Assembly (NCBI RefSeq): GCF_963518105.1
Contig: NZ_CAUQID010000005.1
Length of the DNA stretch: 64,000 bases
Origin: an uncultured Selenomonas sp.
GTDB taxonomy: Bacteria; Bacillota; Negativicutes; Selenomonadales; Selenomonadaceae
Strand: one strand, 5' to 3'
Part shown: in pieces, positions 1 to 64,000 of the stretch
Position numbering within the stretch: the stretch's first letter is position 1
Layout: each line of letters begins with the position of its first letter
The notes under the pieces: generated by a model
Databases searched by the model: none
What the model was told of the DNA's origin: nothing
What the model saw: the letters and a program-made list of their open reading frames with translations, nothing else
Made by a program: the position numbers and the translations under genes

Positions 1-1119
1 CACGCGGAGAGGATCCTCACCGCGGATGAGCCGAATCAGATACGCCTCTGCCTGCGTCCAATCCTCTGCGATATAGCTGCCCTCAGCCATCTTCGCATAG
101 TCCTCCGTCGGTGCAGAACCATTCGGACAGTAGATCATCGGCCGATTCAAAAGGAAGAACAACATATTGATGGAGGAGAAATCGGTCAACAGGATATCCG
201 TCGCAGTAAGTGCATCGAATAGATCGTACTGCTCCTCATCCAGCTCGATGTCATGCGCCTTCAGCAGTTCTTTGTACGCCCGAACCTCCGCCTCCGTCAT
301 CATCCCCTGCTGAACAAAATGTGCAAACATCAGCGGGTGCGGACGTATGGCAAAGCGAAGCTGTGTGCTTCCATGGCGGACTGCAAACGCCGTAAAGCAA
401 TCCTTGAACGCAAAAAAGTGACTGCCCCCGATCGCTCCCTCCGCCGTCCAGCGCGGTGTCCAGAGGATTCTGCGCCATGCGCGCGGCTGCGGACGATATG
501 TCAGACACCGCTCATAGGCAGGATACCCCAGCAGCTCAAAGTGCTGCACGCCATGTCCGACAGTATACGGATGTGCAGCGTTCATCACCGCCTGCTCCTC
601 TGCAGAGTCGCAGAAATGAAAACTCAGATAGTCGTAGAACGCGAGTTTTTCCGCCCATATATGCAGAAAATACTGCGAACTCGGGACGCCGTAGTCTACA
701 TAGCAGAGCTTCGCCATCTGCACAAGATCTGCATTCCGTGTACCTGCCAATGCACGCAGCTCCTCATAGGGAGATGCAATAAAGATATAATCCGGCTGCA
801 GGAGATGGAGATCCATGAGATTGGTATAGTCATAGACCTCTGTATAGCGGTCATGGAAGTAATGCCAGTAGGTCTCATCATACCCTCCGATGGGCATTCC
901 TGCCTGCACATCGTTCGCCGTATGGCTCGGCAGGAGGACAATGATGACCTCGGCCGTACTGTCCCGCACGAGTGCATCGTATATAGGCGACTGATTCCCC
1001 CATATCGACACATTCTGCACGAGGAAGATCACACGCATTCTGTGCTGCGCAGAACAGCGATTTCTAACCGCTGCCAGATGATAGGCAACGACAGGATATC
1101 GGGGTGGAAGTTCATCCAT
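1..1119 (-). CDS. CDP-glycerol glycerophosphotransferase (TagB/TagF-like) family protein; C-terminus runs off the window
   Basis: Absent from the ORF track because there is no stop in the window. Manual translation of the minus frame from ATG 1119 gives MDELPPRYPVVAYHLAAVRN...TDILLTDFSSINMLFFLLNRPMIYCPNG...EDPLRV, open to base 1. The C-terminal half has a TagF-like DxSS...P(I/M)IY signature. The ATG lies 6 nt after the stop of the upstream GNAT gene. Confidence 0.55.
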   Translation of the reverse strand, partial: MDELPPRYPVVAYHLAAVRNRCSAQHRMRVIFLVQNVSIWGNQSPIYDALVRDSTAEVIIVLLPSHTANDVQAGMPIGGYDETYWHYFHDRYTEVYDYTNLMDLHLLQPDYIFIASPYEELRALAGTRNADLVQMAKLCYVDYGVPSSQYFLHIWAEKLAFYDYLSFHFCDSAEEQAVMNAAHPYTVGHGVQHFELLGYPAYERCLTYRPQPRAWRRILWTPRWTAEGAIGGSHFFAFKDCFTAFAVRHGSTQLRFAIRPHPLMFAHFVQQGMMTEAEVRAYKELLKAHDIELDEEQYDLFDALTATDILLTDFSSINMLFFLLNRPMIYCPNGSAPTEDYAKMAEGSYIAEDWTQAEAYLIRLIRGEDPLRV

Positions 1120-1124
1120 ACTGT

Positions 1125-1736
1125 TCAACGCTGCACCTCCCCCTGCACACACCGAACTCTTTCCTCCACGGTATTCCGCACGCACTGCCAGTCCGCCCGC
1201 GTACGCATATACTCTGCCTGTGCCATCCCGTTCACCCGCAGCTCATGCGGGAAGTGCGCCTGCCCCTCCTGCCGATGGAAGCCGTATTTCTCATGGTAGC
1301 GGATGGATGCTGCATTCCCGCACGCAACATGTGCATAGCAGACATCGACACCGAATGCACCGTACATATAGTCAGCAAAGAGCATACTCGCCTCGGCAAA
1401 GAGGAGGCTGCCCCGATAGCGGCGATCGCCGACAAGCAGCCGTCCCGTGATGCACAGATGCGCCGCAGGATCATGATCCGTCCATCCCATCGTGGCAAAC
1501 GGTGTATCATTCTGTTTGTCCACAACAACCAGAAGTCCCTGCGTCGGATCGGAGCAATACCGCCGGTACCACGCCCTTTGTTTTTCCATATCGAGGAGAA
1601 AGGGCTGATTCAGATAGCGGTTGTTCTCCACATCGTTGCGCCATGTAATGATCGCAGGAAAATACCGCTCCTCCACCTCTGCCAGATATACGCTCCTGCC
1701 TTCCAGTCGGAGTCTCTGCATCAGCATCTCCTCCAT
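1125..1736 (-). CDS. GNAT family N-acetyltransferase (RimL-like)
   Basis: 203-aa ORF with a GNAT core (LLVGDRRYRGSLLFAEASMLFADYMYGAFGVDVCYAHVACGNAASIRYHEKYGF). It is tightly packed in the sugar-modification operon. Confidence 0.8.
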   Translation of the reverse strand: MEEMLMQRLRLEGRSVYLAEVEERYFPAIITWRNDVENNRYLNQPFLLDMEKQRAWYRRYCSDPTQGLLVVVDKQNDTPFATMGWTDHDPAAHLCITGRLLVGDRRYRGSLLFAEASMLFADYMYGAFGVDVCYAHVACGNAASIRYHEKYGFHRQEGQAHFPHELRVNGMAQAEYMRTRADWQCVRNTVEERVRCVQGEVQR

Positions 1737-1739
1737 CCG

Positions 1740-2837
1740 TTACGGACAATAGGCATTGACCGTCTCAATCACATAAGTAATCTCATCACTGCGCATTCCG
1801 TTGAACATCGGCAGACTCAGCACCTCGTCCGCATACTGCTCCGCCAGCGGGAAGCTGCCGCGCCCATGCCCGAGCGATCCGTAACATGCCGCGAGATGCG
1901 GCGGAATCGGATAGTGGATGACCGTCTCGATGCCATGCTCCTTGAGATATGCCTTAAAATGGCCGCGCATTGCCGTCCGCACAACAAACTGATGATAGAC
2001 ATGCTCCGCACCATCGCGCAGCTGCGGTAAGATAATACATTCGTTATGAATCCCCGCCAGATATTGCGCTGCAATCTCCCTGCGCTCCGCGGTTAATGCC
2101 GGCAGATGCTTCAGCTTCACGCGCAGGAGCGCCGCCTGTATCTCGTCCAGTCGGGAGTTCACACCGCAGATCTCGTTATGGTACTTCTCTCTGCTGCCGT
2201 AGTTGCGCAGCATACGGATTTTCTCTGCGAGCACGGCATCATCGGTCACGACTGCCCCCGCATCGCCGAACGCGCCGAGATTCTTCGTCGGGTAGAAGCT
2301 GAAACAGCCGAGATTGCCAAAGCGCCCCGTCATCATCCCGCCGAAATGTGCGCCGTGCGACTGGGCGCAGTCCTCGACCACAGCAAGAGCATGGCGCGCA
2401 GCAATCTCCATCACGGCAGGCATCTGCGCTGCCTGCCCGTAGAGATGGACAGGCATAATGGCGCGTGTGCGTGCAGTGACAGCAGCCTCGATGCGGGAGG
2501 TATCCAGATTGTAATATGCATCAGGCTCGACAAAGACGGGCGTCGCTCCGTTCTCCGTGACCGCGAGCACGGTTGCAATGTAGGTGTTCGCAGGAACGAT
2601 GACCTCATCCCCCGCGCTGATGCCGAGCGCACGCAGAGAGAGCGTCAGCGCGTCCTGCCCCGAGTTCAGCCCGACGGCATACCGTGCACCCGTGTAGGCA
2701 GCGAACTCCTCCTCAAAGGCCGCCAGCTCCGGTCCGAGAATATACCACCCCGAACGCAGAGCACGCAAGGCAGCCTCCTCATACGCCGCTGCACGGCATT
2801 CGTACTGCCGGCCGAGAACAGCAAGGTCAATCTTCAT
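1740..2837 (-). CDS. DegT/DnrJ/EryC1/StrS family PLP-dependent sugar aminotransferase (FdtB/WecE-like)
   Basis: ORF-track entry 1740..3212 trimmed to ATG 2837 ([13 protein letters not shown]...). Motifs: [39 protein letters not shown]. The discarded 125 upstream codons are Arg/Ser/Cys-rich and overlap the cupin gene. Confidence 0.9.
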
Positions 2838-3243
2838 GATGCCCCTCCTCCTGCACCATCCGCAGAAATGCATCATAGTCGCGGATGTAGTCCGACTCGT
2901 CATAGACATCGGACGCGAGCACCATGAGCACGGCATCTGGTGAGAAATCGTACATCTCCCGCCACATCCCGGGGGAGATGTAGAGCCCCTCGTAAGGCTT
3001 CTCGAGCGGAACAACCTTCTGCTCCCTGCCGTTGTCAAGGCGCACCCTGCAGCTCCCATGAATGCAGATGAGAATCTGCTCAAGCGCCCTGTGTGCATGA
3101 TGTCCTCGCACAACCCCTGCCCCTGTATCATACATATAGTAGACGCGTTTAATGCGGAAGGGAATGTCGTTGAACTCCTCGAGCGCAACGAGCATCCCGC
3201 GCGCATCGCCATGCGGCTGAAACATATACTTTACAATCTGCAT
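2827..3243 (-). CDS. WxcM/FdtA-like cupin, sugar 3,4-ketoisomerase
   Basis: 138 aa with motifs [16 protein letters not shown] and [22 protein letters not shown]. It overlaps the downstream aminotransferase by 11 nt. Confidence 0.8.
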
Positions 3244-3261
3244 AACAACCTCTTCCGATTC

Positions 3262-3816
3262 CTATACGCGGCATTGCTCGATAAAGCGTTCCGCATCGTC
3301 TGTGAGGAGTGCGATATGTTCCCGAATCCGCGTCTCCGGCCAGTTCCACCACGCAATCCGCTGCAGGGCAGCGATGGTCTCCGCATCGAAGCGGTATCCT
3401 ATGATCTGTGCCGGATTGCCCGCCGCAACGGCATAGGACGGAACATCCTCCGTAATGATGCTGCCCGCCCGCACGATTGCCCCGTCTCCGATATGAACAC
3501 CGCCCGCGATGGTGACATGCGCGCCGATCCGCACATCACCGCCGATGATGATCTGATGCGCGCCCCTATCCTGCATCTGCATGTCAAAGATATGATTCGC
3601 CGTGCAGGATGGGACGATCTCATCAAAGGCAAAGGTCACACCATAAGAGAGTGCCGTGTAGGGACCGAGCAGGACATGAACATCCGCCCCTGCAGTCACA
3701 AAGCATGCATCCTCCACCGAGGCCATGGGGCAGGCGGTCAATACCGTTCTGCCCTGTGCATCGTTGACCTTTCTCGTATGCAGGTCCTTATCCTCCAGCA
3801 TTACATGGAAGTTCAT
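3262..3816 (-). CDS. Hexapeptide-repeat acetyltransferase, xenobiotic (Vat/CatB-like, XAT) class
   Basis: Start moved to ATG 3816, with GGAAGGAG 7 nt upstream. Left-handed beta-helix repeats (IGGDVRIGAHVTIAGGVHIGDGAIVRAGS) are followed by the C-terminal IAALQRIAWWNWPETRI motif typical of XAT enzymes. Confidence 0.8.
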   Translation of the reverse strand: MNFHVMLEDKDLHTRKVNDAQGRTVLTACPMASVEDACFVTAGADVHVLLGPYTALSYGVTFAFDEIVPSCTANHIFDMQMQDRGAHQIIIGGDVRIGAHVTIAGGVHIGDGAIVRAGSIITEDVPSYAVAAGNPAQIIGYRFDAETIAALQRIAWWNWPETRIREHIALLTDDAERFIEQCRV

Positions 3817-3849
3817 TCTTCTGCTCCTTCCCGGCGGCATACAGGTGAT

Positions 3850-5235
3850 TCAAGAGCTGTGCTCCAACACAACATCCGCATGGACAAATTGTTTCAGTGC
3901 ATCAAGATCGACATTCTGCAGATAGGACTCTGCCGCCCGCCCCCGTTCGACCTCCGCATAGTAGTCCTCCATGACCTTCATATAGGGCAGATCCGATGGC
4001 GGTCTGCCCGCGACATGCCAGTCGCACAGATCCTTCCACGCGGGATGACGCTGACCGATCAGAAGGAGCACGAGACAGTGATCCCGCCCCAGCTTTTCGA
4101 TCCACGCCTCTGAACGCCCGCAGGAGATGCCGCTGCCGTACTCGTACCAGATCAAGTTATGATCCCAGAACCCCAACGGTATATCATCTGCGACCATCAT
4201 GATATGAACGCCGTCCTCCATATAGATCACCTGCCCGAGGATGTCCCGCGTGTAGGCAGTAATCAGATGTCGGTCTACAATGAATGCTGCACCAACCGCA
4301 TAGTCCTGACAGATGAGATACGCCTCCTTGACCGCATCGGCATTCCGCTCGCGATGCGGCCGCAGATAGAACGGATTCATGCGATCCACAACAACACAAT
4401 GCCCATTTTCCCATTGATAGTTGCACGAGCGTCCGAATGCAATCCGATATCCGTTCTCCCGCATAAAGCAAAGCATATCTGCAAGCACATGCGCACTGTA
4501 TAGATAGTCTCCCGGCGATATATTCTTGATATATGCCCCGCGTGCACGGACATACATCTCCATATAATTCTTGACTGTTCCCTTGTTCTCGGGGTTGGTC
4601 AGAATCGTATAGTCCTTAAAGCGATGCTGGAGCAGCCAGCGTTCGATGTGCGCAGCATCGAAGTCCTCCGACCCGTCATCCCCCACCAGAATCTCAAAGG
4701 AGCAGTCCTGCTGGCAGATGATGGAGGAGAGGGTCGCAAACAACTTCGTCTCATCCGCATGATAGGTCGCAACACAGACACTGATATCATACGCCCGCTG
4801 ATGCGGCATCCAATCCGCAGCATAGACGACCTCCGCCTGCACACGCGCCGCGACGGACGCACAGCGCACGGAGATCTCCTCCTGCGTCGTGATCAGACAG
4901 TCTGTCTGCTGCAGCACACCATCAAAAAACGCATCCGAATAGGGCTGCGCAATGACAAGGGGAGCCTCCGCACCGAGCGCAGACAGCAGCATGCTGACCT
5001 CACCCAACAATGCGTCCGCATCCCCCTCCTGCAGCAGGATGAGTGCCGTCTGATCCGCCGCAGAGAAGGCGCGGATGTACGCACGCACCACCGTGCGCCA
5101 CAGTCCCTCGCCCGCTGCAAGATCCGGCACAAAATAATAGAGGCGGCAGCCATGCGCCCTCAGCTGTGCAAGCTGACGGGCAGCATCCTCATGGATTGCC
5201 GTACGAGTCTGCTCCGTTTCCCATGCGCTGCTCAT
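3850..5235 (-). CDS. Family 2 glycosyltransferase with an N-terminal accessory domain (paralogue A)
   Basis: Start set at ATG 5235 (GGGAGGGAG SD; MSSAWETEQ...). GT2 core: [26 protein letters not shown]...[11 protein letters not shown]. Clearly paralogous to 5660..7054. Confidence 0.8.
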
Positions 5236-5663
5236 CGACTTTCTCCCTCCCATGGGGTTACCCCGCCATCCCCGCCCATATATGCGCATACCACACACAT
5301 ATCCACGGGAACGTACGAGATATCACAGCGAGACATCCCAATCCGCATAATCCGCACCAGATCTTCCGTAAACTCCTGCGCTGTCAACACGAGATTCATA
5401 CAGTTCATACGTTCCTCTTTTTCCCAGCGAAACTTCAGACAGCAGTCAAATACCTGCGTCCTCAGCCGGAATGCATGGTCGGTCAGATTGAACTGACCGC
5501 GCGGCACCTTTCCCTTGATCTGCATAAAGATAAGGTTGCCCCTGATATCCCGCGCAGACGTATACAGGAATCCGTCCAGGGGCCTGCGCGGAGAATATAT
5601 AGAGCTGCCTTCTCTCTTTCCACGCGCCCACCACAGGTGCTGCCCCGCAGCAGCAAAAATCAT
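5232..5663 (-). CDS. Hypothetical protein (143 aa) wedged between the two GT2 paralogues
   Basis: Both ends form ATGA start/stop overlaps with the neighbours (5660-5663 and 5232-5235), which suggests translational coupling. No recognisable motif. Confidence 0.45.
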
Positions 5664-7054
5664 GCAAAGTCCACCGGAGCATACACGAGTTTTTGCAGTT
5701 CCGTCGGGTCAACATTCTGCAGGTAGGATTCCCGCTCCATCGTCCGCTCCATGGTATTGTGTTGCTCCAGCAGGATAGGCGCATAGGGCGGCTCCCACGG
5801 TCTGCCCCGTGTATGCCACGAGCACAGCACACGCAGTTCCGGATGGCGTGCTGCCAGGACGGCGAGTGCCGCGCAGTTGTCCTGAAAGATACGCGCTCTC
5901 CACACGTCTGAGCGGCCGCTGGAAATCCCTGCGTCATACTCGTACCAGACAAAGTTCTGATCCCAAAAGCCGAGCACGATATCGTCCGCAATCATGAGCA
6001 TATAGACGGCATCCTCCGTATAGACGACACGTCCGGCTAACTCCTTCATGTATGCAGTAACCAGATGCCGCTCCCCCATGAAGGATGCACCGACAGCATA
6101 GTCCTGACAGATCAGATATGCCTGCTTGACTGCTGCGATATCCCGCTCCCGATGAGGCCGCAGATACGTTGGATTCATGCGGTCGACGATCGTATACCGT
6201 CCTACTTCTCTATGATAGTAGCAGGCACGGCCAAAGGCAATCCGGTAACCGCTCTCCTGCATGAAATGCATCATATCTGCCAGTACACGGTCGCCGTATA
6301 GATAATCCCCCGGAGAAATCAGTTTGAGATAGCGCCCGTGCGCATGGAGAAACATCCGCATCGCGTTTTTGACAGTCCCTTGATTTTCAGGGCTGTGCAG
6401 TATTTGAAAATCCTTGCAGCCACGCTGCAGGAGCCACAGGGTAATATGCTGCGCATCAAATTCCGCGGAACCATCGTCCCCGATCAAAATCTCAATTGAA
6501 CAGCCTTGCTGACGAATCACCGAGGTCAGCGTGGTAAACAGCTTCTCATCATCAGAACGATAAGTCGCGACACAGACGCTGACATCATAGACACGATGAT
6601 ATGGATGCCAGTCCATGCCATATACAATCTCCGCCCCTGCACGCGCAGCAATCTCTGCGCAGCAAAGCGACACCGTCTCCTTTGTCGTGACCAGGCAGTC
6701 CTCCCGCTGCAAGACGGTGCTGAGCAATTCCTCCGTATACGGATAGACGAGAACCAGCGGTGCATCCGTGCCGCATGCGAGAAGATGTTCCTGCATCTCC
6801 CCCAGTACAGCGGAACAGTCTCCCTCCGGTACAAGCAGAATCAGCGCCGCGCGATCCGCCGCAGAGAAGCCGCACAGATATGCATGAAAGACCGCACGCC
6901 AGACGTATGCATCCGACGCGAAATCCGGCACAAAATAATAGAGTCGGCAGCCCTGCGCACGCAGTTCCCCGATTTGATGCACTGCGTCTTTTTCATCGGC
7001 GGTATCTTCGTCCCGCTCCACAGTACCGCGCAAGTTCGTCTCTCCCTCCGGCAA
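5660..7054 (-). CDS. Family 2 glycosyltransferase with an N-terminal accessory domain (paralogue B)
   Basis: 464 aa with a TTG start at 7054. Motifs [26 protein letters not shown]...[11 protein letters not shown] align along the whole length with 3850..5235. Confidence 0.8.
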
Positions 7055-7097
7055 TATCCATCTATGATATCGGATGATGTTCTCGTTTTACTAAAAA

Positions 7098-7619
7098 TCA
7101 GGTGTGCGGAAACCGATCACGCAGGAAGGGCAGCAGCAGCAAAGCAGCGATGCTGTTAACCACGCCCTCCATCAAAAGTCCGGGCGCAGAGGCGAGCGCT
7201 GCAGTCATACTCGCGTAAAGGATACCGCCCGCGAGGGTGTACGCCGCCGCCATCCAGAGACTCGATGCAACGAGCGCGCCGATGACACGTCCACGCCCCG
7301 CCGCACCGTGCCCCGTACGCGTCATTCGGCAGACAATCTCCGCCATGACAAATTTGATAGCGAGAGTCGGGATGATCCAGAGCGCAAACCCGCCGAAGAG
7401 ATCCGCCAGTGCCGAGCCGATGCAGGCGGCGAGGAGAGCGCTGCGCCGCGGTGCAAGCAGGGCGAGCAGGAAGATGACGGCATCGCCAAGATGCGCATAG
7501 CCGAGCGGGATGGGGATATGCGGCAGATAGGTCGCCGCAAAGACAAGTGCGGTCATCAGCGCAGTGAGGACGAGTTCCTGTGTTGTGAATGTCGGATGAT
7601 CTGCAGTATGATGTTCCAT
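7098..7619 (-). CDS. ECF-transporter S-component-like integral membrane protein (substrate unknown)
   Basis: Start trimmed to ATG 7619 (AAGGAG SD; MEHHTADHP...). About 5-6 hydrophobic helices and a GYAHLGDAVIF motif seen in vitamin-type S components. No ECF A/T genes are nearby. Confidence 0.6.
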   Translation of the reverse strand: MEHHTADHPTFTTQELVLTALMTALVFAATYLPHIPIPLGYAHLGDAVIFLLALLAPRRSALLAACIGSALADLFGGFALWIIPTLAIKFVMAEIVCRMTRTGHGAAGRGRVIGALVASSLWMAAAYTLAGGILYASMTAALASAPGLLMEGVVNSIAALLLLPFLRDRFPHT

Positions 7620-7714
7620 GAATACTCCTTTTATCTTTTCGCAATATACCATATCATACCCCTGCGCAAAATTCAATGCCGAAGCATCCCGCGCACACAT
7701 GCAGCCGCCGCATG

Positions 7715-7745
7715 AAAAGAGCCTCCCCGCACGCTGCGGAGAGGC
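7715..7745 (-). terminator. Rho-independent terminator after ccdA
   Basis: The minus strand reads gcctctccgcagcgtgcggggaggc followed by TTTT. Confidence 0.7.
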
Positions 7746-7754
7746 TGCTGCCGG

Positions 7755-8438
7755 CTACGAGAGGAAACGCACGAGGGAGGTCAGACCGTCCGACCAGAGC
7801 AGTATGCCAAGCAGGACGAGCACAATGCCCGCCGTCTGCTGGATGCGCGGCAGATACTGATAAAAAGCGCGCAGCTTCATAATGTGCCGCCGCCAGATGA
7901 CGGCAAGCAGGAAGAACGGTACGGCAAATCCGAGGCTGTAAACAAGGAGCAGGAGTGCCCCCGCAGAGGCGGTCGCCGTATCCCCCGCATAGAGGAGGAT
8001 AGTCGCGAGCATCGGCCCTGTGCAGGGTGTCCAGCCGAGAGTGAATCCGCAGCCAAGGAGGAATGCACCCCCGATGCCGTCGAATCCGCGCCGCTGGAAC
8101 GGGCGGTACTCACGCAGGAGCAGCGGGATCTTGATCCAGCCGGTCATAAAGATGCCCATGGCGATGATGAGCACCGCTGCTCCCTGCCGCAGCAGTTCCT
8201 GATAGGAGAAGAGCCACGCACCGATGAGCGACGCCGTCGCACCGAGCAAAACAAAGACGAGGGTAAACCCCGCAAGGAATGCTGTCGTATTCGCATAGAG
8301 CCGCCGCGCCTCCTGGCCATCCCGTGCACTGTTCTGCGCGAGGATCAGCGAGAACGTGGGCAAAAGAGGCAGGACGCAGGGTGAGATGAACGAGAGGAAC
8401 CCCGCAAGGAACGCCCCGCTGAGGAGTGTCAGATCCAT
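7755..8438 (-). CDS. ccdA: Cytochrome c-type biogenesis protein CcdA (DsbD-family thiol-disulfide transporter)
   Basis: 227 aa, 6 TM helices, with the N-terminal FISPCVLPLLP and later WTPCTGP Cys motifs. Confidence 0.9.
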   Translation of the reverse strand: MDLTLLSGAFLAGFLSFISPCVLPLLPTFSLILAQNSARDGQEARRLYANTTAFLAGFTLVFVLLGATASLIGAWLFSYQELLRQGAAVLIIAMGIFMTGWIKIPLLLREYRPFQRRGFDGIGGAFLLGCGFTLGWTPCTGPMLATILLYAGDTATASAGALLLLVYSLGFAVPFFLLAVIWRRHIMKLRAFYQYLPRIQQTAGIVLVLLGILLWSDGLTSLVRFLS

Positions 8439-8459
8439 CGCGTTCCCCCCTGTGTTTTC

Positions 8460-8996
8460 TTAGAGGTGACTGACGACATCTTCGAGTTCCTCTTTGGTCA
8501 CGCCGCCCGTCTTGCGGTAGACGACCTTGCCCTGCGCATTCACAACGACGGTCGTCGGAATGGCGCGCACGCCGTAGCGCGTCGCCGCCTCGCCCTTGGC
8601 ATCTAGCAGGACGGGCAGCTCCACCTTGCGTTCGGAAAGGAACTTTTGCACGGGCTGCGCATCCTCCTGCAGATTAACCGCGTAGAAATCAACCGTCTCC
8701 CGATGTGCCGCATAGAATGCCGCGATGTCGGGGATCTCCGCCTGGCACGGCGGACACCATGTCGCCCAGAAATTGATGATGTAGGGCTTCCCCTTCGCCT
8801 CGACTGCGATGTTCTCACCTGCGAGATTCTTGAGTGTGAACGTCGGCGCTGCCTCGCCGCTCAGTCCACGCCCCTGCGTTTCGGATGCCTGCTGCGCCGG
8901 TGCGGCGCTCTTGTCCGCACTCTCGCTCGCGCCGCACCCCGCCATCATCGAGACGGCAAATGCCGCTGCAAAGAGCGCCGTATATCTTTTTTTCAT
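8460..8996 (-). CDS. TlpA/ResA-family thiol-disulfide oxidoreductase lipoprotein
   Basis: Lipobox MMAGC, thioredoxin fold with FWATWCPPCQAE, adjacent to ccdA. Confidence 0.9.
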   Translation of the reverse strand: MKKRYTALFAAAFAVSMMAGCGASESADKSAAPAQQASETQGRGLSGEAAPTFTLKNLAGENIAVEAKGKPYIINFWATWCPPCQAEIPDIAAFYAAHRETVDFYAVNLQEDAQPVQKFLSERKVELPVLLDAKGEAATRYGVRAIPTTVVVNAQGKVVYRKTGGVTKEELEDVVSHL

Positions 8997-9013
8997 AGAA
9001 AATCCTTTCTATA

Positions 9014-9760
9014 CTAAACACCTAGGTTGCCCAGCTCGTACTGGGTCACGGCAAGTGCCGCAAGCGCTGCCGTCTCCGCGCGCAGAATGCGGCGGCCGAG
9101 CGTGACGGACTGCGCCCCCGCCGTGCGGATCATCGCCGCCTCGGCAGGAGAAAATCCCCCCTCTGCGCCGACAATGAGGACGACACGCTGCGCCGCCGTG
9201 TGCTGCAGGATACTGCGTATGGAGACTGCCTGCTCCGCCTCGTAGCAGAAAATGAGCGCCGTATCAGGCATCCCCGCATGGAACGTCCCCTGCAGGAAGC
9301 CTGTGAGCGATGCAATCGATGCAACAGGCATCAGCGTGCTGCGGCCGCACTGCTTGGCAGCTTCGTCCGCGATCTTCTGCCAGCGCGCCGTCTTTGCCGC
9401 TGCCTTTTTCTCGTCATAGCGCACGACGACGTGCTCCGTCAGTACCGGGCAGAGGCGCGCCGCCCCCAGTTCCGCCGCCTTCTGTACGACGAGATCCATC
9501 TTCTCTCCCTTGAGCAGCGCCTGTACGAGAGTGACCTCGACATCCTCTGCCTCCTCCTGCGCGAGATACGCGGAGAGGGAGAGTGCGATCGTCTCGCGGC
9601 TGACGGCGGTGACGGTCATACGGGCACTGCGCCCGTCCGTCCCCGTCACAACGACGGTATCACCTGGCTGCGCACGCATGACGTGCGCGAGGTGATGCGC
9701 ATCTCCGCCGGTGATCTCGATGGTCTCCGAAAGCGCGCCCGCATAAAACAGGCGCCGCAT
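9014..9760 (-). CDS. rsmE: 16S rRNA (uracil1498-N3)-methyltransferase RsmE
   Basis: Start set at ATG 9760 (MRRLFYAG...), which overlaps the prmA stop as TGATG. PUA-like N-terminus and a C-terminal SPOUT motif (LIVGAEGGFSPAE...LGRRILRAETA). Confidence 0.9.
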   Translation of the reverse strand: MRRLFYAGALSETIEITGGDAHHLAHVMRAQPGDTVVVTGTDGRSARMTVTAVSRETIALSLSAYLAQEEAEDVEVTLVQALLKGEKMDLVVQKAAELGAARLCPVLTEHVVVRYDEKKAAAKTARWQKIADEAAKQCGRSTLMPVASIASLTGFLQGTFHAGMPDTALIFCYEAEQAVSIRSILQHTAAQRVVLIVGAEGGFSPAEAAMIRTAGAQSVTLGRRILRAETAALAALAVTQYELGNLGV

Positions 9761-10710
9761 CAGGAAATCATATCCGACGTGCGCCGGATGATCATCGCCG
9801 CCCATTCCTTCTCGCAGGTCATATCGAGTACGGTAAAGCCATTCTCCTGCGCTGCACGCTCGACATCGGCAATGCGGTCGCTGATGATGCCCGAGGCAAG
9901 GAATACGCCGCCCGGCGCAAGATTGCGGTCGAGCTGGCTAAAGAGACGGATGATGATGTCCGCAATGATATTCGCTGTGATCAGTTCCGCCTGCGCCAGT
10001 CCCTCGCAGACAGCGAGGAGATCGCTCTGGCACGTCACGACATTCGTCACGCCGTTCTGCCGAATATTCTCCTCCGCGACGGCGACCGCCACAGGGTCAT
10101 AGTCCATTGCAATGACCTCGCCGGCACCGAGCTTCGACGCGGCGATGGCGAGAATGCCAGAGCCGCAGCCTACATCGTAGACACGCATCCCCGGGCAGAC
10201 GATGTGCTCAAGCCAGCGCAGGCACATCGCTGTCGTTGCATGCGCCCCCGTACCGAAGGCAGCGCCGGGGTCGAGATCGATGACGATCTCATCTCCCTGT
10301 GCCGTATATTCTTCCCACGTCGGTCGAACAACAATGCGTCGTCCGATCTTCTCCGTGTGAATGTATGCCTTCCACGTCTCCGCCCAGTCCTCATCCGCGA
10401 CAAATGTATGCGACACCGTGCCTGCACCAATCGGCGCATCCGTGAGGCGCAGCCCCTCGATGCGCGCGGCGAGCGTCAGGAGACTCTCTTCCAGCCGTGC
10501 ATCCTCGGGCAGATAGGCACGCACAGTCACCGTCTCGGTATCCTCCGCGCGCGGTAAATCCGTATAATCCCACAGCCCCGCATCAATGTACGCATTCACC
10601 AAAGACGGATCGTCGATCTCTGTCCCCGCAGCGCCCAGCTCCATCAAAATGTTTCCGATGAGATCCGCGCCCTCATGCGTCGTTACGACGCTCACCTGTG
10701 CCCAGCGCAT
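9760..10710 (-). CDS. prmA: Ribosomal protein L11 methyltransferase PrmA
   Basis: MRWAQVSVVTTHEGADL...; SAM motif VYDVGCGSGILAIAA; conserved prmA-rsmE pairing. Confidence 0.9.
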   Translation of the reverse strand: MRWAQVSVVTTHEGADLIGNILMELGAAGTEIDDPSLVNAYIDAGLWDYTDLPRAEDTETVTVRAYLPEDARLEESLLTLAARIEGLRLTDAPIGAGTVSHTFVADEDWAETWKAYIHTEKIGRRIVVRPTWEEYTAQGDEIVIDLDPGAAFGTGAHATTAMCLRWLEHIVCPGMRVYDVGCGSGILAIAASKLGAGEVIAMDYDPVAVAVAEENIRQNGVTNVVTCQSDLLAVCEGLAQAELITANIIADIIIRLFSQLDRNLAPGGVFLASGIISDRIADVERAAQENGFTVLDMTCEKEWAAMIIRRTSDMIS

Positions 10711-10824
10711 GCCATCGCCTCCCAATTTCTCTCAACAGTTTCCTGTATGCTGAGATTTATTATACACAAAAAGGATTGGAAATGCGATAGAATTTTCATG
10801 CAGACGCACGCGCATCTGCGGTGT

Positions 10825-10855
10825 AAAAAAGCTGCCGCACATCTGTGCAGCAGCT
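10825..10855 (-). terminator. Rho-independent terminator after the superoxide reductase gene
   Basis: The minus strand reads aagctgctgcacagatgtgcggcagc followed by TTTTTT. Confidence 0.75.
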
Positions 10856-10877
10856 TCGTCCGCAGAATGGCCGCGGC

Positions 10878-11258
10878 TCAGAGTTCCGTCTGCCACAGAC
10901 CGTGCAGATTGCAGTACTCGAGCACCTTTACCGGCACATCGCCGTCCACGAGGCGGAATGTCGCCTGCGGCGCATCCGACGGCGTGAGATTCACGCGCTG
11001 TACGCCCTTTTTCGTCACGAGGATGATGTACTCGATGAGATGCTCTTCCGTCATCGGGTGCGCGACCGAACCAACGGTCACATGGACCTCGTTCTTGCCC
11101 TTATCGTAGTTCACGACAGGAACGTGCTTTTCCTGTGCTGCATCGACCGTGTTGGGACGAAGCTGCTTGCACTCCTCGCCGCTGACGGCAAGACTCAGCG
11201 CCGTGTCACCATAGACCTCGACAATATGCTTCTTATCTGCAAGATAGAATACTGACAT
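10878..11258 (-). CDS. Superoxide reductase (desulfoferrodoxin family, class III)
   Basis: 126 aa with motifs EKHVPVV, GSVAHPMTEEHLIEYI and EYCNLHGLW. The N-terminal domain has only one Cys, so the Cys4 centre I is missing, as in the Treponema pallidum-type enzyme. Confidence 0.85.
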   Translation of the reverse strand: MSVFYLADKKHIVEVYGDTALSLAVSGEECKQLRPNTVDAAQEKHVPVVNYDKGKNEVHVTVGSVAHPMTEEHLIEYIILVTKKGVQRVNLTPSDAPQATFRLVDGDVPVKVLEYCNLHGLWQTEL

Positions 11259-11425
11259 GGTAAACCCTCCTATACGGAAGCACGGAGCTTCCTTTCATAC
11301 ACAGCAAAAATAAAAAAATGTGGAGTATGTCAGGTGCGATAGACAGCATCTATTTCACCTTTCACAAATAATAATTCTCCACAAGATAAGATTATCCTTC
11401 TTTTCCAACGAAAAAATTTTAAAAA

Positions 11426-12394
11426 TCATCTTTCCGTTGTTTCATGTGTGCCGATGAAGTCCTGCACGAGATAGCGCGGCCGGTGCTTCACCTCGAGGTA
11501 GATCTTCGCTACGTACTCCCCAATGACCCCGATGGAGAGGAGGATCAGCCCGCCGAGAAACCAGAGCGACACCACAAGGCTCGTCCAGCCGACGATGGTC
11601 TCCCCCATGAAGTGACGGATGACTGACCAGATGAGCATCCCTCCGCTGACGAGAGAAATCGACATCCCCATCTGCGAGATGAGGCGGATGGGGCGTGCCG
11701 AGAGTGATGTCACACCCTCCCATGCAAACGCCGCCATACGGCGCCACGGGTATTTCGACACGCCTGCGAGGCGCTGCAGGCGCGTATAGTGTACGACATC
11801 ATGTGAGAGTCCGATCATGGGCACGATGCCGCGCAGGAAAAGGTTTACCTCCGGATATGCCGCAAGCGCATCGAGCGCACGGCGATCCATGAGGCGGAAA
11901 TCCGCATGGTTGAACACGATGTCCGCACCGAGTCCACGCATCGCACGGTAGAACGTCTCCGCTGTAAACCGTTTGAGAAAGGTATCCGTTGCACGGTTTT
12001 CACGCACACCGTAGACGATATTCGCACCTGCCGCATGCTTTTCGAGCATGGCATCCACTGCGTCGATATCATCCTGCAGATCAGCATCCATACTGATCGT
12101 GACATCCGCATACGGCCGCACAGTCATGAGCCCCGCGAGCAGGGCATTCTGATGTCCCTCGTTGTGCGCGAGGTTGATGCCGGAAAACAATGCATCCTCC
12201 TCAGTCAATGTGCAGATGATCTGCCACGTCGCATCGCGGCTGCCGTCATTAACAAAAGCGACACGGCTCTCCCCGCTGATACGCCCCGCATCAATCAATG
12301 CGCCGAGCTTGCCCGCAAGCTTGCCCGCTGTATCACGGAGCACCTCCTCCTCGTTGTAGCAGGGTACAACGAGATAGAGCACCGGCGCGCTCAC
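11426..12394 (-). CDS. GT2 polyprenyl-phosphate glycosyltransferase (GtrB/ArnC-like)
   Basis: LYLVVPCYNEEEVL, VNDGSRD and two C-terminal TM helices. A 4-nt overlap links it to the upstream ArnT-like gene. Confidence 0.85.
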   Translation of the reverse strand: MSAPVLYLVVPCYNEEEVLRDTAGKLAGKLGALIDAGRISGESRVAFVNDGSRDATWQIICTLTEEDALFSGINLAHNEGHQNALLAGLMTVRPYADVTISMDADLQDDIDAVDAMLEKHAAGANIVYGVRENRATDTFLKRFTAETFYRAMRGLGADIVFNHADFRLMDRRALDALAAYPEVNLFLRGIVPMIGLSHDVVHYTRLQRLAGVSKYPWRRMAAFAWEGVTSLSARPIRLISQMGMSISLVSGGMLIWSVIRHFMGETIVGWTSLVVSLWFLGGLILLSIGVIGEYVAKIYLEVKHRPRYLVQDFIGTHETTER

Positions 12395-13977
12395 GGCGTA
12401 TCATCCCGAAAGATGCACAGGCCGTCGCGCTCCTCGACGAGCGTCCAATCCTGTGCGCCGAGATCCTCCATCATCTTGTGATACATGAACGCCCGCATGA
12501 TAATATACTTCGGCCGTGCATCCTCACGCAGCGCCGCGAGCGATGCCGCACGGTTCGTATCTGCCTCGATGCCGGGAATGTCTGTGTAGAGCATAACACC
12601 GGGACGGAGCTGCTTGTCAATGTAGAGCACACGTCCCTCCATCTGTGCTGCAGCATCATACTCCGCCGCATAACGCAGTGCGAGCTGCTTGACACTGAAC
12701 TGTCCCTCAACAGCGGGCATCATGACCCCGAATGCGATGGCCATGGTCACCACCCCTGCGAGCACATGCAGCCATGCGGCGAGAACAAGATGATGCGATG
12801 CCGTGATCGCGTATACGATGCCCGCGCCAAGCACAAGCGTCAGCACGCCGAGCCAGAGCCCGCCCTCCGCGAGCGGTGCAAGGCTGTCTCCGCTCATCAG
12901 CCAGCCAAGGCCGAGCACAAGGAACATGAGCGCGCTCCCGCCCGCCCACGCAAAATGCGTCTGCCGCCAGTCCTCGAGCATCCGTGCGAGATTCCACCCG
13001 ATGATGACGGCAAGCGGCGGAGTCAGCAGCAGCATATAGGAAACCTGCTTTGTCTGCGCGATGGAGAAGAAGATGAGAACGAAGATCCACCACGTCTGAA
13101 AGAACACGAGCAGCTGTGCCTCCTCGCCGAAGCTGCGGCGAAAGGCATTCTTGACCGACTGGAAGATCAGCCCCGTCCACGGAAAGAACCCGAGTACGAC
13201 GACAGGCAGATAAAACCACCAGTGCGCGCGCACAGGATGGAGCGGTGCAGTGAAACGACTGACATTGTGGAATCCAATGAACTCGTAGATGAACGCCATG
13301 CCGTGTACCTCGTACATATAGAGATACCACGGCAGCCCCACGGCAACAACGAGGAGCAAACCGCGCACAACGTGCATGCGCAGGATCTGCTCAAGCTGAC
13401 GTGTCGCGAGCAGATAAAAGAAGATAATTCCCCCGGGGAAAACCACGCCGATGGGGCCCTTCGTCATGACAGCGAGGCCGCAGGCAAGATACATGAGCCA
13501 ATACTGGCGATGGATAAAAGAAAAGAGCGCCGCCGTCATAAAAAAAAGCAGCGTACTGTCCGTCACGGATGCCTTGCCCATATACATGAGGATAATGCTC
13601 GTCCCCATGACGATGCCCGACCAGAAGCCCGTGCGCGCGCCGAAGAGGCGCGCCGCAGCGAGTGCAGTCATCAGAATCGAGCCGATCGCCATGAGTGCAG
13701 CCGGCAGGCGCGCAGCCAGCTCGCTGAATCCGCCAAAGAGCCTGATCGATGCAGCGACCAACCAATAGAACACGGGCGGCTTATCATACCAGAACTCATT
13801 ATAGATGCGCGGCGAAAGATAGTCGCCGAAGCGGATCATCTCCTTCGCCGTCTCCGCATAGACCGGCTCGTCCGGATCGAGCAGCGCCGTCCCGCCGATG
13901 CCGAAGAGGATCTGGAAAGAGATGACGGCAAGCAGTACGAGATAGACCGGCCATGCGAGATTTTTCTCATCGTTCAT
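12391..13977 (-). CDS. ArnT/PMT-family (GT39/GT83) lipid- or protein-glycan glycosyltransferase
   Basis: Start set at ATG 13977 (GAGGTG SD). The N-terminal LDPDEPVYAETAKEM...WYDKPPVFYW motif is followed by more than 10 TM helices. Confidence 0.85.
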   Translation of the reverse strand: MNDEKNLAWPVYLVLLAVISFQILFGIGGTALLDPDEPVYAETAKEMIRFGDYLSPRIYNEFWYDKPPVFYWLVAASIRLFGGFSELAARLPAALMAIGSILMTALAAARLFGARTGFWSGIVMGTSIILMYMGKASVTDSTLLFFMTAALFSFIHRQYWLMYLACGLAVMTKGPIGVVFPGGIIFFYLLATRQLEQILRMHVVRGLLLVVAVGLPWYLYMYEVHGMAFIYEFIGFHNVSRFTAPLHPVRAHWWFYLPVVVLGFFPWTGLIFQSVKNAFRRSFGEEAQLLVFFQTWWIFVLIFFSIAQTKQVSYMLLLTPPLAVIIGWNLARMLEDWRQTHFAWAGGSALMFLVLGLGWLMSGDSLAPLAEGGLWLGVLTLVLGAGIVYAITASHHLVLAAWLHVLAGVVTMAIAFGVMMPAVEGQFSVKQLALRYAAEYDAAAQMEGRVLYIDKQLRPGVMLYTDIPGIEADTNRAASLAALREDARPKYIIMRAFMYHKMMEDLGAQDWTLVEERDGLCIFRDDTP

Positions 13978-14016
13978 GCAGATATGCACCTCACAAATTC
14001 CAACGAAATCATCTGC

Positions 14017-14044
14017 ATTGTATCATAGATTTTACATTTTACAA
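14017..14044 (-). promoter_or_regulatory. Sigma-70 promoter for the ArnT-like/GtrB-like operon
   Basis: Minus strand: TTGTAA, 16-nt spacer, TGaTACAAT (extended -10). Confidence 0.5.
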
Positions 14045-14049
14045 CCGCA

Positions 14050-15009
14050 TCAAATGAGATGCTCGGCGCAGTCGATATCCGTGATGAGCACGTTGATGAA
14101 GCCGCCGCGGATCGCACCGAGCACGGCCTCCGTCTTTGCGTGCCCGCCCGCCACACCGACACGGCGCGGCACACGGCGCACGGTATCCAGCGGGATCCCC
14201 GCCACGCGCTCGTTAAACTCCTGGAACGGTGTTGTATCGCCGTGCTTGTCGAAATAGCGCAGGGCAATATCTCCCACTGCACCACGCGCTGCAAACGCCT
14301 CGAGAATCGACTGGTCGACATAGCCGGTCTGCAGGATGGTCGACTGCTCCGTCGAGGGAACGCCGATGCCCATGAGGACGAGATCGAGACGGTCATAGAG
14401 ACGAATCACGTTGCGGATGGTCTTCTCCTCGAGGAATCCCTCAAGCACCTCGCGCCGCGAGAATACGGCAGGCGAGTAGAACTGAACGCAGTCCCCAACA
14501 AAACGGTCGGCAAATTCCTGTGCGAGATAGTTCGAGTGAATATCGAGACGGCTCTCAGCGACACCGCCGACGAGCGGGACAAACGTCGCCTTGATCGGAC
14601 TGCGGATAAAGTAGTCCGATCGCACGACGTTCTGGATCGCGAGCCCCATCGTGATGCCGACGAGATAACCGTCTACGAGCACGCGCGCAAGGTACTCGAG
14701 CGTCGCGCTGCCGATCTCAGAGTTGACAGTCCGCTGCCCGTCGGGGAGCGGACTGGATGGGACGATAATGACCTCCTGCAGATCATACTTCTTCTCCAAC
14801 TCGCGCTCCATCTGTCCGTAGGCGATGTTGTCGGGGTTCTGGATCTCGATGCGGACGATGCCGCGCTCCTTGCCGATCGTGAGCATGCGCGAGACGGTCG
14901 GGCGCGAGATGCCGAGTACCTCACAGATCTCCTTCTGACCCAGCCCGTCCTGGTAGTACAGACTGCAGCACTTGAAGATGAGGCGAACGTCGTCTACGAT
15001 TTTCTTCAT
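14050..15009 (-). CDS. SorC-family sugar-binding transcriptional regulator
   Basis: Start trimmed to ATG 15009 (GGGAGG SD; MKKIVDDVRL...). N-terminal HTH (QKEICEVLGISRPTVSRML) and a C-terminal SorC sugar-phosphate-binding domain. Confidence 0.85.
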   Translation of the reverse strand: MKKIVDDVRLIFKCCSLYYQDGLGQKEICEVLGISRPTVSRMLTIGKERGIVRIEIQNPDNIAYGQMERELEKKYDLQEVIIVPSSPLPDGQRTVNSEIGSATLEYLARVLVDGYLVGITMGLAIQNVVRSDYFIRSPIKATFVPLVGGVAESRLDIHSNYLAQEFADRFVGDCVQFYSPAVFSRREVLEGFLEEKTIRNVIRLYDRLDLVLMGIGVPSTEQSTILQTGYVDQSILEAFAARGAVGDIALRYFDKHGDTTPFQEFNERVAGIPLDTVRRVPRRVGVAGGHAKTEAVLGAIRGGFINVLITDIDCAEHLI

Positions 15010-15148
15010 GGCAAAACCTCCCGTGGCCGGAACAGGGATGCGCCTCCGGCGGAACACATTCTAGCTGATGCAGTAATTTATTGACATATTTTCTATATAA
15101 GTGCCAAAAAAGGACTGCCGCTGCTGCGGCAGCCCCTCTTTTCAGTTC

Positions 15149-15520
15149 TCAGTAGACCTCGATGGTTGCACCCATGCGGATATCGTCCTTCGTGAGCGGC
15201 GCATCCCCCTGCAGCATGATGCAGCCGGGGCGCTCCGGCAGCTCACCGCCCTTGAACGAGAGTGTGCAGTGTCCAAGCTGCTGCAGCGTATGGAGCGCCT
15301 CATCACCGATCGCCGTGATGGTGAACGCCTTGTCGCAGATGATCATCGTATCGCCGACCGCAGGATCCTCATGATAGGTTGCGGGTGTATGCAGCACAGA
15401 GAACGATGCGAGTTCCTCCGGCGCGTTGTTGTTGAATATGATGATAAAGTTCGCATTCGGATCGTCCAGGAAGAAGAGCGACTCCTCGCCCCAGCGGGTA
15501 ATCTCACAGTAAAATTTCAT
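15149..15520 (-). CDS. srlB: PTS glucitol/sorbitol-family EIIA
   Basis: Start set at ATG 15520 (MKFYCEITRWGEESL...), about 123 aa. Typical EIIA-Gut sequence (HTLQQLGHCTLSF). Confidence 0.85.
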   Translation of the reverse strand: MKFYCEITRWGEESLFFLDDPNANFIIIFNNNAPEELASFSVLHTPATYHEDPAVGDTMIICDKAFTITAIGDEALHTLQQLGHCTLSFKGGELPERPGCIMLQGDAPLTKDDIRMGATIEVY

Positions 15521-15558
15521 ACTGCATCCTCCAGTCTTGCACAAATGCACCGCAGTAT

Positions 15559-16086
15559 CTATGCCTGACGCTCCTCGCGGCGCTTCATGTAGAGATAGAT
15601 CTTCTCCGTGACGATGCCGCGGATCAGGATGACGACGATACCGACGAAGAAGTAGCGGACGGCGAGATCGCCGAGCGGCAGTCCGAGCGCCGTAATGCCC
15701 GCAGCGATGCCCATGTAGACGAAGAGCTCACCGCCGTTCGCGTGCGGGAAGAGTCCTGTCACGGGATGGACGAAGCTGACCGCTGCATCATAGTAGGCGG
15801 GCTTGTACTTCTGATCGACGAAGTTGCCGAACGTGTAGCACATCGGGTTGCCGAGAAAGAGCACCGCGAGCACGGGAAGCACCGTATAGCGCGTGATGAT
15901 GTTCTGCGTCGCGCGCTGTGCCACGCCGTTCACACGTTCCTCACCGATGAGCTTGATGAGCGAATTGACTGCCGTCATCATGATGACAAGCAGAGGGATG
16001 ATCCCCGTCACCCACGAGGTGAAGGTCGCTGCACCTGCACGGAAGAGATCCATAAAGCCGTTGGCCGCTGCTGCTATCAGTTCCAT
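15559..16086 (-). CDS. srlA: PTS glucitol/sorbitol-family EIIC component
   Basis: Start set at ATG 16086 (MELIAAAANGFMDLF...), about 175 aa. EIIC-Gut N-terminal-type membrane protein. Confidence 0.85.
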   Translation of the reverse strand: MELIAAAANGFMDLFRAGAATFTSWVTGIIPLLVIMMTAVNSLIKLIGEERVNGVAQRATQNIITRYTVLPVLAVLFLGNPMCYTFGNFVDQKYKPAYYDAAVSFVHPVTGLFPHANGGELFVYMGIAAGITALGLPLGDLAVRYFFVGIVVILIRGIVTEKIYLYMKRREERQA

Positions 16087-16105
16087 AATACTATATCCCT
16101 CCCGA

Positions 16106-17098
16106 TTAGTAAAGACCAATACTTGCCGCGTAGGCGATCAATACCGCCAGTGGGCCTGTAATGACGCGTGAGTAGAGCACGGCAGGCACACCGAGCTCGA
16201 TGGTCTCGGGGTCTGCCTCGCCAAGACTAAGGCCAACCGGGACAAAGTCCGCACCGACCTGCGCATTGATGGCAAAGAGCGCGGGCAGCGCGTACTGCGG
16301 CGGGATATTGCCCATGCCGATCTGCGCGCCGAGCAGCGTGCCGACAACCTGCGCGATAACTGCACCGGGTCCGAGCACGGGAGAGATGAATGGAATCGCG
16401 CAGATGAGCGAGATGATGAGCATGCCCGGCAGCGTACTCGCGAGCGGGGAGATGGTCGTCGCAATAACGTTGCCGAGCCCCGAGACGCTGATGATGCCGA
16501 GGATCATGGAAACGAACGCCATGAACGGCAGGATGCTCTTGATCGTGATGTCGATGGTCTCACGTCCGGCAGCATAGAACTTGTTTACGACCCCGCCGAT
16601 ACCGATGCCGAGCCGCGTGACAAAGTTCTTTTCGCGCCCGCGCTCCATGGCGGCAATCTCCGCCTTTGCCTGCTCCTTGCTCTTGCGTACATGGGCATGC
16701 TCTGTTTGTGCAGCGGCAGCCGTCTCCGCCGCATCTGCCAGTGCGAGGCAGGAGGCATCGACCGCCGAAACGTAGAGCTCCTTCGTGATATACTGGGCGA
16801 GCGGTCCTGTCTTGCCGACAGGCAGGACGTTCGCCGTCAGGATGCCCTTTTTCGGATAGACACCGCAGCGCGCCGTGCCGCCGCAGTCCACGACAGCAAG
16901 CAGGATCTCCTCATCCGGCACGCCTGTCGAGAATCCGTCCACCGCTGTGCAGCCCGTCATCTCTGCCACCTTTGCCGCGAGCGGATGAATACCGCCGCCT
17001 GTCACGCTGACAATCTTGCAGCGCGTCTCTGTCGGAATGAGGACGAGCGGGCCGCCCCAGCCGCCCTTGCCGGCGGTAATCTTTACAGATTGATACAT
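16106..17098 (-). CDS. srlE: PTS glucitol/sorbitol-family EIIBC component
   Basis: Start set at ATG 17098 (MYQSVKITAGKGGWGGPL...). Has the VDCGGTARCGVYPKK EIIB-Gut motif and a membrane C-terminus. Confidence 0.85.
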   Translation of the reverse strand: MYQSVKITAGKGGWGGPLVLIPTETRCKIVSVTGGGIHPLAAKVAEMTGCTAVDGFSTGVPDEEILLAVVDCGGTARCGVYPKKGILTANVLPVGKTGPLAQYITKELYVSAVDASCLALADAAETAAAAQTEHAHVRKSKEQAKAEIAAMERGREKNFVTRLGIGIGGVVNKFYAAGRETIDITIKSILPFMAFVSMILGIISVSGLGNVIATTISPLASTLPGMLIISLICAIPFISPVLGPGAVIAQVVGTLLGAQIGMGNIPPQYALPALFAINAQVGADFVPVGLSLGEADPETIELGVPAVLYSRVITGPLAVLIAYAASIGLY

Positions 17099-17141
17099 GC
17101 GCTTTCCTCCTATACAGTAAAACAAACTGCCTTTCTATCGG

Positions 17142-17537
17142 CTAGCCGGCATCTGCTGCCGGCCGCAGGCGTGCGATGAGTGCATCGAGCGCCTGTATGT
17201 GCCCCTTGTAATGTGTGCGCCGCTCTTTCGGCAGCGCCTCATACGCCGCACGCAGCTCGTAGATCGTCTGTCCCGTGATGTCTGCCATCGGGCGAAATCT
17301 GCTGAGGATGGTCATTCCCTGCATCATCCGTCCGTCCAGAATCTCGCCGTCTGCATTGCACGCGATGATAACGATGCTCGATGGGCCGAGCTTTCTCCTG
17401 CGTGCGCCGATGCCGACGTTGCCGAGCCGATGCATCTCGCGTACGGCACGCTTGTACTCCTTCACCTGCAAATGTGTTCCTATCACTTGAATGACAAAGA
17501 GCAGAAACAAACCGCCAAGGAGCATCTCTGTCTGCAA
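17142..17537 (-). CDS. gutM: Glucitol operon activator GutM-like protein
   Basis: 131 aa, one N-terminal TM helix, first gene of the Gut PTS operon. TTG start with a GGGGGAG SD. Confidence 0.7.
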   Translation of the reverse strand: MQTEMLLGGLFLLFVIQVIGTHLQVKEYKRAVREMHRLGNVGIGARRRKLGPSSIVIIACNADGEILDGRMMQGMTILSRFRPMADITGQTIYELRAAYEALPKERRTHYKGHIQALDALIARLRPAADAG

Positions 17538-17595
17538 GGAATCTCCCCCTTTTCCCCCTTTATTTTATAATTGATTTCTTGATACGGTAGTTTGA

Positions 17596-17624
17596 ATTAT
17601 AACACTTGTTAATATTTTTTACAA
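17596..17624 (-). promoter_or_regulatory. Sigma-70 promoter of the gut PTS operon
   Basis: Minus strand: TTGTAA, 17-nt spacer, TGtTATAAT, inside a markedly AT-rich intergenic region. Confidence 0.55.
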
Positions 17625-17706
17625 TGAATAATTTATTGAATTTTTGTAAATGTATTCATTTTTACAGTTTTCTCATCCCTGCCCCCTCTCATCCCCCGAC
17701 ATGCAA

Positions 17707-17732
17707 ATAAAAACTGCCGGAAGATCCGGCAG
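17707..17732 (-). terminator. Rho-independent terminator after the aldolase gene
   Basis: The minus strand reads ctgccggatcttccggcag followed by TTTTTA. Confidence 0.7.
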
Positions 17733-17743
17733 TCGACTGCATA

Positions 17744-18583
17744 TCACGATGCATTCTTGGAGATGAGATGAATGTAGTGCGTCAGCACCTTGCGCATGCC
17801 CTCGTCCGCAGCGCGCTGCGTCTCGATAAGCGAGTCCGTATGCGCCGCACGGATCTCCGTCATCGCACCCGTGAGGAAATCCGTATAGACGTTCAGCTTC
17901 GTGATGCCGTCATGCACCGCTCGGCGCAGGTTCTCATCGCCCGTACCCGAGCCTCCGTGCAGAACGAGCGGAACGGGGACGGCGGCGGCGAGCTCACGCA
18001 GGCGCATAAAGTTCAGTTTCGGCGTCTGATTGTGCGCATAGACACCGTGCGACGTGCCGACAGATACGGCGAGCGAGTCCACCCCCGTCGCTGCGGCAAA
18101 TGTCCGCGCCTCCTCCACAGTCGTATAGACGCTCTCGGAGGTTGCTCCCTCGACCCCCTCGGATGCGCCGCCCACATGACCGATCTCCGCCTCGACGCTT
18201 ACGCCCTTCGTATGCGCATAGCGGACAACCTCCTTCGTCAGACGGATATTCTCGTCCATGTCCTTCATCGAGGCATCCAGCATGACAGAGGTAAAGCCGA
18301 GCGCAATCGCACGCTGCAGGAAGTCGAAATCCTGCCCGTGATCGAGATGCAGAACAATAGGCGTCGCAGCCTTCTCCGCCCAATATTTTCCGACCAGCGC
18401 CGCCTCCTCCAGGGAGATCAACCCTGCATGCCCCTGTGCGAAGGAGAGCAGGATCGGCGTACGCAGCGCATCCGCCGTCTGCACGAACACACGCGCCGCA
18501 TTCAGCGTGAGAAAGTCAGGGGCAACGATACCGTAGCGTCCCGCCTTCGCCGCATCGAGTACGGATTTCCCATCGACCAGCAT
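17744..18583 (-). CDS. Class II ketose-bisphosphate aldolase (FBA/tagatose-bisphosphate aldolase family)
   Basis: Start set at ATG 18583 (AAGGAG SD). Motifs: LHLDHG, SVMLDAS, EAEIGHVGG, LVLHGGSG. Confidence 0.85.
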   Translation of the reverse strand: MLVDGKSVLDAAKAGRYGIVAPDFLTLNAARVFVQTADALRTPILLSFAQGHAGLISLEEAALVGKYWAEKAATPIVLHLDHGQDFDFLQRAIALGFTSVMLDASMKDMDENIRLTKEVVRYAHTKGVSVEAEIGHVGGASEGVEGATSESVYTTVEEARTFAAATGVDSLAVSVGTSHGVYAHNQTPKLNFMRLRELAAAVPVPLVLHGGSGTGDENLRRAVHDGITKLNVYTDFLTGAMTEIRAAHTDSLIETQRAADEGMRKVLTHYIHLISKNAS

Positions 18584-18670
18584 GAGGATCACTCCTTTTT
18601 GAACACCATATCAACTGGTCACATCATATTTCAGAGAAATCCTTTTGTCAATCAATTTATTTACCAGTGG

Positions 18671-19399
18671 TTATTCTCTGATGGTCGAGCGGACGCGGAA
18701 ACGGCTGCGAAACGCATCCGCCTGCGAGGTCGCATACTGAATGACACGCCCCTCGCGATCTGTCGTCAGGATCCGCGTAACAAAAATCGGCGCCTGCTCC
18801 GCGACCTCGAGATAGAGTGCGATCTCAGGCGAGGCATGGATGACCTCAATGGTCTTATCCTCTGCGTAGGGACGCACGCCGTGCGCCTCAAGTGTACGCA
18901 GGAGACCGCTGCTCGTAAAGTCGACACGCACCAGCTCCGGACAGAGTGCGAGCGGAATATAGTCGTCCGTGACCGCATAGATACGTTCATCCACATAGCG
19001 CAGACGCTTGAGGTGAAAGACGAGCGTCTCCCCGGCAAGTCCGAGCATCGCAGCGAGGTTTCCGCGCGCAGGCTCTACCACCTGCTGCAAAACCGTGCTG
19101 CGTGTGACGCGTCCCTCCGCCGAGAACATCCGCGCAAGACCAAAGCCGCGCTGCCCCGCCTCTGCATAGTCCACAGGAACTTTCTCCCCCGTGTAGAACG
19201 ACCCACGCCCCTGCATGCGCACAATTTTATTCTCTGCCGCAAGGAGATCAAGTGCCTTGCGCACCGTCGGCCTGCTCACGCCGAGCTGCTGGCACAGCTC
19301 GCGCTCTCCCGGAATCGGAGAAAAGTAGGCAAGATCCGCAAACCGCCGCTCCATTTCGTCGCGCACCCGCTCGTGCAGGGGCCGTTTTCTGCTCGTCAT
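18671..19399 (-). CDS. GntR-family (HutC/UTRA subfamily) transcriptional regulator
   Basis: N-terminal winged HTH (LPGERELCQQLGVSRPTVRKALDLL) and a C-terminal UTRA-like domain. Confidence 0.85.
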   Translation of the reverse strand: MTSRKRPLHERVRDEMERRFADLAYFSPIPGERELCQQLGVSRPTVRKALDLLAAENKIVRMQGRGSFYTGEKVPVDYAEAGQRGFGLARMFSAEGRVTRSTVLQQVVEPARGNLAAMLGLAGETLVFHLKRLRYVDERIYAVTDDYIPLALCPELVRVDFTSSGLLRTLEAHGVRPYAEDKTIEVIHASPEIALYLEVAEQAPIFVTRILTTDREGRVIQYATSQADAFRSRFRVRSTIRE

Positions 19400-19473
19400 C
19401 GTCAGGGATCTCTCCTCTCGTTTACCTTTGTAATAGTAGGCGATTACTTATCTCTTTGTCAACAGGAATTGCC

Positions 19474-19502
19474 TTGCAAAGGAATTTTACCTATGGTAAT
19501 AT
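19474..19502 (+). promoter_or_regulatory. Promoter of the TIM-like/yjbQ pair, with overlapping ATGGTAAT repeats
   Basis: TTGCAA, 17-nt spacer, TAATAT. The direct repeat ATGGTAAT occurs at 19493-19500 and 19514-19521, 21 bp apart, and is a possible operator for the divergent GntR regulator. Confidence 0.45.
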
Positions 19503-19547
19503 TTTTATATCCAATGGTAATTTTTAGTGTATCTAGGAGGTCTCATC

Positions 19548-20255
19548 ATGAAGAGCAGTCTTGCCCCGTTCCTCGTCGTCAATCCGAAGTCGTATCTCTA
19601 CGGCAAGGCGTCGCTCGACCTCGCCCGCGCTGCCGATGCTGCCGCACAGAAGACAGGACTGAAGATCTACTTTACCTGTCCCTTCTCCGACATCCGATAC
19701 ATCCGCGAAAATACTGAGAACATCATCGTCACGGCACAGGCAATGGACAGTCTAAAGCCTGGGCGCGGTATGGGACATCTTCTGCCCGAGGCGCTCTACG
19801 AGGCGGGTGCGCGTGCGACCTTCCTCAACCACGCGGAGCACCCCATGACGATGGCAGAGCTCTCCAAAACGATTGTGCGTGCACGTGAGATCGGTATCGA
19901 GACCATCGCATGTGCGGACTCCCTCGCCGAGGGAACGGCCATCGCCGCATTTCGTCCCGACATCCTCCTGTGCGAGCCGACCGACCTCATCGGTACGGGC
20001 AAGACGGCAGATGACAGCTACACCACCTCCATCGTCGCGAAGATCCGCAGCATCGACCCTGCCATCGGCATTATGATTGCCTCCGGCATTACGACGGCAG
20101 ATGATGTCTACCGCGTCGTCCGTCTCGGAGCAGACGGCAGCGGTGCAACGAGCGGCATTTTGAATGCACCCGATCCTGCGGCGCGCATCATGGAGATGGC
20201 AGAGGCAGTCATACGCGCCGCAGCCGTACGCGATGCACAGGGCAGCGCAGCATAA
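19548..20255 (+). CDS. Triose-phosphate isomerase family protein (short, archaeal-like type)
   Basis: Start set at ATG 19548 (AGGAGG SD). Motifs: NPKSYLYG, FLNHAEH, CEPTDLIGTG, SGI..ADDV. Confidence 0.7.
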   Translation: MKSSLAPFLVVNPKSYLYGKASLDLARAADAAAQKTGLKIYFTCPFSDIRYIRENTENIIVTAQAMDSLKPGRGMGHLLPEALYEAGARATFLNHAEHPMTMAELSKTIVRAREIGIETIACADSLAEGTAIAAFRPDILLCEPTDLIGTGKTADDSYTTSIVAKIRSIDPAIGIMIASGITTADDVYRVVRLGADGSGATSGILNAPDPAARIMEMAEAVIRAAAVRDAQGSAA

Positions 20256-20266
20256 GGAGCACGGGT

Positions 20267-20788
20267 ATGAGCGTATACAAAAAGAAACTCGCCCTCACCT
20301 CGCACGGAGGGACACCAACCTTTATCAACATCACAGAAGAACTGCGTGCGGCCATCAAAGAGAGCGGCATCGCCGAGGGGATCGCGACCGTCATCACGCC
20401 GCATACGACCTGCGCCGTCTTCTTCGAGGAGTTCGTTCACGATGTGGATGAGACAGGCACAGAATTCCTGCAGAATGATCTGAACGCCGTCCTCGAAAAG
20501 ATCATCCCCGACCAAACGGACTGGGGCCAGTACCAATACCCCGGAGAGGCACACTACCGCGCCGTCGAGAGCTGGCCGGATGCCGAGGCGTACCTGCCGG
20601 GCGGCGACCGTACCGCACTCTGGAACTGTGACGCCCACCTCAAAGCAACCCTCATCGGCTCCTCGGAGACCTTTGAGGTCGCTGAGGGGAAACTCGCTGT
20701 CGGTACAACGGGCTACTGCTACTTTGCCGACTTCGACCGGACCCGTGCACGCACACGCAAGTGCACGATTGTAGTCATGGGTGCGTAA
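20267..20788 (+). CDS. YjbQ/UPF0047 family protein (secondary thiamine-phosphate synthase-like)
   Basis: 173 aa with PHTTCAVFFEEF...D..W and NCDAHLKATLIGSSE motifs typical of UPF0047. Confidence 0.8.
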   Translation: MSVYKKKLALTSHGGTPTFINITEELRAAIKESGIAEGIATVITPHTTCAVFFEEFVHDVDETGTEFLQNDLNAVLEKIIPDQTDWGQYQYPGEAHYRAVESWPDAEAYLPGGDRTALWNCDAHLKATLIGSSETFEVAEGKLAVGTTGYCYFADFDRTRARTRKCTIVVMGA

Positions 20789-20824
20789 AAGAATAGATGA
20801 AGCCGCACAGTATACACGGCTAAA

Positions 20825-20863
20825 AAGGCTGTCATAAAGTATCTGCTACTTTATGACAGCCTT
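20825..20863. terminator. Bidirectional terminator between convergent genes
   Basis: Perfect hairpin aaggctgtcataaagta/tactttatgacagcctt, flanked by A and T runs. Confidence 0.75.
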
Positions 20864-20880
20864 TATGTTGTTTACGCTTC

Positions 20881-22203
20881 TTACTTCAGCGCATACCCAT
20901 TGTTATACATCTTGTCCTGCTCTTTCCGAACCTGGTAGAGCTGCGTCGAGGTGTCGAGCTCGACCATATCGAGGGTGAGGAGAGTGCCCTTCTTAACGTC
21001 GCACTTCATGCGCGTGTTCTTGTTGACGAGGGCATAGACGACGTAGCCGTTCTTGTACGTCTCCTCGGCAGTAGCAATCGAGCCGTAGGTGGTGTAGCCG
21101 CCGATGCCGTCGATGGTCTCGCCCGCCTTCAGATCGCGCTTGGCAACGGCAATGCACTCGCTGACCGGCCCATCGAGCGGTATGATGGTCGGCTCGCCGT
21201 CGATGACAATCTTCGCGACGGTGAGCGGCGTCTCGAGATTGCAGAGATGATACGGACGGTAAAGCGTCCAGAGCGGCCCCGGGCCCATGCTGTGATAGCC
21301 CATCTGGTAAGCGATCTCGTCGTTGTCGGTGGTGACGGTGACGAATACGCCGGGCGCGATGCCGTTGACGTACTCCACAACACCATGCTGATTAAGGATG
21401 CCGCCGTCCTTCTTGAGTTTAAAGAGCTCGTTGAGGTCTGCACAACGATCCTTCGGCGATGCCGAGGGACCGTGTCCACCGATGACATCGGGGATGAAGC
21501 CGGTCGCATTCGACATGGCGGTCATCTCGACCATCGTCTTCGTGCCGTCCTTGAAGGAGGTGAGCATGCGCGGGCTCATCTTGCGGCGTGTTGCCTCCTC
21601 AAGCACGCTGTCGGGGTTGCAGTCATAGTCGAGCTTGTTGTTCTTGCCCTTGCCCATGACGACGACCTCCATGCCCATCGCACGGGCAAAGGAGTAAAGT
21701 TCCATGACAGCCCCGGGCTCGTCGCCCGCAGAGCCCGTGTAGATGACGCCGTTCTGGTCGCCGAGCTTCTTGAGGTAGCTGCCGATGACGACATCAGTCT
21801 CGACATCCATCATGACGACGTGCTTCTTGTTGTTCATCGCGTCGATGGCGATCTTGACCCCGACCTCGGGTACGCCCGTCACGTCGATCGCGACCTCGAC
21901 GAGATTCGCCTGCGAGATGAGATCCGAGTTCTCCGTCGCGACATACTTGCCCTGCTCCATGTAGCGGTTCGCCTCTGCGAGGTTCTTCGCAACCGCGATG
22001 TCCTCGTCGCTGATGCCCGCATAGTGGAAGGCATTAATGACGTTCTCAAACTTGATGTCCGAGACGATGGCGGGCATGATGCCCTTCATGCGCGCCATTT
22101 GCGTGACCATACCGCGCCCCATCTGGCCTGCGCCGACGATACCCGCACGGATGATCTTGCCCTCTGCCTCGCGTTTGGCGAGTTTCTTGTCCATATTCAG
22201 CAT
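20881..22203 (-). CDS. NAD(P)-dependent oxidoreductase with a C-terminal SAF domain (COG4091-like, homoserine-dehydrogenase-like fold)
   Basis: Start set at ATG 22203. Rossmann motif IVGAGQMGRGM and a SAF-like C-terminus (AKRDLKAGETIDGIGGY). Confidence 0.7.
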   Translation of the reverse strand: MLNMDKKLAKREAEGKIIRAGIVGAGQMGRGMVTQMARMKGIMPAIVSDIKFENVINAFHYAGISDEDIAVAKNLAEANRYMEQGKYVATENSDLISQANLVEVAIDVTGVPEVGVKIAIDAMNNKKHVVMMDVETDVVIGSYLKKLGDQNGVIYTGSAGDEPGAVMELYSFARAMGMEVVVMGKGKNNKLDYDCNPDSVLEEATRRKMSPRMLTSFKDGTKTMVEMTAMSNATGFIPDVIGGHGPSASPKDRCADLNELFKLKKDGGILNQHGVVEYVNGIAPGVFVTVTTDNDEIAYQMGYHSMGPGPLWTLYRPYHLCNLETPLTVAKIVIDGEPTIIPLDGPVSECIAVAKRDLKAGETIDGIGGYTTYGSIATAEETYKNGYVVYALVNKNTRMKCDVKKGTLLTLDMVELDTSTQLYQVRKEQDKMYNNGYALK

Positions 22204-22322
22204 TGAGAAACCCCTTTCGCCCACCTGTCGGTGGAACTTCTTTCATCTGACTTATTTTAGTATAGCACCGTATCCATAGGCTTACAATATCGGATGCACT
22301 GAATTTGCGTAAACATAGATAC

Positions 22323-22364
22323 AAAAAAGAGGTACGTTTCCATCTGTAAAGAAACGTACCTCTT
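22323..22364 (-). terminator. Rho-independent terminator after groEL
   Basis: The minus strand reads aagaggtacgtttc...gaaacgtacctctt followed by TTTT. Confidence 0.85.
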
Positions 22365-22398
22365 CGCATTTACACTTGACGCATGGTGCAGCAGCTGC

Positions 22399-24027
<1,629 letters not shown>

Positions 24028-24050
24028 TTATATTGCCTCCACTTTATCTA

Positions 24051-24332
24051 TTACAGGATTGCCAGAATGTCGCTCTCACGGACAATGAGGTAGTCCTTGT
24101 CATCGACCTTGATCTCAGAGCCGGAGTACTTCGAGAAGACGACGCCGTCACCGACCTTGACTTCCATCGCAGCACGCTCGCCGCTCTCAAGCAGCTTGCC
24201 CGTGCCGACCGCAACGACCTTGCCCTTCTGCGGCTTCTCCTTCGCCGTATCGGGGAGCACAATGCCGCTCGCCGTCGTAACGTCGCTCTCTGCAACCTCG
24301 ATGACAACACGTTCGCCCAGTGGCTTAATCAT
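24051..24332 (-). CDS. groS: Co-chaperonin GroES
   Basis: 93 aa, [13 protein letters not shown]..., immediately upstream of groEL. Confidence 0.97.
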
Positions 24333-24370
24333 GGTATCTGCCTCCTAGTTGTTCCAATCATTTTTCTATG

Positions 24371-24397
24371 TTAGCACTCTCGTGTTCTGAGTGCTAA
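24371..24397 (-). promoter_or_regulatory. CIRCE operator (HrcA binding site)
   Basis: Perfect TTAGCACTC-N9-GAGTGCTAA between the promoter and groES. Confidence 0.9.
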
Positions 24398-24409
24398 CTT
24401 ACGATGTAT

Positions 24410-24438
24410 ATAGTAAATGTTTTAAGTCAAAAAGTCAA
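24410..24438 (-). promoter_or_regulatory. Sigma-70 promoter of groESL
   Basis: Minus strand: TTGACT, 17-nt spacer, TACTAT, directly upstream of CIRCE. Confidence 0.6.
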
Positions 24439-24460
24439 TAGCTTTTTTCTAAAAAAGTCA

Positions 24461-24511
24461 AAAAAACAATAAAAAGACTGTACCACGCAGCATTTTGCTC
24501 CGCAGTACAGT
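24461..24511 (-). terminator. Rho-independent terminator after the MCP gene
   Basis: The minus strand reads gactgtactgcggagca...tgctgcgtggtacagtc followed by TTTTTATTGTTTTTT. Confidence 0.75.
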
Positions 24512-24548
24512 CAATTCTGCAGATCCTGCCCATGCAGCAGGAGCCCTG

Positions 24549-26276
24549 TTATCCTTTGCTGAATGCCGCCACGAGGTTCTTGAGCCGCGCTGTCCCCTCC
24601 TTGAAGGATTGGATCTTGCGCAGGATCTCCTCGTAATCGCCCGCCATACCGACAACCTTTTCGGCAATGCGGGTGTTGCCCTCCGCGCCCTCATGCGTCG
24701 CGTTGCGGATCTCTTCCATCGCTGCATTCATCTCGCTGACGGATGCGAGGAGCTGCTGTGCGCGTGCACTCGTCTCAGATGCATTCCTGCGGAAGAACTC
24801 TGCATCCTCCTTGTACTGCACCGCCGTCTTCCCCATCATGTCATAGTCGCTGCGTATGTTCTCGTCGATGAAGGCGAGCAGCTTGTTGGTACCGTCAGAG
24901 AGTGCCTGTACCGAGCCGGTGACCTGTCCCGTGAGCCCCTTGATCTTCTCTGCCGTACCGCGCGACTGCTCCGCGAGCTTGCCGACCTCGCCTGCGACGA
25001 CCGCAAATCCGCGTCCCTGCTCGCCCGCACGCGCCGCCTCGATGCTCGCATTGAGCGCGAGAAGGTTCGTCTGCTCAGCGATCTCGGAGATTTCTAGGGT
25101 CAGCTGACCGATCTGTTCGACCACCTTCGAGGATGCGATGGCCGCCGCAACCGACTCCTTCGTCGAGCCATAGATGACGCGTGTGTTCTGGCGCGACTGC
25201 TCCATGTTCGTCTGGAGGTCGGCAGCGCGCTGCGCGACCTCACGCGTATACGACTCGCTCTCCTGTGCAGCATCCGATGCAGCCTTGATGCCCTCGCCGA
25301 GGCCGCCGCTGAGATGCTGGACATTCGCCGTGGATGCCGCCGTCTCCTGCATCCCCGCCGACATTTCCTCGGTTACCGCAGACATATCCTGCGTATCTCC
25401 GCTGAGGCTGCTGAGCATCTGCTCCAGGTCTGCGACCATCGCGTCGGTCTGCTCCGCCTCCTCATGCACCTGCTTCATAAAGCCCTGCATCTTGCCGAGC
25501 GCCTGCACGACCGTACCGATCTCATCTGCCCGTGCTGAGAGCTCGGCGGGGATCGCGCGGGAGAGATCACCCGCCGCCACGGCACTCAGATGACCGATGG
25601 AGGCAGCAAGCGGATTCGAGATATTGTCCGCGATGCGGCGCGAGACGAGCATGCCGAACGCGACCGCAACGGCAATGATGAGGAGAAATCCATAGATTGT
25701 ACGATCGTAGCGTGCATTGTTCTCCTCAAAAACCTGCTTGCCCTGGAATACGTTATCCGGTGTAAGCACCGCCATATTGCTCGAGATGACGGTGAGCGAG
25801 GAGACATTCTCGAAGATGGCAGCGCGATCCTCAGGCGATGTGCCGAGGCTGTTGATCGCCCCGATCTTCTGCACCGCCGTGCCGAGGTTCTGCTCCAGCG
25901 CTGCGATGGTCGCTTGCGCACGCTCGCTCGTATCAATCTTTTTCAGCTCCTCCATGTCATGGCGGATGCCGTCCAGATTCCCGAGGATATCATCCACGAG
26001 AATCTTGCGGTTCTCCGCCGTGAAGCCGTCCTGCAGGAGGTAGGGCACGTTGACGCTGATTTTCCGCAGACGTCCGTTTGCAGCATTCAGATACTGTGTC
26101 GACATGAGATTGTGGTGATACATATCGTCAAGCGACTGCTTTGCCCGATAGTTCGAGTAGATGCCTACGGCAGCGACAATGACCATGGCCGCAAGCAGGA
26201 ATACAGAGAGGATAAAGATCTTCGTCCGCACGGCGTAGTCCTTCATCGCCTCAGCAGAGATGAATGGCAGATTCAT
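24549..26276 (-). CDS. Methyl-accepting chemotaxis protein (4-helix-bundle sensor, HAMP, signalling domain)
   Basis: 575 aa, two TM helices, with the highly conserved hairpin motif [31 protein letters not shown]. Confidence 0.95.
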
Positions 26277-26288
26277 AGCGTGCTCCTC

Positions 26289-27212
26289 CTACTTCGCAGC
26301 CTGCGCAAGGTTGTCCTGCGTGATGGATGTAAACGGGACGGCGAGGTCCCCGCTCGGCGGATTCCCTTTGATGAATCCCTCAGCGAGCGTAAGTGCCCCC
26401 TCGCCCTGCGCCTTGGCATCCTGTTTGATGGTCTGCGCCATCTCGCCCGCTTCGACGGCAGCGAGTCCCGCCGCCGTCGCATCGACGCCGGAGATGAGGC
26501 AGCCCTCCAGTCTGCCTGCGCCCTTCAGCGCTGCCACAGCGCCAAGCGCCATATCGTCGTTGCCCGCAACGACGCCATCGATCTCCGGGAACATGCTCAT
26601 CCAGAGCATCATGGTTTTGAGTGCCTCTGCCTTGCTCCACCCCGCATCAACAAAGGAGAGAAGCTGTATGTCGGAGCGTCTGTCAAGACACGCCGCCTTG
26701 AATCCCTCCCAGCGTCCCACAGCGCTGCCCTGCGTACCGTCGCCCTGCAGATAGACGATCTTTGCATTCGGCGGCAGGTGTGCTGCCATATACTCGCCCT
26801 GCATCCGCCCCGCCTCCACATCGTCGGAGAATGCGCGCAGGACCTTGCCGCCCGCGACGCTGCGATTAACTGTAATAATGGGGATGCCCGCATCGTTCGC
26901 CTTCTCAATGGTCTTGACGATGCTTGACCCATCCGCAGCTAGGAGAATAATCGCGCCCGCGCCGTCACTGATGACCTCGTTCAGCTGGTCGATCTGCAGA
27001 TTGCCGTCCCCCTTCGCATCGAGGAAGGTGACCTCGATGCCGTCTGCCTGCGCCTTTTTCGCAAAGGCATCCTTAAGCTGGGCACAGAATCCGTCGCTGT
27101 CATCGTAGTTCGCATAAACGACGCGATCGGAACTGCTGCCGGTAAGGCTGCAGCCTGAGAGTGCAAGGCAGGCAGCGGGCAGCAGCGCAAGCCCCCATTT
27201 CTTTAGACTCAT
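26289..27212 (-). CDS. Periplasmic sugar-binding lipoprotein (RbsB/PBP1 family), orphan
   Basis: Lipobox LALSGC. Type I periplasmic binding fold motifs (ILLAADGSSIV...ANDAGIPIITVNR). No permease or ATPase genes are adjacent, and the stop lies 12 nt before the MCP start. Confidence 0.85.
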   Translation of the reverse strand: MSLKKWGLALLPAACLALSGCSLTGSSSDRVVYANYDDSDGFCAQLKDAFAKKAQADGIEVTFLDAKGDGNLQIDQLNEVISDGAGAIILLAADGSSIVKTIEKANDAGIPIITVNRSVAGGKVLRAFSDDVEAGRMQGEYMAAHLPPNAKIVYLQGDGTQGSAVGRWEGFKAACLDRRSDIQLLSFVDAGWSKAEALKTMMLWMSMFPEIDGVVAGNDDMALGAVAALKGAGRLEGCLISGVDATAAGLAAVEAGEMAQTIKQDAKAQGEGALTLAEGFIKGNPPSGDLAVPFTSITQDNLAQAAK

Positions 27213-27265
27213 GACATGTACTCCTTTTGAACTCCCCTGGGGATATAGAAACGTCCACAGGGCGC

Positions 27266-27766
27266 TTACATCTGCTTGACCGGCACAGGACCACGTGAGA
27301 GGGCAATCGCCCCCGTCCGCGCAATCTCGATGATGCCGTAGTCGGAGAGCAGCTCCGAGAGAGCGTCGATCTTCTTCGCATCGCCCGTCAGCTCGACGAC
27401 GACATTCTCCGCACCGACATCCACGATGCGTGCACGGAAGATGTTCACCACGTCAATGATCTCAGCGCGGTTCTCCTTCGTCGCACGCACCTTGATGAGG
27501 ACGAGCTCGCGCGTGATGGATTCCAGCTGCGTAAGGTTGACAATCTTCACAACGTCGATCAGCTTCGAGAGCTGCGTGACAACCTGCCGCAGCTCATTCT
27601 CCGAGACAACGGATACGACAATGTTGATGCGTGTGACATCCGCCTCCTCCGTGTAGCCGGCGGAGATGCTCTCGATGTTGAACGCACGGCGGCTGATGAG
27701 CCCTGCAATATGGGTGAGGACGCCGGGCTTGTTGTCAACGAGCACGGCGAGCAGGTATTTATCCAT
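27266..27766 (-). CDS. ilvN: Acetolactate synthase small (regulatory) subunit
   Basis: Start set at ATG 27766 (MDKYLLAVLVDNKPGVLTHIAGLISRRAFNIESI), an ACT domain. Confidence 0.93.
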   Translation of the reverse strand: MDKYLLAVLVDNKPGVLTHIAGLISRRAFNIESISAGYTEEADVTRINIVVSVVSENELRQVVTQLSKLIDVVKIVNLTQLESITRELVLIKVRATKENRAEIIDVVNIFRARIVDVGAENVVVELTGDAKKIDALSELLSDYGIIEIARTGAIALSRGPVPVKQM

Positions 27767-27767
27767 C

Positions 27768-29453
27768 TTATCTCCCTCCCAGCACCATCTGATCGAGCCG
27801 CTTGCCGCCCGGCACCATCGGCACAACATCCGCTTCCTCGGGGACGATCACATCAATGAGCCGTGCGCCCTTCTCGCGCAAAACGCGCGGCAGCACCTCG
27901 GCAAACGCCGCCCGGGTGCTGATGCGGCAGGCGGTGATCCCCATCGCTTCAGCGAGCTTGACGAAGTCGGTCTTCCCCTTCAGCTCCGAAGCGGAGTAGT
28001 GCCGGCTGTAAAAGAGACGCTGCCACTGTCCGACCATGCCGAGGATAGAATTATGCACAATGATGATTTTGATATCAATATCGTTGTCCGCCGCCGTCGC
28101 CAGTTCCTGACAGTTCATCATGATACTGCCGTCGCCCGTGATGAGGACGACCTCCCGTTCCGGACAGGCGAGTTTTGCACCGATAGCGGCCGGCAGCCCG
28201 TAGCCCATCGTGCCGAGCCCTCCCGAGGTGAGGAAGCGCCGCGGTGCAGAGCAGCCGAAGAACTGCGCCGCCCACATCTGATGCTGTCCCACGTCGGTAA
28301 CACAGATGGCATCGGCATCAGTTAATGCGCGCACCCGGCTGATGAGCTCCTCGGGGCGGATATCCTCCGACGGCTTCCAGCCGAGCGGATGCGCGCGCTC
28401 CATCGAGAGCACCTCACCCAGCCACGGACGGAAACGTACGCGCAGATCCTCCTTGGCCGCATTCTTCACAACATCTGTAAGCGCTGGCAGCGTCTGGCGC
28501 AGGTCGCCGATGACAGAAATGTCCGCACGCACATTCTTGTTCATCTCTGCCGGGTCAATATCGAAATGCACAATGCGCGCCTTCGGTGCAAAGGATGCTG
28601 CAGCGCCCGTCACACGATCACTGAACCGTGTGCCGACAGCGATCAAGAGGTCGCAGTCCTGAATCGCCATGTTGGACGCATACGCACCATGCATCCCCGC
28701 CATCCCCGTAAAGCCCTCCGTCCCCGCAGGGACGGCACCGAGCCCCATAAGCGTTGCGACTGACGGCATTCCCGTCATCTCGATGAGTGCGCGAATGTAT
28801 GCCGCCGTATCGGAGAGCACCACACCACCGCCGACAAAGAGCAGCGGCCGCTGCGCAGCAAAGAGCGCCTCAGCTGCCTCCCATACCGCCGGCACCTCGA
28901 AAGAGGTCTCGCCTGTATAGCCGTGCAGCTCGACCTGCGCTGGATAGCTGTACGCAATCTGCGTATCGAATACATCCTTCGCCACGTCGATGACAACCAC
29001 CCCCGGCCGCCCTGTCCGTGCGATGTAGAACGCCTCCTTCACCACGCGCGGCAGCTCCTTGGCATCCTTCACGAGATAGTTATGCTTTGTGATCGGTGTC
29101 GTGATGCCGACGATATCTGCCTCTTGAAAGGAGTCCTTGCCGATATACGGATTCGCCACCTGTCCCGTAATGCAGACCATCGGCACGGAGTCCATGTGTG
29201 CCGTCGCGATGCCTGTCACAAGATTCGTCGCGCCGGGGCCCGAGGTCGCAAAGACCACACCGACCTTACCCGAGGCACGGGCGTACCCATCCGCCGCATG
29301 TGCCGCTCCCTGCTCATGACGCGTGAGGACATGCGGGAACTTCATCTTATACACTTCATCATAGAGCGTGAGCACCGCGCCGCCCGGATACCCGAATACG
29401 ACATCGACGCCCTCCTCTTTTAGGCTCTCCAAGAGTGCCCGTGCACCATTCAT
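27768..29453 (-). CDS. ilvB: Acetolactate synthase large subunit
   Basis: Start set at ATG 29453 (AGGAGGGG SD; MNGARALLESLKEEGVDVVFGYPGGA...). ThDP motif GLGTMGYGLPAAIGA...ITGDGS. Confidence 0.95.
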   Translation of the reverse strand: MNGARALLESLKEEGVDVVFGYPGGAVLTLYDEVYKMKFPHVLTRHEQGAAHAADGYARASGKVGVVFATSGPGATNLVTGIATAHMDSVPMVCITGQVANPYIGKDSFQEADIVGITTPITKHNYLVKDAKELPRVVKEAFYIARTGRPGVVVIDVAKDVFDTQIAYSYPAQVELHGYTGETSFEVPAVWEAAEALFAAQRPLLFVGGGVVLSDTAAYIRALIEMTGMPSVATLMGLGAVPAGTEGFTGMAGMHGAYASNMAIQDCDLLIAVGTRFSDRVTGAAASFAPKARIVHFDIDPAEMNKNVRADISVIGDLRQTLPALTDVVKNAAKEDLRVRFRPWLGEVLSMERAHPLGWKPSEDIRPEELISRVRALTDADAICVTDVGQHQMWAAQFFGCSAPRRFLTSGGLGTMGYGLPAAIGAKLACPEREVVLITGDGSIMMNCQELATAADNDIDIKIIIVHNSILGMVGQWQRLFYSRHYSASELKGKTDFVKLAEAMGITACRISTRAAFAEVLPRVLREKGARLIDVIVPEEADVVPMVPGGKRLDQMVLGGR

Positions 29454-29506
29454 CAGCAATAGAACCCCTCCTAAATATAAAGCTCCCCCATGATAATACA
29501 CCATAT

Positions 29507-29535
29507 ATTATAGGACTATTGTTAATTTTTTACAA
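29507..29535 (-). promoter_or_regulatory. Sigma-70 promoter of ilvBN
   Basis: Minus strand: TTGTAA, 17-nt spacer, TATAAT. The leader is short (about 45 nt) with no attenuator or T-box. Confidence 0.6.
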
Positions 29536-29588
29536 GCAGATCGCGCATATAGCGCATCATCCGACAAGAAAAAACATTAACACAGGAT

Positions 29589-29615
29589 AAAAAAGCCGAC
29601 TCCAATAGAGTCAGC
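29589..29615 (-). terminator. Rho-independent terminator after comFC
   Basis: The minus strand reads gctgactctattggagtcggc followed by TTTTTT. Confidence 0.7.
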
Positions 29616-29639
29616 ATCTTCCTCCCGCGTGCGCATATA

Positions 29640-30284
29640 CTAAATATGTTCGCTGGCGAGCACAAGCGCATAAATATTGCACGCACCTGCCCGCCGCAGT
29701 GCCTGTGCACAGGCTGTGAGCGTCGCCCCTGTCGTCATGATATCGTCCACGAGGAGGATATTCCTGCCCGCCGGATCCGCACCGTCCGCTGCGGCAAATG
29801 CCCCGCGCAGCTCCATACGGCGCTCCGTCCGTGTCAGCGTGTAGAGCGGCGCAGTATCGCGCGTGCGCACGAGGAGCCGGTCGAGCGGGATGCCGTGCGC
29901 CTGCAGCCAGGGAGCAAAGATCTCTGCCGTCTGGTTAAACCCCCGCACCTGTTCTCGTGCCGATGAGAGCGGAACGGCAACGGCAGTCAGAGGGCGCGGC
30001 AAATCGGCAAGCACTCCGTCGCCCGCCGTGAGCAGTCCGCGCAGCGCGGGAAGCGCAGATCTCTGCCGCTGATACTTCAGTGCACGCAGGAGGTCCCGCA
30101 CGCCCTCACGGTAGTGCGTGAGCGACCAGATGCCGCACAGACACGCCATATCGCCCGTCCGCGCATGTGCGTGCACGGCAATGAGACGCTGCGCACAGGC
30201 GGAACAGAATCCGCGCTGCTCTACATAGCGGGCACAGCTGGGACAGCGCGGCGGAAAGATTAGATCAAGCAGGGCGGAAAACAC
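29640..30284 (-). CDS. comFC: ComF-family phosphoribosyltransferase-like competence protein (ComFC)
   Basis: N-terminal FPPRCPSC...C.AC zinc-finger-like motif and the C-terminal PRT motif ILLVDDIMTTGATL. The start is uncertain: GTG 30284 has the best SD spacing (GAGGGA), with alternative ATGs at 30290, 30302 and 30332. Confidence 0.85.
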   Translation of the reverse strand: MFSALLDLIFPPRCPSCARYVEQRGFCSACAQRLIAVHAHARTGDMACLCGIWSLTHYREGVRDLLRALKYQRQRSALPALRGLLTAGDGVLADLPRPLTAVAVPLSSAREQVRGFNQTAEIFAPWLQAHGIPLDRLLVRTRDTAPLYTLTRTERRMELRGAFAAADGADPAGRNILLVDDIMTTGATLTACAQALRRAGACNIYALVLASEHI

Positions 30285-30315
30285 GTGCATCCCTCGTTCC
30301 ATGGACAAAAAATGA

Positions 30316-30778
30316 TTGCCTTCAGAGGCCATTTATGCTATGATAAACACAGAAAGAGATATCTCTCCTACGATCGTGAGTGAAAGAAAGGAGAATGTCT
30401 ATTGACCCAAAATCTAACAGCGCAGTGGCACAGACTCCTTGCGAAATGCATCTTTGAAGAGTGATTGAGTCTCCGTCTGCGAGTACTCCTGCGGCATCGT
30501 ATCGCAAGAGCCGGTCACAGCGCCGCCGCAGCCCGAAGTGCGGGTGCGCGGCATGGCAACATCTGTACGATTCGATAGACGAAAACCAAGCGCGCAAATT
30601 GGATGATACCAGAGATCTCCAAAACGGTTTCAGCTGAACGTACAATATATGCTCGCACATCTGCTGCGGCAGTCCGCGCGAGACAGCCATACAACTGAAT
30701 AAGGACGTGTTCAATCTTTATGATCAAAGTGATTTAGCCGGCGGCTTGCTCGAAACAGAGCGCCGCCGGTCTTTTATT
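30316..30778 (+). ncRNA. Candidate stand-alone non-coding transcription unit (promoter to intrinsic terminator, about 425 nt, no ORF of 60 aa or more)
   Basis: TTGCCT, 17-nt spacer, TATGAT at 30316-30344. A plus-oriented terminator follows: ccggcggc (30738-30745) pairs with gccgccgg (30762-30769), then TCTTTTATT. The unit is antiparallel to both flanking genes. Confidence 0.3.
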
Positions 30779-30828
30779 GGAGAAACACAGATAACAGGAA
30801 AGGCCATCAGACTTTCTTTGGATGCATA

Positions 30829-31881
30829 TCAGACCCATACGACACGGCCCCCACTCGCCTTGCGCATGCGGTTCATGACAGCTAGACCGAGCCCCGTCTC
30901 GACCATTCCCTCGGCGAACAGAGATGTGACCTCAGTATCGTCGAAATGGCGGAGCGCATCATAGAGACAGCTCGCGCGTCCCGCATCATCGCTGCGCCGC
31001 CCGCAGTCATAGATACGCGCAGACGAAACGAGATCAGAAAGCGCCGCGAGAGTCTCGCGGCAGGCAATGACGGCAGGCACACCTCCTGCCTCTATGCACC
31101 GCTGATATGCTTCCCTCAGCGCAGCCGCAACAGCACACCCCGTCCCCGCATAGACCGTAAGCGGTGCGCGCGGTGCATAGTGTGTGTACTTCATCCCGGG
31201 GGCGCGCGGCACGGCATCTACCGCCGTGAGTGCAGCATCCAGACGCACCTCTACCCCAGGCAGCTCCGCCGCAATCATCTCAGGGGTCACCGCACCGGGA
31301 CGCAGGATGGTGACACGTCCCTCTGCCGTACAGTCCGCGATGGTGGACTCAATCCCCCACACACAGGCGCCGCCATCGAGAATGAGCGGAATACGTCCCG
31401 CCAGATCCGCTTCGACCATCGCTGCCGTCGTTGGGCTCGGGCGCCCCGAGGTATTGGCGGACGGCGCAGCGATCGGCACACCTGCCGCACGGATGAGACA
31501 GCGCGCGATATCACTCGCGGGGCAGCGCACACCAACAGTAGCAAGACCGCCCGTCACGATATCGGGGATGTGATGTGCCTTTGGCAAAACGACGGTGAGC
31601 GGGCCGGGAGCAAATGCCGCGAGCAGATGCGCCGCCGCCGCAGGCATCCCACATGTGAGTGTCTGCGCCATCGCAAGATCGGCAGCATGCAGGATCAGCG
31701 GATTGTCGGATGGTCTCCCCTTTGCCTCGTAGATACGCGCGCACGCCGCTGCGTCGAGACCGTTCGCACCAAGGCCATAGACCGTCTCAGTCGGAAAAGC
31801 AACCAGTTCGCCGCGCCGAATGAGCTGTGCAGCACGCTCGAAATCTGCGTGCGCAGCCGGACGAAGAATTTCCGTATCCAT
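30829..31881 (-). CDS. tsaC: L-threonylcarbamoyladenylate synthase (Sua5/TsaC, long form with Sua5 domain)
   Basis: ORF-track entry trimmed to ATG 31881 (AAGGAGG SD; MDTEILRP...). Motifs: VAFPTETVYGLGAN, KGRPSDNPLILH. Confidence 0.92.
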   Translation of the reverse strand: MDTEILRPAAHADFERAAQLIRRGELVAFPTETVYGLGANGLDAAACARIYEAKGRPSDNPLILHAADLAMAQTLTCGMPAAAAHLLAAFAPGPLTVVLPKAHHIPDIVTGGLATVGVRCPASDIARCLIRAAGVPIAAPSANTSGRPSPTTAAMVEADLAGRIPLILDGGACVWGIESTIADCTAEGRVTILRPGAVTPEMIAAELPGVEVRLDAALTAVDAVPRAPGMKYTHYAPRAPLTVYAGTGCAVAAALREAYQRCIEAGGVPAVIACRETLAALSDLVSSARIYDCGRRSDDAGRASCLYDALRHFDDTEVTSLFAEGMVETGLGLAVMNRMRKASGGRVVWV

Positions 31882-31891
31882 ACCGTCCTCC

Positions 31892-32776
31892 TTACGCCGT
31901 ATACCCCGCCACCACGCGCTCGATACCGCCGAGATCTCGATGGATCTCCGTGCGCACAATGCGCGGGTGCGCCGCCGCGAGTGCCGCGACCGCTGCCGCC
32001 TCGCCGATGCCCACCTCAACGGCGAGCATCCCGCCCGCTCGCAGGAGCACGGGCCCATCCTGCATGATGCGCCGGTAGAAGTCCAGTCCGTCGCGCCCGC
32101 CATCAAGCGCCAGATGCGGCTCGTAGGCACGCACCTCCGGCATCAGCTCCGCGATATCCGCTGATGGGATATAGGGCGGATTCGAGAGAATCGCATCGTA
32201 GGTCTCTCCCATGAGCGGAGCAAGCAGATCCCCCTCATGCACTGCAATACGTGCGGTAAGATTCAGCCGCTTTGCATTCTCCCGCGCAACCGCTGCTGCT
32301 CCAGGCGAAATGTCAACCGCATCCGCGCGTGTCTCCGCGGTATGATGCAGCACAGAAAGTGCGACGGCCCCTGTCCCCGTACCGATATCGGCAAGGCGCA
32401 GCGCCGCCCCGCTCTCCGCCCGGCGCGCACGCAGGAAATCCACAGCGCACTGGACGAGCAGCTCCGTATCGGGGCGGGGAATGAGCGTGTCGCGCGTCAC
32501 GCAGAACTCCAGCCCCATAAATTCCCGCCGTCCGAGCACATAGGCGAGCGGTGTATGCGCTCCGCGCTCCTTTACATGGGCGCGGTAGCGCGCCAGCTCC
32601 GCAGGCTCGAGCGGCTCATCAAAATGCACATAGAGATACATCCGATCCCTGCCGAGTACCGCGGCGAGCAGTACCTCCGCATCCAGACGCGGTGTCTCAA
32701 TGCCGCGCTGTGCAAAGAAGTCCGCTGTCCATACGAGCAGACGCCGGATACTCCAGACCTCATGCTCCGCCATCAC
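31892..32776 (-). CDS. prmC: Peptide chain release factor N5-glutamine methyltransferase
   Basis: 294 aa with SAM motif DIGTGTGA and catalytic NPPY. Overlaps the prfA stop. Confidence 0.93.
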
Positions 32777-33837
32777 TGCACCTGTTTCAGACGCTGTGCC
32801 TGATCCGCCGTAATCAGTCCCGCGAGCACCTCATCCAGCTCCCCGTCCAGTACGGCATCGATCTTGTAGAGCGTCAACCCGATGCGGTGGTCAGTCACAC
32901 GACCCTGCGGGAAATTATAGGTACGGATGCGCTCGCTGCGATCACCCGATCCGACTTGGCTGCGGCGATCAGCAGCAACGGCATCCGCCTGCTCCTGCTG
33001 CGCACGATCATAAAGACGCGCCCGCAGCACCTTCATCGCCTTCTCGCGGTTCTTAAGCTGGGATTTTTCATCCTGACACTGCACGACGATGCCCGTCGGA
33101 ATGTGTGTGATGCGGATGGCAGTCTCCGTGCGGTTGACATACTGTCCACCTGCACCGGATGCACAGTAGGTATCGATGCGCAGATCGTTCGCATCGACCG
33201 AGACTTCGACCTCCTCTGCCTCCGGCAGAACGGCGACCGTCACCGCCGACGTATGAATGCGGCCTCCCGACTCCGTGACGGGAATCCGCTGCACACGATG
33301 CGTGCCGCTCTCGTATTTCAGGCGGCTGTATGCGCCGGCACCATTTACGAGAAACGAGATCTCCTTGAACCCGCCGATCTCCGTCGGATTGCTGCTGAGA
33401 ATCTCCGTCCTCCACCCCTGACGCTCGGCATAGCGCGCGTACATACGAAATAGGCGCGCAGCAAAGAGCGCTGCCTCCTCCCCACCGACACCGCCGCGGA
33501 TCTCAACGATGACGTTCTTATCATCGTTCGGATCGCGCGGCAGCAGCAGCACAGGCAGCTCGGCGGCGAGCCGATCGCGCGTCTCCTCGGCCTCCTTGAT
33601 CTCCTCTGCGAGCATCTCCTTCATCTCGGCATCCGCTTCATGGAGCATTTCCTTGTCCTCAGCGATGGTCGCGCATGCCTGCTGATAGGCAGCGTACGCC
33701 TCCACAATCGGAGTGAGCGCTGCATGCTCACGCGTATAGCGCTGCCACTGCACCATATCTGCCATCACGGAGGGATCACTCAGCAGCGCCTCCAGCTCGC
33801 GGTACTTGTCAACAACCGCATTCAGTTTGCTTAACAT
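32773..33837 (-). CDS. prfA: Peptide chain release factor 1
   Basis: 354 aa with a PxT-type recognition region and the GGQ motif ([14 protein letters not shown]). Confidence 0.97.
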
Positions 33838-34757
33838 GCCGGCTCCTTTCGATAGCTGCCGCTGCCGACAGGGATCTCCTCAGGCGGCAGCACCGCCTTG
33901 AGAGACTCAATCGCGACCTCCACCATCTCATCCGCGGGCGGGCGCGTCGTAAGGTACTGCAGCCACAGCCCAGGGGTGATGAGGATGCGCACGAGGCGGC
34001 TCTCGCTGCGCCCCGCGAAGCGAATGATCTCATAGGAGACCCCCGCGACCACGGGCAGCACCGCAAGACGGCTCAGAATCCGCAGCCAAAGATCCGGCCA
34101 GCCGAAGAACACATGAAAGACAATGGCGACGACCATGACAATGAGGAGAAAGTTCGTCCCGCAGCGCGGATGCAGACGCGGGAAGCGCTGCACGTTCTCA
34201 ACTGTCAGTGCCTCGCCCGCCTCGTAGCAGTGAATCGTTTTGTGTTCCGCACCGTGATACTGGAACACGCGGCGGATGCCGGACATAAACGAGATGCCCC
34301 AGATGTAGAGGAGAAACACAGTGAGGCGGATACCGCCCTCGATGAGGTTGAACACAACGGGATTATCTGTGTAAGCCGCAGCCAGATGCGCCGCCCCCGT
34401 CGGAATGACAATAAAGAGCACGCTCGCGAGGACGAGCGCAAAGAGGATCGTCATGACGAGCTCCTTCTTCGTCATCTGCTCGTCCTCCTCCCCCGCCGCC
34501 TGTGCGGAGAACGAGAGGGCACGCATGCCGATGACGAGGGACTCCACCATGATGACAGAGCCGCGGATGAGCGGCAGGTTGAGTACGGGATAACGGTCGC
34601 GGATGGATGTGACCGCGTGCGTCTCCACTGCAATCTCCCCGCCGGGCAAACGGACAGCCGTCGCGGTGCGTGCTGCGTCGCGCATCATTACGCCCTCAAT
34701 GACTGCCTGCCCGCCGACCGCGAGGTCTGTGATTTTCTTTGGCATAGTTTCCTTCAT
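33831..34757 (-). CDS. DUF1385 (YqhQ-like) membrane protein
   Basis: [13 protein letters not shown]-terminal motif, HGAEHK motif, several TM helices. Conserved position upstream of prfA. Alternative ATG at 34745. Confidence 0.85.
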
Positions 34758-34853
34758 TCCTATATTAAAAAGGAACTATCGCACGATCTCTCGTGCAATA
34801 GCTCCTCCCTGTTGCCGTGCAGAGAACAGGCAAGGCGCACCTCACCGATTCTG

Positions 34854-35054
34854 CTATTTCTTTGCGTAGCGCTTCTGGAACTTCTCGATACGGCCGCCCG
34901 CCTGAACGTCGCGCTGACGTCCCGTGAAGAACGGATGGCACTTCGAGCACACGTCGATGCGCAGATCCTCCTTCGTCGAGCCGGTCTTGAACGTATGACC
35001 GCAGCCGCACGTCACCGTTGCCTCGAAGAACTCGGGATGGATTCCCTCTTTCAT
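34854..35054 (-). CDS. rpmE: 50S ribosomal protein L31 (zinc-binding type A)
   Basis: Start set at ATG 35054 (MKEGIHPEF...), 66 aa, with CxC...CxxC motifs. Confidence 0.95.
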
Positions 35055-35172
35055 TTCGTTACACCTCGTTTCTTTTGCCGGATACAAGCGCACTCGTGCG
35101 CGCTTGGTTGAACTCGGCTGTCTCGCCGAGAACGAGTTAGGTAAACAAACGCCCTGCGTTCATTACCGCAGT

Positions 35173-35201
35173 AGTATAGCATAATTCAGTGCACTGTGCA
35201 A
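35173..35201 (-). promoter_or_regulatory. Sigma-70 promoter of rpmE
   Basis: Minus strand: TTGCAC, 17-nt spacer, TATACT. It is followed by a leader of about 115 nt with three hairpins. Confidence 0.55.
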
Positions 35202-35205
35202 GTAT

Positions 35206-36489
35206 TTACTCCAGCTTGCTGAGGATGATGCGTGCCACGCGCGTGCCAAAGAAGAAATTCCAAATCCACTTCACCGAGACAGTGAAGTCCGAATACTTAC
35301 CTGCGAGGCGGATGAGATGGACAAACATCCACGCGAACCACGCAAAGAAGCCGCTCGCTTTGAGGTTGAACCCGAGCACGGGCATCGGTCCATTCATCAC
35401 CGCCTCTCCCCTGCCGATGGTCGCCATTGCACCGAGATCGCGATAGACAAATTTGCCGAGCTGCTCCGGCGCCCTGCCCGCAATCAGCATCATGATATTC
35501 TGTTTGACCTGGATCGCCTCCTGCGTCGCCACAGGTGCGACTGTCGGGAGCGGGCGCTCCGTCCCGTGCTGGAAGTTCGCGCAGTCGCCGATGGCAAAGA
35601 TGCGGTCGCTGCCCCGAACGAGCAGGTTTTCCTCGACGATGATGCGCCCGCTGCGGTCGACCTCGCCGCCGCAGTCCTTGAGGAAGCCCTGCGCGCGCAC
35701 GCCCGCTGCCCAGATGACCGTCTTCGTTGGGATGACCTCGCCGCCCTTGAGCGTCAGATCGTTGCCGTCGTAGTCCGTCACCGCCGTATTGAGACGCACA
35801 TCCACGCCTTTCTTTCGGAGAACGTCAATCGTATGCTGTTGGAGATCGGGCGGCACCATCGGCAGGACAGAGTCCATCGCCTCGAGCAGAGTCACCTGCA
35901 CCTCTCTGAAATCAAGTGAATGGAACTCCTTCTTAAAGATATCGAAGAGCTCCACCATCGCGCCCGCCATCTCGATACCCGTTGCACCACCACCGACGAC
36001 AACGAAATTGAGATGCCGGCGGCGCTCGTCCGTCTGCTCCGGCGCAGTCTTCTTCGAGGCACGCTCGAACTCGTGCACAATATGACTGCGCAGAGCGATC
36101 GCCTCCTGCAGCGTCTTCATTGCATAGGAGTTGCGCTCCACGCTCTCGTTGCCGAAGAAGTTCGTCGTTCCGCCCGCTGCAAGTACAAGATAATCGTAGG
36201 ATATTTCTCCGTGATCCGTCAGCAGGACGCGGCGCGCCTGATCGACTCCCTTCGCCTTGCCGAGGAAGAACTCCACATTCTTGTTGTTCTTGAAAAATTC
36301 ACGCGTCGGATAGGCAATCTCCGCGGGAGAGAGCACCGCCGTTGTCACCTGATAAAGAAGCGGCTGGAACAGATGATAGTTATGACGATCCACGAGCGTG
36401 ATGCGTACATTCTCTTTGGCAAGCTCCTTCGCTAACCGCACGCCGCCAAACCCAGCACCAACAATAATAATATGTTTGCGATCTGCCAT
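35206..36489 (-). CDS. ndh: Type II NADH dehydrogenase (NDH-2)
   Basis: Start set at ATG 36489. Motifs IIIVGAGFGGV, NYHLFQPLLYQV, and a second dinucleotide fold VVVGGGATGIE. Confidence 0.92.
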   Translation of the reverse strand: MADRKHIIIVGAGFGGVRLAKELAKENVRITLVDRHNYHLFQPLLYQVTTAVLSPAEIAYPTREFFKNNKNVEFFLGKAKGVDQARRVLLTDHGEISYDYLVLAAGGTTNFFGNESVERNSYAMKTLQEAIALRSHIVHEFERASKKTAPEQTDERRRHLNFVVVGGGATGIEMAGAMVELFDIFKKEFHSLDFREVQVTLLEAMDSVLPMVPPDLQQHTIDVLRKKGVDVRLNTAVTDYDGNDLTLKGGEVIPTKTVIWAAGVRAQGFLKDCGGEVDRSGRIIVEENLLVRGSDRIFAIGDCANFQHGTERPLPTVAPVATQEAIQVKQNIMMLIAGRAPEQLGKFVYRDLGAMATIGRGEAVMNGPMPVLGFNLKASGFFAWFAWMFVHLIRLAGKYSDFTVSVKWIWNFFFGTRVARIILSKLE

Positions 36490-36521
36490 AATAAACTCCA
36501 CTCCTTATCCCACTGTTCCAA

Positions 36522-36539
36522 TAGTGAAAAAAATCACAT
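36522..36539 (-). promoter_or_regulatory. Possible Rex operator in the ndh leader
   Basis: The minus strand reads ATGTGATTTTTTTCACTA. This matches 11 of 14 specified positions of TTGTGAA-N4-TTCACAA. Confidence 0.35.
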
Positions 36540-36604
36540 AGTTGGCTAAAATCCAACATAGGAGAAATCTATGACCCACGTCCCTTTTCGAACGGCATGG
36601 TTAC

Positions 36605-36632
36605 ATCATATCATGTTTCGCGGGAAATTCAA
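36605..36632 (-). promoter_or_regulatory. Sigma-70 promoter of ndh
   Basis: Minus strand: TTGAAT, 16-nt spacer, TGaTATGAT (extended -10). Confidence 0.5.
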
Positions 36633-36685
36633 CAGATTATTTTCTATGATGATGTTGAGAAAACCTATAAAATCCCCGCCTGCAC

Positions 36686-38044
36686 CTACCGCTGCACCGC
36701 ACAGCGCATACGTGCCTCAATGACACGCAGACGGATCATGAGGAGCAGCGCGCCGGCGACGATGCCGCCATTCAGCCCCGCCCAGTAGCCGTATGGGCCG
36801 AGGTCTGTCCACATAGCAAGCGCATAGCCGCTCGGCAGACCAATTCCCCAGAACGAGAGCACAGCGAGCCAGAACGTGACGGTAACATCCTTGTACCCGC
36901 GCAGCGCTCCCTGCAGCGGCGCATTCACACAGTCGCAGAACTGCATGACGAGAGCATAGAGCAGGAAGACACGCAGGAGCTCCTGCACCTCTGGGTTCGT
37001 CGTGTAGAATGCGGCGACCGTGTCGCGCATCACCGCGAGTGCGAGCGCAATCACACCGACGAAGAGAAGCGTCAACACACGGCTGAGGCGGATATAAGCG
37101 CGTGCGCCGTTTGCGCGCCCGCCGCCGACCTCGAATCCGACGAGAATGGTGATTGCCATAGAGACAGAGAGCGGCAGCATATAGACGATGGTCGTGAAAT
37201 TCATCGCTGCCTGATGTGCGGCGAGCACCGTCGTTCCATAGGTCGCCATGAGCAGTCCGACCGCTCCGAAGATACTCTGCTCGCAGAAGATCGTCAGCCC
37301 GATGGGCACACAGATCTTGAGCAGCGCGCACCAACTGCCGAGCAGGGGCTTCGGCAGACGGGCGAACACATGATAGCGGGCAAACTGGCGGATACGCAGG
37401 ACGGCGATCGTATTCAGCACAAGGAAGACGCAGTAACTCAGCGCTGCACCGAGCCCCGCGCCTGCACCGCCCAGCGGTGCGACGCCGAGTGCACCGTACA
37501 TGAAGATATAATTGAGGACGATATTGATCGGGATTGTCGTCATCGTGATATACATGGTCAGCTGCGTCCGCCCGTGCGCATCGATGAGGTTGCGCAGGAC
37601 GGTTGCGGGTGCGACGGGGATTACCCCGAGTGCAATATAGGATAAATAGTCCATCGTAATGTGCTCGACCACAGGTTCGAGGGCGAGCGCACGCACGAGC
37701 GCCGGCACGGCGAGTGCGCCGCATACGAGCAGGAGCACGGCAAGGAGCGCCGCCCAGTAGAAACTCTGCTGAACGACGCTCCGAATCGCCCGCTGCTGCC
37801 GCGCACCGTAGTGGTTCGCAATCACAGGGGTCAGCCCCGAGATCAGTCCGACAAATGCGCCGAATACGGGGAAGAAGATGCTCGCCCCGACGGCAACACC
37901 TGCAAGATCCTCTTTGCTGATGTGTCCCGCCATGACCGTATTGAAAAAGCCAGGCGCCATAAGGGAGACCTGTGTGACGAGAATCGGGAGGAGCACGATA
38001 AAGAATTGGCGCGCGCGCGCCGGATAGCCATGAACCTCCTGCAC
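36686..38044 (-). CDS. MATE-family efflux transporter
   Basis: 12 TM helices and a typical MATE N-terminus (LLPILVTQVSLMAPGFFNTVMAGHIS). Start set at GTG 38044 (GGGAGGGAG SD) to avoid a 32-nt overlap with the amidase gene. Confidence 0.85.
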   Translation of the reverse strand: MQEVHGYPARARQFFIVLLPILVTQVSLMAPGFFNTVMAGHISKEDLAGVAVGASIFFPVFGAFVGLISGLTPVIANHYGARQQRAIRSVVQQSFYWAALLAVLLLVCGALAVPALVRALALEPVVEHITMDYLSYIALGVIPVAPATVLRNLIDAHGRTQLTMYITMTTIPINIVLNYIFMYGALGVAPLGGAGAGLGAALSYCVFLVLNTIAVLRIRQFARYHVFARLPKPLLGSWCALLKICVPIGLTIFCEQSIFGAVGLLMATYGTTVLAAHQAAMNFTTIVYMLPLSVSMAITILVGFEVGGGRANGARAYIRLSRVLTLLFVGVIALALAVMRDTVAAFYTTNPEVQELLRVFLLYALVMQFCDCVNAPLQGALRGYKDVTVTFWLAVLSFWGIGLPSGYALAMWTDLGPYGYWAGLNGGIVAGALLLMIRLRVIEARMRCAVQR

Positions 38045-38069
38045 ATTCTCCCTCCCCTCTGCGAATCTG

Positions 38070-39212
38070 TTATCCGAAATAGTCGGCGATGCCGTCGGCA
38101 ATGCCCTGTGCGATCTTTTTGATCCCCGCCTCGCTGTTCATCATCTTTTCCTCATCGGGATTCGAGATGAAGGAAATCTCCACGAGAATGGCCGGCATAT
38201 CCGTATGCTTGACCACATAGAAATTACTCGTCTGCGTCCCGCGGTCGAGCGTCCCGATGGCATCAATAAGTGCCATGCGCACACTGTCGGCGAGACGCTT
38301 GGACTGCTTCGTCCCCTTCGTATAGTAGTACGCCGTCGTCCCTTTCACCTCACGGTTCGTGAAAGCATCTGCGTGGATGGAGAGAAAGATATCTGCCTGC
38401 GCACGGTTGGCGACCGCACAGCGCGCCTCCAGCTCCTCGACTGAGGTCGCACTCGCCCCCTTCGGCGAGACCTCGGTATCTCCCGTCCGCGTAAGTACAA
38501 CAGACGCGCCCTCTGCCTCAAGCAGGCGTTTCAGCTCACGGCTGACGCGCAGGGTCACGGACTTCTCCATGATACCTGTCGGTCCGATTGCACCCGAGTC
38601 ACTGCCGCCGTGTCCGGGGTCAATGGCGATCTTCTTTCCCTTCAGCCCGATGATGGCAGAGATATCGTGCCCAACATCTCCCGTATCGCGCGTGGTATCC
38701 TCTTCCTCATCCGTGTGTGCAGGAGGGGCAGGCGGCAGAACGGGCGGCGTGCGCTCCTGCGGCGGCTTTGCGGCGGCTGGACGGGGGGTACGGCCGAAGT
38801 CCATGACGATACGCGGCTTCCCGCCGTCGAGGGCAAAGACCTTATAGCTGTCCTTCCCCGCAGAGGTCTCGACCACGATACGTACCGTCGTCTCGTCGAA
38901 CTGTGCCGCACGCACGCCGGAGACGAGTTCAGAGTCAATGCTGATGCGCTTCTTGAACGCCGGCACGATCCAGGCATTCTGCACATCTACGACAATACGT
39001 GTTGGATCGGCCAGAACGCTCTGCCGATAGACGACAGGACGATCGCTGTCAATGACGACGCGGACGTTGCCGTCCGCACGCCCGATGCGGATGCCCGTGA
39101 TCTTCGCCATATCCTTCGCACGGTCACTGAATGCAGCCTCTGCCGTGCCGGCGGCCAGCAGTCCCATCCCCCCGATGAGAAGCGCAGCCATCAGTAAAAA
39201 TATGCGGCGCAA
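38070..39212 (-). CDS. N-acetylmuramoyl-L-alanine amidase with an N-terminal AMIN domain (AmiC-like)
   Basis: ORF-track entry trimmed to TTG 39212 (GGGAGGG SD), giving a signal peptide (M)RRIFLLMAALLIGGMGLLAAG. AMIN-like beta domain, Pro-rich linker and Amidase_3 motifs (IAIDPGHGGSDSGA, FLSIHAD, LVEISFISN). Confidence 0.88.
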   Translation of the reverse strand: MRRIFLLMAALLIGGMGLLAAGTAEAAFSDRAKDMAKITGIRIGRADGNVRVVIDSDRPVVYRQSVLADPTRIVVDVQNAWIVPAFKKRISIDSELVSGVRAAQFDETTVRIVVETSAGKDSYKVFALDGGKPRIVMDFGRTPRPAAAKPPQERTPPVLPPAPPAHTDEEEDTTRDTGDVGHDISAIIGLKGKKIAIDPGHGGSDSGAIGPTGIMEKSVTLRVSRELKRLLEAEGASVVLTRTGDTEVSPKGASATSVEELEARCAVANRAQADIFLSIHADAFTNREVKGTTAYYYTKGTKQSKRLADSVRMALIDAIGTLDRGTQTSNFYVVKHTDMPAILVEISFISNPDEEKMMNSEAGIKKIAQGIADGIADYFG

Positions 39213-39260
39213 ACGTATACCCTCCCACAAAGCACTGTCACATGTCGGCAGCTGCTTCCT

Positions 39261-39299
39261 AAAAAGCCTGCGAAGCCCCCATTCAGCGGCTTCGCAGGC
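39261..39299 (-). terminator. Rho-independent terminator ending the flgB-to-motE-like operon
   Basis: The minus strand reads gcctgcgaagc...gcttcgcaggc followed by TTTTT. Confidence 0.8.
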
Positions 39300-39321
39300 G
39301 GTCTTCACCACGGTATGTCGA

Positions 39322-39930
39322 TTACTGCTGCTGCGGTTTCTCCTGCTCCGTACCGGGCACAGGTGCTTTCGCAGCGGTGCTGCGCGCATCCGCAGACTTC
39401 TTGGAAACCCCTTCATAGATGATCTGGGTAATCTGCGCGGCGCGCTCCGGCTCGAATGCCGCCATGACCTTCGCCGCATTCCCCTCATCCATACGCTGGA
39501 GGATAGCGATGCACAGATCGATGTCGAGCGACTCCATGACCTTTGCTGCATCCGCAGCCTTCATATCGTTATAGAGACGCGCGAGCTTCGTGACGCGCTT
39601 CTTCTCTGCCGTCTCGCGTTCCTTCTGCTGCTTCTCGATCTCCTCCTTCGTGATCTTCACACTCTCGGAGGCCTTCTTCGGCGCTGCCGCCTGTGCAGCA
39701 TGTGTACCATGCTGCGCACTCACATCGCCGGCGGCGGTATGCGTGGTCTCTGTCCCCTCTCCTGCAGGCGGAACAAAGTATTCGCCGATAATGGGAAGCT
39801 CATGCAGTCCATACTCCTCGTTGAGTGCCTGCGTATCAAAGAGGCGGAGGTACACGCCGAGGGCAAAGCCTCCGGCCACCAGTACGAGGAGTAAGATCAG
39901 TATGAACAGGATCTTCAATTTCTTCCGCAT
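39322..39930 (-). CDS. MotE/YlxF-like flagellar protein (MgtE-N-like domain)
   Basis: N-terminal TM helix, coiled coil, and the C-terminal motif AADAAKVMESLD...AKVMAAFEPERAAQI. Same position after fliJ as B. subtilis ylxF. Confidence 0.75.
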   Translation of the reverse strand: MRKKLKILFILILLLVLVAGGFALGVYLRLFDTQALNEEYGLHELPIIGEYFVPPAGEGTETTHTAAGDVSAQHGTHAAQAAAPKKASESVKITKEEIEKQQKERETAEKKRVTKLARLYNDMKAADAAKVMESLDIDLCIAILQRMDEGNAAKVMAAFEPERAAQITQIIYEGVSKKSADARSTAAKAPVPGTEQEKPQQQ

Positions 39931-39979
39931 GGAATTCCCTTCCCTCTTTCTCTTCCCCGGATCATTTTCATCTCAGCGC

Positions 39980-40588
39980 TCAGCGGTAGATGTCCAGCAC
40001 GCTGCTGACGTAGTTCTGCGTCTCGGCATAGGGCGGCACACCGCCGTATGCCTTCACGGCATTCGGTCCCGCATTGTAGGCAGCAACCGCTTTCTTCACA
40101 TCCCCGTCGAAGGTATCCAGCATCTCGCGCAGATATTTCGCACCGCCCTCGACGTTGCTCTCCATGTCGTAGGGATTAACACCGAGACCTGCTGCCGTCT
40201 CCGGCATGAGCTGCATGACGCCGACCGCCCCCGCAGGGGACACGACATCCTGACGACCGCCGGACTCGACCTCCGCCACTGCAGAGACGAGCTTCGGATC
40301 GACACCATACTTCTGCGCTGCTTGATGGATACTGTGTGCTAGTGCTGGATTGGCGAGCCCTGCCTGCGCGGCGTTTCCGACTGCTTGTGCGCCGGCTGCC
40401 GCACGGCTCTGCTGGACATGCTGCGTCTCAGCGGCGGCGTGCGTGGCAGCAGCGTTTTTGCCGCGATCAATCTCCTGCCGGAGCTTTGCCGCGAAATCAG
40501 CGCCCGGGAGCTGCTGCGGCATGGCGAACTGCCCCTCGATCTCAGCAATCCGCGCCTGTATCTGACGTACCCCCGAAAGATCCATCAT
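39980..40588 (-). CDS. Lytic transglycosylase (SLT/GH23 domain) encoded inside the flagellar operon
   Basis: Start set at ATG 40588 (ATGA overlap with the fliJ stop, GGGAGGAA SD). Motifs AEVESGG, GVMQLMP, AAYNAGP. Confidence 0.85.
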   Translation of the reverse strand: MMDLSGVRQIQARIAEIEGQFAMPQQLPGADFAAKLRQEIDRGKNAAATHAAAETQHVQQSRAAAGAQAVGNAAQAGLANPALAHSIHQAAQKYGVDPKLVSAVAEVESGGRQDVVSPAGAVGVMQLMPETAAGLGVNPYDMESNVEGGAKYLREMLDTFDGDVKKAVAAYNAGPNAVKAYGGVPPYAETQNYVSSVLDIYR

Positions 40589-41052
40589 ACTGCTTCCTCC
40601 CATTCCCTATTCCGCATAGTCAGCTGAAGACCAATCTCATCGAGCATCTTTTGCTCCTCCCGCAAGGCCTCCGCCTTATACTCCTCCAGCCGTTTTTCCC
40701 TCAATTTCTCAATACTCTTAAGGGCACTCATCTGCTCCATAAGCAGCCTAAGGCGCTTCTGCCGTTCGGCATTCGCCAGCAGGATGACCTGCTGCTGGTC
40801 TTCGATCTGCTGGCGCTTCCATCCAAAGAATCGGTTGAAACTCATGAGTCTGCCGATCTTGATGCGCGTACCTGTCTTGGATAGTTCCTCATAGTCGCGC
40901 TGCCCCTGTGCCATCTCCTCGAGGAGCTGCCGCTGATGGGCCCGGGCCTCCTCAAGACGGCGCACAGCCTCGGCAAAGGCGACCTCCGCCTTCTCCTTCT
41001 TCATGCGCGTGACCTTGAGGAGAGTTTCGAGTTGGAATTTGAACTTCTTCAT
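40585..41052 (-). CDS. fliJ: Flagellar export chaperone FliJ
   Basis: 155-aa coiled-coil protein, MKKFKFQLETLLKV..., overlapping the fliI stop. Confidence 0.85.
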   Translation of the reverse strand: MKKFKFQLETLLKVTRMKKEKAEVAFAEAVRRLEEARAHQRQLLEEMAQGQRDYEELSKTGTRIKIGRLMSFNRFFGWKRQQIEDQQQVILLANAERQKRLRLLMEQMSALKSIEKLREKRLEEYKAEALREEQKMLDEIGLQLTMRNREWEEAV

Positions 41053-42428
41053 GCGCTTTCCTCAACAGGCGGCGGCACGCTCTTACCCGTCGCGGCGAGC
41101 AGGCGCTGCTCCGTCTCCTCGTATGAGGTGACCTCATAGATGTCTTGACAGAGGAACGCATTAATGCCGTCAATCTTCTGTATCGCGGCATCAATCTTCG
41201 GGCTTGAGCCCTTAACATATGCACCGATATGAATGAGATCCTCAGCCTCGGCGTAGACCGCCATGAGCTGGCGCATCTCCTGCGCCGCCTCTAGATGCCC
41301 CTTCTCCACAACCTCATACATGACGCGGCTGACGCTGCTGAGAACGTCGATTGCAGGGAAATGGTTCTGCGCCGCAATACGGCGTGAGAGCACGATATGC
41401 CCGTCAAGAATCGAACGGACGGCATCGGCAATCGGCTCATTCATATCATCGCCGTCTACAAGAACGGTATAGATGCCCGTGATAGATCCTCGCTCACTCG
41501 TACCCGCACGCTCGAGGAGACGCGGCAGCATCGCAAAGACGGACGGCGTATAGCCGCGCGTCGCCGGCGGCTCGCCGATGGTGAGACCGACCTCGCGCTG
41601 CGCCATGGCAAAACGCGTGACCGAGTCCATCATGAGAACGACCTTATGCCCTTGATCGCGAAAATACTCGGCAATCGCCGTGCCTGTCATTGCCCCCTTA
41701 ATACGCACAAGTGCAGGCTGATCAGAGGTTGCAACGACAACGACGGAGCGCTTTAGCCCCTCCTCGCCGAGATCGCGCTCGATGAAGTCGCGCACCTCGC
41801 GTCCGCGCTCACCGACGAGCGTAATGACGCTGATGTCCGCCTCCGTATTGCGTGCGATCATGGAAAGCAGCGTAGACTTTCCTACGCCTGATCCCGCCAT
41901 GATACCGATACGCTGCCCGTCGCCGAGCGTAATCAGCCCGTCGATGGCGCGCACACCGACATAGAGATTGTCATGGATGCGCGGGCGAGTGAGCGGCGGC
42001 GGCGGCGGTGCCTGCAGAGGATATTCCTCCTTGGCAAGGATCGGCCCCTTCCCGTCGATGGGATTGCCAAGCCCGTCAAGGACGCGCCCGAGCAATTCCG
42101 GCCCCACCTTAACCCGCAGCTGGCGGCCTGTCGCGACAACCTCGCAGCCGGGGCCGATGCCCTGCATCTCGCCGACGGGCATGAGGAGCACGCGCCCCTC
42201 ACGGAACCCCACGACCTCTGCGGGCACGGCGGGCATGCCGGAGAAATGCGAACTCACATAGCAGAGCTCGCCGACTGTTACCGTCGGTCCCTGCGACTCG
42301 ATGACGAGACCAATGATCTGCGTCACCTTACCCGTCAGTTTCATCGGAGAGGATGCACGGAGCGCATCCTGAAATTTATGGATATCTATGGAAAATGGGG
42401 GATTCCCCCCCGTTTCACTCATATTCAT
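41049..42428 (-). CDS. fliI: Flagellum-specific ATPase FliI
   Basis: 459 aa with Walker A GSGVGKST and an F1/T3SS ATPase fold. Confidence 0.96.
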   Translation of the reverse strand: MNMSETGGNPPFSIDIHKFQDALRASSPMKLTGKVTQIIGLVIESQGPTVTVGELCYVSSHFSGMPAVPAEVVGFREGRVLLMPVGEMQGIGPGCEVVATGRQLRVKVGPELLGRVLDGLGNPIDGKGPILAKEEYPLQAPPPPPLTRPRIHDNLYVGVRAIDGLITLGDGQRIGIMAGSGVGKSTLLSMIARNTEADISVITLVGERGREVRDFIERDLGEEGLKRSVVVVATSDQPALVRIKGAMTGTAIAEYFRDQGHKVVLMMDSVTRFAMAQREVGLTIGEPPATRGYTPSVFAMLPRLLERAGTSERGSITGIYTVLVDGDDMNEPIADAVRSILDGHIVLSRRIAAQNHFPAIDVLSSVSRVMYEVVEKGHLEAAQEMRQLMAVYAEAEDLIHIGAYVKGSSPKIDAAIQKIDGINAFLCQDIYEVTSYEETEQRLLAATGKSVPPPVEESA

Positions 42429-43216
42429 AACATAACTTCCCGCACAGCCTTCTTGAGCTGCTCGATCTGCGTCTGGAGGCGCGCATCCACGCTGCCGTTT
42501 GGTGTCTCTACGAGGCAGTCGCCGGGCTTCAGCCCCTCATCGGAACTAATCGTGAGGTTCGTATCGCCCGCCGTCAGAATGCCGCGCAGCTCATCTCGTG
42601 CCATCAGCACGAAATCGTAGCTGTCAGGCGGGACATGGATGATGATCTCCTTCTGATCTTTGACGCGCAGAATGGCATCGCGGACGACGGGCAGAACCAT
42701 CTGCGGCACATCAATAAAGTGCTGCGGCAGAACGCGCTCGACTGCCGTCATGGCAATCGAAATGATGTCCTGCTCGGCATTCACTACATAGTCTCGTATG
42801 GCATCATGGGCATCGCGCAGTGTCTTCTCCGCCTGTGCATTCGTCCGGCGAATGAGCTCTGCCATCTCCTCACGCACGGCCGCCTCGCCTGCCTCACGGC
42901 CTGCGGCAAGCCCCTCTTCGTATCCGCGAGTGCGTGCCTGCTCGCATTCCTGCTGAACCTGTTCCTTCGCCTCTGCCAGAAGCCGATCACGTTCCTCCTC
43001 GGCTTCCCCGCGAAGGACGGCGACCTGTATCTCTGCTTCTCGGACGCGCTCGTCCATCGCCTGTTCGCGCTCCGCAATGCGGGCGAGCAGGTTCTGAACG
43101 GCTTCTTCGCTCAGGGCTTCCTCCTCGCCGTCCTCGCAGGGGGGCGGTGGTGGTGGCGGAGCGTCGATGAGATGCGGATTCTCTTCCCAGACGGCTGCCT
43201 TGATAACTCTAGACAA
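42425..43216 (-). CDS. fliH: Flagellar assembly protein FliH
   Basis: 263 aa, TTG start overlapping the fliG stop. Poly-Pro/acidic N-terminus, coiled coil, FliH C-domain. Confidence 0.85.
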   Translation of the reverse strand: MSRVIKAAVWEENPHLIDAPPPPPPPCEDGEEEALSEEAVQNLLARIAEREQAMDERVREAEIQVAVLRGEAEEERDRLLAEAKEQVQQECEQARTRGYEEGLAAGREAGEAAVREEMAELIRRTNAQAEKTLRDAHDAIRDYVVNAEQDIISIAMTAVERVLPQHFIDVPQMVLPVVRDAILRVKDQKEIIIHVPPDSYDFVLMARDELRGILTAGDTNLTISSDEGLKPGDCLVETPNGSVDARLQTQIEQLKKAVREVML

Positions 43217-44228
43217 TCATCTCGTCTCCCTTGCCGCGCGAAATCACAATCTCGCCCTTGTCCTCGAGCACGCGGATGACACCGACCACCTTCTGCTGCG
43301 CTTCCTCGACGTCGCGGATCTTGACAGGACCCATGAACTCGATTTCCTCGCGCAGCATATCGGCAGCACGCGTCGACATATTCTTGAACACCTTCTCGGC
43401 GACCTCCTGGGGAGTTGCCTTGAGAGCGAGCGAAAGATCCTTCGTCTCGACCTGCCGCAGTACGAGCTGCAGCGAACGATCGTCGATCTGGACAATGTCC
43501 TCGAACACAAACATGAGCTTTTTGATCTCTTCGGCCAGCTCTGGATTGTCGACCTCGAGCGTTTCGACAATCGCCTTCTCCGTCGTGCGGTCGACGCGGT
43601 TGAGCACCTCGACGATTGCCTTGATGCCGCCCGCCGTCGTGAAGTCCTGCGTCACCATAGAGGACAGCTTCCTCTCAAGCACGCGTTCGACTTCTCGGAT
43701 GAAGTCCGGCGACGTGCGGTCCATCATTGCCACGCGCTTCGTGACCTCAACCTGCGACTCCGGCGGCAGAGAACCGAGGACGATCGCCGCCTGATCCGGC
43801 TCGAGATACGCCATGATAAGGGCGATGGTCTGCGGATGCTCGTTCTGAATGAAGTTGAGCAGCTGCGCGGGGTCGGTTTTCCGCAGGAAGTCGAAGGGAC
43901 GCACCTGCAGACTTGTCGTGAGGCGATTGATGATCTCGAGTGCCTTGTCCGGCCCGAGTGCCTTCTCGAGGACATTCTGGGCATACTGCAGACCACCCGA
44001 AGAAATGTAGTCCTGCGCCATGCACATAGAGTAGAATTCGGCGATGATCTCCGCCTTGAGCGAGGAGGACACCTGCTTTTGGTTCGCAATCTCGAGCGTC
44101 AGATGCTCGATCTCATCGTCATCCATGTGCTGAAACAGCTTGGCAGAGTACTCCGGCCCGATGGCGATGAAGAGGATTGCAGCCTTCTGCTGATTGCTCA
44201 GGTCGCCGCTGCCATACATATCCGGCAT
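43209..44228 (-). CDS. fliG: Flagellar motor switch protein FliG
   Basis: Start set at ATG 44228 (GGAGGAGGAG SD). Motifs: QKAAILFIAIG, MFVFEDI, EVE.AQQKV. Confidence 0.96.
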   Translation of the reverse strand: MPDMYGSGDLSNQQKAAILFIAIGPEYSAKLFQHMDDDEIEHLTLEIANQKQVSSSLKAEIIAEFYSMCMAQDYISSGGLQYAQNVLEKALGPDKALEIINRLTTSLQVRPFDFLRKTDPAQLLNFIQNEHPQTIALIMAYLEPDQAAIVLGSLPPESQVEVTKRVAMMDRTSPDFIREVERVLERKLSSMVTQDFTTAGGIKAIVEVLNRVDRTTEKAIVETLEVDNPELAEEIKKLMFVFEDIVQIDDRSLQLVLRQVETKDLSLALKATPQEVAEKVFKNMSTRAADMLREEIEFMGPVKIRDVEEAQQKVVGVIRVLEDKGEIVISRGKGDEMIV

Positions 44229-44230
44229 AG

Positions 44231-45811
44231 TTACTCCTCCTCCGAAAGCCACGTCTTGACGAGGAGCGCCACCTCTTCGGGCTTGGCATCAATGAGGGCA
44301 AGGAGGGCGAGTTTCTGGTTCATCTGATGCTGCTCCTCCTCGGAGAGGTCTTCTTCCTCGACCTCGCCCGCTGCAATCGCTGCAGCACGCTCCTCTGCAA
44401 TGCGCTCTTCTTCGAGACGGCGAGCCTCTTCCGCTGCCTCGCGCTCGAGACGCTTCTTGCGGCGGTACATGAGAATGCCGCCGACGATGAGTGCGATGAC
44501 GAGCAGCGCAAGGCCCACCTGCGTGTAGAAGATACGATCCTGACGGTCCTTCTCCGCCTGCTCCTCTGCGGCACGGCGCTCCGCTGCCTCCGTGCTGAAC
44601 GGCAGCGGTTCGACCGAGATCGTATCGCCGCGTGTCGGATTGATCCCCGCCGCACTGCTCACCGTACGCAGGATGCTTTCCTGCTGCGGCTGCGTCACAT
44701 CATCATTGACGAGGACGGCCACCGTGAGGCGACGGATCGAGCCGGGCGAGGCGATGACGTGCTGGCGTTCCTCGTTGATCTCGTAGTTCTTCGTGGATTC
44801 TTTTTTCTCATACTCGGCGTTGGCGTTCGCTTCCTGCTCCACATAGCCGGGGACGTTGCTCTGCACGCCTGCCGGGCCGCCGGGGTTCGTGGAGCTGCCG
44901 ACATAACTCTCTGAGATATCCTGCTGGCTGCGGATGATGCCCGCATCATCCACGACCGGCGTGAAGGTCTGCCGATCGGTCAGACGATCATCGAAGTCCA
45001 ATTCCACGCTGACACGCGCAAAAGCTCGTCCTTCGCCGAGTGTCTGATCGAGCAGGGACTGCACCTTTTTCTCAATGTTATCCTGCACCTTGCGCGTCAT
45101 GTCAAGCTGTGTAAGTGTCTTGACACCGATGGCGTTCTCGTCCTGATCGTCAGGGTCATTGAGAATCTTGCCCGTATCATCGACGATGGTGATATTCTCG
45201 GGCGTCAGCCCCTTCACGCTGTGGGCAGCTAGATTGACAATCCCCTTGATTTCCTTCTTTGTCAGTTCCGCATGAGGTTTAATGCGCAGCATAATAGAAG
45301 CCGTCGCAGGCTTCTCCTCTTTCTTGTAGAGGCTGTCCTCCGGCAAAACGATGTGCACGCGCGCCTTCTCAACCGCCTCGATCTGCTCCACTGTGCGCGT
45401 CAGCTCCCCCTGCAGCGCCTGGAGATAATTGACGCGATTCTGGAACTCCGTAACGCCTAGTTTGCTGTCGTCAAAGAGCTCGAATCCCTTGTTCCCGCGC
45501 GGCAGTCCCTGCGTGGCGAGGTTGAGCCGCGCCTCATGGACGTTCGTTGTCGGAACGAGGATGGTCGTACCCGTTTTATTTTCCTGTACTTCGTAGGCGA
45601 TCTTCGACTCGCGCAGCTGATTGGCGACCTCGCCGGCATCCTTGGTCTCCATGTCGGTGAACAGCGGCACCATATCGGGCTTGCTGCCGTACCAGAAGCT
45701 TAGGCCAAAGATGAGAACGAGAATCGCGAGCGTCGAACCGAGCATGATGTAGCGCTGCTTCTTGTCAAAGCGTTCCCACATGGCAAGGCTGCGCTCTTTC
45801 CACTCTCCCAT
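44231..45811 (-). CDS. fliF: Flagellar M-ring protein FliF
   Basis: 526 aa, two TM helices, YscJ/FliF family periplasmic core. Confidence 0.95.
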   Translation of the reverse strand: MGEWKERSLAMWERFDKKQRYIMLGSTLAILVLIFGLSFWYGSKPDMVPLFTDMETKDAGEVANQLRESKIAYEVQENKTGTTILVPTTNVHEARLNLATQGLPRGNKGFELFDDSKLGVTEFQNRVNYLQALQGELTRTVEQIEAVEKARVHIVLPEDSLYKKEEKPATASIMLRIKPHAELTKKEIKGIVNLAAHSVKGLTPENITIVDDTGKILNDPDDQDENAIGVKTLTQLDMTRKVQDNIEKKVQSLLDQTLGEGRAFARVSVELDFDDRLTDRQTFTPVVDDAGIIRSQQDISESYVGSSTNPGGPAGVQSNVPGYVEQEANANAEYEKKESTKNYEINEERQHVIASPGSIRRLTVAVLVNDDVTQPQQESILRTVSSAAGINPTRGDTISVEPLPFSTEAAERRAAEEQAEKDRQDRIFYTQVGLALLVIALIVGGILMYRRKKRLEREAAEEARRLEEERIAEERAAAIAAGEVEEEDLSEEEQHQMNQKLALLALIDAKPEEVALLVKTWLSEEE

Positions 45812-45881
45812 AATCTCTTTCCCTTCAAGTCATCACGTTGTGCGCCGCCCCCCGCGGAGCGTACGAAACGGCAGGCAATCC

Positions 45882-46190
45882 TTACACCTGCATCCGCATG
45901 ATTTCCTGATAGGCAGACATGGCGCGGTTGCGCAGCTGCAGCGTGAGCTGCAGCGCAATCTCGGCCTTCTGCCCTGCAACGATGACCTGAGAGATATCCG
46001 AAACTTCGCCTGCGGCGAGCAGTGCATTCTGCTCGTCCGATGCCAGCTGAAGCTGGTTCACCTCGGAGAGGGCATCCTTGAGATAAGTGCCGAAGCTCTT
46101 TTCTTCGGGCTTTTCGATGGTCTCGCCCAGATGGCTGGGGGCGCGCATCGTTACAGGGGTCATTTGCAGTGCTTGTACTTCCATATACAT
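45882..46190 (-). CDS. fliE: Flagellar hook-basal body complex protein FliE
   Basis: 102 aa with a conserved C-terminus (ALQLTLQLRNRAMSAYQEIMRMQV). Confidence 0.92.
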   Translation of the reverse strand: MYMEVQALQMTPVTMRAPSHLGETIEKPEEKSFGTYLKDALSEVNQLQLASDEQNALLAAGEVSDISQVIVAGQKAEIALQLTLQLRNRAMSAYQEIMRMQV

Positions 46191-46218
46191 TGATCTCCCT
46201 TAATAATGTGCGCAGAAA

Positions 46219-46674
46219 TCAGCTTCCGCTGCCGATACGAAGCGCCGCCGTCACCATAGACTTGGCCGCATTGATCGTCGTGGCATTCGCCTCGTAGCCG
46301 CGGGAAGCTGAAATCATGTCGACCATCTCGGCGACAATATTGACATTGGGGCGCTCGACATAGCCGTCCGCATTCGCGTCCGGATGCCCCGGCTCGTAGA
46401 CGAGCGTGCCCTGCGTACGATCCTCCTGGATCGAGACTGCACGAACACCGTCGCCGGGGCGCAGTCGGTCGGAGGCACGCGCAAGGAACGACTCGAAGCC
46501 GATCCCGTGCCCCTTTTCGCGCGGTTGGAATACGACATAGCGCCGATGATAGGCGCCGCCGCCCTGTGCGCGCGTCGTATTCGCATTCGCGATATTGTTG
46601 GAGATCACGTCCATGCGCAGCCGCTCTGCCGTAAGACCGGAAGCCGCCGCATCAATTCCCAGAAACATTCCCAT
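46219..46674 (-). CDS. flgC: Flagellar basal-body rod protein FlgC
   Basis: 151 aa; motifs SGLTAERLRMDVISNNIANANT and a C-terminal rod motif. Confidence 0.95.
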   Translation of the reverse strand: MGMFLGIDAAASGLTAERLRMDVISNNIANANTTRAQGGGAYHRRYVVFQPREKGHGIGFESFLARASDRLRPGDGVRAVSIQEDRTQGTLVYEPGHPDANADGYVERPNVNIVAEMVDMISASRGYEANATTINAAKSMVTAALRIGSGS

Positions 46675-46692
46675 ATCGTGTCCTCCCCGTTA

Positions 46693-47115
46693 TCAGCCGC
46701 CCTGATTGCTGTTGATGACACTCTTCAGCTTGCTGATGTGTCCCCCCAACGCATTCGCCAGCGCACTGTAATATAGCTGATTTTTTGCAACCTCGGCCAT
46801 CTCGATATCAATGTCAACATTGTTGCGGTCAAGGCGCATATTGGTCGTATCGTCCTGCTCGATGACCGCGCGCGCCTTACCGCGTGCCTCGATCGGCAGG
46901 TGACGGTCATGCGTGCGCACGACCTTCATCAGAGGATCATTCCCGATGCCCAGTTCCCGCTTCAGCAGGTCCTCAAAACGGACATGACTCCGCTTGAAAT
47001 TGGGTGTGTTCACGTTGGCGATGTTGTTGCTGAGTACCTCATGGCGCAGCGATGCTGCCGCCATCGCACGGCTGCCGATGTCCATTGTCGTGCTGTTGAC
47101 CAGCTGCTCAAGCAT
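46693..47115 (-). CDS. flgB: Flagellar basal-body rod protein FlgB
   Basis: 140 aa; LRHEVLSNNIANVNTPNFKR. Confidence 0.95.
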   Translation of the reverse strand: MLEQLVNSTTMDIGSRAMAAASLRHEVLSNNIANVNTPNFKRSHVRFEDLLKRELGIGNDPLMKVVRTHDRHLPIEARGKARAVIEQDDTTNMRLDRNNVDIDIEMAEVAKNQLYYSALANALGGHISKLKSVINSNQGG

Positions 47116-47213
47116 GAAACGTCACATTCCTTTCCCATATTTTATGCGCACAGAAAAACCGCACACAAAACAGATATATATTTAGTTCTACATCCCCTAA
47201 AAAAATCCTTTTC

Positions 47214-47242
47214 ATTCTAGCACTTTTTCCCTAAAAAGTGAA
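47214..47242 (-). promoter_or_regulatory. Sigma-70-type promoter of the flgB operon
   Basis: Minus strand: TTCACT, 17-nt spacer, TAGAAT. Confidence 0.5.
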
Positions 47243-47283
47243 GGCAGTTTTTAATACAGATACAATGGCGCAGTGTACAATCT

Positions 47284-48135
47284 CTATGCATGTCCTGCTG
47301 CCGTATCGACATACAAGCTCTTGACGAGAATGTCGATCTCGTGCACGACCATCCCCGTCATACGTTCGATCTCCGCACGCAGCTGGCTGCGCAGCGACGT
47401 CATCGCGTCTGCAATCGCGTGGCCGTAGGCAAAGACAACTTCGAGCGAGACATTGATGCCGAGATCCTCGTCTCCGCTGACCACATGGTGCACATGCAGC
47501 CCGCCGACGCGGTGCACATGTGCCAACTGCTCGGCAACGATATGCACGATGTTCTTGATGACCGAATCGTCGATGATGAGCTTGCCGTAGTAGCTGAACA
47601 CCGGACGCACGATGGAGCGTTCGCCGAGGCGGCGACGCTTCGATGCGGAGGTTTTGAAGAAGCTTTTGATGGGGTCGATGAGGTAGCCGGAGAAATGCGG
47701 TTTGAGTTCGATGCTCGGCACGGGTATGATATGCTCGCCGCGTTTGAGGCGGTGGTATTGCGCGATTTCCATATCCTTCTTCGAGGCAATGTCCTCGATG
47801 CGGATGATCTTGCCGACCGGCCCGATACGCAGTGCCTTTGCAATCTTCTGTACCATATTCTCCGACGTACCAAGGAGCAGAATGCGCCGCGGCGCAGATT
47901 CCTCTATGGCGCGGCGCACATCCGAAGCGTGACCCGGCAGGACGAAGATGGCACGCCGCACAGCCATGATGCGGTTCTTCTCCTTTTTCGCAGAGACACC
48001 GCCGATGACCTTACCGTCCTTGATCAGGATGCCGTCATCAATGATGGCATCCGCACCATTGGTACGGGCGACCCACAGCGCTCGATGGCTTTTTCCTGTG
48101 CCGCTTGGGCCGACGAGAGCGATGACGTCCATCAT
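47284..48135 (-). CDS. Fusion protein: HprK-like P-loop domain plus a C-terminal Asp23/Gls24-like domain
   Basis: The N-terminus VIALVGPSGTGKSHRALWVARTNGADAIIDDGILI follows the HPr-kinase P-loop pattern G.SG.GKS..AL.....G...I.DD. The C-terminal 110 aa (YYGKLIIDDSVIKNIVHIVAEQ...GINVSLEVVFAYGHAIADAMTSLRSQLRAEIERMTG) is Asp23-like. Confidence 0.7.
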   Translation of the reverse strand: MMDVIALVGPSGTGKSHRALWVARTNGADAIIDDGILIKDGKVIGGVSAKKEKNRIMAVRRAIFVLPGHASDVRRAIEESAPRRILLLGTSENMVQKIAKALRIGPVGKIIRIEDIASKKDMEIAQYHRLKRGEHIIPVPSIELKPHFSGYLIDPIKSFFKTSASKRRRLGERSIVRPVFSYYGKLIIDDSVIKNIVHIVAEQLAHVHRVGGLHVHHVVSGDEDLGINVSLEVVFAYGHAIADAMTSLRSQLRAEIERMTGMVVHEIDILVKSLYVDTAAGHA

Positions 48136-48168
48136 ATCCCTCCTCTGATTATTGTAGGAAAATGTTTC

Positions 48169-48999
48169 CTATGCGGACGAGGACGGACGGTAAAAATTCT
48201 CCGCATAGATGTCCTCGATGGTGAACTGTCCGATGGCCTCAGGCTCGCGTCCGGGAAAGCCGCGATAGTCGGAGCCGCCCGATACGAGCAGGCCGTTCTG
48301 CTGGGCGAGTTCCATGTAATGCTGCGTATCCGCACGGTCGTAGCCTGGATAGAAGGCCTCAATGCCCTGCACTCCCTGGGCGATGAGGTCTTCGATCAGC
48401 GCATCGTCCGAGGACTTTGGGTTGCCGATGACAGGGATTCCGCCCGCTCGCTTGATGAGCTCGATCAGCTCCTCCGGCACAAGGCGGTAGTGCGGTACAT
48501 ACGCAGGCCTTCCGCGCAGGAGAAGCTGATCAAAGCACGCACGAATGGAATCGAAATACCCTTTTTTTACGAGGACGCGTGCCACATGGGAACGTCCGAC
48601 CGCCTTGCACATCCCCTCATCCGTCAGTACCTCAGTCTCGCCGATCTCATAGCCGAGCCCCCGCAGAAGTTCCACGATCTCAGTGAATCGTGTCCAGCGC
48701 GCCTCGCTGATCTCCTCGAGTTTCTCCTGGAGACCCGCATCGTAGATATCTATATTATACCCCAGAATATGGACTTCATTCTGCGCGTCTCCCGCGGTGA
48801 ATCCAACTCCCGGGATGAGCCGAAGGCTGCTGCCGGCGCCGCAGCGCCCGCTCTCATAGAGCTCCGTAACGCCCTCCACGCTGTCGTGGTCCGTGATGGC
48901 GATGTAGCGCAGTCCCGCCGCCTTTGCCGCCTCCACAATCTCCTCCGGCGTATTGCGACCGTCGGAAAAGGTCGTATGGATATGCAAATCGCTTGGCAT
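48169..48999 (-). CDS. PHP-domain metal-dependent phosphoesterase (TrpH/YciV-like)
   Basis: MPSDLHIHTTFSDG...ITDHDSV motifs. Confidence 0.85.
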   Translation of the reverse strand: MPSDLHIHTTFSDGRNTPEEIVEAAKAAGLRYIAITDHDSVEGVTELYESGRCGAGSSLRLIPGVGFTAGDAQNEVHILGYNIDIYDAGLQEKLEEISEARWTRFTEIVELLRGLGYEIGETEVLTDEGMCKAVGRSHVARVLVKKGYFDSIRACFDQLLLRGRPAYVPHYRLVPEELIELIKRAGGIPVIGNPKSSDDALIEDLIAQGVQGIEAFYPGYDRADTQHYMELAQQNGLLVSGGSDYRGFPGREPEAIGQFTIEDIYAENFYRPSSSA

Positions 49000-49017
49000 A
49001 GAATAGGTTCTCCTCGC

Positions 49018-49800
49018 TCACTCCTGCGCGCGGATGAGCACGCGCTCGATTGCCGGTGCACACCGCCCCGACGGATCAATATCGACAATGACGGCGGCAT
49101 ACTCCGATGCCCCCTCTGCCATCTCAAACCGCACGGGCATCCCCGTACGAAACTTCTGAATTACAATATCCTTACGCACGCCGAGAATGGAGTCATAGGG
49201 CCCCACCATCCCAAGGTCCGTGATGTACGCCGTGCCGCCGGGCAAAATCTGCGCATCCGCCGTCTGCACATGCGTGTGCGTACCGACCACGATGTCGGCG
49301 CGTCCATCGAGATAGTGTCCCATTGCGAGCTTCTCCGATGTCGTCTCCGCATGGAAATCCAGCACAATGATATCCGCGCGATCTGCGATCTCGGCGAGAA
49401 GCTCATCCACTTTCTGAAAGGGACAATCGAGCGGCGGCAGAAAGGAACGCCCCGATAGGTTCATGACAGCAATATTGACCGCCTTGAACGGGAAGATGCA
49501 GTAGCCTCGCCCGGGCGTTCCCTCAGGATAGTTCGCGGGACGAATGAGGAACGGCTCATCGTCAATGAACGCAAACACGTCCTTTTTATCCCAGACATGA
49601 TTGCCAGAGGTCACAATATCTGCACCGCCCGCATAGAGTTCATCGAGAGACTTGCGTGTATAGCCCTTCCCGCCGGCAGAGTTCTCGCCGTTCACAATGA
49701 CGACATCCACCCCCCGTTCTGCGCGCAGGCGCGGTGTCAACGTGCGGAAGGCACGCCGCCCTGCACGTCCGACCACATCACCGACCAGCATGATGCGCAC
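49018..49800 (-). CDS. ymdB: YmdB-family metallophosphoesterase (2',3'-cyclic-nucleotide 2'-phosphodiesterase)
   Basis: GTG start with a GAGGAGGGA SD. Motifs: (M)RIMLVGDVVG, VNGENSAGG, TSGNHVWD, DFHAETTSEK. Confidence 0.9.
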   Translation of the reverse strand: MRIMLVGDVVGRAGRRAFRTLTPRLRAERGVDVVIVNGENSAGGKGYTRKSLDELYAGGADIVTSGNHVWDKKDVFAFIDDEPFLIRPANYPEGTPGRGYCIFPFKAVNIAVMNLSGRSFLPPLDCPFQKVDELLAEIADRADIIVLDFHAETTSEKLAMGHYLDGRADIVVGTHTHVQTADAQILPGGTAYITDLGMVGPYDSILGVRKDIVIQKFRTGMPVRFEMAEGASEYAAVIVDIDPSGRCAPAIERVLIRAQE

Positions 49801-49833
49801 GGTCTTCCCTCCTCATCCGATTCTTCTGCGTTC

Positions 49834-50391
49834 TCATCGATTGTAGACAACGACCTGATCCCGCTCGCGGATGCCGACCAGCCGATCGCGCAGCGGGATC
49901 TCACGCGCGGCAAGCAGCATTCGCTCGAGTGTCTCATGCTGGAGGCAGCTGAACTCTGTATCAAGGGAATCCGCACCATGAGCATCGACGAGAAGATCCT
50001 TGCCGAACCGCTCTGCGAGCAGCTGCACAATGAGATTCAGCTCCTTCTCCGTCAACTCGTCCATACGCCGGGCGAGATGAATCATCGTAAGCGTATCGTG
50101 CTGCTCATAGGAGAAATCCATTTCGGTCGCTGCACCGCCATCGAAGGCATGATACGTCTCGATGCTCTCGCCGAGCAGCGCGGCAAAGGCCTCCATAGCC
50201 TCCGGTGCAGGCTGCGCGCGGACGACGAAGTCCATCGTCAGCATCCCTGCGGAAGGATCGTAGGAGACCGTCTCGATCTGCGGGAAGCAGACGAGAACGG
50301 AAGCGAGAAGCTGGACGCCGGGACGTGCCTGCTCGCTCTTTGGGCGGGTACTGCGCCGGCCCCAAAAACGTGCACGCAGAAAGTCAAACAT
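49834..50391 (-). CDS. Hypothetical protein (185 aa)
   Basis: Good SD (AAAGGAG) and tight packing between the cyclase gene and ymdB. No recognisable motif. A weak internal duplication is possible (SYDPSAGMLTM versus SYEQHDTLTM). Confidence 0.6.
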   Translation of the reverse strand: MFDFLRARFWGRRSTRPKSEQARPGVQLLASVLVCFPQIETVSYDPSAGMLTMDFVVRAQPAPEAMEAFAALLGESIETYHAFDGGAATEMDFSYEQHDTLTMIHLARRMDELTEKELNLIVQLLAERFGKDLLVDAHGADSLDTEFSCLQHETLERMLLAAREIPLRDRLVGIRERDQVVVYNR

Positions 50392-50417
50392 AGCCGTACT
50401 CCTTTATCTCCGCAGCG

Positions 50418-52193
50418 TCAATCAACGCTCTCCACACGCCCGAGGCCAAGCGCATAAACAGCATTTCTGCCCGCTTTCTTCGCCTGATAGAGGGCCTCGT
50501 CCGCATTCTTGAAAAGCTGCAGTTCATTATCGCGGTCGACATCGAACGATGCCGCACCGACACTGATGGTGATACTCCTGTCAAACGGCATCTGTGCGGC
50601 TGCCACCCTGCGGCGGATGCGCTCCCCCACCCTGCCGGCGACGGTCAACGGCGCCCCCTGCAGGATGATGAAGAACTCATCGCCGCCCCACCGGCAGCCC
50701 GCATCCGAGCCGCGGATGGTCTGGGAAATCGCCTCCGCGACCGTCAGAATGACCTTGTCCCCCATATCGTGTCCATAGGTATCGTTGACCTGTTTGAAAT
50801 GATCGATGTCGATGAGGATCACAGAGAGCGGTGTTTTTTCCGTCTGCGAGGCAGCCACCGCAGTCCTCAGCAGGCGTTCCATCTCACGGCGGTTCAGCAG
50901 ATTCGTCAGCGTATCGCGGCTCGCGAGCTGGGTGAGCCGCTGGTTCGCCGTATGCAGCTCCTCCTCCGAGACACGGATGAAATGAGACAGGAACGCCAAC
51001 ATCTTGCGATTGTAGGACAGATGTGCCACGCGCTTCGTCTTGAGCTGAACCTCCTTGACATAGCCGGGGTCTTCCTTCATGCCGACGAGCAGGACATTCA
51101 AATTTGCCGTGGAAATGCGCGTCCCTACACGACGCACCTCACCGAATGCGTACACCGTCGAGGCTGGAAATCCCGCACACGGCGTCATCTCTGTCACAAC
51201 ATCCTCGCCGAGCAGCAGATAGTGCCCCACGCATGCCGTCCCAAAGATGGCCTGCGGGGAGAATGCTGCCATCTCACGCGTATTCTCCGCTGCCTGCGAG
51301 AGAATCCCATAGGGGTCCCCGTAGGCAAGGCGGAATGTCGTCCCCTCCTGAATGGGAATGGCGAAGGTCAGCTCCCCGCTTCCCTCCTCGATCTTGATGG
51401 GCACGCGCGCTGAGATCGAGCCGTCCGGCTCCTCAAAGCAAAGCGGAAAGAGCGCGGCCTCCGTGCTGAAATCACCATCTCCCTTGATGCCGAAATAGCG
51501 CTCGTAGATTTTGATCGGCGTATCGCCGTTCAGCTCCTTGACCGTGCACCCCTCGACACGAGTCGCAACGATCTCGCTGCCGAGGGGATTCCAACCGAAA
51601 TTGCGTACGGCATGCACGTCGAGCGTCTCCCCGTGGAACACAGCAGCGAGCATACCGATCTGCGTCACCGTATCATCGGCAACCAGATAGCCGCGCGCAT
51701 TCATCGGAGGGGCATCGACGAATGCGCCGAACACCTCGATGTGCGGATCGATGACAGAGATCCCCTCAAACAGCGCATCAATCTTGCTCATCACCCCGAC
51801 GACGAAAAGCTCTACCGCCCTGGTAGCAGGACGCGCACCGATGAAGCTGACAATGCGCTCCCGTGCCGCTGCATCTGCAGTATTCCCCTCCACGAGAACG
51901 AATTCAACAAGCGCGGATTCGAACGCTGTGAACGTCAACATGACGCCCTCCGTGTCAAGATTCAGATCCGCCATTTTGAGTGCGCAGGTATGCACGAGGA
52001 TGCGTGCCTGCGGGAACGTCTCCCGCAGGGCATCACGCATCCGCAGTGCCTTCGCCAGCGGCATTTCGCACGGTGCGACAGCGGTGATGAGCAGGGACTC
52101 CACATGCGGAAGACGCGCCAGCTTCTCGCGCGCCTGCTCTGCCTTGTGCTGGGCATCCGCGGTGCCGGAAACGATATACGTTAGTTGCTGCAT
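50418..52193 (-). CDS. Diguanylate cyclase with an N-terminal FIST-type sensor region
   Basis: 591 aa. FIST-like N/C domains (ending TVYAFGEV) and GGDEF domain motifs LTNLLNRR, DIDHFKQVND, RWGGDEFFIIL. Confidence 0.88.
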   Translation of the reverse strand: MQQLTYIVSGTADAQHKAEQAREKLARLPHVESLLITAVAPCEMPLAKALRMRDALRETFPQARILVHTCALKMADLNLDTEGVMLTFTAFESALVEFVLVEGNTADAAARERIVSFIGARPATRAVELFVVGVMSKIDALFEGISVIDPHIEVFGAFVDAPPMNARGYLVADDTVTQIGMLAAVFHGETLDVHAVRNFGWNPLGSEIVATRVEGCTVKELNGDTPIKIYERYFGIKGDGDFSTEAALFPLCFEEPDGSISARVPIKIEEGSGELTFAIPIQEGTTFRLAYGDPYGILSQAAENTREMAAFSPQAIFGTACVGHYLLLGEDVVTEMTPCAGFPASTVYAFGEVRRVGTRISTANLNVLLVGMKEDPGYVKEVQLKTKRVAHLSYNRKMLAFLSHFIRVSEEELHTANQRLTQLASRDTLTNLLNRREMERLLRTAVAASQTEKTPLSVILIDIDHFKQVNDTYGHDMGDKVILTVAEAISQTIRGSDAGCRWGGDEFFIILQGAPLTVAGRVGERIRRRVAAAQMPFDRSITISVGAASFDVDRDNELQLFKNADEALYQAKKAGRNAVYALGLGRVESVD

Positions 52194-52253
52194 TTGCCCT
52201 CCACTGAATAGGGGGCATACGCCCCCCTATTTTTTATATGATAGACGCACGGT

Positions 52254-53798
52254 CTACTTTGCATAGTCCACAACACGCGTCTCTCGAATGACGGTTGCCT
52301 TGATCTGCCCTGGGTACTCGAGGTCGCCCTCGATTTTCTTTACGATATCGTGTACGAGGACAGCAGCCCCCGCGTCGTCCACTTTGTCCGGCTTGACCAT
52401 CACGCGGATCTCACGACCCGCCTGAATGGCGAAGCAGCGCTCCACCCCTTCAAACGACTCGGCAATCTCCTCAAGCGCCTTGAGCCGCTTGATATAGGAC
52501 TCGAGACTTTCGCGGCGTGCACCGGGGCGTGCGGCAGAGACCGCATCCGCCGCAGCGACGAGTACCGCCTCGATCGTCGTTGCCTCCTCATCCCCGTGGT
52601 GAGAGGCGATGATGTTGATGACCTCCTTGGACTCACGATATTTGCGTGCCAGCTCTGCACCGACAGTCACATGCGGTCCCTCGACCTCGTGGCTGACCGC
52701 CTTGCCGATATCGTGCAGAAGCCCGCCGCGCTTTGCGAGCATAACGTCGCACTCCAGCTCCGCTGCCATGAGCCCCGCGAGATGTGCGACCTCGATCGAG
52801 TGGGCAAGCACATTCTGCCCGTAGCTCGTGCGGTAGCGCATCCGTCCGAGCAGGCGGACGAGCTCGGGATGGATGCCGTGCACACCTGTCTCGAACGTTG
52901 CCTGCTCCCCCGCCTCCTTGATCCGCTGTTCAACCTCCCGGCGTGCCTTTTCGATCATCTCCTCGATGCGGGCAGGATGGATACGCCCGTCCTGAATGAG
53001 CTTCTCGAGAGCGATGCGCGCGATCTCGCGGCGCACAGGATCAAAGCCTGAGAGGATGACCGCCTCCGGCGTATCATCGATGATGAGATCAATGCCCGTG
53101 AGCGTCTCGAGTGTGCGGATATTACGCCCCTCCCGCCCGATGATGCGCCCCTTCATCTCATCATTCGGCAGAGCGACAACAGAGACGGTTGTCTCCGCCA
53201 CATGGTCTGCAGCACAGCGCTGAATGGCAACACTCAGAATCTCGCGTGCCGCCTTGTCTGCCTCGTCCTTCGTCTGCTGGATATACTCCTTGATCTTACG
53301 CGCCTTTTCAATCTTCAATTCATCCTCGGCCTCCGCCATGAGGATGGTGCGCGCCTCCTCTGCGGACATCCCCGAGATGCGCTCCAGTTCCTGCTTCTGG
53401 CTCTCATAGAGCGCGGTGATCTCGGACTGTGTCTTGTCAATGCGCGCCTCCTTGCGCGCGAGTCCCTCCTCCTTCTTCTCGATGGACTCGAGTTTCCGGT
53501 CGAGGTTCTCCTCCTTCTGGATGGTGCGGCGCTCGAGGCGCTGCAGCTCGCTGCGGCGCTCCTTCGTGTCGCGCTCGAAGTCCTGCCGCTGACGCTGGAT
53601 TTCCTCCTTTGCCTCCAGCATCGCTTCCTTCTGTTTTGTCTCCGCCCTCTTTCCGGCCTCTTCGACAATGCGTTTTGCTTCGTTCTCGGCTGATCCTATC
53701 TGAGCCTCTGCCGTGCTCTTGCGTGCGAAATAACCCGCAGCAGCACCGACGGCAACGGCAATAATAAGCATGAGAATTTCAGTAATGATAACGGCCAC
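52254..53798 (-). CDS. rny: Ribonuclease Y
   Basis: N-terminal TM helix, coiled coil, KH domain ([17 protein letters not shown]) and HD domain (LLHDIGKA). The start is GTG 53798 or nearby. Confidence 0.96.
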
Positions 53799-53843
53799 CT
53801 CCTTATTCCTTTGGTGAAAAGTACTTATAGAATACTCCTATCT

Positions 53844-53872
53844 ATTCTAATGTTTTTTATGGGTAGTGTCAA
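53844..53872 (-). promoter_or_regulatory. Sigma-70 promoter of rny
   Basis: Minus strand: TTGACA, 17-nt spacer, TAGAAT. Confidence 0.6.
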
Positions 53873-54009
53873 GAATTCTGTGCGTACTCGTACGGGTATG
53901 CGCGCCGTTTTCACGCTTTTTTCATGTATCCATAACCTCTTTGTTATAGACGTATCCGCCTCAGTTAATGTATAATATGTTCATGGGTTCATAGGATGAG
54001 GAGGATGTA

Positions 54010-55077
54010 ATGAATAAGAAGAAATGGATGCGCACAGGCGTCGCTCTCACGCTCGCCGTCAGCATGACGGCAGGCATTGCTCCGCATACTGCCGAGGCGG
54101 GTACGGGCAGCATCATCGGGGCAATCATCGGCGGCGCGGTCGCGGCAAATGAAATGAACAAGGAGATCAAGTACTACAATACGACGGAGCAGGGACGACA
54201 GGAGCTGTTCCATCAGCTGCAGGAAAAATACGGTGTCTTCTACCGCTATGACCTCAACAGTCAGCTTGACCGTATCTTTACAAATCTCACGGCAGCAATC
54301 GGCTCGATGGACGGAACGGTCTACGAGCGCCCCTACCAGTATTTCATCAACAACGAGGATAGCTTCAACGCATTCTGCACGCTCGGGCACAACATGAGCG
54401 TCAACGTCGGTCTATACAGCTACCTCTCGAATGAGGATGAGATCGCCGTCGTGCTCGCGCACGAGATGGGACACGGACAGAAGGATCATCCGGCGAAGGG
54501 GATGAAGAAGTCGCTCGGCCCCGCGGTTCTCGCCAGTGCGACAGGCAGCGTGCTCGGCGCGATTGCAGCGAACATCTGGAGCGGGCAGGGTCTGACAAAA
54601 CCGATGGAGTGGGAGGCGGATAATCTCGCCTTTGAGTACATCTCCCGCTCACCTTATAACCCGGGCGCAACCGCCGCCGTCTGGCAGCGTGTCATCGACC
54701 TCAGCGGAGATAACCATGCCGATGCCTACGCCATCATGTCAGGCGCAGCCGATCACCCGTCGAACTCTGCCCGCCGCGACAACTATGCAAAGAAGCTCAC
54801 GGAGATGAGCGGCGGCAAGGTCACTGCGGAGAAAGGCACGGTCTATGTGAACAAGCAGGCGCTCGTCACGCCCGCCGCCGCATACGGTATGAGCTCCGCG
54901 GAACGCTCTTACTTCGTCATGGGCAACCTTGCCGCAGCCTATCGAAACGGCCACGCCGCGGCGGGTGCATACGCCGATGGACAGACGGTCATGCTCGGTG
55001 CACAGCCGATTATCAGCTGTACGGACGGCGACCGCAGTGCAGAGGAGATCGCACAGCTGCTCAACCAGCTGAAATAA
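54010..55077 (+). CDS. Secreted M48-family zinc metallopeptidase
   Basis: Signal peptide (MNKKKWMRTGVALTLAVSMTAG...AEA) and an HEMGH zinc motif (VVLAHEMGHGQKDH). Confidence 0.85.
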   Translation: MNKKKWMRTGVALTLAVSMTAGIAPHTAEAGTGSIIGAIIGGAVAANEMNKEIKYYNTTEQGRQELFHQLQEKYGVFYRYDLNSQLDRIFTNLTAAIGSMDGTVYERPYQYFINNEDSFNAFCTLGHNMSVNVGLYSYLSNEDEIAVVLAHEMGHGQKDHPAKGMKKSLGPAVLASATGSVLGAIAANIWSGQGLTKPMEWEADNLAFEYISRSPYNPGATAAVWQRVIDLSGDNHADAYAIMSGAADHPSNSARRDNYAKKLTEMSGGKVTAEKGTVYVNKQALVTPAAAYGMSSAERSYFVMGNLAAAYRNGHAAAGAYADGQTVMLGAQPIISCTDGDRSAEEIAQLLNQLK

Positions 55078-55085
55078 TAACACAG

Positions 55086-55123
55086 AAAAACGAGGTTTCC
55101 CATAAAGGGGAAACCTCGTTTTT
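55086..55123. terminator. Bidirectional terminator
   Basis: aaaaacgaggtttcccc...ggggaaacctcgttttt between convergent genes. Confidence 0.85.
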
Positions 55124-55132
55124 ATATGCATT

Positions 55133-55576
55133 CTACCGCTGTGGAAATCTCCGCAGCGCGCGCGGCCGGCCGAGTATCTCCGAGAGCACTACTGCCTGCT
55201 GCATCGCATCCGGTGTCAGAAGCGGGAGCAGTCCCGCTGCCGTGCTGCGGGATGTCACGGCAGCAGCCTCCCGCTCGGCAGCAGTGCGCTGCACCTCCTC
55301 CTGACGGAGGCGTAGCGCACGCGCTTCCTGTCTGCAGCGCTCCTCCTGCGCAGCGCGCAGGATTTCCTGGCCCTGCGGCGCAGCAGCAGCCGGCTGCGCA
55401 GTAGGCGGGATGCCACGCATCGGCGGGATCTCGAATGTCCCACGCGCCGCTGTTTTCTTCTTTTGCCGCGGGATATCCTGCGGCACGGTCGGTGGCGGGA
55501 CTTTCTTCCTGCCGCCCAGACGATCATCCAATAGCGCTACGGCAACCGCAACAGCAATGATGACAAGGTATTCCAT
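55133..55576 (-). CDS. Membrane-anchored Pro/Ala/Arg-rich protein downstream of floA (YqfB-position protein)
   Basis: 147 aa, one N-terminal TM helix, low-complexity remainder. Last gene of the nfeD-floA cluster. Confidence 0.6.
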   Translation of the reverse strand: MEYLVIIAVAVAVALLDDRLGGRKKVPPPTVPQDIPRQKKKTAARGTFEIPPMRGIPPTAQPAAAAPQGQEILRAAQEERCRQEARALRLRQEEVQRTAAEREAAAVTSRSTAAGLLPLLTPDAMQQAVVLSEILGRPRALRRFPQR

Positions 55577-55586
55577 ACAGTCCGCC

Positions 55587-56585
55587 TCACTTCACTGGCG
55601 GTGCAGGGCGCTTGTCGCTGCTCTTCCCCGATGCACTGATGGCCTGCCTCATCTCCGTGTCCGACTGGATATTGCTGAGCTGGTAGTAGTCCATCACGCC
55701 GAGTTTACCCTCGCGCAGTGCCTGCGCCATCGCATGCGGTACTTCTGCCTGCGCCTCAACGACCTTGGCCTCCATCTCCTGCGTGTACGCCTTCATCTCC
55801 TGCTCACGGGCAACCGCCATCGCGCGGCGCTCCTCCGCCTTTGCCTGTGCGATGCGCTTGTCTGCCTCCGCCTGGTCGGTCTGCAGTTCTGCACCGATGT
55901 TGCGCCCGACATCCACGTCTGCAATGTCGATGGAGAGAATCTCAAACGCCGTGCCCGCATCGAGCCCCTTGCCGAGGACAGTCTTAGAGATGTCATCGGG
56001 ATTCGCAAGCACGTCGGTGTGGCTCTGCGACGAGCCGACTGTCGTGACAATGCCCTCTCCGACACGCGCAATAATCGTCGGCTCGCCTGCACCGCCGACG
56101 AGGCGGTCGATGTTGGCACGTACAGTGACGCGCGCCTTGATCTTCAGTTCGATACCGTTCGCCGCCACAGCAGAGACAATCGGTGTCTCGATAACCTTCG
56201 GATTGACGCTCATCTGAACGGCATCCAACACATCACGCCCGGCAAGGTCAATTGCCGCAGCGCGCTCAAATGGCAGTGCAATCTGCGCACGATGTGATGC
56301 GATGAGCGCATCGACCACCTTATCCACGTTGCCGCCCGCAAGGTAGTGTGCCTCAAGCTGGTTCACACTCACATCGAGCCCTGCCTTATTGGCCTTGATG
56401 AGCGGCAAAACGATGCGACTGGGCGGTACGCGGCGCAGCCGCATCCCGATGAGCGACATGATGCCGACCGATACGTTCGCCGAGATGGCGGATACCCACA
56501 GGCCAAGCGGAACAAAATGCAGAAAAATCGAGATGGCCAAAACGACAATAACGATGAGGAATGCTCCTCCAAACAGGGTTCCCAT
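55587..56585 (-). CDS. floA: Flotillin-like protein FloA (UPF0365/YqfA)
   Basis: ORF-track entry trimmed to ATG 56585 (AAGGAGG SD; [18 protein letters not shown]...). Motifs: [24 protein letters not shown]. Confidence 0.92.
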
Positions 56586-56595
56586 AAGTACCTCC

Positions 56596-57252
56596 TTACT
56601 CTGCCGCTGCGGTGCTGCCCGCTGCCTCGCGCACGAGAACCCGGCTGCCGCTGACGGACAGAACAACAATATGCATTCCCTTTGCAATGAATGCGCCTTC
56701 GGAGATGACATCGACCGGTTTCCCGCCGATGCGTGCTGTCCCGGATGGATGCAGCTCCGTGAGCACCTCCCCTGTTTTCCCTACGAGTTCCGTCTGCTCC
56801 GCAGCGCTGACATAGCCCTGCTCGCTGCGGGCGCTGCTGTGCAGCACCATCTTGTTCCACAACCTGCTCGAGGGGAGACGCGAGACAATCAGCAGGAAGA
56901 TGAGCACCGCGAGGAGCAGGGCAATCCCCAGCGCCGCCAGTGCACCGATGTCCCCGCCGAGTGCGAGCACGATGCTGTACAGCATCGCCGCTACGCCGAG
57001 TCCCGCGAGCAGCCCCACCGTCGGCAGCAGGATCTCCACGATGATCATGAGGACACCGGCGAGAAATACGGCGATATGGTACAGTTCCACCAGTCCCCGC
57101 GTATACTGACTGCCCCAGAACACGCCGGCGGCAACGATACCGAGCAGGACGCCCACGCCCATGCCGCCTGTTTTGACCTCCACCATCACGGAAAGGAACA
57201 TCACGGCAAGCAGCAATATCTGCAGTGCCGTACTGTCTACAATGAGGTTCAT
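56596..57252 (-). CDS. nfeD: NfeD-family membrane protein
   Basis: 218 aa, multiple TM helices and a C-terminal OB-fold ([29 protein letters not shown]). Upstream partner of floA. Confidence 0.88.
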
Positions 57253-57305
57253 AGAATCCCTCCTCTGTATGCAGCGGATACATACACGGGCGCATCCGCC
57301 ATATT

Positions 57306-57349
57306 GTGAAAAGTGGAGCTTTCAGTTTCATCTACTGAAAGCTCCACTT
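57306..57349 (-). terminator. Host terminator that originally followed tRNA-Pro
   Basis: 15-bp perfect stem aagtggagctttcag/ctgaaagctccactt, followed on the minus strand by TTTTCACAAT. Confidence 0.75.
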
Positions 57350-57353
57350 ATGT

Positions 57354-57407
57354 CCAAATAAATGGTCGGAACGACAAGATTTGAACTTGCGGCCTCTTCC
57401 ACCCCAA
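57354..57407. repeat. att direct repeat, distal copy (orphan 3' 45 nt of tRNA-Pro plus 9 nt of flank)
   Basis: 54/54 identical to 63109-63162. Confidence 0.95.
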
Positions 57408-57523
57408 ACATTCTAAAGGACTATGGATACGCTTCCAAACAATAGAAACACTACGCATTAACAACTTTTTCTAAGGGCATCAAGCACCACTTTGATGCTC
57501 TTATAAAGAGTTGCTAATTCTGC

Positions 57524-57552
57524 TTGCGCTTTTCCTCCATCACCTGTATAAT
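57524..57552 (+). promoter_or_regulatory. Promoter of the micro-ORF toxin candidate
   Basis: TTGCGC, 17-nt spacer, TATAAT. Confidence 0.6.
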
Positions 57553-57625
57553 GCACAGCGAACCCCTTAGGCATAGGCGGCTACTTCTTCACCTCTCCGA
57601 CTCTATAAGCGGGAGGTGGTGCAAT

Positions 57626-57697
57626 ATGAGTTATTACGAGTTTATCCTAATTCTGGTACTCGTCACTAGCTTGATCGTTGCTGTAAAAAAGAAATAA
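57626..57697 (+). CDS. 23-aa hydrophobic peptide, candidate type I toxin (Fst / holin-like-toxin style)
   Basis: SD GGGAGGTGG 9 nt upstream. Sequence MSYYEFILILVLVTSLIVAVKKK is one TM helix plus a Lys tail. The SD is sequestered in a hairpin. Below the ORF-track size cut-off. Confidence 0.5.
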   Translation: MSYYEFILILVLVTSLIVAVKKK

Positions 57698-57778
57698 CCG
57701 CCCTACTTTGACACGGTAAGCGGTTATTCCCGTCTTTCTGTGAAGAAGTAGCCGCCTTATAGGGGTTCTTCTCTTTGT
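57684..57778 (-). ncRNA. Candidate antisense antitoxin RNA (about 95 nt)
   Basis: Runs from the promoter at 57785-57813 to the hairpin terminator. It contains no ORF and is fully complementary to the last toxin codons and the 3' UTR. Confidence 0.4.
57693..57728. terminator. Shared hairpin terminator of the convergent toxin and antisense units
   Basis: AATAACCGC/GCGGTTATT is a 9-bp perfect stem that can be extended with a bulge. It is followed by TCTTTTTT on the minus strand and by CCCGTCTTTCTG on the plus strand. Confidence 0.6.
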
Positions 57779-57784
57779 GTCTTT

Positions 57785-57813
57785 ATCATAGCAAACGCAG
57801 CCAACTTTTGCAA
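57785..57813 (-). promoter_or_regulatory. Promoter of the antisense RNA
   Basis: Minus strand: TTGCAA, 17-nt spacer, TATGAT. Confidence 0.55.
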
Positions 57814-58155
57814 GGCTTTCTAAACGCTGAATTTTGCAAAATATTTGTGAGCGGGTATATATATTATTCTGTGTGTCTCATTCCCCCGCGCCGGCACCCG
57901 CGCCCCGCCGCCTGTGAGCGGGTGCAGGGAGACACTCCCCCCATTCATTTCACAGAGAGCAGACACATACCAAGGCAGCGCTGCCGCGCGTGAGCAGGTG
58001 TGGATGTGTGTGTATAATTCGCATAGGTTCTTGATTGTCTTATTTCCTCAATGTGTAAATTTAGACCACCCTCTATTTTTACACTCTAAGACAACCTCCG
58101 AGCCGTGTTAAATAAAGTCCTTTTTTAATTTTATTTACAAATGTCCTCAACTTCA

Positions 58156-58184
58156 TTGACTTTATATTTACACTTTGTTACACT
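58156..58184 (+). promoter_or_regulatory. Promoter of the serine recombinase gene, overlapped by TTACAC repeats
   Basis: TTGACT, 17-nt spacer, TACACT. TTTACAC/GTTACAC words at 58167 and 58177 lie in the spacer and the -10. Confidence 0.5.
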
Positions 58185-58228
58185 CATGACATCAACAACA
58201 GTGTCAGCAGTCAAAGGAGTGTTGCAGC

Positions 58229-58804
58229 ATGAAAGTTGGATACGTGAGAGTGTCAACCGTAGAGCAGAACGAGGAGAGGCAGACCCGTGATCTGCAAGAA
58301 GCAGGAGCAGAGCGCCTCTTCATTGACAAACTGAGCGGAAAAGACACAAAACGCCCCGCCTTGCAGGAAATGCTAGATTTCGTGCGTACAGGTGACACCG
58401 TGATAGTTTCTGAATACTCACGTCTGGCACGCAGCACACGTGACCTATTAGATATCATCCAGACCCTGCGGGACAAAGGCGTAGCAGTCACGAGCCGTAA
58501 AGAATCCCTTGACACATCCACGCCGCAAGGAAAGATGATGCTAACAGTTATCGCAGGTATGGCAGAATTTGAGCGGGCGCTTATGCTGCAGAGACAAAAG
58601 GAGGGGATAGCAATAGCAAAAGAACAGGGCAAATACAAGGGCAGACAAAAAGCCGAGAAGCCCGAACAGTGGCAGGTATGGCGGGAACAATACCAGACCA
58701 GACAGATCACAGCGACAAGGCTAGCTGAATTGTGTGGTGTCTCTCGTCCCGTGGTTTACCGTTGGATGAAAGAACAGGCGCAAGCCCCTATCTGTGGGAG
58801 GTGA
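58229..58804 (+). CDS. Small serine recombinase (resolvase/invertase family) with a C-terminal HTH
   Basis: MKVGYVRVSTVEQNEERQ (catalytic Ser motif), SRLARSTRDLL, and the C-terminal motif ATRLAELCGVSRPVVYRW. Confidence 0.92.
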   Translation: MKVGYVRVSTVEQNEERQTRDLQEAGAERLFIDKLSGKDTKRPALQEMLDFVRTGDTVIVSEYSRLARSTRDLLDIIQTLRDKGVAVTSRKESLDTSTPQGKMMLTVIAGMAEFERALMLQRQKEGIAIAKEQGKYKGRQKAEKPEQWQVWREQYQTRQITATRLAELCGVSRPVVYRWMKEQAQAPICGR

Positions 58805-58808
58805 TAAT

Positions 58809-59264
58809 ATGGACAAAGACACACAAGACACACAGCACCCCCCTAAAAAGAGAGGACGAAAAGCCACAGGCAGACGCAGAAGGCAAATGTATCTCACCGA
58901 TGAGGAGAGGGAGCAGCTTATGACCCTGCTGCATGACATCAGGCACGATGAGCCCCCCATTCGCTACAATGCCATAAAGACACAAGCAGAGGAGGAATAC
59001 ACAGCCGCTGTAAAGAGTGAGGCGCAAGGCTCTAACAGACCCGTCCATACCATCAGCTATTACAGAGCAGAGGCGCTCTATCACCTGATTGATATTCCTT
59101 GCAAACTTACGCCGTACAGAAAAGAAGTGGCACAGATGAAAGACCAACTAGAGCATGAGCGTTGGCAAAAGCAAGGCATGACAGATGAGGAACTGAGAGC
59201 AAAGAGAGCCGCCGAGGAAATGGAACATTGGAAGCGCATTAATGCAGATTGGCTAAATCCCTAA
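58809..59264 (+). CDS. Hypothetical protein (151 aa) with a very basic N-terminus
   Basis: ATG 58809 is preceded by GGGAGGTGA, which includes the recombinase stop codon. The segment PPKKRGRKATGRRRRQMYLTDEEREQL resembles ribbon-helix-helix/MobC-type leaders, but no firm family assignment is possible. Confidence 0.6.
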   Translation: MDKDTQDTQHPPKKRGRKATGRRRRQMYLTDEEREQLMTLLHDIRHDEPPIRYNAIKTQAEEEYTAAVKSEAQGSNRPVHTISYYRAEALYHLIDIPCKLTPYRKEVAQMKDQLEHERWQKQGMTDEELRAKRAAEEMEHWKRINADWLNP

Positions 59265-59270
59265 AGCACA

Positions 59271-59307
59271 AGCCTTTTGACACTTTGTCAAGGGGCTTTT
59301 CTATTTT
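59271..59307 (+). terminator. Rho-independent terminator after orf151
   Basis: agccttttgaca/tgtcaaggggct followed by TTTTCTATTTT. Confidence 0.75.
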
Positions 59308-59617
59308 ACCTATCAATAACGGTTATGTACAGAATAGATATTTTGACTATTTAATAAATCCAGTAATATCAATGCTCTACGGGTAATTTGTCTATGGAAC
59401 TTTATTGGTGGCACACAAGGAGAAGGGAAAACGCTTTTTGCCTTGACACCCCTGCTGCATTGTGGTAATGCAAGATATCAGCAAAGAGGAGGGAGAGAAA
59501 TAATAGCACTTCTCTCTTCTCTCCTATGCAGCATAACCAATACAGCAGAGAGAGTATGTGTGAAAATTTATTTTCTATACCCTATTGACAAACCAGAATG
59601 ATTATGTTACGCGCGTA

Positions 59618-59880
59618 TTATATAATTATATAAACTTTAAGATACTTAAAGTACCTAGTTAGTTAACTAAAGACTATGCTACTACTACTCTAATAAAAAT
59701 AATAACTTATAAGCTATTATTTATAGTTCTTAATAGACTATTACACTAAAGCTATATAACTATATCTCTTATAAGCTATCCCCCTTATCTTATTTGTCTT
59801 AATAGCTATACTCTCTCTCTGTTTGTCTTATAAGCTATGCTATATAGCTATATGTCTTGAAGATACTTAATAGCAATAAC
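59618..59880. repeat. AT-rich palindrome and iteron block (origin-like)
   Basis: 16-bp palindrome TTATATAATTATATAA (59618-59633) and 12-bp palindrome TTAGTTAACTAA (59659-59670). AAGATACTTAA occurs twice (59639, 59860). CTTAWWAGCTAT-like words lie at 59706, 59729, 59768, 59798, 59827 and 59866, plus 59985. Confidence 0.6.
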
Positions 59881-60210
59881 TCCTAAGGTGCATAGTGGTA
59901 GAAGTGCAATAAACTAGCGTACAGAACATTTGGAGACACAGTTATGCACTGACACACCCCCATAGAGACAACAAAGCCCTATCCCTTATAGCTATGAGGA
60001 TGAGGGCTATTTTTGTTTGTCTTTTTGTTTATGTGTCTATGAAGGCATCATAGGAGCATATTCATAGCACACTCGCAAGCTAGTGTATTTTGAGCCTCTG
60101 AAATGTGTGAGGGTATACCAGGGTATAGGCTGAGCATTTCAATGTCTCTATCGTGAGGAGGGCTTCACAAAAACGGAAAAATATAAGGGATTAGACACAT
60201 ACCTATCCCC

Positions 60211-60408
60211 CTATCTTTTGTCTTTCGCTCTGAACGTCATTTCATGACCCAATACAGAGAGCAAAGCTGAGAGGTCTTTTACTGTGAGAGAATTGCGCTG
60301 AAACTTATTGTGCAGCCCCTTCTCGTGCAACCCTGCTTTCATCGCTAACTCTTTGAATGTCATACCCTGAGTACTTGCGAGGGCTTTCAGTTCCTCTTTC
60401 AAATCCAT
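60211..60408 (-). CDS. Small Xre/Cro-like HTH protein (65 aa)
   Basis: GGAGGT SD. MTFKELAMKAGLHEKGLHNKFQRNS fits a helix-turn-helix. Divergent from the orf158 operon. Confidence 0.7.
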   Translation of the reverse strand: MDLKEELKALASTQGMTFKELAMKAGLHEKGLHNKFQRNSLTVKDLSALLSVLGHEMTFRAKDKR

Positions 60409-60439
60409 AGCCGCATACCTCCACTCATAAAATTATACC

Positions 60440-60495
60440 TTGACAGGTTGCGTTTTCGTGACTATTATGTCTTATGAGGTCACGTTTTCGCAACC
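60440..60495 (+). promoter_or_regulatory. Rightward promoter embedded in a 17-bp-arm inverted repeat
   Basis: TTGACA, 17-nt spacer, TATTAT (60440-60468). The arm GGTTGCGTTTTCGTGAC (60446-60462) faces GTCACGTTTTCGCAACC (60479-60495). Confidence 0.55.
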
Positions 60496-60503
60496 ATACT
60501 TTC

Positions 60504-60720
60504 GGACATTTTTGTCCATGTTCAACATCCCGCCATCCCTTGAATTATCGGCAAAATCCCCCACACAGGACTTTTTGCCAAATTTGGCAGAAACCCAACT
60601 TGAACATTTTTGTCCATGTTCAACATCCGTTAATCATCACTAAGGGTACAACCTACTCAATTCTGAGTAGATTCACCATAGAGGGAATTTTGAACATTTT
60701 TGTACGAAATCCCGCCATCC
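60504..60720 (+). repeat. Modular direct repeats in the long leader of orf158
   Basis: The 27-nt repeat 60504-60530 versus 60602-60628 is 26/27 identical, and each copy contains GAACAT-N8-ATGTTCA. A partial third copy lies at 60692-60704. CGCCATCC occurs at 60531 and 60713. There is a perfect palindrome TGCCAAATTTGGCA at 60576-60589. Confidence 0.7.
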
Positions 60721-60755
60721 ATTTTTTCATCACACTTTGCAAAGGAGAAAACACC

Positions 60756-61232
60756 ATGCAGAAGACAAACAACCAGATCACCAACCCCGCCGCTACTCCT
60801 TCTGTCACCATCACCACGATCACCAACGAGGGAGAGACAACCCACACCATCACCGATCAGGAGGCTGTCACTGCCATTCAAGAGGCGTACGAGGACGCTA
60901 AAGCATACCGTGAGGATGTGCTGAATGACCTTGTGCAGCGTGCGATCGACAAAAGCATTGATGAGAAGTACCGCCGAATTATCGGCAACATGAGCGGCTT
61001 CCTTGCTGATTTGTCTATGAGACCTTCAGGCGCGGCATATCAGGGCTTCACCCACAATTACCACCTTGCTATGTCCCACCTCTGCAAAGCTGTCTATGAA
61101 CAGGCGGTGAAGGACTTTGTGGAGCTTCCAAACACCATTGAGAGACTGAGGGAAGACTTCCACGATCGCACCGCTGAACATATCCATCCTTATGACTTCC
61201 GCTATGAACCCTCCTATCCCATTGCGGATTAA
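60756..61232 (+). CDS. Hypothetical protein (158 aa)
   Basis: ORF-track entry 60474..61232 trimmed to ATG 60756 (AAAGGAGAA SD; MQKTNNQITNPAAT...). No recognisable motif. Confidence 0.65.
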   Translation: MQKTNNQITNPAATPSVTITTITNEGETTHTITDQEAVTAIQEAYEDAKAYREDVLNDLVQRAIDKSIDEKYRRIIGNMSGFLADLSMRPSGAAYQGFTHNYHLAMSHLCKAVYEQAVKDFVELPNTIERLREDFHDRTAEHIHPYDFRYEPSYPIAD

Positions 61233-61258
61233 GGAGACACACAGCGCATAGGGGCTAA

Positions 61259-61285
61259 GGGCTTCCCATTGGGAGGCTCTTTTTC
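61259..61285 (+). terminator. Rho-independent terminator after orf158 (possibly partial)
   Basis: gggcttccc att gggaggctc followed by TTTTTC. Confidence 0.6.
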
Positions 61286-61327
61286 TATCATCACACCCGC
61301 CATCCATCAGGAAGGAGACAACACACC

Positions 61328-61642
61328 ATGCCAACAAAGACAACCACCAAAGCCGAATCATTCGCGGGGCTCTCCACCATCGAACAGGAGACAGTCATCA
61401 CCATTGACCGCGAGACACGCCGCGCCCGTATCTACACCAGTGATACCCGCTTTATCAACAAGCTCGATAAGCTCTATGAGCGGAAGAAGGTGCATCGCAA
61501 TGCAGACGGGATTACGGCGGTAGAGTATGAAGTCCCTGAGAAGCTTGTGTCATTCCGTCGGCGTTTGATGAATCTCACCGATGAAGAAAAGCGGCAAAGA
61601 GTGGCACACTTGCACAAAAAGAGGGAGGAGAATAAAGCCTAG
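61328..61642 (+). CDS. Hypothetical protein (104 aa), Lys/Arg-rich
   Basis: GAAGGAGA SD; MPTKTTTKAESFAGLSTIEQETVITIDRETRRARIY... No recognisable motif. Confidence 0.65.
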   Translation: MPTKTTTKAESFAGLSTIEQETVITIDRETRRARIYTSDTRFINKLDKLYERKKVHRNADGITAVEYEVPEKLVSFRRRLMNLTDEEKRQRVAHLHKKREENKA

Positions 61643-61783
61643 AATCAATTCTATTCATTCTACACTCCTAAATTTAGGGGTTTTGACACATTGAAATACT
61701 TCACGCGATACTTTATATGCGTCGATGATTTCAATAGCCGTAAACAGCGAACTAGAGCGTAACAGACACATAGACACCAGAGA

Positions 61784-61816
61784 GAGCTTCCCATAGATCA
61801 GGGAGGCTCTTTTTTT
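61784..61816 (+). terminator. Rho-independent terminator
   Basis: gagcttccc...gggaggctc followed by TTTTTTT. The stem sequence is nearly the same as in the 61259 terminator. Confidence 0.75.
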
Positions 61817-61980
61817 GTGTCTTTCTGTCTGGCTACTACATCCGCTTGCGCGGGGAGACAACAAAGCCCGATCACTCTGTTTGTCTTTCCCGTGTGCTTT
61901 TTATTTACAGGTGCTACACACTGCGCTATCATGAAAGCGTTAATGTGTAGTGCTTCTTTACTGAGCAAAGGAGCATTGCA

Positions 61981-63015
61981 ATGAGCGATACAATCACCAT
62001 GACCAAAGAACAGTTACAGGAAGCTATGAAGGAGGTATTGCAGGGACTTCCCAATATCCAGACAACACCAGCCATCATGCAGGGGGATACCATCACTCTG
62101 AAAGAGTATGGCGGGGATTTCATGGAGCAGAAGCGTCACAGCGTATCTAAGACAACCCACTCTAAGAGTGCCGTCCTCTATCGGAAACACATCCTACCAG
62201 AATTCGGGGAGCAGACACTTGCCTCTATCACCCGTGTACAGGTGCAGAGCCTCATCAATGGCATGGCAGACCAGCGTTACAGCATGGAGACAATCAAGGC
62301 CACAAAGTGTCTATTCTCCTCCATCATGGAGCTTGCCGCCTCTGATCGGCTAATCCCCGCCAATCCCTGTAAGGCTGTCAAATTGCCAAAGGTGGAGAAG
62401 CGCAAGAAGCGTGCGCCTACCCTAGAGGAGTACCAGAGACTGTTAAAGGCGAGCGCAGGACATCGGCTATGGATAACAGTGCCTCTCATCTTCCTCACAG
62501 GCATGAGAATTGGTGAAATGCTGGCTCTCACATGGGATGATATCGACATGGAGAATCGATTGATTCATGTGTCTAAGACGTGGAGCACTGAGAATGGGAG
62601 CGGCAGGGCATACCTGAAAGACACACCCAAGACAAAAGCAGGCGTACGGCACATCCCCATCTGCGATGAACTGTATACCATGTTGAAACGCTATCGGGAG
62701 CAACAGGGTAAAGACAAACACATTGTCATCCCCAAACAGGATGAGGACGCTTATACGCATCCGCAGGTGTTCAGAGGGAAGATATTCAAATACTGGTGCT
62801 ATGCGGCTGATTTGCCGAAAGACATAACACCACATTCAGGCAGACACTACTTTGCCTATCACCTCTATGCGGCAGGAGTGAACCCCGAGACCCTTAGACA
62901 CATCACAGGACACAGTGACATATCAACTCTTCTGGATGTGTACTGCCACACCGATAAACTTTCAGACGAAACCTTGATTCAGACACGCACTGTCATGAGT
63001 GCGCTCTGCGGGTAA
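61981..63015 (+). CDS. int: Tyrosine-type site-specific integrase
   Basis: 344 aa with an SAM-like N-domain. Catalytic residues: TGMRIGE (Arg), HSGRHYF (His-x-x-Arg), GHSD, and the VYCH tyrosine. Promoter TTTACA, 17-nt spacer, TATCAT upstream. Confidence 0.93.
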   Translation: MSDTITMTKEQLQEAMKEVLQGLPNIQTTPAIMQGDTITLKEYGGDFMEQKRHSVSKTTHSKSAVLYRKHILPEFGEQTLASITRVQVQSLINGMADQRYSMETIKATKCLFSSIMELAASDRLIPANPCKAVKLPKVEKRKKRAPTLEEYQRLLKASAGHRLWITVPLIFLTGMRIGEMLALTWDDIDMENRLIHVSKTWSTENGSGRAYLKDTPKTKAGVRHIPICDELYTMLKRYREQQGKDKHIVIPKQDEDAYTHPQVFRGKIFKYWCYAADLPKDITPHSGRHYFAYHLYAAGVNPETLRHITGHSDISTLLDVYCHTDKLSDETLIQTRTVMSALCG

Positions 63016-63108
63016 ATAGTCCCAGTTTGGTAGAGTTTTCCTAGGCTTCTAAGCAAAAAAATGGAGCTTTCAGTATCGCACACTGAAAACCCCGAAAGCC
63101 TTGTATAA

Positions 63109-63162
63109 CCAAATAAATGGTCGGAACGACAAGATTTGAACTTGCGGCCTCTTCCACCCCAA
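63109..63162. repeat. att direct repeat, tRNA-proximal copy
   Basis: 54/54 identical to 57354-57407. Covers the tRNA from the anticodon loop to CCA plus 9 nt downstream. Confidence 0.95.
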
Positions 63163-63194
63163 GGAAGCGCTCTACCAAGCTGAGCTACGTCCCG
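63118..63194 (-). tRNA. tRNA-Pro (anticodon GGG), CCA encoded
   Basis: The minus strand reads CGGGACGTAGCTCAGCTTGGTAGAGCGCTTCCTTGGGGTGGAAGAGGCCGCAAGTTCAAATCTTGTCGTTCCGACCA. It folds by hand into a 77-nt cloverleaf with anticodon loop TTGGGGT. Confidence 0.93.
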
Positions 63195-63205
63195 AACAGT
63201 ATGAT

Positions 63206-63234
63206 ATTATACTGACGTTTTCTCGTTTTGTCAA
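63206..63234 (-). promoter_or_regulatory. Consensus sigma-70 promoter of tRNA-Pro
   Basis: Minus strand: TTGACA, 17-nt spacer, TATAAT, ending 11 nt before the tRNA 5' end. Confidence 0.7.
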
Positions 63235-64000
63235 TCCCTTTGCGTCATCTGTTTCATCAGACGCAGTGCACCGATCTCGACTCCTGTCTCGCGTGCCACC
63301 TGCTCAATGGTGCGTCCGGCGCGCAGGAGGGCGCGCGCCTTGCCGATGGCCTCGTCCTCACGGGGCTGCGATGCCTCTTCTGCGGACGGCATCGGTGCGG
63401 GTGACACCTGCATAGGAGCCTGCTGCGGTGCGGGCTGCGGCATCAGGGGAGCAGGTACGATCTGCGGCTGTACCTGCATGGCAGTCGGCGAAGGCGCAGC
63501 AGCAGCCGATACGGGTGCCGATGCGGCGGACGGCATCTCCGTTCCTGCACGCGCCTGCTCACGCAGGATAGAGGCGTGCAGGACGGCAGCGAACTCATCG
63601 CTGTCCATCCGCCGCGCCTCTGCCGGCTGCGCCGCGGGAACGCTCTGAGGCTGTATCTGTGCGGTGAACGGGGGGGATGACATAGGGGCGGCCTGCACAG
63701 GAGAGGACGCGGCGGGAGCGTTCTGTCCAAGATCGCGCAGGCGGCGCTCGAGCTCCTCGATGCGCTGGCGCAGCGCCCACTCGAGGCGTTGTGCATCTGC
63801 GACCCGCGTCTCCAGACGCACCCGGCGATCATCTGCCTCGCGCAGCAGCCCCTCGAGCTTCGTCACGTGACTGCCGAGACGCTTGATAATGGTATCAGCA
63901 GACTGCTGCAGTTCTTTTTTCAGCTTCTCAATGGATGCCGCCAGATCTTCATCATCCTCCTCGCTCCGCTGGCGGCGGTGGATGATGTAGCGGACGATGA
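63231..64000 (-). CDS. Coiled-coil / Pro-Ala-rich protein with a C-terminal HTH-like segment; N-terminus outside the window
   Basis: The ORF-track GTG at 63866 is only the first in-window start codon. The frame stays open to base 64000 (..IVRYIIHRRQRSEEDDEDLAASIEKLKKELQQ..). C-terminus: GKARALLRAGRTIEQVARETGVEIGALRLM. Confidence 0.6.
   Translation of the reverse strand, partial: IVRYIIHRRQRSEEDDEDLAASIEKLKKELQQSADTIIKRLGSHVTKLEGLLREADDRRVRLETRVADAQRLEWALRQRIEELERRLRDLGQNAPAASSPVQAAPMSSPPFTAQIQPQSVPAAQPAEARRMDSDEFAAVLHASILREQARAGTEMPSAASAPVSAAAAPSPTAMQVQPQIVPAPLMPQPAPQQAPMQVSPAPMPSAEEASQPREDEAIGKARALLRAGRTIEQVARETGVEIGALRLMKQMTQRD

Follow-up and report, generated by a model that had tools for sequence, protein, structure and literature searches.

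What is the 5,755-bp segment that parts a tRNA-Pro gene from its terminator in an uncultured oral Selenomonas sp., and how might it spread? The locus lies in a 64,000-nt stretch of contig NZ_CAUQID010000005.1 (assembly GCF_963518105.1), called the window below. Feature coordinates are collected in Table 1.

Insertion site and strain distribution

The two att copies are identical over 54 bp at an offset of 5755 bp, and the repeat lengthens to 59 nt if 97% identity is allowed. ARAGORN and Rfam placed a single tRNA-Pro(GGG) over the right-hand copy, so the repeat spans the tRNA from the anticodon loop to the encoded CCA (its last 45 nt) plus 9 nt of 3' flank. Chance cannot account for an exact 54-bp repeat holding a tRNA 3' half. 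The intact tRNA adjoins the integrase gene and is preceded by a sigma-70 promoter that matches the consensus at 12 of 12 positions (TTGACA-17-TATAAT, 63234->63206, minus strand; promoter scan). The orphan copy is followed by the host hairpin, a perfect 16-bp inverted repeat, and then by nfeD (56596–57252, minus strand). The G+C content is about 0.58–0.64 in the flanks and 0.32–0.52 in the element interior. A preliminary description of this DNA had recognized the perfect repeat of tRNA end and flank, the tRNA with its own consensus promoter, the order of orphan copy, hairpin and nfeD, and the AT-rich interior, and our sequence comparisons and scans agree on each. It had also noticed imperfect similarity beyond the repeat, taken as a leftover from an earlier host. 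The similarity itself was found (57309–57345 versus 63057–63093, 78%), but it need not be only such a leftover: the element-borne copy is predicted to terminate tRNA transcription in place of the host hairpin, and an equivalent hairpin adjoins attR in all family members.

The preliminary description had proposed to search for an empty site, in which tRNA-Pro is joined directly to the host hairpin. Exactly this junction was observed in seven conspecific metagenomic contigs (L001, L003, L006–L010), which encode an identical NfeD and contain exactly one copy of the 54-bp segment. The site was occupied in three contigs with the identical NfeD protein (L002, L004, L005), two of them carrying a recombinant variant. 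Seven empty versus three occupied contigs with the same NfeD confirm the proposed reading as an integrative element. The second proposed search, for a circular attP junction, returned none, and neither an excised circle nor a circular contig was found.

Comparison of the window copy with the L004 element showed nearly identical genes for the serine recombinase, p151, the HTH protein and the integrase (pS 0–0.05), and strongly divergent p158 and p104 (pS 0.37–0.40). This pattern looks like a swapped specificity cassette. All six element ORFs are under purifying selection (dN/dS 0.07–0.39), and the integrase and the serine recombinase are intact and match their families. Syntenic variants occupy the same nfeD/tRNA-Pro site in at least three Selenomonas lineages, and one further element type in the family has a different integrase. 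The nfeD-associated types were confined to that one chromosomal site in contigs long enough to show host flanks. The family is known so far only from oral Selenomonas metagenomes. We regard it as nearly certain that the 5,755-bp DNA is a real, site-specific integrative element that has been mobile recently.

Table 1. Features of the element and of its insertion site in the window
Feature	Position	Strand	Basis
Host tRNA-Pro terminator hairpin, now parted from tRNA by the element	57311..57349	-	perfect 16-bp inverted repeat
attL, orphan 54-bp crossover segment	57354..57407	.	exact repeat of 63109-63162; single copy in empty sites
Type I toxin-like locus	57527..57775	+	RNA fold, ORF conservation, covariation
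Candidate antitoxin RNA	57690..57813	-	promoter scan; terminator read from sequence; conserved -10
Conserved promoter-like box TTGCAAAATATTTGTGAGCGGGTATATAT, then invariant TTCCCCCGYG	57833..57895	+	conservation
Small serine recombinase, resolvase/invertase type, C-terminal HTH	58229..58804	+	PF00239, phrog_125
p151, family-specific protein, basic N-terminus (KKRGRK..RRRRQMYLTDEEREQL)	58809..59264	+	sequence searches
Conserved AT-rich non-coding region, ORF-less	59265..60210	.	G+C, repeats, conservation
65-aa Cro/C1-like HTH protein	60211..60408	-	weak HTH_26 and phage-repressor PHROG matches
Divergent promoter region and long leader	60440..60720	.	promoter scan, repeats, motif scan
p158, acidic core protein, family orphan	60756..61232	+	sequence searches
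p104, small basic protein, 12.3 kDa, pI 9.9	61328..61642	+	phrog_1709 E = 1.4e-16
Conserved cis module 3' of p104	61643..61725	+	conservation in elements and both phage types
Terminator-like hairpin between p104 module and int	61779..61814	+	terminator scan; conserved in elements
Tyrosine integrase, 344 aa	61981..63015	+	PF00589, PF14659, phrog_1
Predicted element-borne replacement terminator for tRNA-Pro, hairpin and T-run, 78% like host hairpin	63063..63093	-	terminator scan
attR, 54-bp segment within intact tRNA-Pro(GGG)	63109..63162	.	exact repeat of attL
tRNA-Pro(GGG), regenerated on insertion	63118..63194	-	ARAGORN, Rfam RF00005 63.3 bits

Gene content and non-coding modules

The family core consists of a small HTH repressor gene on the minus strand, p158, p104 and the tyrosine integrase. 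Beyond this core, the window copy contains a type I toxin/antisense-RNA locus, the serine recombinase, p151 and a conserved, AT-rich, iteron-like non-coding kilobase. Searches with Pfam, PHROGs, NCBIfam and PADLOC revealed no replicase, relaxase, capsid or terminase gene, and no match to a MOB family or a coupling protein. The element was not found in phage, plasmid and viral-contig collections, with the sole exception of one L071-type copy in a 17-kb IMG/VR contig. The initial inventory (an integrase, a small serine recombinase, an Xre-like HTH protein, three unknown ORFs, a micro-ORF and an ORF-less kilobase) agrees with the profile matches, which placed three ORFs in no family. The judgement that the element is minimal and belongs to no described family likewise holds after searches of four HMM libraries and of phage and plasmid DNA.

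The integrase matched PF00589 (E = 2.5e-27), PF14659 and phrog_1 (E = 7.5e-67), and the catalytic pattern R..HxxR..Y could be read off its translation. It has its own promoter-like site (61904–61932) and a dN/dS of 0.10–0.28. The serine recombinase (PF00239, E = 7.5e-44; phrog_125 DNA invertase, E = 8e-66; dN/dS 0.07–0.10) is accessory, being missing in L030, L040, L041, L044 and L048.

The window, L012, L030 and L047 element types have homologues of p151 (dN/dS 0.19–0.25), and none was detected in the L071/L082 type; the protein forms just 17 clusters among 5.8 billion proteins. Its basic N-terminus may adopt a ribbon-helix-helix fold, and residues 17–47 gave a weak, sub-threshold NCBIfam match to UrfF, 'plasmid repression protein F'. 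The adjoining kilobase, which had been described as lacking ORFs, is indeed ORF-less, and is now seen to be conserved and iteron-like as well. It has a G+C content of 0.32–0.39, three promoter-like sites, a variable (TA)n run at about 59617–59630 and iteron-like repeats (TTGTCTTAWWAGCTAT) at about 59700–59860. It is 77% conserved relative to L030, with long invariant islands, and is a candidate origin or cis site. The equivalent slot of L012-type elements contains p177, a candidate HUH nuclease, together with repeats of 11-bp period. In L012- and L047-type elements p177 directly follows p151/p141; its HUH-like (LH[VL]HFLL) and Tyr (NYVMANYE) motifs are retained at 47% identity, and it matched REP_ORF2-G2P weakly (E = 0.06). 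It is absent from the window and L030 types, and nothing similar was detected in the L071/L082 type.

The 65-aa HTH protein (97% identity in L030; dN/dS 0.08–0.14) is likely the repressor of the rightward operon. A rightward promoter (TTGACA-17-TATTAT, 60440–60468) and a leftward one (60493->60464) were predicted in the divergent region, together with three palindromic operator-like sites, G(G/A)ACATTTTTGT(C/A)C, at 60504, 60602 and 60692. The first gene of this operon encodes p158 (dN/dS 0.17–0.22), which forms just 4 clusters at 50% identity among 1.84 billion representatives and had no match in family libraries or the PDB. Its AlphaFold model (pLDDT 44.5) was unusable.

At the left end, a promoter (TTGCGC-17-TATAAT, 57527–57552) precedes a 23-aa ORF (57626–57697, peptide MSYYEFILILVLVTSLIVAVKKK), whose length is unchanged across five peptide variants. 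The Shine-Dalgarno sequence is sequestered in a hairpin, and a long-range 5'-3' helix pairs 57560–57592 with 57740–57772 (locus fold –84.7 kcal/mol, z = –5.65). Eight distinct copies preserve this helix through compensatory CG->AU and GC->AU changes and U.G/U.A wobble. The assignment as a type I toxin-like locus is therefore well supported by fold, covariation and ORF conservation. The candidate antitoxin promoter on the opposite strand (TTGCAA-17-TATGAT, TG-extended, 57813->57785) has a -10 box conserved in the alignment, and a minus-strand hairpin followed by ATTTCTTTTTT (~57730->57690) may serve as its terminator. The predicted RNA would be about 80–90 nt long and overlap the toxin mRNA at its 3' end. 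Prophage-like elements of Firmicutes contain type I toxin-antitoxin loci with the txpA/RatA and bsrG/SR4 layout. The Selenomonas locus resembles these loci in its very short, hydrophobic peptide that is basic at the C-terminus, sequestered Shine-Dalgarno sequence, highly structured mRNA and predicted convergent, 3'-overlapping antisense RNA. It differs in that the peptide has just 23 aa and falls in no known toxin family, in that the antitoxin RNA is predicted, and in its long 5'-3' clamp around the whole ORF, which is in the style of hok or AapA1. The box TTGCAAAATATTTGTGAGCGGGTATATAT to the right of this locus is present in every element type and also adjoins the integrase of the T7-like phage L036; a search for conserved RNA structure at 57833–57895 found none.

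p104 and its counterparts in Selenomonas phages

More than 214 homologues of p104 were found, including those in phage contexts (L029, L036–38, L050–69, L074–81). A ~67-kb phage type and a temperate T7-like phage carry homologues with 59–73% identity directly upstream of terS. These two Selenomonas phage types are unrelated, and the position of p104 with the following ~80–90 nt upstream of terS is invariable in both. The homologues are proteins of about 12 kDa with a pI of 9.5–10.2, and their variable C-terminal tails fall into discrete alleles. The predicted p104 model (pLDDT 71) is beta-rich with one helix. No sequence or fold match to any characterized protein was obtained, the RinA/ArpU families included.

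The ~80–90 nt that elements and phages have in common downstream of p104 comprise a terminator and a promoter-like box. In order, this cis module contains a palindrome, AGAATCAATTCT, a covarying hairpin and the promoter-like TTGACA..ACGCGATACTTTATATGCGT box (promoter scan 61683–61712). Each element or phage has a single copy, always following p104, except for L071 with two. Because a terminator-like hairpin stands between the module and int in the element, the module shows no evident coupling to excision. The element also lacks the candidate promoter of the T7-like phage.

Members of the Ltr superfamily (RinA, ArpU, LtrC) are small basic late activators, encoded last in the early cluster and immediately upstream of terS (PMC3753634). 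[quoted passage not shown] Unlike them, it belongs to phrog_1709, shows no membership by sequence, Pfam or PHROG, and gave no significant structural match. Position and physico-chemical character are thus those of RinA/Ltr late activators, and on these two grounds only p104 may be an activator. The terminases of the two p104-bearing phage types are unrelated, which argues against an action through a specific TerS.

Mode of spread

The element resembles other tRNA-targeting tyrosine-integrase islands in its integrase beside an intact tRNA, 3'-half crossover, regenerated tRNA, foreign composition and strain-variable presence. It is, however, unusually small (5.76 kb) and cargo-free, and its core genes apart from the integrase fall in no described family. 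As no transfer machinery is encoded, a helper is needed, for which a phage is the best candidate; no helper phage lies within the 64-kb window. Spread by phage hitch-hiking, as a minimalist phage satellite, is the most likely mode, held tentatively and at somewhat less than an even chance. The explanation as a whole, set out below, we give an even chance.

The element's own integrase recombined the 54-bp attP with the 3' half of tRNA-Pro(GGG), which regenerated the tRNA and supplied the replacement terminator. Under the explanation favoured here, the Cro/C1-like protein would repress the divergent p158-p104 operon through the three palindromic sites, the toxin/antisense-RNA pair would discourage loss of the element, and the serine recombinase would probably resolve multimers of the excised element. 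The AT-rich iteron region is probably a replication or cis-acting site. p104 and its cis module may sense or trigger the packaging operon of the helper, or the module may be a packaging signal. Export would be in capsids of the helper, with the element probably packaged as a concatemer.

Phage-inducible chromosomal minimalist islands (PICMI) of Vibrionaceae offer a precedent: these ~6-kb satellites without capsid or terminase genes can be packaged as concatemers, and their defining traits are AlpA, a DUF3987/DUF5906 primase and integration beside fis (PMC10803314). The Selenomonas element is similar in size, in having an integrase with a handful of genes but no capsid-remodelling or terminase genes, and in the proposed helper-dependent logic. 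In contrast, its host is a Negativicute, helper dependence is only proposed, and none of the defining PICMI traits is present; in their place it encodes an Xre-like repressor, p158, p104 (which it shares with phages), a serine recombinase and a type I toxin-antitoxin locus. The PICI/SaPI satellites of Gram-positives are similar in layout, with a terminal integrase gene and a small repressor transcribed divergently from the main operon. Control of the helper's late genes (RinA/Ltr) plays a central part in SaPI transfer (PMC3152322, PMC3753634). Unlike these satellites, the Selenomonas element has no primase/rep-ori module, terS or capsid-size genes, is one third the size, and carries a helper-gene homologue placed like a late activator rather than helper-interfering proteins.

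The preliminary description had left the choice between a minimalist satellite and an integrative mobilizable element. In the latter, an oriT in the AT-rich repeats would be the nicking site of the excised circle, which would leave through the conjugation pore of an ICE or plasmid in the same cell; p151 would be a ribbon-helix-helix relaxosome accessory, and p177 a small HUH relaxase in the sister elements, with a relaxase acting in trans here. The resemblance of the p151 N-terminus to small plasmid regulators, the location and motifs of p177, the inverted and direct repeats of the AT-rich region and the lack of packaging genes are consistent with this. However, the element has no relaxase, coupling protein or MOB match, and p177, with its patchy distribution, could equally be a rolling-circle Rep. 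Mobilization also leaves unexplained a phage gene and a terS-upstream cis module in the conserved core. We consider it unlikely, and the link of p104 to phage terS tilts the choice to the satellite.

A resolvase, a type I toxin-antitoxin and iteron-like AT-rich DNA form a classic plasmid maintenance set, and relatives encode a candidate HUH Rep. The element could accordingly be an integrative plasmid-like replicon that alternates between the integrated state and a low-copy circle and spreads passively by transformation or generalized transduction, with iteron replication through p151 or p158 (p177 in relatives), stabilization by the resolvase and toxin-antitoxin, and p104 as a regulator borrowed from phages. 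The lack of circular contigs, of plasmid-database matches and of a recognizable initiator in the window copy, together with the confinement of nfeD-associated types to one site, makes such a replicon improbable.

The very small size, the lack of recognized structural, replication or transfer genes and the failure to find an excised form would also suit an immobile relic, for example the degraded end of a prophage or an old island with leftover att repeats. Perfect repeats, variable presence among strains with identical NfeD, intact ORFs under purifying selection and several allelic types at one site, one with a recently swapped cassette, make this very improbable. Tandem duplication of the tRNA 3' half, which has nothing beyond the repeat itself in its favour, is excluded with near certainty by the coexistence of empty and occupied conspecific sites, the former with one copy and nothing else between tRNA and hairpin, and by the compositionally foreign, integrase-encoding 5.7 kb in between.

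For the satellite reading, the only tie of the element to known biology is one small gene, p104, with its DNA signal, both common to Selenomonas phages. This tie suggests that the element may spread by hitch-hiking on these phages.

Borders and empty site

The preliminary description of this DNA had proposed an AT-rich integrative element in tRNA-Pro(GGG), and the landmarks on which it relied were recovered. The perfect 54-bp direct repeat (attL and attR) extends to 59 nt at 97% identity. ARAGORN and Rfam yielded a single tRNA-Pro(GGG), and its placement shows that the repeat starts at the anticodon loop of the tRNA, takes in the encoded CCA and continues for 9 nt into the flank. A consensus promoter (12/12 match) precedes the intact tRNA gene. 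The orphan tRNA copy is adjoined by a perfect 16-bp hairpin, followed by nfeD and then floA; the insertion in tRNA-Pro lies between nfeD and the flagellar/chemotaxis cluster. The G+C content was 0.32-0.52 inside the element, as compared with about 0.6 in the flanks. The imperfect similarity noted just outside attR (63057-63093 versus 57309-57345) amounted to 78%. The attR-side copy forms its own hairpin and T-run on the tRNA strand, and therefore the element supplies a replacement terminator for the interrupted tRNA. This hairpin beside attR is present in every family member.

The empty site, which the preliminary description had suggested as a test, was sought by a lookup of contigs encoding the exact NfeD protein of the window. 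Seven contigs (L001, L003, L006-L010) have the hairpin and nfeD immediately after tRNA-Pro, and each contains the 54-bp segment once. Tandem tRNA duplication as the origin of the repeat is therefore refuted. On contig L002 the element matches that of the window at 100% identity over 5,951 bp, and L004 and L005 carry a variant element at the same insertion site. The window element encodes a tyrosine recombinase and has one of its flanking repeats inside the tRNA gene, and its site is vacant in close relatives. The tRNA-Pro gene has been entered by a tyrosine-integrase element that is present in some conspecifics and absent in others. The insertion is almost certainly a mobile, site-specific integrative element.

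Features of the element and its borders, in window coordinates
Feature	Position	Strand	Remarks
Hairpin next to orphan tRNA copy	57311-57349		perfect, 16 bp
attL	57354-57407		identical to attR
Toxin promoter			TTGCGC-17-TATAAT; start of toxin locus
Toxin ORF	57626-57697		23 codons, MSYYEFILILVLVTSLIVAVKKK; hairpin follows
Candidate antisense promoter	57813->57785	minus	TG-extended, convergent, predicted
Conserved box	57833-57895		promoter-like TTGCAAAATATTTGTGAGCGGGTATATAT, then invariant TTCCCCCGYG; in all element types
Small serine recombinase (res)	58229-58804		C-terminal HTH
AT-rich region	59265-60210		ORF-less
(TA)n run	59617-59630
hth		minus	65-aa Cro/C1-like HTH
Tyrosine integrase (int)	61981-63015	plus
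attR	63109-63162		identical to attL
tRNA-Pro(GGG)	63118-63194	minus	intact copy

Genes, toxin-like locus and non-coding regions

The integrase matched PF00589 (E = 2.5e-27) and phrog_1 (E = 7.5e-67), and its translation holds the R, HxxR and Y residues. The serine recombinase combines PF00239 over residues 3-136 with an HTH at 156-184 and an N-terminal YVRVST, as its class does; a search for res or inversion sites returned TGTCT-containing repeats that were plentiful but non-specific. The ORF p151 (151 aa) is family-specific, with 17 clusters in all, and its N-terminus, which is basic, has a weak similarity to small plasmid repressors. The acidic orphan p158 (158 aa) has 4 clusters among 1.84 billion representatives, and its model (pLDDT 44.5) was too poor for a fold search. 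The control region contains divergent promoters, and palindromes of the form G(G/A)ACATTTTTGT(C/A)C occur at three places in the leader (290 nt) of the rightward operon. All 6 ORFs are under purifying selection (dN/dS 0.07-0.39). Searches of the element with Pfam, PHROGs and NCBIfam agreed with the original reading in finding no replicase, relaxase, terminase or capsid gene, and PADLOC models detected no defence system. Profile searches against solved structures gave no match for p104 (104 aa), p158, p151 or p177, an ORF of relatives. The whole-element DNA search had no match in phage and plasmid collections.

At the left end, a micro-ORF encodes a peptide whose 23-aa length and character are unchanged in 5 variants. 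In the mRNA hairpin, CACCTCTCC pairs with the ribosome-binding site GGGAGGTG, and the 5' end of the transcript pairs with its own 3' end in a long helix. The fold has an energy of -84.7 kcal/mol (z = -5.65). The long-range helix is kept in 8 distinct copies, with compensatory CG->AU (4/8) and GC->AU changes and a U.G/U.A alternation. An antisense RNA of ~85 nt over the mRNA 3' end is predicted from a convergent promoter and, on the minus strand, a hairpin plus ATTTCTTTTTT; Rfam gave no match for it. The locus thus has a short, hydrophobic, length-conserved ORF on a structured mRNA that occludes its ribosome-binding site. Judged from the sequence, its architecture is that of a type I toxin-antitoxin pair, with a predicted RNA antitoxin. 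The 23-aa toxin locus, in which the 5'-3' clamp is hok-like, makes a clean new candidate for a type I toxin-antitoxin pair.

A perfect 18-bp inverted repeat surrounds the micro-ORF, and an inverton was considered, with the nearby invertase-like recombinase acting on this repeat. L004/L005, the one distinct variant sequence compared with the window, proved collinear, with no inverted copy. The arms covary on the plus strand with G.U-compatible changes, as an RNA helix would. These findings are in favour of a toxin mRNA structure over an inverton. A sister Selenomonas lineage has further toxin-locus copies, one complete and the other partial, on the outer side of attL, in the interval from nfeD to the element (L012 3400-4022; also L013, L014, L016, L024 and L027). 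The copies are remnants of earlier insertions, of which the toxin locus is the sole survivor; such toxin-only remnants are what an addictive module is expected to leave.

The AT-rich region is conserved: its identity to L030 is 77%, and long islands are invariant. It contains promoter-like sites, iteron-like TTGTCTTAWWAGCTAT repeats and a variable (TA)n run. The length of this run differs between the window and L004 in otherwise 98.5%-identical elements; located beside a promoter-like site, the difference looks like microsatellite-type variation. The conserved box, in which no conserved RNA structure was found, also occurs beside the integrase genes of a T7-like phage (L036 12418-12480) and of the L071-type element (2618-2680). 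The GC-rich stretch 57866-58010 was tried as a structured RNA and rejected, having no consensus structure and no Rfam hit.

The pentamer AGACA (RAGACAM) is ~8-fold over-represented in the element (57408-63108), and AGACAC was observed 24 times versus 2.6 expected (z = 13.9). Of the copies, 34 lie on the plus strand and 20 on the minus; within ORFs, 23 of the 29 are on the coding strand. The iteron-like repeats are built around AGACA, which is also found right after terminators (TTTTTGTGTCTTT). The enrichment was also seen in the L012, L024, L030 and L033 elements, was mild in the T7-like phage and was not seen in the L029-type phage. The array possibly provides binding sites for an element protein.

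Related elements and the p104 module

Related elements were reached through homologues of p104. Common to all of them are p104, a p158-like gene and, on the minus strand, hth. The integrase is at the right end in three Selenomonas lineages, for which the longer contigs show insertion at the nfeD|tRNA-Pro site. Left parts differ: the serine recombinase is present in the window and L012, and absent in L030, L040, L041, L044 and L048. The middle slot is occupied by the AT-rich region (window, L030) or by a 177-aa ORF, p177, with repeats of 11-bp period (L012, L043, L045, L052 and others). In a fourth type (L071, L082), the left end carries a different integrase, and p104 is followed by an excisionase-like HTH protein. 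Compared with L004, an element of the same site and species, the window element has near-identical res, p151, hth and int (pS 0-0.05), whereas pS within 60600-61950 reached 0.40 for p158 and 0.37 for p104. This contrast points to a recent exchange of the p158-p104 cassette by recombination.

In many relatives, the p177 gene (L012 6041-6574; L047 4027-4623) stands in place of the AT-rich region. At only 47% identity, its copies keep the motifs FxGTLR, LH[VL]HFLL (HUH-like) and NYVMANYE (Tyr). A weak Pfam match to REP_ORF2-G2P (E = 0.06) fell below the curated threshold, and neither PDB nor NCBIfam gave a match. On these motifs, p177, which is absent from the window, is a candidate HUH nuclease, either Rep or relaxase. 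It may represent a very small, undescribed family of HUH nucleases.

The p104 protein (12.3 kDa, pI 9.9 in the window) is a member of phrog_1709, and proteins of the p104 type are 12 kDa, with pI 9.5-10.2. Homologues 59-73% identical to it were found in two unrelated phage types. The first is a ~67-kb phage with the order [methylase]-p104-terS-terL-portal (L029, L050, L056-L069 and IMG/VR contigs L074-L081). The second is a T7-like phage with the order methylase-p104-gp18-like terS-T7-type terL (L036-L038). Its 42-kb contigs encode a tail and a terminase of T7 type together with a single-subunit RNA polymerase; they also encode a tyrosine integrase and an excisionase-like HTH, which make this phage apparently temperate. 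Across >20 loci of the two types, p104 is directly upstream of terS in every case. Among phages with 99-100% identical TerS and TerL (L029, L056-L069, L074-L081), the N-terminal 75 residues of p104 are constant, and the basic C-terminal tail (~27 residues) occurs in at least 5 discrete alleles. The tail SGVTTRVYTDEERRILSER.KKQRAKKA is also found in the homologue P0091.

Element and phages share DNA similarity over p104 and ~80 nt past its stop codon. The shared stretch comprises the palindrome AGAATCAATTCT, a hairpin with a covarying stem and a promoter-like TTGACA...ACGCGATACTTTATATGCGT box. In the element, this conserved module of ~90 nt is followed by a terminator, a promoter-like site and the integrase. 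The box follows p104 in all cases and is found once in each element or phage, except in L071, which has two. There the whole post-p104 module is duplicated (3843 and 6045); the second copy comes after the serine recombinase gene and faces an ORF-less slot equivalent to the AT-rich region of the window. The T7-like phage has a 21-mer, ATTGTCCCACATATAAGAGAA, in 4 copies within 16 kb, which is a candidate phage promoter. Its promoters were also sought in the element, and the candidate L036 consensus ATTGTCCCACATATAAGAGA had no match within 3 mismatches.

Late activators of the Ltr/RinA kind are small basic proteins whose genes come last in the early cluster; their binding sites are upstream of terS, and their specificity resides in the C-terminal part (PMC3753634; PMC3152322). 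In size, in basicity and in having its gene directly before terS, p104 is like them, and the conserved promoter-like box is placed where their target upstream of terS would be expected. When p104 was compared with the RinA, ArpU and LtrC families, Pfam and NCBIfam gave no match, and phrog_1709 was the sole PHROG. The PDB matches of its model, which is of moderate quality, were all non-significant (E at least 0.45), and BFVD returned only uncharacterised phage proteins. A p104 profile search of the genome contigs gave no match. By analogy, then, p104 is a putative Ltr/RinA-like late activator, and is not a member of that group by sequence or fold.

Mode of spread and relation to known systems

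The window element acts like a tRNA-targeting integrative island, and perhaps like a minimalist satellite. PICMI are defined by an AlpA-type regulator (PF05930/PF12728), a primase (DUF3987/DUF5906) and integration next to fis (PMC10803314). None of the window-element ORFs matched the regulator domains, no primase match was found in the element, and its site is tRNA-Pro; without AlpA, primase and fis site, it is not a PICMI. PICI and SaPI carry a primase/helicase with ori, terS or cos, and capsid-size genes. Pfam, PHROGs and NCBIfam detected none of these in the window element, and the lack of rep/primase, terS and capsid genes separates it from the PICI. The earlier view that the element fits no described family holds, its core genes being orphans or members of families without assigned function. 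A full-text literature search for phage satellites together with Selenomonas led to a single paper, which deals with Vibrio cholerae satellites and names Selenomonas once.

In the proposed life cycle, the HTH protein would keep p158-p104 off, and the toxin-antitoxin pair would stabilise the element. The AT-rich iteron region, or p177 in relatives, would support replication after excision, and the serine recombinase would resolve multimers. The element would spread by use of phage: with p104 and its module it would respond to, or turn on, the packaging operon of a helper. Alternatively, the post-p104 module could serve as a packaging signal.

Such hitch-hiking on phages is the most likely of the mechanisms considered and has, in our estimate, somewhat less than an even chance of being correct. 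The tie to phages is circumstantial, consisting of p104 and the cis module, which are common to the element and to phages that carry them upstream of terS. The PICMI example shows that concatemer packaging is open to a 6-kb element although it has no packaging genes (PMC10803314). Against hitch-hiking, the window copy has no recognisable initiator, the terminases of the two phage types are unrelated, and a terminator lies between the module and int. The metagenome contigs were scanned with a degenerate attP pattern and contained no exact match, and the fetched contigs showed no terminal overlap that would mark a circular form. The window itself contains no helper phage.

A more specific form of phage hitch-hiking is put forward tentatively, and we hold it to be rather unlikely: an undescribed family of minimalist phage satellites in the Negativicutes (oral Selenomonas) would have its own helper late-operon switch, made up of p104 and its target module. 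This switch would take the place of terminase and capsid-remodelling genes, and would sense or fire the packaging genes of the helper. Elements would trade the p158-p104 cassette to follow different helpers, and the phages would in turn shuffle the C-terminal tail of p104. The toxin locus would persist at the att site, in the form of tandem remnants, after the elements themselves are lost.

Conjugative mobilisation, in which p151 would serve as RHH accessory protein and, in relatives, p177 as the relaxase, is unlikely; in the window element, Pfam, PHROGs and NCBIfam found no relaxase. A plasmid-like integrative replicon that spreads only passively is quite improbable. An immobile relic is very hard to reconcile with the perfect repeats, the presence/absence polymorphism, the purifying selection and the cassette swap.

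Helper-dependent elements of small size ('hitchers') are believed to be common, but for lack of hallmark genes they are seldom recognised. The element described here is a tractable example: its borders are exact, its target site occurs vacant in nature, it has several allelic types, and there is a concrete candidate for its connection with helper phages. Its host, a member of the human oral microbiota, has no described satellites. Should the p104 link prove functional, the element would possess the late switch of its helper, which would be a new way to exploit a helper, and phrog_1709, a widespread phage family, would gain a testable role.

Follow-up and report, generated by a model that had tools for sequence, protein, structure and literature searches.

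A short segment of DNA from an uncultured Selenomonas sp. (contig NZ_CAUQID010000005.1) combines a very small hydrophobic open reading frame (ORF), long inverted repeats and two convergent promoters next to the attachment site of an integrated element. This raises the question of whether the segment is a type I toxin-antitoxin (TA) cassette and, if so, to which kind it belongs. We analyzed it in its context, a stretch of 64,000 nucleotides referred to here as the window. An earlier note on this DNA had proposed a type I TA module with a long-distance lock resembling that of hok or aapA1 mRNAs, and the features it described are all present in the sequence at the positions it gave. In our reading, the locus is probably a compact type I TA system of the BsrG/TxpA ("holin-like toxin") group, terminally placed in a 5.8-kb element that has integrated at tRNA-Pro. 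The described features are jointly far outside chance expectation, and the type I TA reading, drawn from the sequence, is supported in that it is consistent with every comparative test that we ran. The cassette is real and previously unannotated, of an already known kind, and has a presumed toxin-antitoxin function. Its features and those of the surrounding element are as follows.

57354-57407, no strand assigned: distal att copy, a 54-nt exact direct repeat of 63109-63162.
57524-57552, plus strand: predicted toxin promoter (-35 TTGCGC, 17-nt spacer, -10 TATAAT), read from the sequence.
57559-57783, plus strand: predicted toxin mRNA of about 215-225 nt, with both ends predicted.
57560-57592, plus strand: 5' arm of the long 5'-3' helix P1, comprising an outer GAACCCC (57560-57566), an internal loop and an inner AGGCGGCTACTTCTTCAC (57575-57592), located by fold and inverted-repeat search.
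57590-57619, plus strand: hairpin sequestering the Shine-Dalgarno sequence (SD), formed by the anti-SD CACCTCTCCG (57590-57599) and the SD.
57611-57619, plus strand: SD GGGAGGTGG, 6 nt 5' of the ATG.
57626-57697, plus strand: toxin ORF of 23 aa, MSYYEFILILVLVTSLIVAVKKK, with a polar N-terminus, a single hydrophobic helix and a Lys tail.
57691-57728, no strand assigned: stop-codon hairpin GAAATAACCGCCC..AGCGGTTATT, on the plus strand the counterpart of SL3 of bsrG mRNA.
57740-57768, plus strand: 3' arm of P1, comprising an inner GTGAAGAAGTAGCCGCCT (57740-57757) and an outer GGGGTTC (57762-57768), followed by a U-rich tract.
57686-57778, minus strand: predicted ORF-less antisense RNA of ~93 nt, from promoter and terminator fold.
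57785-57813, minus strand: predicted promoter of the antitoxin antisense RNA (TTGCAA, 17-nt spacer, TATGAT, the -10 being preceded by a TG), listed by a promoter scan.
58229-58804: resolvase, within the 5.8-kb element.
61981-63015: integrase, within the 5.8-kb element.
63109-63162: second att copy, corresponding to the 3' part of the tRNA-Pro at 63118-63194.

The two att copies delimit the element. Going inward from the distal att copy, the TA module comes first, 117 nt from att, in line with the location assigned to it previously. We analyzed the fold of the predicted toxin mRNA. The minimum-free-energy structure of 57559-57780 (-84.7 kcal/mol, z = -6.42; none of 200 shuffles is as stable) contains P1, the SD hairpin and the stop-codon hairpin. 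The 18-bp exact complementarity between 57575-57592 and 57740-57757 was recovered as an exact inverted repeat, which forms a perfect inner P1 helix. Both the additional GAACCCC/GGGGTTC pairing and the cacctctccg/cgggaggtg hairpin said to bury the SD are part of the same fold. The first three nucleotides of the SD hairpin (CAC) also belong to P1, and the local energy of this hairpin is -13.5 kcal/mol with the CAC:GUG pairs versus -5.9 kcal/mol without them. In prefix folds, the SD hairpin forms upon transcription, and formation of P1 loosens rather than tightens it. The stop codon lies inside the hairpin GAAATAACCG..AGCGGTTATT. The mRNA lacks a terminator hairpin of its own and has just the closing helix with the U-rich tract. 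A generic terminator scan of the locus found nothing because the hairpin loop exceeds the 8-nt rule of the scan. The plus-strand promoter had been called near-consensus, which is an overstatement because consensus holds for the -10 only: TATAAT is perfect, but TTGCGC matches TTGACA at three of six positions, and the promoter is absent from the listing of a generic promoter scan. The end of the -10 is 23 nt from an AGGCGG core, which the P1 5' arm has in common with the arm CGGTAGGCGGTTAGCC of the wider family described below.

The minus-strand promoter TTGCAA-17-TATGAT was retrieved by the promoter scan, and no minus-strand ORF of at least 20 aa is present in 57686-57778, as expected for the ORF-less antisense RNA proposed earlier. 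The complementarity of this RNA extends over the last toxin codons, the stop-codon hairpin and the whole P1 3' arm, and the sequence of its 5' half is that of the mRNA 5' arm. On the antisense strand we found a 14-bp stem followed by a U-run (z = -3.1), overlapping the last toxin codons as previously claimed. The stop-codon hairpin is thereby the predicted antisense terminator when read on the minus strand, where the Lys codons AAAAAGAAA supply the U-tract. The -10 edge of the antisense promoter is 56 nt from the hairpin, the modal distance in the family. Blocking the antisense target in silico raises the pairing probabilities of the 3' SD bases from 0.84/0.64/0.44/0.21 to 1/1/1/0.57 at this locus; across the family the same gain is modest, from 0.71 to 0.77, with a rise in 16 of 37 loci and a fall in 6.

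The ORF is preceded by a strong SD, as had been noted, and encodes a peptide in which 16-17 of the 23 residues are hydrophobic and which ends in a KKK tail. A scan against small-toxin families, suggested in the earlier note, gave no assignment: the peptide has no match in Pfam and NCBIfam (E ≤ 10), including the Hol_Tox (PF16935), PepG1 and Fst toxin models, or in PHROGs (E ≤ 1). Likewise, an Rfam scan of 57200-58300 at E ≤ 10 returned chance matches only, none of them to BsrG, RatA or rli28. The peptide is devoid of both the central segment and the FG-containing motif of the family peptides, and comparing profiles of the short and the long peptides yielded an uninformative one-column match.

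Close relatives of the locus were found in Selenomonas noxia and in 13 metagenome contigs. They encode three diverged peptide alleles, each hydrophobic and of 23 codons, that keep the strong SD and the Lys tail. A compensatory change (C>A / G>T) to GAACCAC/GTGGTTC occurs in the outer P1 helix among the relatives, and their RNAs adopt the same fold architecture. Both the ORF and the pairing of the arms, on whose conservation the earlier note had made its proposal depend, are thus retained in related elements. The locus of S. noxia ATCC 43541, at about 236.1-236.4 kb of NZ_GG749280.1, has a matching layout (NfeD, partial tRNA, TA), an identical toxin promoter and the same UTRs; it has no match to Rfam BsrG, RatA or rli28 at gathering score. 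In one relative, L156, a +1/-1 frameshift pair abolishes the hydrophobicity of the peptide.

We next consider the wider set of loci sharing the stop-codon hairpin. This family was collected using a motif taken from the window, and the hairpin itself therefore does not provide independent evidence. The motif occurs in at least 120 Bacillota genome contigs of a one-genome-per-species collection, many of them from gut and rumen Clostridia, and in 25 viral contigs. At most motif loci the hairpin terminates a hydrophobic ORF of 19-37 aa with a Lys tail. A candidate start codon in the frame ending at the TAA is found at 89 of 129 sites, and 74 of these 89 have an SD and a hydrophobic, K-tailed ORF. 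The flanking regions contain a covarying 5'-3' helix (core AGGCGG/CCGYC), an SD-sequestering hairpin (CCCUC/GGGGG) comparable to ours and a convergent sigma-70 promoter 45-62 nt downstream. A minus-strand promoter is present in 61 of 63 family loci, mostly at this distance and often as a perfect TTGACA-17-TATAAT; a plus-strand promoter is present in 32 of 38, in 25 cases 20-50 nt upstream of the core. A group of 20-24-aa peptides is found also in Clostridia metagenome-assembled genomes (MAGs) and in one viral contig.

The P1 arms are conserved in sequence across the family loci, and duplex energies and ungapped helix scores discriminate poorly between cognate and non-cognate 5'/3' combinations; we therefore used an anchored column analysis. 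With the register of the arm alignment picked for maximal pairing, 86% of the helix is paired, compared with 78% in shuffles (0 of 500 reach the observed value) and 34-46% with a slid partner. Both sides change at 13 of 19 pairs, and two G-U columns are compatible with the plus-strand RNA only. Together with the compensatory change in the outer helix of the close relatives, this provides the covariation that the earlier note had wished to see examined. A covariance model of the family 5' part built without the window (R1) ranks 57568-57631 first, end-to-end, but without significance (12.7 bits, E = 0.79). Among 62 family peptides, 19 match Hol_Tox (Pfam), 11 match NCBIfam PepG1 and 9 match NCBIfam ComI. 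Two motif-sharing loci, L002 and L120, match Rfam models among BsrG, RatA and rli28 and thereby connect our locus to these models indirectly. A motif-bearing locus from Eubacteriales matches the full length of the BsrG model. BLAST with the locus matched 274 Enterococcus plasmids under genes annotated as "putative holin-like toxin", exactly at the stop codon and hairpin. A search of a phage collection gave two marginal Listeria matches only.

We compared the locus to type I systems described previously. A close counterpart in architecture is bsrG/SR4 from the B. subtilis SPbeta prophage (Rfam BsrG RF01412). In both cases a long 5'-3' helix (P1) holds the two ends of the mRNA together, the first stem-loop contains the SD within its stem, and a stem-loop immediately preceding the 3' arm contains the stop codon. 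The terminator loop of the convergent antisense RNA is complementary to the stop stem-loop, and the antisense then pairs with the P1 3' arm. Both loci specify a Lys-tailed (KKK) peptide and reside in an integrated element. The BsrG peptide has 38 aa, compared with 23 aa for the toxin here. In bsrG mRNA, P1 has been experimentally mapped, with SL1 holding the SD and SL3 the stop codon (PMC3834814). The terminator loop of SR4 contacts L3 and then the P1 3' arm, upon which the SD helix grows from 4 to 8 bp (PMC3834814), compared with a predicted 6-7 to 9-10 bp in our locus. The predicted Selenomonas RNAs are shorter (mRNA ~220 versus 296 nt, antisense ~93 versus 183 nt; PMC3834814), a separate terminator stem-loop (SL4) is missing, and the locus, unlike a motif-sharing locus, has no score against RF01412. 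The architecture, which had been suggested to be undescribed for Negativicutes, is not new, because the fold-back corresponds to the P1 helix already mapped in bsrG mRNA (PMC3834814). What appears unreported is its presence in Negativicutes and so short a peptide, as we found neither in the literature searched.

Another close group comprises txpA/RatA and the Enterococcus holin-like loci (PF16935; RF01776, rli28 RF01492; EF3263). A 46-nt segment containing the stop codon and hairpin is 85% identical to an E. faecium plasmid locus, which resembles ours also in promoter placement, 5'-3' helix, antisense location and fold architecture. At gathering score, the E. faecium locus is recognized by the Rfam models rli28 and RatA, the latter at the region equivalent to the antisense. 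EF3263 has an antisense RNA of ~110 nt that covers its 3' UTR (PMC2887945). In Enterococcus the mRNA possesses a terminator of its own and an additional 5' stem-loop, both missing from the Selenomonas mRNA, and the hosts of the Enterococcus and txpA systems are Bacilli rather than Negativicutes. The Staphylococcus aureus sprG/SprF system (PepG1), of the TxpA group, likewise uses a 3'-overlapping cis-antisense, but the peptide studied here does not match PepG1. The sprG1 gene specifies two longer peptides from alternative starts. The fst/RNAII system (par, Enterococcus pAD1) is similar in its convergent transcripts, bidirectional terminator and small hydrophobic toxin. RNAII pairs also with 5' direct repeats and blocks translation without decay (PMC3834814). 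At our locus, apart from the mimicry of the P1 arm, the antisense and the mRNA 5' end are not connected by direct repeats.

These comparisons bear on the alternatives. The fold-back helix invoked in the hok/aapA1 analogy is present, but it represents a bsrG-type P1 with the antisense at the 3' end. In a circuit of the hok/Sok or aapA1/IsoA1 type, the 5'-3' lock would render the full-length mRNA inert, and 3' trimming would make it translatable and accessible to the antisense. Long-distance 5'-3' pairing and a sequestered SD are indeed common to these mRNAs and ours, and a strong helix encloses our entire message. In the free mRNA, the 3' arm that the antisense targets is completely base-paired, which calls for some opening step; how P1 of bsrG melts was left unexplained in the bsrG study (PMC3834814). 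However, the antisense RNAs of hok and aapA1 act at the 5' or translation-initiation region, while ours overlaps the 3' end, and the 3' processing required for their activation would here delete, not expose, the site bound by the antisense. The SD is not covered by the 3' end itself but closed by the local hairpin that P1 loosens. The homologous bsrG/SR4 and txpA/RatA systems function without 3' processing (PMC3834814). The locus is unrelated in sequence to hok and aapA1, whose hosts are Proteobacteria and Helicobacter, and it contains no overlapping mok-type leader frame with an SD. Given the position of the antisense and the local closure of the SD, we rejected a hok-type 3'-processing lock and consider such a circuit quite improbable.

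The locus could also encode an antisense-controlled small membrane peptide that is non-toxic or decayed, such as a ComI-like regulator or a relic on the element. The matches of some family peptides to ComI, a competence inhibitor, the short peptide without the FG-containing motif and the frameshifted L156 allele point in this direction, and some predicted type I toxins, YhzE-2 among them, proved non-toxic in tests (PMC2887945). Against this, three diverged alleles retain a hydrophobic frame of 23 codons together with the strong SD and the Lys tail, and similar 20-24-aa peptides recur in Clostridia MAGs and a viral contig. The elaborate sequestration of the SD and the perfect-consensus antisense promoters of the family fit a harmful product, and we regard a harmless peptide as unlikely. 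Proximity to att in a region rich in inverted repeats might instead reflect a DNA-level feature of the element, for example a site of recombination or inverted repeats at the termini of a miniature element, in which case ORF and promoters would have arisen by chance. Yet the same arrangement recurs in many unrelated contexts including plasmids and viral contigs, the helix accommodates G-U pairs, which in a cruciform or on the opposite strand would become A-C mismatches, and the stop codon, Lys codons and SD are in fixed register with the helices. The recurrent layout, G-U tolerance and fixed register led us to reject both a DNA-level repeat and chance, and we assign this explanation a negligible probability.

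For a BsrG/TxpA-type cassette, the following mechanism can be envisioned. The plus strand would give rise to a ~220-nt mRNA for a 23-aa membrane peptide, closed by P1, with the SD buried in a local hairpin and the stop codon in a third hairpin. The convergent promoter would generate a ~93-nt antisense RNA whose terminator hairpin complements the stop-codon hairpin. By analogy with bsrG/SR4, the complementary hairpin loops at 57703-57718 would touch first, the antisense would then displace the 5' arm from the P1 3' arm, and the resulting perfect duplex would be a substrate for RNase III. The freed CAC would add 3 bp to the SD hairpin, so that translation would be further shut. Upon loss of the element, the short-lived antisense would disappear, leaving the stable folded mRNA to be translated into a peptide that would harm the membrane. 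Such post-loss toxicity would favor cells that retain the element. Transcription, toxicity, RNase III action and an addiction role are all attributed to the locus by this analogy. The P1 core GGCGGUUA/UAACCGUC is nearly identical to the hairpin stem GCGGUUAU/AUAACCGC, and an alternative metastable pairing might thus occur during transcription.

More tentatively, the 20-24-aa peptides of Selenomonas, gut Clostridia MAGs and one viral contig (MEY..ATGYI..IKKK, MSYYEF..KKK) could define a distinct short-toxin branch of the BsrG/TxpA group that has lost the mRNA terminator. On the same tentative footing, the invariant stop-codon hairpin would be a handle to a very large and mostly unannotated population of type I TA systems in Clostridia and Negativicutes. 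In the short-toxin branch, the 5'-3' helix and U-tract may serve as the transcription end.

Peptide-based searches had reported Clostridia and Negativicutes as nearly devoid of type I TA systems (PMC6563280). The finding leaves the understanding of how such systems work unchanged, and provides an example of a type I TA cassette, predicted from sequence, for the annotation of Negativicutes. Current Pfam and Rfam models miss such loci. Taken together, the stop-codon hairpin, the AGGCGG/CCGYC core and an antisense promoter in a fixed place form a simple nucleotide search signature, and many of the loci found with it carry toxin-like peptides unrecognized by Pfam or NCBIfam models. The position of the module at the element end supports the notion that small integrative elements and prophages carry cassettes of this type at their ends, as modules that promote retention.

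We compared the folding of the candidate type I toxin-antitoxin cassette (57524-57813) with known systems. All elements of the earlier note proved correctly placed when read from the sequence, including the following toxin parts:

57626-57697, plus strand: toxin ORF, encoding MSYYEFILILVLVTSLIVAVKKK
6 nt before the toxin ATG, plus strand: Shine-Dalgarno (SD) sequence GGGAGGTGG

A repeat finder recovered the 18-bp perfect inverted repeat 57575-92 / 57740-57. The RNA fold of 57559-57780 reaches -84.7 kcal/mol compared with -56.1 ± 4.5 for shuffled sequences (z = -6.4; 0/200 shuffles fold equally well), and contains the proposed outer helix GAACCCC/GGGGUUC, the 18-bp helix, the local hairpin over the SD, and a 14-bp hairpin with the toxin stop codon inside (stop hairpin). 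The minus-strand promoter TTGCAA-17-TATGAT was picked up by a promoter scan, with a TG extension; the antisense strand forms the complementary hairpin with a U-run after it, and lacks any ORF of ≥20 aa, as expected for the ORF-less RNA that had been proposed. A generic terminator scan returned none on either strand of the cassette, because the hairpin loop exceeds the size that the rule allows. The plus-strand promoter lies where it had been placed, and its description as near-consensus was overstated: the -35 element matches at 3/6 positions only, and the promoter is absent from the scan list.

The window has a counterpart, in compact form, of each part of the Bacillus bsrG/SR4 pair. In the experimentally probed bsrG mRNA, 5' nucleotides 1-35 and 3' nucleotides 232-262 form the closing long-range helix P1, the SD is held in the 4-bp stem of SL1, and the stop codon lies in SL3 (PMC3834814). 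The SR4 terminator loop contacts L3 first and the 3' arm of P1 second; SD pairing then extends from 4 bp to 8 bp, and the duplex is broken down by RNase III (PMC3834814). The 5' half of the predicted window antisense nearly matches the mRNA 5' arm in sequence, and its binding must therefore displace that arm. CAC 57590-92 is common to P1 and the SD hairpin. Blocking the antisense target in silico let the SD hairpin gain CAC:GUG (-5.9 to -13.5 kcal/mol), with pairing probabilities of the 3' SD bases changing from 0.84/0.64/0.44/0.21 to 1/1/1/0.57. The gain in SD pairing across 37 loci sharing the window's stop-hairpin motif (the family) is modest (0.71 to 0.77, p = 0.02). Antisense binding would thus release the 5' arm from P1, and the freed CAC would lengthen the SD hairpin.

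A scan for the motif GAAATAACCG-N12-22-AGCGGTTATT, with one genome per species, returned at least 120 genome stretches, against about 12 expected in random sequence by our own estimate. Among the matches listed there are 129 motif sites, and the frame ending at the motif TAA has a candidate start in 89, 74 of which have an SD and encode a hydrophobic peptide of 19-52 aa with a K-rich C-terminus. Hosts among the matches listed are mostly Oscillospiraceae, Ruminococcus, Lachnospiraceae, and other Clostridia; the Negativicutes among them are Selenomonas noxia, S. ruminantium, Phascolarctobacterium, Veillonellaceae, and Anaerovibrio. Distinct family peptides among the matches listed hit Pfam Hol_Tox (19/62), NCBIfam PepG1 (11/62), and ComI (9/62), and one Eubacteriales locus matches Rfam BsrG across the full model, hairpin included. 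The motif also occurs on 25 viral stretches in IMG/VR, about 19 with a toxin-like hydrophobic peptide; contig IMGVR_UViG_3300002175_000054 carries three copies. Most motif loci, on the at least 120 Bacillota and 25 viral stretches, have toxin-like peptides, many missed by Pfam/NCBIfam.

In most family loci, a 5' arm near CGGTAGGCGGTTAGCC pairs with GGCTAACCGTCTATCG, 15-40 nt past the hairpin. The window P1 keeps the family's AGGCGG/CCGCCT core; in its distal part both strands depart from the family sequence, with changes that compensate each other. With the register picked for maximal pairing and rows filtered on core pairing, columns of 45 distinct loci are 58-100% paired between offsets -4 and +12, and each column holds several types of Watson-Crick pair; the observed pairing is never reached by 500 partner shuffles at 12/17 offsets, and four of the other 5 are near-invariant core columns. 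The covariation check on the 5'-3' helix bore out the long-distance pairing: under the same selection, 34 distinct arm pairs are 86.1% paired versus 77.6% in shuffles (0/500 reach this), sliding the partner arm drops pairing to 34-46%, and 13/19 pairs changed on both sides (covariation score 0.337 versus 0.194). Two columns are mostly G-U, and therefore fit a plus-strand RNA helix rather than DNA or the opposite strand. RNAalifold independently recovered P1, a CCCUC/GGGGG SD hairpin, and the stop hairpin from 12 short-peptide loci. A minus-strand sigma-70 promoter is found in 61/63 loci, often as a perfect TTGACA-17-TATAAT, with the -10 edge mostly 45-62 nt beyond the hairpin (56 nt in the window). 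A plus-strand promoter lies upstream of the helix core in 32/38 loci, 20-50 nt away in 25 and 23 nt away in the window.

The family P1 core (GGCGGUUA / UAACCGUC) is almost identical to the stop-hairpin stem (GCGGUUAU / AUAACCGC), so perfect pairing would be possible between the 5' arm and the hairpin's 5' half. A family model of the 5' part also matched the 3' half of the window's hairpin (12.5 bits). An alternative fold formed during transcription could explain this likeness, as could an ancient duplication; in the window (57711-57745) the alternative pairing is down to 5+2 bp.

Sensitive BLAST of the cassette against plasmids matched 274 from Enterococcus, with the alignment confined to window 57686-57731 (last Lys codons, stop codon, hairpin) and falling under genes annotated 'putative holin-like toxin'. 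A passage in Fozo et al. (PMC2887945) equates 'holin-like toxins' with the TxpA family. The matched E. faecium locus encodes ..SAYETIQTILGFGMFTIALISLIVNMLKNDKKK, folds with the same layout as the window (z = -8.8), and reaches the Rfam gathering score on both strands, for rli28 on that of the toxin and for RatA on the other.

The surroundings contain the following features:

63118-63194: tRNA-Pro, the sole tRNA found in the window
57354-57407 and 63109-63162: 54-nt exact direct repeat, taking in the 3' part of tRNA-Pro

A tyrosine integrase, a serine resolvase, a small helix-turn-helix protein, and unassigned ORFs lie between the repeat copies; recognizable replication, transfer, or phage structural genes were not found in the tRNA-Pro element (57354-63194). 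The two copies and the genes between them make up an element of 5.8 kb, integrated next to nfeD-floA. At the distal end of this element the cassette comes first, next to att as had been noted. S. noxia ATCC 43541 has the identical order (nfeD, partial tRNA, cassette, then resolvase), and its related element at this site has neighboring ORFs of other sizes. The shared order supports a Selenomonas-like origin, and hence one in Negativicutes, for the window, a scaffold assembled from a metagenome. A GC-rich segment (57834-58025) precedes the resolvase gene (58229), with three direct copies of TGTGAGCGGGT at 57846, 57913, and 57989 (spacing 67 and 76 nt) and a promoter-like TTGCAAAATATTT..TATATAT at 57834-57866, near-identical in S. 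noxia; the resolvase or a regulator may bind at these elements. A 27-nt imperfect inverted repeat (57457-57518, 85% complementary), kept in S. noxia, separates att from the toxin promoter, and a perfect 16-bp hairpin directly after nfeD (57311-57349) is probably its terminator.

An exact-hairpin scan of metagenomes yielded 13 contigs, which together with S. noxia carry three peptide alleles, MSYYEFILILVLVTSLIVAVKKK (window), MSYYEFVFVLVLVTGYIISIKKK, and MGYYEFILIIVLVTGYIVAIKKK, all of 23 codons and with replacements that preserve hydrophobicity. One relative group carries GAACCAC/GUGGUUC as its outer helix, a compensatory pair that leaves the fold unchanged. Comparison of the window with S. 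noxia shows 18 substitutions across the 72-nt ORF and 7 across 153 nt of UTR (within 57559-57784), with 0 in the 86-nt 3' UTR (p = 1.6e-5); the RNA elements are thus more constrained than the ORF in this pair. Codon differences are 8 non-synonymous and 3 synonymous. The third allele group shows no such excess of ORF over UTR divergence from the window, and recombination is therefore as likely an explanation as diversifying selection. Metagenome contig BNJT01000099.1 carries two frameshifts within the 23-codon ORF, an insertion (+1) and a deletion (-1), which give MSYYEFIFNHCSRHWLNDCHKKK, of the same length and with the hydrophobic helix gone; its UTRs are intact, and the allele would reflect toxin inactivation or else an error of assembly.

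The window peptide had been likened to known small-toxin families; it has no match in Pfam, NCBIfam, or PHROG, and the window RNA none in Rfam. The 5'-part family model, built without the window, hit the correct site there at a non-significant E = 0.79. No report of type I systems in Negativicutes was found in the literature searched, and according to a review, searches with peptides had turned up almost none in Clostridia other than C. difficile (PMC6563280). Homology to BsrG/TxpA-type systems is very probable for the cassette, and we infer by analogy that it works like them. It possibly represents a distinct short-toxin branch of this known group, and would serve to retain its element.

Follow-up and report, generated by a model that had tools for sequence, protein, structure and literature searches.

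An ORF-free stretch of a Selenomonas tRNA-Pro island as a possible orphan Rep-type origin

As judged from alignments, the ORF-free stretch at positions 59265-60210 of the analysed DNA of an uncultured Selenomonas sp. (the window, 64,000 nucleotides) is homologous to a block that lies 3' of a gene for a Rep-like protein in related integrative elements. The Rep-like gene is absent from the window copy, and therefore the site could work only with a protein from elsewhere. We assign about even chances to the reading that the stretch is an origin or nick region of the Rep type that has been orphaned and could be used only in trans. The block would be the target of the Rep-like protein, and its use in trans is the mode that we favour.

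According to this model, the stretch would be the non-coding half of a rep-ori module in integrative, plasmid-like elements of 4-6 kb that occupy the tRNA-Pro gene of Selenomonas-type bacteria. A full element would consist of three units. The tyrosine integrase and the att sites would serve integration and excision, multimers would be resolved by the serine resolvase at the res-like site beside its gene, and the third unit would be an HUH-type Rep-like protein of 177-196 aa, whose gene is followed by the presumed origin. The latter would combine a (TA)n run or palindrome able to melt or to extrude, CTTTAAG/CTTATAAG words beside it, a few direct repeats for protein binding and a strong terminator hairpin. 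In the lineage of the window, the Rep-like gene appears to have been swapped for about 180 bp of filler with a promoter-like block, while the AT palindrome, an enlarged repeat array and the terminator would have been retained. Such an orphan origin would be unable to fire on its own. If still in use, it would be nicked and replicated (or mobilised) by the Rep-like protein of a sister element at the same att site.

The island and the architecture of its ORF-free stretch

The low-GC island of about 5.75-5.8 kb (57349-63162) is inserted in a tRNA-Pro gene and shows a drop of the GC content at its left end. The left end is formed by attL (57349-57407), a 59-nt direct repeat (family D1) that comprises the 3' part of tRNA-Pro and is 97% identical to attR (63104-63162), which overlaps the tRNA-Pro(GGG) gene on the minus strand (63118-63194). 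The plus strand encodes a small serine recombinase of the resolvase/invertase type (58229-58804; Pfam Resolvase, 7.5e-44; phrog_125, 8e-66), orf151 (58809-59264) and orf158 (60756-61232), both of unknown function, orf104 (61328-61642; phrog_1709 of unknown function, 1.4e-16) and a tyrosine integrase (61981-63015; Pfam Phage_integrase, 2.5e-27). The orf151 protein has a basic N-terminus followed by the segment MYLTDEEREQL. Its AF2 model is poor (pLDDT 59, pTM 0.36) and insufficient for a fold search, and its profile gave no match in GTDB genomes or IMG/VR. A terminator-like hairpin (59270-59298, plus strand) closes the recombinase-orf151 operon. A Cro/CI-like HTH protein of 65 aa with weak Pfam/PHROG repressor matches is encoded on the minus strand (60211-60408); two 25-nt repeats at 60506 and 60604 are its likelier operators. 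Pfam and PHROG searches with the island ORFs revealed no relaxase, coupling protein or mating-pore genes, no capsid, terminase or partition ATPase genes and no Rep_3/RepA/RepB-type initiator, primase or helicase family. A phage satellite of the PICI/PICMI type was rejected because terS, ppi and cpm were not among the PHROG/Pfam matches and the island DNA gave no match to phages.

A res-like site of the serine recombinase (58053-58177) consists of the palindrome GTGTAAATTTAGA/TCTATTTTTACAC (58053-58084) and further TTTACAC motifs, and is kept 5' of the recombinase gene in L001, L005, L015, L025 and L027. The presence of a canonical-looking res site 5' of the resolvase gene implies a replicating circular phase. 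A res or inversion site of the recombinase within the ORF-free stretch was rejected; the conserved site lies 5' of the recombinase gene and the GTGTAAA/TTTACAC motif does not occur in 59265-60210, so the recombinase's own sites lie outside the stretch. No inverted segment was seen among the relatives. Integrase arm sites were rejected as well: both att cores lie 2-3 kb away from the region, and the TTTGTCTT word has no copy near the att sites.

The stretch contains no ORF of at least 60 aa, as had been described from the sequence alone. Its only ORFs encode 45 aa (59249-59386) and 52 aa (59443-59601); neither is conserved in the relatives and the 52-aa ORF is deleted in L011, which led us to reject small conserved ORFs. 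The palindromes and repeats reported by the sequence-only reading were recovered: a perfect 16-bp palindrome, TTATATAATTATATAA (59618-59633), a perfect 12-bp palindrome, TTAGTTAACTAA (59659-59670), the 11-nt direct repeat AAGATACTTAA at 59639 and 59860, and the extended repeat copies TTTGTCTTAWWAGCTAT at 59793 and 59822. The spacing of 29-30 bp is reproduced by Tandem Repeats Finder, which gives a period-29 array of 3.7 copies (59751-59858), and the plus strand is indeed poor in G (8.3% in 59616-59880). A palindrome as long as 16 bp was found in 2.9% of 1000 dinucleotide shuffles, and palindromes of at least 10 bp number six against 1.7 expected (0.4% of shuffles). Two descriptions had to be narrowed. 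The repeat word was said to occur in seven copies, four of which are exact, whereas the copy at 59866 has one mismatch and those at 59729 and 59985 are degenerate or indel variants. Exact CTTAWWAGCTAT words occur four times in the 64-kb window, always within 59706-59838. The supposed chain of local hairpins in 59880-60210 is, as a whole, not above chance on either strand (z = -1.55 and -1.45); only the hairpin at 59966-60022 is significant (z = -4.48, 0/200 shuffles as stable). The fold z-score of 59580-59890 is not significant either.

Alignment of homologous elements, which the same reading had proposed, revealed that conserved blocks alternate with unconserved spacers. The blocks are 72-100% identical to those of L005-L013 and the interleaved spacers 17-68%; the DNA identity of the neighbouring genes is about 72-78%. 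The first block, module U (59301-59433, plus strand), is non-coding, shares about 72% identity with L005-L013 and has no significant fold. In the Rep-carrying relatives it lies directly 5' of the ribosome-binding site of the Rep-like gene, and it is duplicated in L012, L015, L020 and L027. It is followed by a variable filler in place of the Rep-like gene (59434-59565), which is deleted in L011, replaced in L012 and free of any Rep remnant. The P block (59566-59615, plus strand; 72-90% identity) is confined to the ORF-free lineage and contains TTGACA (59585-59590), a 17-nt spacer ending in TGT, the hexamer TACGCG and the GC palindrome TACGCGCGTA (59608-59617). From these elements it is a possible promoter directed into the AT run, which a promoter scan did not report.

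The AT-only run with the 16-bp palindrome (59616-59634) is the counterpart of a (TA)n run of variable length (17-33 nt) in every module-bearing relative except L025. The adjoining post-TA block (59635-59720) is 79-88% identical to L005-L013, shows no significant fold and contains the CTTTAAGATACTTAAAG palindrome, the 12-bp palindrome, GCTACTACTACTCTAATA (59678-59695) and the first CTTATAAGCTAT word (59706). In L020, identity is lower, at 62% for the P block and 50% for the post-TA block. The iteron-like array of direct repeats with a period of 29-30 (59751-59877, plus strand) carries (TT)TGTCTTAWWAGCTAT words at 59768, 59798 and 59827 and a degenerate copy at 59866. The relatives differ in the number and spacing of the copies. 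Downstream of a window-specific, unconserved segment (59881-59965; 45-50% identity to L005-L013, 27% to L020), the strong hairpin at 59966-60022 is flanked by an upstream A-tract and a downstream T-tract. It is terminator-like, possibly bidirectional, 84-88% identical and kept in both spacer types. Between two convergent terminators lies a highly conserved block (60089-60150; GGGTATA block) with the tandem AGGGTATAC-C-AGGGTATAGG at 60111-60130. It is 87-88% identical in all ORF-free loci including the distant L020, its core is also present in the Rep-carrying L015 and it has no significant fold; it is probably a protein-binding site. The stretch ends with a terminator-like hairpin (60183-60210, minus strand; 94-100% identity) that adjoins the stop codon of the HTH gene.

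Related elements and the Rep-like protein family

The comparison set comprised 29 related loci, and all those extending far enough lie at a tRNA-Pro(GGG) gene. Their spacers occur in two forms. The ORF-free form is present in the window, L005, L007, L011, L012, L013, L016, L017, L019 and L020, and a form with an ORF of 177-181 aa in L001-L004, L008-L010, L015, L022 and L023. Homology between the window and the ORF-carrying form is interrupted only from 59433 to about 59615. In the sister elements, the Rep-like gene (a family of 177-196 aa) lies directly 5' of the (TA)n run, the CTTATAAG-type words and the terminator. For instance, a (TA)n run with TATATAGCTTTAAG, TGTCT..GCT/CTTATAAG words and the terminator are found 3' of the ORF in L001, L022 and L015, and the same features follow the Rep-like gene, which encodes 183 aa, of the minimal 4-kb element of Selenomonas noxia ATCC 43541 (L027). 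In L025, a more distant Rep-like homologue is followed by 23-bp iterons and CTTATAGT words, and clusters of ATAG words follow the still more distant genes P0042 and P0046. The (TA)n run with (G)CTTTAAG/CTTATAAG is common to all forms. Direct repeats analogous to the window array are also present in the relatives, the array of the window being enlarged relative to that of the Rep-carrying ones.

The origin-like character that had been proposed for the stretch is thus retained insofar as the same (TA)n, CTTATAAG and TGTCT words and terminator stand 3' of an HUH-like, Rep-type gene in sister elements. However, an oriV of the DnaA-dependent type found no support and was rejected, since DnaA boxes are absent from 59265-60210: no match to TTATCCACA within one mismatch occurs there, and three such matches lie elsewhere in the island. 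GCTACTACTACTCTAATA resembles the nick sequences of pMV158 and pT181 and is retained as a lead; L001 does not have it, L015 and L027 carry it in inverted orientation, and no assignable nick site was found. A single-strand origin was not recognised in the stretch, in which module U is unstructured.

All members of the Rep-like family share the invariant residues H74 and H76 (LHxHFLL) and Y130. Three members gave sub-threshold matches to Pfam REP_ORF2-G2P (E 0.036-0.09) and two to phrog_3584, annotated as replication initiation protein (0.053-0.18); the family reaches no Rep profile threshold. An AF2 model of medium confidence (pTM 0.62) has a beta-alpha-beta-beta-alpha-beta core, and its named BFVD fold matches (E 1e-3 to 2e-2) include Reps of microviruses, CRESS viruses and parvoviruses, G2P-domain Reps and a few uncharacterised proteins. 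A fold search of the PDB returned generic ferredoxin-like folds only, and searches of the PDB with the family profile, of NCBIfam, of IMG/VR with the profile and of the plasmid and phage collections gave no match. Pieces of the S. noxia Rep-like gene were present in three probable RNA runs. Weak but recurrent signals from the motifs, the sub-threshold profile matches and the predicted fold suggest that the family is HUH-type and Rep-like, and the protein may act as a nicking initiator.

The statement that the region has no recognisable initiator gene holds for the window copy. Searches by tblastn with ten family members detected neither a Rep-like homologue nor a remnant in the spacer, the island or the 64-kb window, and a Rep-like pseudogene in the spacer was therefore rejected. 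It had also been suggested that a novel type of initiator is encoded by one of the unknown ORFs. This is disfavoured because homologues of orf151, orf158 and orf104 sit together beside the Rep-like gene in the Rep-carrying relatives, and the minimal Rep-carrying elements (S. noxia L027 and L025) are devoid of orf151, the HTH gene, orf158 and orf104.

The ORF-free lineage has diversified, with orf151 and integrase proteins that are 48-84% and 63-85% identical to those of the window, respectively. The resolvase is present in every Rep-carrying locus and has been lost from the Rep-less L011, L012, L013, L016 and L017, a pattern that fits simple decay as well as use in trans. Tandem copies of elements occur at the att site (L008/L009) and provide a route by which the Rep-like protein could be supplied in trans. 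One observation is odd for an orphan origin and speaks against it: the repeat words of the Rep-less L020 differ (ATACCTATAGG), that is, they diverge in an element that does not encode a cognate protein. In a bolder version of the model, which we consider unlikely, the Rep-less lineage parasitises its own family. With its enlarged array, the orphan origin would hijack Rep-like protein produced by a Rep-carrying sister in the same tRNA-Pro gene, as could happen where copies lie in tandem, and turn it to its own amplification or transfer. Alternatively, by titrating the Rep, it would keep the sister element out, as an incompatibility decoy. The Rep-like proteins would then be a previously unclassified, minimal family of HUH initiators confined to tiny integrative elements of Selenomonadaceae.

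Alternative explanations for the conserved stretch

Among the alternatives, all of which appear improbable, the one that survives best assumes that the stretch is the oriT of a relaxase-less integrative mobilisable element (IME). After excision, a conjugative element in the same cell would supply the relaxase that nicks the site, or the HUH protein of a sister element would take on this role, and the island would be transferred as single-stranded DNA. The gene content would suit this idea, as the island has an integrase and att sites and is devoid of relaxase, coupling protein and capsid genes. Relaxase-less IMEs with an oriT alone have been documented, and many Firmicutes IMEs use relaxases that resemble RCR initiators (PMC5704250). 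Moreover, the HUH protein adjoining the site in the relatives would fit either role, and the sequence seems to suit a transfer origin and a replication origin alike. The basic N-terminus and the conserved MYLTDEEREQL segment of orf151 also resemble features of relaxosome accessory proteins; however, the fold of orf151 is too poorly modelled to support such a role. The island DNA shows no similarity to plasmids apart from a 52-nt match of the recombinase in the plasmid collection, and neither a conjugative helper nor a similar sequence was found in the phage and plasmid DNA collections. The resolvase with its res site points to a replicating circle and not to transfer alone.

It is less probable again that the stretch is a decaying remnant, in which the origin became functionless after the loss of the Rep-like gene and the conservation reflects recent ancestry together with the ordinary promoters and terminators of the flanking genes. 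Beside the absent Rep-like gene, the loss of the resolvase in several Rep-less lineages and the drift of (TA)n length and repeat number are consistent with decay, and the similarity of the post-TA and repeat blocks drops to about 50% in L020, the most distant ORF-free locus. However, the P block, the post-TA block, the terminator and the GGGTATA block have remained 72-100% identical to L005-L013 despite the diversification of the lineage, with adjoining spacers at 17-68%, and in L020 the terminator and GGGTATA blocks are likewise well conserved. Furthermore, the repeat array is enlarged and not eroded in comparison with the Rep-carrying relatives.

With still lower probability, the stretch might be a transcribed non-coding unit. 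Transcription from the P block would cross the AT run and the repeats and stop at the terminator (59966-60022), giving an RNA of about 400 nt. Such an RNA could have a regulatory or antisense function, or it could prime replication in the manner of ColE1, in which case no initiator protein would be needed. The perfect -35 hexamer with its conserved spacer and the TGT-TACG(T/C)G motif, an arrangement that is invariant in all ORF-free loci, and the strong conserved terminator downstream argue for such a unit. In the Rep-carrying relatives, no T-run terminator-like hairpin is apparent between the Rep-like gene and the block; a rep transcript would therefore enter the block, and the region is probably transcribed in both forms. 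However, the -10 element is poor and the site was not called by the promoter scan. The structured RNA that had been named as an alternative in the sequence-only reading was not supported by Rfam, RNAalifold or fold z-scores. The only Rfam match in the window at the gathering threshold is the tRNA, and permissive matches have E values of at least 0.3 and score far below the gathering cut-offs. RNAalifold with five ORF-free spacers, which are fairly similar and hence of low power, gave a positive, that is penalising, covariation term (+5.96) with 3/70 pairs compensated, and thus no covariation support. Apart from the terminator, the fold z-scores are not significant, and the interior is a repeat array of variable copy number, unlike a structured RNA.

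Least probable of all is a binding array for orf151 or the HTH protein that would act as a centromere-like or regulatory site, or a pac site for a helper phage. Dimeric or RHH-type proteins would be suited to direct repeats and palindromic words, the GGGTATAC-N-GGGTATAGG tandem between two terminators belongs to the best-conserved non-terminator block and the two most divergent orf151 proteins (L015 and L020) pair with the most divergent repeat words, but the minimal S. noxia and L025 elements without orf151, HTH, orf158 and orf104 keep the AT run or iterons with CTTATAAG-type words beside the Rep-like gene, the island has no partition ATPase, terminase or capsid genes, the 25-nt repeats are the likelier HTH operators and no phage DNA or protein matches were found.

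Relevance and comparison with known systems

If the orphan-origin model is correct, the family would be among the smallest self-contained integrative replicons described, with an integrase, a resolvase with res, a Rep-like protein of 177-196 aa and an origin in 4-6 kb, and the window element would be a natural initiator-less derivative that keeps the cis site. As a compact system, it would lend itself to studies of the persistence of orphan origins and of whether they exploit related elements, and it would provide a candidate for a new HUH initiator family. Moreover, the origin, Rep, integrase and att site could become parts of genetic tools for Selenomonas and other Negativicutes that are hard to manipulate. 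If the stretch is merely a decaying remnant, it would be an ordinary by-product of the turnover of mobile elements.

The pSAM2-type integrative plasmids of actinomycetes combine an integrase with an RCR Rep, insert into tRNA-Pro and replicate by the rolling-circle mechanism after excision. The window family is likewise integrative at tRNA-Pro, although its proteins are unrelated as far as tested; pSAM2-type elements are also larger, carry an FtsK-like transfer gene and live in other hosts. Like the iteron-containing theta oriV of plasmids and phage-inducible chromosomal islands, the stretch has an AT-rich, meltable part flanked by direct repeats. However, the repeats are few and irregular, the stretch has no DnaA box within one mismatch and the island has no Rep_3/RepA-type, primase or helicase genes; in contrast to phage-inducible chromosomal islands, it also has no packaging or capsid-redirecting genes.

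With the relaxase-less MGIs, whose oriT is used in trans, the window element shares the small size, the location at a tRNA gene, its own tyrosine integrase, a conserved non-coding cis site and the absence of a DNA-processing enzyme (PMC5704250). Known MGIs have been identified by the similarity of their oriT to that of a helper ICE or plasmid, whereas neither a helper nor a similar sequence was found for the island in the phage and plasmid DNA collections; the likely source of the enzyme here would be a sister element of the same family, and the resolvase with its res-like site has not been described for MGIs. Streptococcal IMEs encode proteins similar to RCR initiators (Rep_2, PHA00330, Viral_Rep, Rep_trans/MobT) that serve as relaxase and/or maintenance replicase, and they also accrete in tandem at a tRNA att site (PMC5704250). 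The Rep-carrying L001, L015, L025 and L027 resemble them in combining an integrase with a small RCR-type initiator-like protein, some of them without a coupling protein. However, the Rep-like family is distinct and unclassified, the hosts are Selenomonadaceae (Negativicutes), the elements are smaller (4-6 kb) and the window copy has no initiator-like protein altogether.

The dso of pMV158, on which the HUH initiator RepB acts, consists of a nic locus in a hairpin and, at a distance of 84 bp, three direct repeats of 11 bp that form the bind locus, and members of this family have 2-3 repeats of 5-21 bp (PMC1851628). The element in the window differs in that no Rep is encoded in cis, the period of the repeats is 29-30 bp instead of 11 bp, the relatives have the block 3' of the gene, no sso or copy-control genes were recognised and the replicon is an integrative island and not a plasmid. 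Like the dso, the ORF-free stretch has an extrudable inverted repeat, two to four direct repeats tens of bp away and no ORF, and the window contains TACTAC, the first six letters of the nick sequence TACTACG/AC. The period-29 array and the four CTTAWWAGCTAT words correspond to the two to three or more repeats that a bind locus has near its nick region. A cognate Rep is not encoded by the window replicon; a candidate for it is present in the sister elements, which encode, beside the block, a protein of 177-196 aa with an HxH motif and a conserved tyrosine.

The island and its relatives

The G+C content of the window, about 58-60%, falls to 38-50% across 57-63 kb, where an island of 5.75 kb is delimited by direct repeats of 59 nt (57349-57407 and 63104-63162) that include the 3' part of tRNA-Pro(GGG). 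Since the flanks share about 77% identity with Selenomonas noxia ATCC 43541, the host can be regarded as a Selenomonas-like species. The island encodes a small serine recombinase (Resolvase, 7.5e-44), orf151 and orf158, which belong to no family, orf104 (phrog_1709, unknown function), a tyrosine integrase and a 65-aa HTH protein, whose gene lies on the strand opposite to the others. Family searches identified no replication, relaxase, packaging or capsid families among these genes. Moreover, the island DNA has no relatives among phage records, and a single 52-nt recombinase match was all that was found among plasmids.

The orf151 and orf158 families are small and their members come from metagenome assemblies only. 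For comparison, 29 related loci were fetched. All those of sufficient extent are located at tRNA-Pro(GGG), most of them between the NfeD/FloA and FapA genes, and one (L016) derives from a human oral metagenome. Among these relatives, the spacer between orf151 and the HTH gene has two forms. The ORF-free form (790-1180 bp, 36-40% G+C) is present in the window and in L005/7, L011, L012, L013/16/17 and L019/20; the other form, found in L001-4, L008-10, L015 and L022/23, carries an ORF of 177-181 aa, hereafter the Rep-like gene. The homology between the window and the ORF-carrying form extends from the recombinase gene via orf151 and a conserved non-coding block (module U, 59301-59433) up to 59433, breaks there and restarts at an AT run (59616-59634). 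The tRNA-Pro site of L008 (5195-12749) and L009 is occupied by a tandem of two complete Rep-carrying elements; remnants of a further left end were observed upstream in L002 and L010. In a smaller element at tRNA-Pro (L025), the recombinase and the integrase are accompanied by two ORFs, one of 161 aa and a Rep-like one of 196 aa. S. noxia ATCC 43541 itself contains a minimal element of about 4 kb at tRNA-Pro (L027, NZ_GG749280.1 233269-243814) with a recombinase, two copies of module U, a 183-aa Rep-like ORF, the AT run and an integrase, and without orf151, HTH, orf158 and orf104. As it sits in a culturable reference strain, this element is a convenient experimental entry point.

Several other features of the island were observed. 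The two arms of a perfect 18-nt inverted repeat (57575-57592 and 57740-57757) enclose an ORF for a hydrophobic peptide of 23 aa (MSYYEFILILVLVTSLIVAVKKK, 57626-57697), an arrangement suggestive of a type I toxin-antitoxin or addiction module. Related elements keep it at their left end, and L002, L008 and L010 have an extra partial copy upstream. Between this module and the recombinase gene, a second conserved AT run (TATATATATTATT, 57855-57870), with TTGCAAAATATTT before it and a GC-rich stretch after it, is also present in L001, L005, L015, L022 and L027 and may be a promoter. The divergent HTH and orf158 genes are separated by a region with a perfect 25-nt direct repeat (ACATTTTTGTCCATGTTCAACATCC, 60506-60530 and 60604-60628, 98 bp apart) and a partial third copy (60690-60703), the HTH repressor's probable operators; a promoter-like site lies at 60440 (score 11/12). 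All eight window copies of TTTGTCTT fall within the island (59793-62718; 0.8 expected), several of them after terminator hairpins (60016, 61880), as is a variant, TTTGTGTCTTT, at 61812. A 22-nt repeat starting with GAGACAACAAAGCCC is found at 59965 and 61855. Furthermore, 29 nt of orf151 (58887-58915) are 79% identical to 29 nt of orf104 (61568-61596); both encode M(Y/N)LTDEE(R/K), possibly a shared DNA-binding motif. The AlphaFold model of orf151 was too poor to give a fold (pLDDT 59, pTM 0.36).

Anatomy of the ORF-free stretch

The features noted from the sequence alone in 59265-60210, a region devoid of ORFs of at least 60 aa, were confirmed in large part. The mechanical ORF list contains only one ORF of 45 aa and one of 52 aa, neither of which is kept in relatives, and the 16-bp palindrome (59618-59633), the 12-bp palindrome (59659-59670) and the 11-nt repeat (59639 and 59860) are all present. 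The 16-bp palindrome also arises in 2.9% of dinucleotide shuffles; palindromes of at least 10 bp number six versus 1.7 expected, a count seen in 0.4% of the shuffles. The plus strand is indeed poor in G (8.3% in 59616-59880), and Tandem Repeats Finder recovered the regular spacing of the repeats as a period-29 array of 3.7 copies (59751-59858). Of the seven claimed copies of the repeat word, four are exact (CTTAWWAGCTAT at 59706, 59768, 59798 and 59827, with no further copy in 64 kb), whereas the one at 59866 has a mismatch and two others are degenerate. The proposed chain of hairpins (59880-60210) does not exceed chance expectation (z = -1.55 and -1.45), and a single hairpin (59966-60022) stands out (z = -4.5). 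As an alternative to an origin, the stretch could be a binding array for a protein of the element or a transcribed RNA.

Simple decay is a further alternative. Alignment of the window with L005-L013 revealed conserved blocks separated by spacers of 17-68% identity, the neighbouring genes being about 72-78% identical at the DNA level. The blocks comprise the P block (59566-59615, 72-90% identity), the post-TA block (59635-59720, 79-88%), the hairpin at 59966-60025 (84-88%), the GGGTATA block (60089-60150, 87-88%), which is present in the distant L020 too, and the HTH terminator (94-100%). A GGGTATAC-N-GGGTATAGG tandem, probably bound by a protein, is placed between two convergent terminators.

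The Rep-like gene of sister elements

On comparative grounds, the 177-181-aa ORF is a real gene because the versions of L001 and L015 are 47% identical and the reading frame is undisrupted. A profile of the family retrieved only nine proteins from the full library, in which H74 and H76 (LHxHFLL), W95, Y130 and N134 are invariant. Three members match Pfam REP_ORF2-G2P below threshold (E 0.079, 0.036 and 0.09) and two match phrog_3584 'replication initiation protein' (0.053-0.18). An AlphaFold model has a beta-alpha-beta-beta-alpha-beta core (pLDDT 61, pTM 0.62), and its named matches in a BFVD fold search include replication proteins of microviruses, CRESS viruses and parvoviruses and others with a G2P domain (E 1e-3 to 2e-2), alongside a few uncharacterised proteins; the PDB fold matches are generic ferredoxin-like folds only. 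Nothing matched the family in PDB profile searches, in NCBIfam or in the collections of plasmids and phages. Given the motifs, the sub-threshold profile matches and the fold matches, the protein is probably an initiator or nickase of the HUH type, as yet unclassified. Contigs of three probable RNA runs contain pieces of the S. noxia gene, a weak sign of its expression.

The gene is absent from the whole 64-kb window, in agreement with the earlier remark that this copy has no recognisable initiator gene. The candidate initiator was found in the relatives, not among the island's own unknown ORFs.

Downstream of the Rep-like gene, L001 and L022 have first a GC-rich hairpin and then a (TA)n run of 25-33 nt that ends in TATATAGCTTTAAG; next come TGTCTATAGGCT words, two or three in number and spaced by about 22 bp, and after them a terminator hairpin and TTTTTGTGTCTTT. 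L015 has the same AT run with GCTTTAG, CTTATAAG-type words, a terminator and a GGGTATACTAGGGTATAGGC block. In S. noxia the AT run lies immediately against CTTATAAGTTAACTTATAA, L025 has 23-bp iterons and CTTATAGT words, and clusters of ATAG words are located 3' of the genes for the distant Rep-like proteins P0042 and P0046. The 1.9-kb contig encoding P0042 (L028) ends in a segment (1791-1865) about 97% identical to an internal 75-nt segment (1078-1160) 711 bp upstream; this may be either a repeat or a sign that the assembly wrapped around a small replicon.

The ORF-free form shows the same series, with a variable filler of about 130 bp, deleted in L011, where the gene would be. The window's block is therefore homologous to the one that accompanies the Rep-like gene throughout the family. 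The P block (TTGACA, 17 nt, TACG(T/C)GCGCG), which abuts the AT run, is specific to the ORF-free lineage. Relatives differ in how long the (TA)n run is, in how many repeat words they have and in how far apart these lie.

A putative orphan origin and known systems

The comparative anatomy of the related elements thus supports the origin-like interpretation. In the full element, excision by the integrase would come first; the Rep-like protein would then bind the direct repeats and place its nick in or close to the AT run, once extruded, and the adjoining CTTTAAG/CTTATAAG words, and rolling-circle copying would follow, with multimers resolved at res. The different repeat words (ATACCTATAGG) of the Rep-less L020 do not fit this mechanism. 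No single-strand origin was found.

A res-like site (58053-58177), consisting of the conserved palindrome GTGTAAATTTAGA/TCTATTTTTACAC (58053-58084) and two further TTTACAC motifs, lies upstream of the recombinase gene and is kept there in L001, L005, L015, L025 and L027. Because its motif is absent from the ORF-free region, that region was rejected as the res site. Multimer resolution is useful to replicons only, as in plasmid resolution systems, and the resolvase with its site therefore suggests that the excised circle replicates. Both are kept in all Rep-carrying loci, and both are lost from the Rep-less L011, L012 and L013/16/17.

Since the Rep-like gene is gone from the window's lineage, the site would be an orphan origin that has lost its initiator gene. 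A sister element could plausibly supply the Rep-like protein in trans, because tandem att copies exist (L008/L009) and IME accretion and the use of cis sites in trans have been documented elsewhere (PMC5704250). As initiators of RCR can also act as relaxases (PMC5704250), replication and transfer origins are inseparable here.

The proposed architecture resembles the origin of pMV158, where the nick site lies in a hairpin loop and direct repeats form a bind locus apart from it (PMC1851628). GCTACTACTACTCTAATA (59678-59695) resembles the nick sequences of pMV158 (TACTACG/AC) and pT181 (TACTCT/AATAGCCGG); since L001 lacks it and L015 and L027 have it in inverted orientation, it is kept as a lead only. 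Integrative elements with RCR-type modules are known, as are initiator-less or relaxase-less derivatives keeping the cis site, and the element in the window is a variant of these kinds.
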